DNA of 64,000 nt from Escherichia coli. Its GTDB lineage: Bacteria > Pseudomonadota > Gammaproteobacteria > Enterobacterales > Enterobacteriaceae. Location: NCBI RefSeq assembly GCF_003790525.1, contig NZ_CP033635.1. One strand, given 5' to 3'. The translations under genes were made by a program, and so were the position numbers. Position 1 is the stretch's first letter; each line of letters begins with the position of its first letter. Below, one piece after another: positions 1 through 64,000 of the stretch. The notes under the pieces were generated by a model, which saw only the letters and a program-made list of their open reading frames with translations, was not told where the DNA came from and did no database searches.

Positions 1-1410
1 CCAGAAACAACGGTAAAAGAAGCCCGCGATCGCGTGCGCAGCGCCATTATCAATAGCGGATATGAATATCCGGCGAAAAAAATCACCATCAACCTTGCTC
101 CAGCCGATCTGCCAAAAGAAGGGGGACGATATGATTTACCTATCGCCATTGCGTTGCTGGCAGCCTCAGAACAGCTTACAGCCAATAAGTTAGATGAATA
201 TGAATTAGTCGGAGAACTGGCGCTTACAGGCGCTCTGCGTGGCGTTCCCGGCGCAATCTCCAGTGCAACTGAAGCCATTAAGTCGGGCAGAAAAATTATC
301 GTCGCGAAAGATAACGAGGATGAAGTGGGGCTAATTAACGGTGAAGGATGCCTGATAGCCGATCATCTGCAGGCTGTCTGTGCGTTTCTGGAGGGTAAGC
401 ACGCTCTCGAACGCCCGAAACCAACTGATGCAGTATCCCGGGCGCTACAACATGATCTCAGTGATGTTGTCGGTCAGGAGCAAGGAAAGCGAGGACTGGA
501 AATTACCGCCGCTGGCGGGCACAACCTTTTACTGATTGGACCGCCGGGAACAGGTAAAACAATGCTCGCCAGCCGTATTAATGGCCTTTTGCCAGATTTA
601 AGCAATGAAGAGGCACTGGAGAGCGCTGCGATATTAAGTCTGGTAAATGCTGAATCAGTACAAAAACAATGGCGGCAGCGCCCGTTCCGCTCACCTCATC
701 ACAGTGCGTCGTTAACTGCGATGGTGGGCGGTGGTGCAATTCCAGGGCCAGGTGAAATTTCGCTGGCGCATAACGGCGTGCTTTTTCTTGATGAGCTACC
801 TGAATTTGAACGGCGTACACTGGATGCCTTGCGAGAGCCGATTGAATCCGGGCAGATCCATCTTTCACGCACACGAGCAAAAATAACCTATCCAGCCCGT
901 TTCCAGCTTGTCGCGGCGATGAATCCCAGCCCTACCGGACATTATCAGGGAAACCATAACCGCTGCACACCAGAACAGACATTACGTTATCTCAACCGGC
1001 TCTCGGGGCCCTTTCTCGACCGCTTCGATCTCTCACTAGAGATCCCATTACCGCCCCCCGGCATTTTGAGTAAAACGGTAGTGCAGGGAGAAAACAGCAC
1101 CACCGTTAAACAACGTGTAATGGCCGCCAGAGAGCGCCAATTTAAGCGGCAGAATAAACTGAACGCCTGGCTGGATAATCCGGAAATACGCCAATTCTGC
1201 AAGCTTGAGAGCGAAGATGCGCAGTGGCTGGAAGAAACGCTGATCCATCTGGGGTTATCGATTCGTGCCTGGCAGCGGTTATTGAAAGTTGCACGAACCA
1301 TTGCTGATATTGATCAGTCTGACATTATCACACGTCAGCATTTGCAGGAGGCAGTTAGCTATCGTGCGATTGACCGTTTGCTCATCCATCTGCAAAAACT
1401 ACTGACATAA
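1..1410 (+). CDS. comM: ComM/YifB Mg-chelatase-like AAA+ ATPase, 5' end cut by window edge
   Basis: ORF 34..1410 is in frame with position 1 and open from the window start; translation (PETTVKEARDRVRSAIINSGYEYPAKKITINLAPADLPKEGGRYDLPIAI..., Walker A GPPGTGKT) matches YifB/ComM; stop TAA 1408-1410. Confidence 0.9.
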   Translation, partial: PETTVKEARDRVRSAIINSGYEYPAKKITINLAPADLPKEGGRYDLPIAIALLAASEQLTANKLDEYELVGELALTGALRGVPGAISSATEAIKSGRKIIVAKDNEDEVGLINGEGCLIADHLQAVCAFLEGKHALERPKPTDAVSRALQHDLSDVVGQEQGKRGLEITAAGGHNLLLIGPPGTGKTMLASRINGLLPDLSNEEALESAAILSLVNAESVQKQWRQRPFRSPHHSASLTAMVGGGAIPGPGEISLAHNGVLFLDELPEFERRTLDALREPIESGQIHLSRTRAKITYPARFQLVAAMNPSPTGHYQGNHNRCTPEQTLRYLNRLSGPFLDRFDLSLEIPLPPPGILSKTVVQGENSTTVKQRVMAARERQFKRQNKLNAWLDNPEIRQFCKLESEDAQWLEETLIHLGLSIRAWQRLLKVARTIADIDQSDIITRQHLQEAVSYRAIDRLLIHLQKLLT

Positions 1411-1434
1411 AAAAAGGGCATTTCGCCCTTTTTA
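1411..1434. terminator. Bidirectional hairpin between convergent comM and maoP
   Basis: aaaaaGGGCatttcGCCCttttt: A-run, GC stem, T-run, lying between the two stop codons. Confidence 0.55.
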
Positions 1435-1773
1435 TTAATCGTCAGAATCGGTGTAGTCTTCAGCACCTTCAACCTGCGGTTTACCGCCGGAAAGGGTGTG
1501 AAAACGTTTTGGACGCTTGATACGCGTCATATACTTGGACCACACGCGTTCTGCTTCTGTCACTGGCTCACGTTCGCCACGGCATACTGCTACGAAGAGT
1601 TTCTCTTCCTCGGTAACCGGCTCGCGTTTGCCAAGATCCAACTCATTGAAGGCATAACCATGACGCTCAAGCAGTTGTGCCTCTTTGATGGTGAAGTCAC
1701 CATGACGAGAGAATCCACGTGGATAATGTTTATTGTCGAAATATCGATTAGTCGTCGTAAAGCTTTCCGCCAT
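1435..1773 (-). CDS. maoP: MaoP/YifE, 112 aa
   Basis: Translation [42 protein letters not shown]... recognised as YifE; conserved position between comM and hdfR. Confidence 0.85.
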
Positions 1774-1891
1774 CCTGCACGCTCCTAATTCTTTGACCGA
1801 GCTAGTTATGGCGCGGAGTATTAGTTACGCTTGACAGAGTGTAAAACAAAACATTTAAATCATAACGACAAATAATTTTGCGGAGAGCACT

Positions 1892-2731
1892 GTGGATACG
1901 GAATTGTTAAAAACTTTCCTGGAAGTTAGCCGAACGCGTCACTTTGGTCGAGCGGCTGAATCGCTCTATCTGACCCAATCAGCCGTGAGCTTTCGAATCA
2001 GACAACTGGAAAATCAACTGGGTGTGAATCTTTTCACCCGCCACAGAAACAATATCCGTTTAACCGCTGCCGGTGAAAAACTACTGCCTTATGCAGAAAC
2101 GCTCATGAGCACCTGGCAGGCCGCCCGTAAGGAGGTGGCGCATACCTCACGACATAACGAGTTTTCTATCGGTGCCAGCGCCTCATTGTGGGAATGTATG
2201 CTTAATCAGTGGCTGGGACGCTTGTATCAAAATCAAGATGCCCATACAGGCTTACAGTTCGAAGCGCGAATTGCCCAACGACAGTCTCTGGTAAAACAGC
2301 TGCATGAACGCCAGCTTGATCTTCTTATTACCACTGAAGCGCCCAAAATGGACGAATTTAGTAGTCAGTTGCTGGGGTATTTCACTTTAGCGCTTTATAC
2401 CAGTGCCCCTTCTAAACTAAAGGGAGATCTTAACTATCTGCGACTGGAGTGGGGGCCAGATTTTCAACAGCATGAGGCAGGTTTGATCGATGCTGACGAA
2501 GTTCCCATTCTGACAACCAGTTCTGCTGAACTGGCACAGCAACAGATTGCGATGCTTAATGGTTGCACCTGGCTACCCGTCAGTTGGGCGCGTAAAAAGG
2601 GCGGCCTGCATACCGTTGTCGATAGCACAACACTTTCACGGCCGCTTTATGCCATATGGCTGCAAAATAGCGATAAAAATGCGTTGATTCGCGATCTATT
2701 GAAAATTAACGTGCTGGATGAAGTGTATTAA
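1892..2731 (+). CDS. hdfR: LysR-family transcriptional regulator HdfR, 279 aa, GTG start
   Basis: N-terminal LysR helix-turn-helix ([28 protein letters not shown]); GTG at 1892; divergent from maoP. Confidence 0.9.
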
Positions 2732-2790
2732 TCTGAATGGCTGGCAAGGATGCTGGTAGAAGGATTTACTTCGGAGAGGTTATTTCAGAT

Positions 2791-2819
2791 AAAAAAAATC
2801 CTTAGCTTTCGCTAAGGAT
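2791..2819 (-). terminator. rRNA operon terminator (hairpin plus U-run on minus strand)
   Basis: aaaaaaaATCCTTAGCtttcGCTAAGGAT immediately distal to tRNA-Trp. Confidence 0.6.
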
Positions 2820-2825
2820 GATTTC

Positions 2826-2901
2826 TGGCAGGGGCGGAGAGACTCGAACTCCCAACACCCGGTTTTGGAGACCGGTGCTCTACCAATTGAACTACGCCCC
2901 T
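2826..2901 (-). tRNA. trpT: tRNA-Trp (CCA), 76 nt
   Basis: Reverse complement reads AGGGGCGTAGTTCAATTGGTAGAGCACCGGTCTCCAAAACCGGGTGTTGGGAGTTCGAGTCTCTCCGCCCCTGCCA. Confidence 0.95.
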
Positions 2902-2909
2902 AATTAGGG

Positions 2910-2986
2910 TGGCGGAACGGACGGGACTCGAACCCGCGACCCCCTGCGTGACAGGCAGGTATTCTAACCGACTGAACTACCGCTCC
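2910..2986 (-). tRNA. aspT: tRNA-Asp (GUC), 77 nt
   Basis: Reverse complement reads GGAGCGGTAGTTCAGTCGGTTAGAATACCTGCCTGTCACGCAGGGGGTCGCGGGTTCGAGTCCCGTCCGTTCCGCCA. Confidence 0.95.
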
Positions 2987-3038
2987 ACCGAATTCTTTTA
3001 CAACCACCGGTTTTATGACCGGCTTACTGCTTAATTTG

Positions 3039-3158
3039 ATGCCTGGCAGTTCCCTACTCTCGCATGGGGAGACCCCACACTACCATCGGCGCTACGGCGT
3101 TTCACTTCTGAGTTCGGCATGGGGTCAGGTGGGACCACCGCGCTAAGGCCGCCAGGCA
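3039..3158 (-). rRNA. rrfC: 5S rRNA, 120 nt
   Basis: Reverse complement begins TGCCTGGCGGCC...GGGAACTGCCAGGCAT, the E. coli 5S sequence. Confidence 0.95.
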
Positions 3159-3252
3159 AATTCTGTTTATCAGACCGCTTCTGCGTTCTGATTTAATCTG
3201 TTATCAAGCTTACTTATCGATGTCTCTTCCGCCAAAACATCTTCGGCGTTGT

Positions 3253-6158
<2,906 letters not shown>

Positions 6159-6342
6159 TCACAACCCGAAGATGTTTCACTTCAGAGTTGCGAAAATTTG
6201 AGAGACTCACGAACAACTTTCGTTGTTCAGTGTTTCAATTTTCAGCTTGATCCAGATTTTTAAAGAGCAAATATCTCAAACGTCACCCGAAGATGAGTTT
6301 TGAGATATTAAGGCAGGTGACTTTCACTCACAAACCAGCAAG

Positions 6343-6418
6343 TGGCGTCCCCTAGGGGATTCGAACCCCTGTTACCGCCGTGAAAGGGCGGTGTCCTGGG
6401 CCTCTAGACGAAGGGGAC
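6343..6418 (-). tRNA. gltU: tRNA-Glu (UUC) in the 16S-23S spacer
   Basis: Reverse complement reads GTCCCCTTCGTCTAGAGGCCCAGGACACCGCCCTTTCACGGCGGTAACAGGGGTTCGAATCCCCTAGGGGACGCCA. Confidence 0.95.
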
Positions 6419-6503
6419 GTGTCAGTCTGCTTCGCAAGACGCCTTGCTTTTCACTTTCTATCAGACAATCTGTGTGAGCACTGCAAAGTACGCTTCTTTA
6501 AGG

Positions 6504-8045
<1,542 letters not shown>

Positions 8046-8224
8046 AAAAGTTTGATGCTCAAAGAATTAAACTTCGTAATGAATTACGTGTTCACTCTTG
8101 AGACTTGGTATTCATTTTTCGTCTTGCGACGTTAAGAATCCGTATCTTCGAGTGCCCACACAGATTGTCTGATAAATTGTTAAAGAGCAGTGCCGCTTCG
8201 CTTTTTCTCAGCGGCGCGGGGTGT

Positions 8225-8256
8225 GCATAATACGCTTTCCCGCCACAGAGTCAAGC
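8225..8256 (-). promoter_or_regulatory. rrn P2 promoter
   Basis: Minus-strand -35 TTGACTC (8248-8254) and -10 TATTATG (8227-8232) upstream of the 16S gene. Confidence 0.6.
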
Positions 8257-8339
8257 ATTTTTTTGCTTTCTCTGTTGAGATTCTCAGGAGAACCCCGCTG
8301 ACCCGGCGGCGTGTTTGCCGTTGTTCCGTGTCAGTGGTG

Positions 8340-8396
8340 GCGCATTATAGGGAGTTATTCCGGCCTGACAAGAGGAAATTTAAAATAATTTTCTGA
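8340..8396 (-). promoter_or_regulatory. rrn P1 promoter with AT-rich UP element
   Basis: Minus-strand -35 TTGTCA (8366-8371), -10 TATAAT (8344-8349), A/T-rich UP element 8373-8396. Confidence 0.65.
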
Positions 8397-8523
8397 CCGC
8401 GCATTTTTTCAGCAAAAGCCCCGTTAATGTGCCATAAAACAAGCAATTTGCCGTTTTTGCAACCGTAATCACACTTCCTGGTGGCATACTAAGGAGGAAT
8501 AAAAAGAAAAAGGAAGATTAGTA

Positions 8524-9216
8524 ATGCCTTTAAGCGCACAACAGTTAGCTGCACAGAAAAACCTTTCGTATGTTCTGGCTGAGAAGCTGGCGCAACGCAT
8601 CTTAAAAGGTGAATATGAACCCGGCACCATTTTGCCTGGTGAGATTGAGCTGGGCGAGCAATTTGGAGTGAGTCGTACAGCGGTACGCGAAGCGGTCAAA
8701 ACGTTAACGGCAAAAGGGATGGTTTTACCGCGACCGCGAATTGGTACCCGGGTCATGCCACAATCAAACTGGAATTTTCTTGATCAGGAATTGCTTACCT
8801 GGTGGATGACAGAAGAGAACTTTCATCAGGTCATCGATCACTTTCTGGTTATGCGTATCTGTCTGGAGCCGCAAGCTTGCCTACTGGCTGCAACGGTTGG
8901 CACCGCGGAACAGAAGGCGCATCTCAATACGTTAATGGCCGAAATGGTGGCATTAAAAGAGAACTTTCGCCGTGAACGCTGGATTGAGGTCGATATGGCC
9001 TGGCATGAGCATATCTATGAAATGAGCGCCAATCCGTTTTTGACCTCATTCGCCTCGCTATTCCATTCGGTTTATCACACTTACTTCACGTCAATAACCA
9101 GCGACACAGTGATAAAGCTGGATCTGCACCAGGCGATTGTCGATGCGATTATCCAAAGCGATGGCGACGCGGCATTTAAAGCTTGTCAGGCGCTGCTACG
9201 CTCACCAGATAAGTGA
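8524..9216 (+). CDS. yieP: GntR/FadR-family transcriptional regulator YieP, 230 aa
   Basis: N-terminal GntR-type HTH (GEIELGEQFGVSRTAVREAVKTL) with FadR-like C-terminal domain; RBS AAGGAGG upstream. Confidence 0.85.
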   Translation: MPLSAQQLAAQKNLSYVLAEKLAQRILKGEYEPGTILPGEIELGEQFGVSRTAVREAVKTLTAKGMVLPRPRIGTRVMPQSNWNFLDQELLTWWMTEENFHQVIDHFLVMRICLEPQACLLAATVGTAEQKAHLNTLMAEMVALKENFRRERWIEVDMAWHEHIYEMSANPFLTSFASLFHSVYHTYFTSITSDTVIKLDLHQAIVDAIIQSDGDAAFKACQALLRSPDK

Positions 9217-9238
9217 TAACCCGATAACAGGACATTGA

Positions 9239-10666
9239 ATGAGCGATAAAAAGAAGCGCAGTATGGCGGGTTTGCCGTGGATCGCGGCGATGGCCTTCTT
9301 CATGCAGGCACTTGATGCCACTATTCTGAATACCGCCTTACCCGCAATCGCTCATAGCCTTAATCGTTCTCCTCTCGCGATGCAATCAGCCATCATCAGT
9401 TATACGCTGACGGTGGCGATGCTTATTCCGGTAAGCGGATGGCTAGCCGATCGCTTCGGTACGCGTCGCATATTTACCCTTGCCGTGAGTCTGTTCACGT
9501 TGGGTTCTCTGGCCTGCGCACTTTCTAACTCGCTACCACAGCTGGTTGTCTTCCGGGTTATTCAAGGGATAGGCGGCGCAATGATGATGCCTGTTGCTCG
9601 GCTGGCCTTACTGCGCGCTTATCCTCGTAATGAGCTTCTTCCTGTATTGAATTTTGTCGCCATGCCGGGTCTGGTGGGGCCAATTTTAGGCCCCGTTCTT
9701 GGCGGCGTGCTGGTCACCTGGGCAACCTGGCACTGGATATTTTTAATCAATATCCCCATAGGTATTGCGGGCCTTCTTTACGCGCGCAAACATATGCCCA
9801 ATTTCACCACCGCACGACGCAGATTCGATATCACTGGCTTTTTGCTGTTTGGCCTTAGCCTTGTTCTCTTCTCAAGCGGAATAGAGCTATTCGGGGAAAA
9901 GATTGTCGCCAGTTGGATTGCCTTGACGGTAATTGTCACCAGCATCGGGTTACTGCTTCTCTATATTCTCCATGCACGACGCACGCCAAACCCATTAATT
10001 TCATTAGATTTATTTAAAACCCGCACTTTCTCGATCGGTATCGTAGGCAATATTGCAACCCGTCTGGGGACCGGTTGTGTACCGTTCCTTATGCCATTGA
10101 TGTTACAGGTAGGATTTGGTTATCAGGCGTTTATTGCCGGCTGTATGATGGCACCGACAGCGTTAGGTTCCATTATTGCAAAATCGATGGTTACCCAAGT
10201 CTTACGTCGTCTGGGCTATCGCCATACGTTAGTGGGGATCACGGTGATTATTGGGCTAATGATCGCTCAGTTCTCTTTGCAATCACCGGCAATGGCGATA
10301 TGGATGCTGATCTTGCCGTTGTTTATATTAGGGATGGCTATGTCGACGCAATTTACCGCGATGAATACCATCACACTTGCCGATCTGACCGATGACAACG
10401 CCAGCAGCGGTAACAGTGTTCTGGCGGTCACGCAGCAACTGTCTATCAGTTTAGGCGTTGCTGTAAGTGCGGCCGTCCTTCGCGTTTATGAAGGGATGGA
10501 AGGCACAACGACTGTCGAACAATTCCACTATACGTTTATCACGATGGGCATTATTACTGTTGCTTCAGCAGCAATGTTCATGCTTCTGAAAACAACCGAT
10601 GGTAATAATTTGATCAAAAGACAGCGTAAATCTAAGCCGAACCGCGTTCCATCAGAATCGGAGTAA
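9239..10666 (+). CDS. hsrA: MFS efflux transporter HsrA/YieO, 475 aa
   Basis: Highly hydrophobic multi-span translation with MFS signature [11 protein letters not shown]; conserved position next to yieP. Confidence 0.85.
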
Positions 10667-11624
10667 GTTGTAATCGTTGTTGCTGAAGGGTCGGTTGGGT
10701 TATCCGATGGATGAGTACATCAATCGCCAGCTCCCCCAGTTCATCTTTCGGTTGATGGATAGTGGTTAATGGTGGCGTCATAAAGCTTGCCAGTTCGATA
10801 TCGTCATAGCCAATCACCGCGATATCCTGCGGAACCTGTAACTCTGCCTGATATAGCGCCTGGTAAACGCCAACAGCCATAGCGTCATTTCCGGTAAAGA
10901 CGGCCTGAGGACGCAGCGGATGTGATAACAGTTGGCGCATAGCGTCAAACCCGCCGTTAAATTCAAAATCACCAGTGACTTCATAGCCATCAGGAATGTT
11001 GAGACCCGCACGTTTCATCGCCGCCCGATAACCTTCCAACCTCAGGCGCGCCGGAGTTTTATCCAGCGGGCCGGTAATACAGGCGATACGGGTATGACCT
11101 TTATCGATCAGATATTGCGTTGCTAAGTCTCCGCCCAGCAACGAGTTATCCTGAATAAGATCGCTGTCGCCATCGAACGGTGCCCAGTCCATCATCACGG
11201 TAGGCACTGTCGGATAACGTTGCATGATTTCACGCGAAGGCTGATGCGTTTCGGTGCACAGTAACAGCAAGCCATCAACGCGTTTTTGCATCAGCGTTTC
11301 CAGATTGCGATTCATCCGTTGTTCATCGCCTTCGGTATTGCAAAGGACGAGACTATAACCGCGTTCGAAGCAGCTGCGTTCAACGCCACGCACCAGTTCT
11401 GAATAGAAAGGATTGGTACTGGCAGTGATCAACATGCCAATGGTATGTGTTTGATTGAGTTTGAGGCTACGCGCCAGAGCTGATGGCGCGTAATTGAGTT
11501 CTTTAATCGCCGCTTCAACTTTGGCGGTAATCGCTTCACTGACGAAGCGATCTTTATTGATAACGTGAGAAACTGTTGAGGTAGAAACGCCCGCCAGGCG
11601 GGCAACATCTTTCATTGTAGCCAA
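10632..11624 (-). CDS. rbsR: Ribose operon repressor RbsR (LacI family), 330 aa
   Basis: N-terminal Lac[27 protein letters not shown]; 3' end overlaps hsrA convergently by 35 bp. Confidence 0.9.
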
Positions 11625-11627
11625 GCG

Positions 11628-12557
11628 TCACCTCTGCCTGTCTAAAAATGCGTCGATCTCTTCACGCCACGGTACGGAAGGTTGTGCGCCTTTACGTGTT
11701 ACGGCAATCGCAGCGGCAGCATGGGCAAACCGAATCGCCTCTGGCAATGGTTTTTCTTCCAGCAACGCCGTGATTAACGCGCCGTTAAAGGTATCTCCGG
11801 CAGCAATGGTATCGACAGCCTGCACCCGGAATCCAGGAACGCGCTGACCTTCACCATTCACGCTAGCCCATACACCACGACTTCCTAAAGTAATCAGTAC
11901 AGTACGGATACCTTTTTCATGCAGTACCTGCGCCGCCTTCGCTGCATCTTCATCATTTTCAACACGAATACCGGTGAGCTTTTCTGCTTCCGTTTCGTTT
12001 GGCGTAATAATGTCCACCAGTGCCAGCAGTTCGTCAGGAAGTTCGCGAGCCGGAGCCGGGTTAAGCGCAACGATAGTCTTATTTTGATGGGCGATTTTCG
12101 CCGCTGCCATCACACTTTCGAGTGGTGATTCCAGCTGCATTAATAATGCTGACGCGTTGGCAATACGCTCACGTTGCGCTTCCACCAGTGCCGGGGAAAG
12201 GGCAGCATTAGCGCCGGCATGAATACCGATGACATTCTCACCTTCGCCATTAACAAAAATCAGCGCCACACCTGTTGATTCGCCTTTGATCACGCTGACC
12301 GGAGAAATATCGATGTTATCAGTGGCGAGCTGCTGGCGAACGCTCTCACCAATGCTGTCATCGCCAGTGCAGGCAATAAACGCGATATTCGCACCGCTAC
12401 GCCCAGCAGCCACAGCCTGATTAGCGCCTTTGCCGCCAAATGCAACCTGATAGTGGTTACCGGTTACGGTTTCGCCTGGGGTAGGAAAAGATTGAAGATT
12501 AAGAATGTGGTCAGCATTAATGCTGCCAAGAACAACGAGGCTGCCTGCGTTTTGCAT
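11628..12557 (-). CDS. rbsK: Ribokinase, 309 aa from the internal Met
   Basis: PfkB-family motifs (GGKGANQA, DTIAAGDTFNGA); ORF track begins 9 codons upstream at 12584. Confidence 0.9.
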   Translation of the reverse strand: MQNAGSLVVLGSINADHILNLQSFPTPGETVTGNHYQVAFGGKGANQAVAAGRSGANIAFIACTGDDSIGESVRQQLATDNIDISPVSVIKGESTGVALIFVNGEGENVIGIHAGANAALSPALVEAQRERIANASALLMQLESPLESVMAAAKIAHQNKTIVALNPAPARELPDELLALVDIITPNETEAEKLTGIRVENDEDAAKAAQVLHEKGIRTVLITLGSRGVWASVNGEGQRVPGFRVQAVDTIAAGDTFNGALITALLEEKPLPEAIRFAHAAAAIAVTRKGAQPSVPWREEIDAFLDRQR

Positions 12558-12682
12558 ATTCGGGATGTCCATAAAATGCGCCACCGTGTTAGGGTGGCGC
12601 GTGCCCTGCTTTTCTTTATATTACACGTTCATCTGTCGATGCCGTATTTATGTCACCATCAGGTCATACAACCTGATTAAAA

Positions 12683-13573
12683 CTACTGCTTAACAACCAG
12701 TTTCAGATCAACCGGATACTTAGCCTGAACTTTCTCACCTTTCAGTACTTTATCGGCGGTTTCGACGCCTTTCGCGCCAATCTGATCGGGTAGCTGAGCG
12801 ATAGTCGCTGCTAGTTTGCCATCATTCACCGCTTTTTCGCCATCCGGTGTACCGTCAAATCCGACGACCATCACATCCGATTTACCGGCAGTTTGCAGTG
12901 CGCGCAGCGCGCCCAGCGCCATTTCATCATTCTGCGCGAATACAGCCTGAACATCCGGATGTGCGGTCAACAGGTTCTGCATTACGTTCAAACCTTTAGT
13001 GCGATCAAAATCTGCTGGCTGGCTGGCAAGAACATTAAACTTGTGAGCAGCAACAGCCTGCTGGAAGCCTTCGCCACGTTCACGGGCTGCGGATGTACCG
13101 GCAATGCCTTGCAGCTCGATAACTTTGGCACCTTCACCCGCTTTCTTCGCGATGTAATCACCGGCGATTTTGCCGCCCAGTACGTTATCAGAAGCAATGT
13201 GGCTCACCACTTCACCTTTCGTTGCCTGGCGGTCAAGAGTGATAACCGGGATGTTCGCCTGGTTAGCCATCTTCACAGCATTACCCACTGCGTCGGAGTC
13301 GGTCGGGTTAATCAGCAGAATTTTGGTGCCGCGAACGGTTAAGTCCTGCACGTTCGCCAGCTCTTTCGCCGGGTTATTCTGGGAGTCCAGCACCACCAGG
13401 TTATAGCCAAGTTTATCCGCCTCTTTCTGCGCGCCATCTTTCAGCGATACAAAGAACGGGTTGTTAAGCGTGGAGACCACCAGCGCGATGGTGTCTTTTG
13501 CCATCGCATTCGCACTGACGGTGGCGCTTAGCGCAACAGCGGAAACCAGGGTAGCCAGTTTTTTCATGTTCAT
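12683..13573 (-). CDS. rbsB: Periplasmic ribose-binding protein
   Basis: Signal peptide [23 protein letters not shown] followed by type I periplasmic binding protein fold; start could be 13579. Confidence 0.9.
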
Positions 13574-13597
13574 ATTCAAGATGTCCTGTAGTCGTTA

Positions 13598-14563
13598 TTA
13601 CTGCTTTTTGTTGTCTACCAGCACCGCCAGCAAAATCACCACCGCTTTGACGATCATCTGGTAATAGGAGGAAACACCTAACAAATTCAATCCATTATTA
13701 AGGAAGCCAAGAATTAATGCGCCGATCAACGTCCCAACAATGCGACCTTTTCCGCCCGCCAGACTCGTACCGCCCAGAACCACCGCAGCAATGGCATCCA
13801 GCTCATAGCCAGTCCCCGCCGTAGGTTGTGCGGAGGAGAGACGCGCCACTTCAATGATCCCGGCCAGCGATGCCAGCAGACCACAAAGAGAATAGACGAT
13901 GATTTTGATTTTATTGACGTTGATACCAGAAAGGCGCGTTGCCGCTTCGTTGCCGCCCAGCGCGTAGATGTAACGCCCCAGACGCGTGTGATGCAGCATG
14001 TACCAGGCCGCGAGGAAGACAATTCCCATGATCCAGACTGGCGTCGGTACACCCAGCGGACGACCAATACCAAACCAGCCAAACAGATCGGCGTTCTCAG
14101 TAAAGCCAGTATTCACTGGGCTACCGTTGGTATAAACCATGGTCACGCCGCGCAGTAAAAGCATCATAACCAGCGTAGCGATAAAGGCCTGGACGCGACC
14201 TTTCGCTACAATCACCCCGGTTACCGCACCAATTGCGGCACCTAACGCGAGAGCGGCAGCGACAGCCACCAGCGCATTGACTTCAATGCCAACGATAGAT
14301 GCAGCAACTGCGCCGGTCAGCGCCAATAGAGAACCTACCGACAAGTCGATGCCCGACGTCAGGATCACCAGCGTCATCCCGACTGCCATAATGGCGTTCA
14401 CCGAGGTTTGCTGGAGAATATTGAATAAGTTATTGATGGTGAAAAAGTTCGGGCTTAACGTCGAGACAATCGCGATCAGCACCAGCAGAGCGATAAGCGA
14501 TTTCTGCTCCATCAGCCACGCTTTCGTGAAATAACGGCGACCAGAGACAGTCTGGGTTGTCAT
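13598..14563 (-). CDS. rbsC: Ribose ABC transporter permease, 321 aa
   Basis: Polytopic membrane protein between rbsB and rbsA. Confidence 0.9.
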   Translation of the reverse strand: MTTQTVSGRRYFTKAWLMEQKSLIALLVLIAIVSTLSPNFFTINNLFNILQQTSVNAIMAVGMTLVILTSGIDLSVGSLLALTGAVAASIVGIEVNALVAVAAALALGAAIGAVTGVIVAKGRVQAFIATLVMMLLLRGVTMVYTNGSPVNTGFTENADLFGWFGIGRPLGVPTPVWIMGIVFLAAWYMLHHTRLGRYIYALGGNEAATRLSGINVNKIKIIVYSLCGLLASLAGIIEVARLSSAQPTAGTGYELDAIAAVVLGGTSLAGGKGRIVGTLIGALILGFLNNGLNLLGVSSYYQMIVKAVVILLAVLVDNKKQ

Positions 14564-14567
14564 TTTT

Positions 14568-16073
14568 TTACTCCTGATTCACGCGATTAAGCTTGCCCAC
14601 AGCGGCAGCCATTAACACTTCCTGGGTGGCCTGCTCACGAGTAAATTCCCCGCTGAGATGCCCTTCATGCATGACGATGATGCGATCGCTCATGCCTAAT
14701 ACTTCTGGCATCTCCGATGACACCAGAATGATGCTCAAGCCATCGGCTTTGAACTGGTTAATCAGTTGATAGATCTCTTTTTTCGCGCCGACATCTACGC
14801 CACGGGTAGGCTCATCGAGGATCAACACTTTGGGGCGTGTCATCAGACCACGGGCAATCGCCACTTTTTGCTGATTGCCACCGGAGAGCAGACCAATTGC
14901 CTGTTCCATCGACGGCGTTTTCACATTAAACAGACGAATGAAATCACTTACTGCCTGCTGTTCATCGGCATGCTTCAAACTGCCGCCAGCGCGGCTGAAG
15001 TAGCGCAGCGCTGTCAGCGACATGTTCTCTTTTACTGACATGCCCAGCACTAAACCGTCACGTTTACGGTCTTCGGAGATATACACAATGCCGTTTGCCA
15101 GGCCATCCTGCGGTGAACGGGTAACGACTTCATGCCCATCCAGGGTGACGTAACCGCTGGTGCGCGGCAGTGCGCCGTAGAGCACTTTCATCAGTTCGGT
15201 ACGACCTGCGCCCATCAAACCAGAGACGCCAAGAATTTCGCCTTTGCGTAAAGTAAAAGAGACATCGTTAACGCCAGGTCCGCAGAGATTATCGACTTTC
15301 AGGCGGATATCTCCCGGCGCTTTGTCCAGGTGCGGATATTGATCTTCCAGCTTGCGACCCACCATCATCTCAATCAGCGAATCTTCGGTCAGTGATGCTA
15401 CTTCACGCTCAGCAATAAATTGCCCATCACGAAAAACGGTAACGTCATCGCAAATCTCGAAGATTTCTTTCATGCGGTGGGAGATATAGACAATACCGCG
15501 GCCTTGCGATTTCAGCTCGCGGATGACGCGGAACAAGGATTCGGTTTCGGTATCGGTCAGCGCATCGGTCGGTTCATCCATAATGATGACTTTCGACTCA
15601 AAGCTCAGCACTTTGGCAATTTCAACCATTTGCTGGTCACCGATGGAAAGATCGCCCACCAGCTTGTCGCTTTTAAAGCGCAGGTTAAGTTTAGCCAGCA
15701 ATTTATCCGCTTCGGCATACATGGTTTTCCAGTCAATTTTGCCAAAGCGATTAACAAACTCACGACCGAGGAAAATGTTTTCGGCAATGGTTAACTGCGG
15801 GATCAGGTTCAGTTCCTGGTGGATAATCCCAATCCCGGCTTCCTGGGAAGATTTCGGCCCGGTAAATGTCGTTTCTTTCCCCAGCCATAAAAGCGTGCCG
15901 GCATCGCGAGTATAGATACCAGTAAGCACTTTCATCATGGTGGATTTACCCGCGCCGTTTTCGCCCACCAGCGCCATCACGCGGCCCGGATAGACATTTA
16001 ACGCTGCGCCCGAGAGGGCTTTTACGCCCGGGAAGGCTTTATCGATGCCTTTAAGCTGAAGTAATGCTTCCAT
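14568..16073 (-). CDS. rbsA: Ribose ABC transporter ATPase with tandem ABC domains, 501 aa
   Basis: Two Walker A motifs (GENGAGKST and a second one) and two LSGG signatures. Confidence 0.9.
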
Positions 16074-16080
16074 GACGGCC

Positions 16081-16500
16081 TCAGAACGTCACGCCAGCAC
16101 AGAGAATGATATTCGCATACGGAGAACATTCTCCGCTGCGAATTACCGCCTGACTTTCTGCGGTTTGTTGTTTGAATTGTTCATGCGTGGTGTAACGAAT
16201 TTCAATGGTATTTCCCTGGTGTTTTTGCAGCTGCTCAAGGTGAGTGAGCAACGTTTCGTGGAGTTGCGGATTATGTTGTTTGATCTCTTCCGCGATAATG
16301 GCAGCTTCGACCTGCATTTCATTTGTGACGACGCCCAGCACCTGCATAAAAGAAGGTACCCCCTGGGTTAATGCCATATCGATACGCGTTGTACTTTTGG
16401 GGATGGGTAAACCAGCATCACACACCACCAGCGTATCGGTATGTCCCAGACGGGAGATCACCGATGAAATATCAGAATTAAGAACGGTGCCTTTTTTCAT
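16081..16500 (-). CDS. rbsD: D-ribose pyranase, 139 aa
   Basis: Translation [34 protein letters not shown]...; ORF track extends 4 codons further to 16512. Confidence 0.88.
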
Positions 16501-16514
16501 TTTTTTCTCCATCA

Positions 16515-16528
16515 GCGAAACGTTTCGC
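16515..16528. promoter_or_regulatory. Perfect palindrome GCGAAACGTTTCGC, LacI-family (RbsR-type) operator just upstream of rbsD
   Basis: 14-bp perfect inverted repeat within 30 bp of the rbsD start; a half-site-like TCGAAACGTTTT recurs at 16595-16607. Confidence 0.6.
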
Positions 16529-16666
16529 TGACCCGCAGTTTAATCCTGACTGAGTTGGGAAAACCATCGTGACGTTACGGAAATGTGATCAACCTCGAAA
16601 CGTTTTACATGGTGATTAACCATGAAAACAAAAACGCCCCCTTATGGAGAAAGGAGGCGTCTGGCG

Positions 16667-18535
16667 TTAGATTTCGACCTGAGTACCCAGTTCGATAACC
16701 CTGTTTGGCGGGATTTCAAATTGATCCGGCGCACGCAGCGCATTACGTTGCAGCAGCAAGTACAGCTTGCCGCGCAGACGCAAATACCACGGGCGTTTGC
16801 CGAGGATCAACGACTCATGCGACATAAAGAAGGAGGTTTCCATCATCCGGCAACTTAATCCTTCCAGACCGCAGCGGTGGAAAACTTCTTCCACGTTTGG
16901 CGTTTCTCGCCAACCATAACTTGCCACCACGCGCCAGAAAGTGGGCGACAGTTGTTCAATCTGTACCCGACGGACGTTATGGACATATGGCGCGTCTTCG
17001 GTGCGCAGAGTTAACAGAATCACCCGCTCATGCAATACCTTGTTATGTTTCAGGTTATGCATCAGCGCAAAGGGAATGACGTTGATTGCACGCGACATAT
17101 ACACCGCGGTCCCAGGCACGCGAACGGGCGGTGATTTCTCCAGCGAAGCAATCATTGCTTCCAGAGAGTTACCATGTTCATGCATCCGCCGCAGCAAGCG
17201 GAAACGCTCGCTCTTCCAGGTGGTCATCACGATAAACATCACCGTACCGAGGCTTAATGGCAACCAGCCGCCGGAGAGCAGTTTATCGAGGTTAGCGGTG
17301 AACAAGGGAATATCGACACAAAGGAAAGCAATCAGGATCAGCGCAACAAAATACTTATTCCAGTGCCAGTTCTGACGTGCCACGGTAGTCGAGAGAATAG
17401 ACGTCAGCACCATGGTTCCGGTCACCGCAATCCCGTACGCCGCCGCCAGGTTGCTGGAGTGCTCAAAGCTGACAATCACAATCACGACCGCGACATAGAG
17501 CATCCAGTTCACAAAGGGAATATAGATTTGCCCTGACTCCATTTCGGAGGTGTGAATAATGCGCATCGGCGACAAATATCCCAGACGTACCGCCTGACGC
17601 GTCAATGAGAAGACGCCAGAGATAACCGCCTGCGAGGCAATTACCGTCGCCAGTGCGGCGATGATCAGCAGCGGGATCAGCGCCCAGTCCGGTGCCAACA
17701 GGAAGAACGGGTTCTTAATCGCTTCCGGATTCTTTAACAACAGCGCTCCCTGGCCGAAGTAATTAAGGGTTAAGGAAGGCAATACGACGGTGAACCACGC
17801 CAGACGAATAGGGAACTTACCAAAGTGCCCCATATCAGCATACAGCGCCTCGACCCCCGTAATCGACAGCACCACTGCCCCTAATGCAATAAAAGAAACC
17901 GTTTTGTATTCAAGGAAGAAATGCACCGCCCACATCGGATTCAGTGCATGCAGCACTTCCGGGTTAGCAATAATGCTACGTAACCCCAGCCCTGCCAGAA
18001 TCAAAAACCAGGTCAGCATGATCGGTGCAAACAGCTTACCGACCATAGCCGTGCCATGTTTTTGAATCATAAATAATAAAGTGAGAACGATAATTGAGAG
18101 GGGAACTATCCAGGTATCCAGCTGCGGGGCGACGATTTCCAGACCTTCAATGGCTGACATCACCGAAATAGCGGGTGTTATGACGACTTCACCATAGAAA
18201 AAGCTGCCGCCGATTAGCCCCATAATCACCAGCATTGATGTGGTTCGCGCCGACGTATTACGCCCGGCAAGCGACATCAACGTCAGGATCCCCCCTTCAC
18301 CGGCGTTATCTGCCCGCATCACGAAGGTGAGATATTTAATGGAAACCACAAAGATTAGCAGCCAGAAGATCAGCGATAAAAAGCCAAACACGGCATCGCG
18401 TTCAACGCCAAAACCAAACTGGCCGGACAAACATTCACGAAGTGTATATAACGGGCTGGTACCAATATCGCCGTAGACAACTCCAATCGCCGCGAGGGTA
18501 ATCGCGGGCAATGATTGCTTATTATCAGTGCTCAT
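16667..18535 (-). CDS. kup: Potassium uptake protein Kup (KUP/HAK family), 622 aa
   Basis: Translation [34 protein letters not shown]... with many transmembrane segments. Confidence 0.9.
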
Positions 18536-18757
18536 AGACTAGTCTTTCGTTGAAATATGAAATGTGTGCTTAGTCCCTTGGCCCACAAAAAAGCGCACAG
18601 TATGCACGATTAACGGCAAAATCGTACTCCTAAATGCGGCCACATTAACCTGGCTCAAAGAAAAATACCCCCCCTTTGAGACTATTTTAGCCACCAGCAA
18701 GAAACGTCTATACTCGCAATTTACGCAGAACTTTTGACGAAAGGACGCCACTTCATT

Positions 18758-20254
18758 ATGGCTCACCCTCATTTATTAGCGGAAAGAATTTCCCGCCTGA
18801 GCAGTTCGTTGGAAAAGGGGCTTTATGAACGTAGCCACGCCATCCGCTTGTGTTTATTAGCGGCATTAAGTGGTGAAAGTGTGTTCCTCCTTGGCCCGCC
18901 AGGTATTGCCAAAAGTTTGATCGCCCGGCGCTTAAAATTCGCCTTTCAGAATGCCCGCGCGTTTGAATATCTGATGACTCGCTTCTCCACGCCGGAAGAG
19001 GTTTTTGGTCCCCTTTCTATTCAGGCGCTAAAAGATGAAGGGCGCTATGAACGTTTAACCAGCGGTTACCTGCCGGAAGCAGAAATCGTCTTTCTGGATG
19101 AGATCTGGAAAGCGGGTCCGGCAATTCTTAATACCCTGCTCACCGCCATTAACGAGCGCCAGTTCCGCAACGGTGCACACATAGAAAAAATCCCGATGCG
19201 CCTGCTGGTGGCGGCCTCCAACGAGCTGCCGGAAGCAGACAGCAGTCTGGAAGCGTTATATGACCGCATGCTGATTCGTCTGTGGTTAGATAAAGTGCAG
19301 GATAAAGCGAATTTCCGCTCCATGCTGACCAGTCAACAGGATGAAAACGACAATCCGGTTCCTACCTCCTTGCAGGTCACAGATGAAGAATATGAACGCT
19401 GGCAGAAAGAGATTGGTGAAATTACGCTGCCCGATCATGTATTTGAGCTGATTTTTATGCTGCGCCAGCAACTGGATAAATTACCGGATGCGCCTTATGT
19501 CTCGGATCGTCGCTGGAAAAAAGCGATTCGATTATTGCAGGCCAGCGCCTTTTTTAGCGGTCGCAGTGCTGTTGCCCCGGTTGATCTCATTTTGCTGAAA
19601 GATTGCCTGTGGTATGACGCGCAAAGCCTGAATTTGATACAACAACAAATCGATGTATTGATGACCGGTCATGCCTGGCAACAGCAAGGGATGTTGACCC
19701 GCCTGGGCGCGATTGTGCAACGTCACCTGCAACTACAGCAGCAACAAAGCGATAAAACAGCCTTAACGGTAATTCGTCTGGGCGGCATTTTCAGCCGTCG
19801 TCAGCAGTATCAACTCCCTGTTAACGTTACTGCTTCCACTCTGACTCTGCTGCTGCAAAAACCGTTAAAACTGCATGATATGGAAGTGGTTCATATCACC
19901 TTTGAGCGTAGCGCGCTGGAACAGTGGCTGAGCAAAGGTGGTGAAATTCGCGGCAAACTAAACGGTATCGGCTTTGCCCAGAAACTGAATCTGGAAGTTG
20001 ATAGCACCCAACATCTTGTTGTACGCGATGTAAGTTTACAAGGCAGTACGCTGGCACTTCCCGGTTCATCGGCTGAAGGTCTGCCAGGTGAAATAAAACA
20101 ACAACTGGAAGAGCTTGAAAGCGACTGGCGCAAGCAACACGCTTTATTCAGCGAACAGCAAAAATGTCTGTTTATCCCTGGCGACTGGTTAGGTCGCATT
20201 GAAGCCAGCCTACAGGATGTCGGTGCACAGATTCGCCAGGCGCAACAATGCTAA
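18758..20254 (+). CDS. ravA: AAA+ MoxR-family ATPase RavA, 498 aa from the internal Met
   Basis: Walker [11 protein letters not shown]; translation from [14 protein letters not shown]...; ORF track starts 8 codons upstream at 18734. Confidence 0.9.
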
Positions 20255-21699
20255 CGCTGGATACGCTTAATGTGATGCTGGCCGTCAGCGAAGAGGGATT
20301 GATCGAAGAGATGATCATCGCGCTGCTGGCCTCACCGCAGCTGGCGGTCTTCTTTGAAAAATTCCCACGACTGAAGGCGGCTATCACTGATGATGTTCCC
20401 CGCTGGCGTGAGGCGCTGCGCAGTCGGCTGAAAGATGCCCGAGTCCCGCCGGAACTCACCGAAGAGGTGATGTGCTATCAGCAAAGCCAGCTCCTCTCCA
20501 CGCCGCAGTTTATTGTGCAGCTACCACAGATCCTGGACTTACTGCATCGTCTGAATTCCCCATGGGCAGAACAAGCCCGACAGTTGGTTGATGCTAACAG
20601 CACGATCACTTCAGCGTTACACACGCTTTTTCTCCAGCGTTGGCGTTTAAGTCTGATCGTGCAAGCAACGACGTTAAATCAACAGCTATTAGAAGAAGAA
20701 CGCGAACAACTGTTGAGTGAAGTTCAGGAACGCATGACGCAGAGCGGACAACTTGAACCGATTCTCGCAGATAACAATACCGCAGCTGGTCGTCTGTGGG
20801 ATATGAGCGCCGGTCAGCTTAAACGTGGCGACTATCAGTTGATTGTGAAATACGGTGAATTTCTGAACGAACAGCCGGAACTGAAACGCCTGGCAGAACA
20901 GTTGGGGCGTTCCCGGGAAGCCAAATCAATACCGCGCAACGATGCGCAGATGGAAACCTTCCGCACCCTGGTGCGCGAACCGGCGACGGTTCCTGAGCAG
21001 GTTGATGGTCTGCAACAAAGCGATGATATTTTACGTCTCCTGCCGCCAGAACTGGCGACACTAGGGATAACAGAACTGGAGTATGAGTTTTACCGTCGGC
21101 TGGTGGAAAAACAGTTGCTCACCTATCGCCTGCACGGTGAGTCGTGGCGTGAAAAAGTGATCGAACGCCCGGTGGTGCATAAAGATTACGACGAACAGCC
21201 GCGCGGACCGTTTATTGTCTGTGTGGATACTTCCGGCTCAATGGGCGGCTTTAATGAACAGTGTGCGAAAGCGTTCTGCCTGGCCTTGATGCGCATTGCT
21301 CTCGCTGAAAACCGGCGCTGCTATATTATGCTATTTTCCACCGAGATCGTCCGTTATGAGCTTTCAGGCCCACAAGGCATCGAACAGGCAATCCGTTTTT
21401 TAAGCCAGCGTTTTCGTGGTGGTACTGATCTTGCCAGTTGTTTTCGCGCCATTATGGAACGATTGCAAAGCCGGGAATGGTTTGACGCCGATGCGGTGGT
21501 GATTTCTGATTTTATCGCCCAGCGGTTGCCTGACGACGTGACGAGTAAAGTGAAAGAGTTGCAGCGGGTACATCAGCATCGCTTTCATGCCGTGGCGATG
21601 TCGGCACATGGCAAACCCGGCATCATGCGCATTTTCGATCATATCTGGCGCTTTGATACCGGGATGCGAAGCCGCCTGCTCAGACGCTGGCGACGATAA
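20248..21699 (+). CDS. viaA: VWA-domain protein ViaA, RavA partner, 483 aa
   Basis: Overlaps ravA by 7 bp; C-terminal von Willebrand A-like region (VCVDTSGSM). Confidence 0.88.
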
Positions 21700-21703
21700 A
21701 CGA

Positions 21704-22696
21704 TTACAGCAGAGAAGGGACGCTCTCACGAACTGCCGCTGACCATACTCCACACTGAACCTGGCCGATATGCGGCAGTTGCAGCAGCAGCATGGTCAAA
21801 CGAGACTGGCCGATACCACCGCCGATGGTCTGCGGCATTTCACCGCGCAGCAGCGCCTGATGCCACTCCAGTTGCAGGCGATCTTCGTCACCGGTCAGCG
21901 CCAGCTGATGCTTCAGCGTGTCGGCATCAACGCGGATCCCCATGGAAGAAAGCTCAAACGCATCTTCCAGTACCGGGTTCCACACCAGAATATCGCCGTT
22001 CAGCCCCGCATAGCCCAGCTCTGACGGGGTGCTCCAGTCATCATAATCCGGTGCGCGCACGTCGTGACGATGGCCATCACTCAACTTGCCGCCAATCCCG
22101 ACGAGAAATACCGCGCCAAGATCTTTCGCAATCGCCCGCTCACGCCCTTTGGCATCAAGATTCGGATAACGAGACAGTAACTCCTGGCTGTGTACGAAGT
22201 GGATCTGATCCGGCAGGAACGGTGCCAGGCCAAACTCTTCGCTAACCGCAGCTTCGGTTGCTTTAATTCCCGCCCAGATCGCCTCTACCGTGCTTTTCAG
22301 AGTCGAGAATTGACGCTCGCCGTCGGCCATTACGCGTTCCCAGTCCCACTGGTCAACATAGACCGAGTGCAACGGAGAAAGACGGTCTTCATCGGGGCGA
22401 AGGGCTTTCATGTGCGTGTAAAGCCCTTCGCCCGCACTGAAGTCGTGTTGCCCTAATGTCTGACGTTTCCACTTCGCCAGTGAATGAACCACTTCGAACT
22501 GGGCATCAGGCAGAGCTTTCACTTTTACCTGCACCGCTTTTTCACAGCCCGACAAGTTATCCTGCGTGCCATCCCCCACACGGCTAAGAATCGGCGCCTG
22601 GACTTCAATCAGCCCTAAGCGTTCTTCCAGTTGACGGGAAAAGTGAGATTTCACGAAGCTAATTTGACGTTGTTTGGCAATGTAAGCGGTTTTCAT
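21704..22696 (-). CDS. asnA: Aspartate-ammonia ligase (asparagine synthetase A), 330 aa
   Basis: Translation [50 protein letters not shown]... Confidence 0.9.
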
Positions 22697-22847
22697 TTTT
22701 TATACTCCTGCGTCCTGTTGATTAAGATTAAGCAACAAAAATTGGCCCTCATGCAATATTCATTCAATAAAAAGCCATAGTGACTTTTGATTCATTAAAA
22801 AATAAGGCTAAAATAGAGTGAATCATTAATTCTCATAAGAAAAACCT

Positions 22848-23306
22848 ATGGAAAATTATCTGATCGACAATCTGGACCGCGGCATCCTGGAAGCATTAAT
22901 GGAAAATGCACGCACTGCTTACGCCGAACTGGCGAAACAATTTGGTGTAAGCCCGGGGACGATTCACGTTCGTGTAGAGAAAATGAAGCAGGCGGGAATC
23001 ATTACAGGGGCGCGTATTGACGTCAGCCCGAAACAGCTCGGTTATGACGTAGGCTGCTTTATCGGCATTATATTGAAGAGTGCCAAAGACTATCCTTCCG
23101 CGCTGGCAAAGCTGGAAAGCCTTGATGAAGTCACCGAGGCCTACTACACCACCGGCCACTACAGCATCTTTATCAAAGTGATGTGCCGTTCGATCGACGC
23201 CCTCCAGCATGTACTTATCAACAAGATCCAAACAATTGATGAAATTCAGTCCACCGAGACACTGATCGTCCTGCAAAACCCGATCATGCGTACCATCAAG
23301 CCATGA
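22848..23306 (+). CDS. asnC: Lrp/AsnC-family regulator AsnC, 152 aa
   Basis: Divergent from asnA; AsnC-type HTH plus RAM domain. Confidence 0.9.
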   Translation: MENYLIDNLDRGILEALMENARTAYAELAKQFGVSPGTIHVRVEKMKQAGIITGARIDVSPKQLGYDVGCFIGIILKSAKDYPSALAKLESLDEVTEAYYTTGHYSIFIKVMCRSIDALQHVLINKIQTIDEIQSTETLIVLQNPIMRTIKP

Positions 23307-23395
23307 TCGGCTTTTTTAATCCCATACTTTTCCACAGGTAGATCCCAGCGCGTTCACAGCGTACAATACGCCACTCTTAATAAAGGTGGCGGTTT

Positions 23396-23839
23396 ATGGC
23401 AGATATCACTCTTATCAGCGGCAGCACCCTCGGCGGTGCCGAATATGTAGCAGAACACCTGGCTGAAAAGCTGGAAGAGGCGGGTTTTACCACCGAAACG
23501 CTGCACGGTCCGCTGTTGGAAGAATTATCTGCCTCGGGGATCTGGCTGGTTATCAGTTCCACCCACGGTGCCGGAGATATTCCGGACAACCTTTCTCCTT
23601 TCTATGAAGCATTACAGGAACAAAAGCCCGATCTTTCTGCGGTACGCTTTGGCGCAATCGGTATTGGCAGTCGTGAATACGACACCTTTTGTGGGGCTAT
23701 CGATAAACTCGAGGCAGAACTCAAAAATTCCGGTGCAAAACAGACAGGCGAAACACTGAAGATCAACATCCTTGATCACGACATTCCTGAAGATCCGGCA
23801 GAAGAATGGCTGGGATCGTGGATTAATTTACTCAAATAA
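23396..23839 (+). CDS. mioC: Flavodoxin-like FMN protein MioC, 147 aa
   Basis: Translation MADITLISGSTLGGAEYVAEHLAEKLEEAGF...; lies immediately beside oriC. Confidence 0.9.
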   Translation: MADITLISGSTLGGAEYVAEHLAEKLEEAGFTTETLHGPLLEELSASGIWLVISSTHGAGDIPDNLSPFYEALQEQKPDLSAVRFGAIGIGSREYDTFCGAIDKLEAELKNSGAKQTGETLKINILDHDIPEDPAEEWLGSWINLLK

Positions 23840-23845
23840 GTATAC

Positions 23846-24130
23846 AGATCGTGCGATCCACTGTGGATAACTCTGTCAGGAAGCTTGGATCAACCGGTAG
23901 TTATCCAAAGAACAACGGTTGTTCAGTTTTTGAGTTGTGTATAACCCCTCATTCTGATCCCAGCTTATACGGTCCAGGATCACCGATCATTCACAGTTAA
24001 TGATCCTTTCCAGGTTGTTGATCTTAAAAGCCGGATCCTTGTTATCCACAGGGCAGTGCGATCCTAATAAGAGATCACAATAGAACAGATCTCTAAATAA
24101 ATAGATCTTCTTTTTAATACCCAGGATCCC
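23846..24130. other. oriC: Chromosomal replication origin oriC
   Basis: DnaA boxes TGTGGATAA (23862-23870), TTATCCAAA (23901-23909), TGTGTATAA (23936-23944), TTATCCACA (24042-24050); three AT-rich 13-mers each ending GATC (24064-24076, 24080-24092, 24095-24107); 14 GATC sites by my count; sits between mioC and mnmG. Confidence 0.92.
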
Positions 24131-24217
24131 AGGTCTTTCTCAAGCCGACAAAGTTGAGTAGAATCCACGGCCCGGGCTTCAATCCATTTTCATACCGCGT
24201 TATGCGAGGCAATCACC

Positions 24218-26107
24218 ATGTTTTATCCGGATCCTTTTGACGTCATCATCATTGGCGGGGGTCATGCAGGCACCGAGGCCGCGATGGCCGCGGCGCGTAT
24301 GGGTCAACAGACTCTGCTTTTGACACACAATATCGACACTCTGGGGCAGATGAGCTGCAACCCGGCGATCGGCGGTATTGGGAAGGGACATCTGGTAAAA
24401 GAAGTGGATGCACTCGGCGGTCTGATGGCGAAAGCGATCGATCTGGCGGGTATCCAGTTTAGGATACTAAACGCAAGTAAGGGACCGGCAGTTCGCGCTA
24501 CCCGAGCTCAGGCGGATCGTGTGCTCTACCGGCAGGCGGTACGTACGGCGCTGGAGAACCAACCGAACCTGATGATCTTCCAGCAGGCAGTTGAAGATCT
24601 TATTGTCGAAAACGATCGCGTGGTCGGAGCCGTTACCCAAATGGGACTGAAGTTCCGTGCCAAAGCTGTCGTGCTCACCGTTGGGACGTTCCTCGACGGT
24701 AAAATTCATATCGGTCTGGATAACTACAGCGGTGGCCGTGCTGGTGATCCGCCGTCCATTCCGCTTTCTCGCCGTTTGCGTGAACTGCCGCTGCGCGTTG
24801 GTCGTCTGAAAACCGGGACACCACCGCGTATTGATGCTCGAACCATCGACTTTAGCGTACTGGCGCAACAGCATGGCGATAACCCAATGCCGGTATTCTC
24901 GTTTATGGGCAATGCGTCCCAGCATCCCCAGCAGGTGCCGTGTTATATCACTCATACCAACGAGAAAACCCATGATGTGATCCGCAGTAACCTCGATCGT
25001 AGCCCAATGTACGCAGGGGTGATCGAAGGTGTCGGCCCACGCTACTGCCCGTCGATCGAAGACAAAGTCATGCGCTTCGCCGACAGAAATCAGCATCAGA
25101 TCTTCCTTGAACCGGAAGGGCTGACCTCTAACGAAATTTATCCGAACGGTATCTCCACCAGCCTGCCGTTCGATGTGCAGATGCAAATCGTCCGCTCCAT
25201 GCAGGGGATGGAAAACGCGAAGATCGTGCGTCCGGGTTATGCCATTGAGTATGACTTCTTCGATCCACGCGACCTGAAACCGACGCTGGAGAGCAAGTTT
25301 ATCCAGGGGCTGTTCTTTGCTGGTCAGATTAACGGCACTACCGGTTACGAAGAAGCCGCTGCGCAAGGTTTGCTGGCTGGTCTTAACGCTGCCCGTCTGT
25401 CTGCAGACAAAGAAGGTTGGGCTCCGGCGCGTTCTCAGGCGTATCTCGGCGTACTGGTTGATGACCTGTGCACTTTAGGAACCAAAGAACCGTATCGTAT
25501 GTTTACCTCGCGCGCAGAATATCGTCTGATGCTGCGCGAAGATAATGCGGATCTGCGTTTGACTGAAATCGGTCGTGAACTGGGCCTGGTGGATGACGAA
25601 CGTTGGGCGCGCTTTAACGAGAAACTTGAGAATATCGAGCGTGAGCGTCAGCGTCTGAAATCGACCTGGGTAACCCCGTCGGCGGAAGCTGCAGCCGAAG
25701 TGAATGCTCACCTGACTGCGCCACTTTCCCGTGAAGCCAGTGGTGAAGATCTGCTGCGTCGTCCGGAAATGACTTATGAAAAATTAACCACGCTGACGCC
25801 GTTTGCCCCTGCGTTGACAGACGAACAGGCGGCGGAACAGGTTGAGATTCAGGTTAAATACGAAGGTTATATCGCGCGCCAGCAAGATGAGATCGAAAAG
25901 CAGCTGCGTAACGAGAACACCCTGCTACCAGCGACGCTGGATTACCGCCAGGTATCCGGTCTTTCTAACGAAGTGATCGCCAAACTTAACGATCACAAAC
26001 CGGCCTCTATCGGTCAGGCTTCGCGTATTTCTGGCGTCACGCCTGCGGCCATCTCCATTCTGCTGGTGTGGCTGAAAAAACAGGGTATGCTGCGTCGTAG
26101 CGCATAA
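24218..26107 (+). CDS. mnmG: tRNA uridine 5-carboxymethylaminomethyl modification enzyme MnmG (GidA), 629 aa
   Basis: N-terminal FAD-binding GxGxxG ([20 protein letters not shown]); full-length GidA-like translation. Confidence 0.92.
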
Positions 26108-26170
26108 CGCATTAAAAATGCCTGGTAAGCACCCGCTTACCAGGCAACGCATCAAGAACAGGTAATCACC

Positions 26171-26794
26171 GTGCTCAACAAACTCTCCTTACTGCTGAAA
26201 GACGCAGGTATTTCGCTTACCGATCACCAGAAAAACCAGCTTATTGCCTACGTGAATATGCTGCATAAATGGAATAAAGCGTACAACCTGACTTCGGTTC
26301 GCGATCCTAATGAGATGCTGGTACGCCATATTCTCGATAGCATTGTGGTAGCTCCGTATCTGCAAGGTGAACGGTTTATCGATGTCGGCACCGGACCAGG
26401 ACTGCCTGGCATTCCACTCTCTATCGTGCGTCCTGAAGCCCACTTCACGTTGTTGGATAGCCTTGGTAAACGCGTGCGTTTCCTTCGTCAGGTGCAACAT
26501 GAGCTTAAACTGGAGAATATTGAGCCAGTACAGAGCAGGGTAGAAGAGTTTCCTTCTGAGCCGCCATTTGATGGCGTAATTAGCCGCGCTTTTGCCTCTC
26601 TGAACGATATGGTGAGCTGGTGCCACCATCTTCCTGGTGAGCAAGGTCGTTTCTACGCGCTGAAAGGCCAAATGCCGGAAGATGAAATCGCTTTGTTGCC
26701 CGAAGAATATCAGGTCGAATCAGTGGTTAAACTTCACGTTCCGGCCCTGGATGGCGAACGTCATCTGGTGATGATTAAAGCAAATAAAATTTAA
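26171..26794 (+). CDS. rsmG: 16S rRNA m7G527 methyltransferase RsmG (GidB), 207 aa
   Basis: SAM-methyltransferase motif ([13 protein letters not shown]); follows mnmG. Confidence 0.9.
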
Positions 26795-27398
26795 TTTTTA
26801 TCAAAAAAATCATAAAAAATTGACCGGTTAGACTGTTAACAACAACCCGGTTTTCTACTGATATAACTGGTTACATTTAACGCCACGTTCACTCTTTTGC
26901 ATCAACAAAGTAACGTGGCTTTTTTTGGTAAGCAGAAAATAAGTCATAAGTGAAAATATCAGTCTGCTAAAAATCGGCGCTAAGAATCATCATTGGCTGT
27001 TAAAACATTATTAAAAATGTCAATGGGTGGTTTTTGTTGTGTAAATGTCATTTATTAAAACAGTATCTGTTTTTAGACTGAAATATCATAAACTTGCAAA
27101 GGCATCATTTGCCAAGTAAATAAATATGCTGTGCGCGAACATGCTCAATATGTGATCTGAAGCACGCTTTATCACCAGTGTTTACGCGTTATTTACAGTT
27201 TTTCATGATCGAACAGGGTTTGCAGAAAAGTCGCAATTGTATGCACTGGAAAAATATTTAAACATTTATTCACCTTTTGGCTACTTATTGTTTGAAATCA
27301 CGGGGGCGCACCGTATAATTTGACCGCTTTTTGATGCTTGACTCTAAGCCTTAAAGAAAGTTTTATACGACACGCGGCATACCTCGAAGGGAGCAGGA

Positions 27399-28615
<1,217 letters not shown>

Positions 28616-28643
28616 TTTACCAACACTACTACGTTTTAACTGA

Positions 28644-28918
<275 letters not shown>

Positions 28919-28962
28919 TAAAGAGCAATATCAGAACGTTAACTAAATAGAGGCATTGTGCT

Positions 28963-29433
28963 GTGAATCTTAACGCAACAATCCTCGGCCAGGCCATCGC
29001 GTTTGTCCTGTTCGTTCTGTTCTGCATGAAGTACGTATGGCCGCCATTAATGGCAGCCATCGAAAAACGTCAAAAAGAAATTGCTGACGGCCTTGCTTCC
29101 GCAGAACGAGCACATAAGGACCTTGACCTTGCAAAGGCCAGCGCGACCGACCAGCTGAAAAAAGCGAAAGCGGAAGCCCAGGTAATCATCGAGCAGGCGA
29201 ACAAACGCCGCTCGCAGATTCTGGACGAAGCTAAAGCTGAAGCAGAGCAGGAACGTACTAAAATCGTGGCCCAGGCGCAGGCGGAAATTGAAGCCGAGCG
29301 TAAACGTGCCCGTGAAGAGCTGCGTAAGCAAGTTGCTATCCTGGCTGTTGCTGGCGCCGAGAAGATCATCGAACGTTCCGTGGATGAAGCTGCTAACAGC
29401 GACATCGTGGATAAACTTGTCGCTGAACTGTAA
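28963..29433 (+). CDS. atpF: F0F1 ATP synthase subunit b, 156 aa
   Basis: N-terminal TM helix then long charged helix; operon position. Confidence 0.93.
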
Positions 29434-29447
29434 GGAGGGAGGGGCTG

Positions 29448-29981
29448 ATGTCTGAATTTATTACGGTAGCTCGCCCCTACGCCAAAGCAGCTTTTGACTT
29501 TGCCGTCGAACACCAAAGTGTAGAACGCTGGCAGGACATGCTGGCGTTTGCCGCCGAGGTAACCAAAAACGAACAAATGGCAGAGCTTCTCTCTGGCGCG
29601 CTTGCGCCAGAAACGCTCGCCGAGTCGTTTATCGCAGTTTGTGGTGAGCAACTGGACGAAAACGGTCAGAACCTGATTCGGGTAATGGCTGAAAATGGTC
29701 GTCTTAACGCGCTCCCGGATGTTCTGGAGCAGTTTATTCACCTGCGTGCCGTGAGTGAGGCTACCGCTGAGGTAGACGTCATTTCCGCTGCCGCGTTGAG
29801 TGAACAACAGCTCGCGAAAATTTCTGCTGCGATGGAAAAACGTCTGTCACGCAAAGTTAAGCTGAATTGCAAAATCGATAAGTCTGTAATGGCAGGCGTT
29901 ATCATCCGAGCGGGTGATATGGTCATTGATGGCAGCGTACGCGGTCGTCTTGAGCGCCTTGCAGACGTCTTGCAGTCTTAA
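29448..29981 (+). CDS. atpH: F0F1 ATP synthase subunit delta, 177 aa
   Basis: Operon position and OSCP-like translation. Confidence 0.93.
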
Positions 29982-29993
29982 GGGGACTGGAGC

Positions 29994-64000: not shown

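Follow-up and report, generated by a model that had tools for sequence, protein, structure and literature searches.

The segment at positions 23846-24130 of the window (the whole 64,000-nucleotide stretch of Escherichia coli DNA analysed here) is, judging from its sequence and with a rough probability of 0.98, oriC, the one replication origin on the chromosome of an E. coli strain that is a close relative of SMS-3-5. It is the textbook E. coli oriC, already known, and represents a correct landmark and no discovery. The locus is counted as oriC on the basis of its near-identity to the K-12 origin, its full set of origin elements, its conserved position between mioC and mnmG, and the switch in GC skew at this place. 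A first-pass annotation had recognized oriC from its DnaA boxes, a 13-mer unwinding element and a dense GATC cluster, and this identification is borne out, with all three kinds of element lying within the segment far above chance; its remark that the finding is well known is equally apt, as oriC lies between mioC and mnmG just as in K-12. The origin therefore serves as a map anchor only, fixing the window as rrnC ... oriC ... atp ... tnaA and giving the fork direction on each side, and adds nothing new on replication initiation.

Identity and copy number of the origin

The segment is the reverse complement of the K-12 oriC, and pairwise alignment with the annotated origin_of_replication feature of K-12 MG1655, the reference comparison that had been proposed as a check, gave 283 matching bases out of 285. 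Classical positions are obtained as 24130 minus the window coordinate, the numbering beginning at the BamHI site GGATCC (24124-24129), and the flagged segment corresponds to classical positions 0-284, as the reverse complement with respect to K-12 numbering. The minimal oriC occupies 23863-24107 (classical 23-267, 245 bp, 11 GATC sites), and the segment as a whole comprises this entire 245-bp minimal origin, extended toward mnmG by the AT-cluster and the BamHI site and toward mioC by 17 nt past R4. The origin_of_replication feature in the MG1655 RefSeq record (232 bp) maps to 23876-24107 and omits both R4 (23862-23870) and the AT-cluster, so that anyone who uses it as "oriC" obtains a truncated origin.

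Over the 601 bp around oriC, the window is 100% identical to E. coli SMS-3-5. The oriC query was matched in 5424 of 5426 complete E. coli genomes, at a median of one place per genome, and all 5826 matching places in these 5424 genomes are chromosomal, with none on a plasmid; oriC is thus present in single copy per chromosome. Insertions into oriC were considered for approximately 360 genomes in which less than 80% of the query was covered in one place, and were rejected, as the matches are split at the oriC edge. This explanation is drawn from the listed low-coverage records, all of which begin or end at the oriC edge, and such a start or end probably explains most of the several hundred split records. 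For example, coordinate 1 of both NZ_CP074721.1 and NZ_CP076241.1 corresponds to window position 23840, the base after the mioC stop codon.

DnaA boxes and the IHF site

The K-12 oriC has been described as consisting of a duplex unwinding element (DUE) of three 13-mers, one IHF site and a DnaA-oligomerization region of twelve boxes; R1 is a perfect-consensus box there, and the end boxes R1 and R4 together with R2 define the DnaA-oligomerization region (PMC5716108). Perfect DnaA boxes (TTATNCACA) occur three times in 23846-24130, against 0.03 expected (an approximately 100-fold enrichment), and six times on both strands of the whole 64 kb, half of them within oriC. The three are R1 (TTATCCACA, 24042-24050, + strand), a high-affinity box at the outer end of the Left-DOR; R2 (TTATACACA, 23936-23944, - strand) in the Middle-DOR; and R4 (TTATCCACA, 23862-23870, - strand), a high-affinity box at the outer end of the Right-DOR. 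R1 and R4, in opposite orientation, thus delimit the DnaA-oligomerization region, with R2 between them. Two further boxes, R5M (TCATTCACA, 23987-23995, + strand) and R3 (TTATCCAAA, 23901-23909, + strand), each differ from the DnaA box by one mismatch.

The left low-affinity array on the + strand (23954-23995) consists of 9-nt boxes with 2-nt spacing, namely R5M, tau2 (23976-23984), I1 (23965-23973) and I2 (23954-23962). For tau2, I1 and I2, naming and order follow the published oriC map and PMC5716108. On the other side, the right array region with the putative boxes C3, C2, I3 and C1 plus R3 spans 23873-23914 on the - strand; boxes placed at 2-nt spacing from R4 matched C1, I3, C2 and C3 poorly, and only the region is given.

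An IHF-site-like sequence (GATCAACAACCTG, 24011-24023, - strand) lies between R1 and R5M and contains a GATC. It was the best match in a scan for the IHF consensus, a loose one with two mismatches to WATCAANNNNTTR and weak evidence when taken alone; its sequence is identical to that of K-12, and by this identity the known K-12 IHF site is present. An IHF site with a GATC, IBS1, has also been reported (PMC10380432). Read from the mnmG side, the order of elements is AT-cluster, L, M, R, R1, IHF-like site, R5M, tau2, I1, I2, R2, right region with R3, and R4.

Unwinding element and GATC sites

The unwinding element, which had been noted as a single 13-mer, comprises three GATC-initiated AT-rich 13-mers adjoining R1, all on the - strand: L (GATCTATTTATTT, L-DUE, 24095-24107), M (GATCTGTTCTATT, M-DUE, 24079-24091) and R (GATCTCTTATTAG, R-DUE, 24064-24076), the last identical to K-12. 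[quoted passage not shown] The strict textbook 13-mer consensus (GATCTNTTNTTTT) had zero exact matches in the window, and the 13-mers were found with a relaxed pattern and by direct comparison with K-12, as the real 13-mers deviate from the consensus, in K-12 as well as here. The strict consensus is a poor detector, and its absence is no argument against a DUE. The stretch holding the three 13-mers and the AT-cluster (24066-24129) is 70% AT, which ranks within the top 0.8% of 64-nt windows when the two low-GC islands are excluded.

Within the 285 nt of 23846-24130 there are 14 GATC sites, starting at 23847, 23855, 23888, 23956, 23978, 23985, 24002, 24020, 24034, 24060, 24073, 24088, 24104 and 24125. 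About 1.3 would be expected from the window-wide rate (290 in 64 kb, or 4.5 per kb), an 11-fold enrichment with a Poisson P of approximately 1e-10, and the highest count in any other 285-nt stretch of the window is 7. [quoted passage not shown]

Comparison with K-12, SMS-3-5 and other species

The MG1655 oriC (NC_000913.3, 3925744..3925975; 245-bp minimal origin between gidA/mnmG and mioC) shares with the window the 13-mers, the AT-cluster, R1-R4, R5M, tau2, I1, I2, all 14 GATC sites and the flanking genes, and these common elements agree in sequence, spacing and orientation. The two differing bases are at 23859 (C in the window, T in K-12; classical 271), which lies beyond the minimal origin, 3 nt from R4 on its outer side, and at 23917 (G in the window, T in K-12; classical 213), between R2 and the C3/R3 boxes. 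Neither affects a named box or a GATC site. Position 23917 lies in an area for which Fis binding has been reported. Were the window's haplotype (C at 23859, G at 23917) to shift the timing or synchrony of initiation relative to K-12, natural oriC alleles would represent a tuning knob for initiation; such an effect is very unlikely, since both alignment columns are freely variable among 79 other Enterobacteriaceae species and each allele is common in E. coli: the sequence context of C at 23859 was matched in 547 and that of G at 23917 in 2237 of 5426 genomes. These counts refer to a 41-mer centred on each SNP, with which megablast cannot seed on the other allele.

The oriC of SMS-3-5 (NC_010498.1, about 4,205,5xx-4,205,8xx) is the closest comparison: beyond the fully identical 601 bp, its flank is 99.98% identical to the window over 40.6 kb, with 5 mismatches and 3 gaps, none of them in oriC, and it carries the same two accessory islands. 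The window is probably the DNA of a very close relative, or else a separate assembly.

Origins of the Enterobacteriaceae type (Salmonella, Klebsiella, Enterobacter, Citrobacter and others) share the mioC-oriC-mnmG placement, the order of elements and the GATC positions with the window at 72-97% identity, while divergence is seen in the spacers and around the IHF site and C1. When one genome per bacterial species was scanned with a pattern made solely of the M and R 13-mers and R1, 85 records matched, once each, nearly all of them titled Enterobacteriaceae. In every locus with enough flank among these 85, the match is bordered by mioC on one side and mnmG on the other, with orientation unchanged, at a median distance of 128 nt from the mnmG start (127 in the window) and 255 nt from the mioC end (255 in the window).

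Conservation was assessed in an alignment of 79 of these species loci, counting only the bases that the search pattern leaves free. Named elements show a mean identity of 91%, against 68% in spacers (Mann-Whitney P = 5e-15), and of the 12 remaining GATC sites, 10 are each preserved in 92% or more of the species. Per-base identity is 93-99% for R5M, tau2, I2, R2, R3 and R4 (96% for R2 and 99% for R4), 89-98% across the left-array boxes and 97% for the AT-cluster, and the GATC of the L 13-mer is kept in 96% of the species. The strongly conserved block of the right array corresponds to classical 222-240, and conservation is lowest around the IHF site (61%) and C1.

Flanking genes and transcription toward the origin

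The origin is flanked by mioC (23396-23839, + strand; NCBIfam MioC equivalog, 244 bits; RefSeq annotation), which points toward it, and by mnmG (gidA; 24218-26107, + strand; NCBIfam TIGR00136, 1016 bits; RefSeq annotation), which points away. Farther left is an rrnC-type operon (2826-8045, - strand; identified from Rfam, ARAGORN and RefSeq) with 16S, tRNA-Glu, 23S, 5S, tRNA-Asp and tRNA-Trp genes, whose 5' end is 15.8 kb from oriC and which is co-directional with the leftward fork. To the right, atpIBEFHAGDC (27411-34298, + strand; RefSeq annotation of the SMS-3-5 locus and NCBIfam equivalogs for AtpB, AtpA and AtpD) begins 3.3 kb from oriC and is co-directional with the rightward fork, and mnmG, rsmG, atpIBEFHAGDC, glmU and glmS all lie on the + strand, directed away from oriC. 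The first-pass description of the rRNA operon as transcribed leftward and the atp operon rightward, both with replication, is accordingly confirmed by their - and + strand positions. Its broader statement that gene orientation around the origin is as expected holds for these two operons but not for every gene, as asnC and mioC point toward oriC; co-directional coding bases amount to 63% on the left and 79% on the right of oriC, leaving 21-37% head-on.

Transcripts of mioC read through into oriC, and a scan from the mioC stop codon to oriC found no terminator-like site, which fits such read-through. Just upstream of mioC is a DnaA-box-like sequence (TTTTCCACA, 23328-23336, + strand), whose placement is consistent with a control by DnaA of mioC transcription into oriC. 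A terminator-like hairpin follows asnC at 23298-23313, and TTTTCCACA lies downstream of it. On the other side, a promoter-like site (TTCTCA-16-TAGAAT, 24137-24164, + strand) upstream of mnmG borders directly on the DUE and occupies the position of the known gid promoter, Pgid; at least 98% of the 79 species conserve its -35 block.

GC skew around the origin

The cumulative G-C curve of the window reaches its minimum at 24200 and rises thereafter; the skew is -0.055 to the left of oriC, or -0.031 if the rRNA operon is excluded, and +0.044 on the right side. At the level of the chromosome, skew was sampled in SMS-3-5 in ten stretches of approximately 50 kb (432 kb in total, about 9% of the chromosome). 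On the + strand, the 50-kb samples are positive at 4.22, 4.70, 0.20, 0.90 and 1.40 Mb and negative at 1.95, 2.60, 3.30, 3.90 and 4.16 Mb, and the sign mostly agrees in 10-kb sub-windows. One change of sign brackets oriC (4.2056 Mb); the other falls between 1.45 and 1.95 Mb, an interval that includes the antipode at 1.67 Mb. A skew minimum elsewhere on the chromosome had been named as evidence against the origin assignment; instead, the window minimum lies at 24200 and the SMS-3-5 samples flip sign at oriC, and the sampled skew is what an origin at 23846-24130 predicts.

In one of the sampled stretches (NC_010498.1, 900001-950000), around 8857-13366, lysO (at approximately 0.9 Mb in K-12) is followed by an IS110-family transposase and then by yohP-mdtQ-yohF (at approximately 2.2 Mb in K-12). 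This jump in gene order suggests a large IS-bounded inversion across the terminus in SMS-3-5, and the sampled skew still fits a roughly symmetric inversion.

Alternative readings of the locus

An oriC copy other than the active origin, whether a second, silent or duplicated one or one carried on a minichromosome or plasmid, might have the same sequence, and firing cannot be shown from sequence alone. One record, NZ_CP195942.1 (strain C1), does have two places for the 601-bp query, one of them full-length. Nevertheless, two-place records are almost all assemblies whose coordinate 1 lies at the oriC edge and splits the match, and the places found across the E. coli genomes are without exception chromosomal and at a median of one per genome. 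The window copy, moreover, is embedded in its complete native surroundings, with a gene order collinear with SMS-3-5 all the way from rrnC to tnaA, and both the local skew and the sampled chromosome skew switch at this locus, leaving an inactive copy with hardly any probability.

Comparably improbable is a locus that is no origin at all but titrates or recycles DnaA in the manner of datA or DARS, or simply contains promoters of mioC and mnmG under the control of Dam/SeqA and DnaA. In favour of this reading, regulatory loci can likewise carry DnaA boxes and GATC sites, the mnmG promoter-like site abuts the DUE and TTTTCCACA lies upstream of mioC, so that promoter regulation does belong to this neighbourhood. 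Neither datA nor DARS has a DUE of three GATC-initiated 13-mers, and their box arrangements differ, being head-to-head in DARS (PMC10380432), whereas 23846-24130 shows every part of the oriC architecture, matches the experimentally defined origin almost base for base and coincides with the skew switch. The assignment as the chromosomal oriC is thus retained.

Proposed course of initiation

That the oriC elements are present, conserved, and arranged and placed in the genome as described is demonstrated here, whereas the steps of initiation are established for the K-12 oriC and are applied here by near-identity, so that we infer origin activity from sequence. The roles of DnaA, IHF and the DUE at the K-12 oriC have been described (PMC5716108). 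By analogy, DnaA would occupy the high-affinity boxes R1, R2 and R4, and ATP-DnaA would fill two opposed low-affinity arrays, R5M-tau2-I1-I2 on the DUE side and C3-C2-I3-C1 beside R4, with IHF bending the DNA between R1 and R5M. The 13-mers M and R would be expected to unwind first, followed by L and the AT-cluster, while the DnaA oligomer holds the single strands; DnaB-DnaC would then be loaded and two forks would depart in opposite directions, the leftward one co-directional with the rrn operon and the rightward one with mnmG-rsmG-atp-glmUS. After firing, binding of SeqA to hemimethylated GATC sites would sequester the origin and prevent immediate re-initiation.

Accessory islands and other features of the window

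Two islands lie to the right of the origin, and both are regarded as accessory because K-12 lacks them at glmS-pstS and phoU-yieH. Island 1 (38316-43295, + strand, GC approximately 0.43) is a long polar fimbria operon, lpf-O113, of four genes (lpfA/B/C-O113 and a fimbrial protein) between glmS and pstS, which adjoin each other 313 bp apart in K-12. Island 2 (about 48.1-55.5 kb, 48123-55540; GC 0.31-0.38) lies between phoU and yieH, where it replaces the bglGFBH-yieLK-cbrCB block of K-12, and contains three large ORFs of 836 aa (+), 395 aa (-) and 808 aa (+). RefSeq names for it in other strains are T3SS effector EspY4 or type III effector and pentapeptide-repeat protein, and Pfam gave sub-threshold pentapeptide-repeat matches only. 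It occurs in 1088 of 5426 E. coli genomes at 80-100% identity, an unusually deep divergence for a chromosomal locus. A role as a defence island was considered and rejected, as PADLOC returned zero hits and the RefSeq names point to EspY4-type effector and pentapeptide-repeat proteins.

The islands begin 14.2 kb (island 1) and 24.0-24.4 kb (island 2) from oriC, in agreement with the earlier estimate of about 14 and 24 kb, and their main genes are co-directional with the fork. Both are within 0.5% of the chromosome length of oriC, where replication-associated gene dosage is highest, from which it would follow that they lie in a high-copy region, as had also been proposed.

Two further features were observed in the window. 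The sRNA STnc410 has a full-length Rfam match (188 bits) at 34406-34563 (- strand) in the atpC-glmU intergenic region, antisense to the flanking operons. In addition, tnaB (61500-62747, - strand), the gene for the low-affinity tryptophan permease, is cut short by a stop at codon 85 (approximately 62493-62495), and the SMS-3-5 gene is likewise flagged as a pseudogene in RefSeq.
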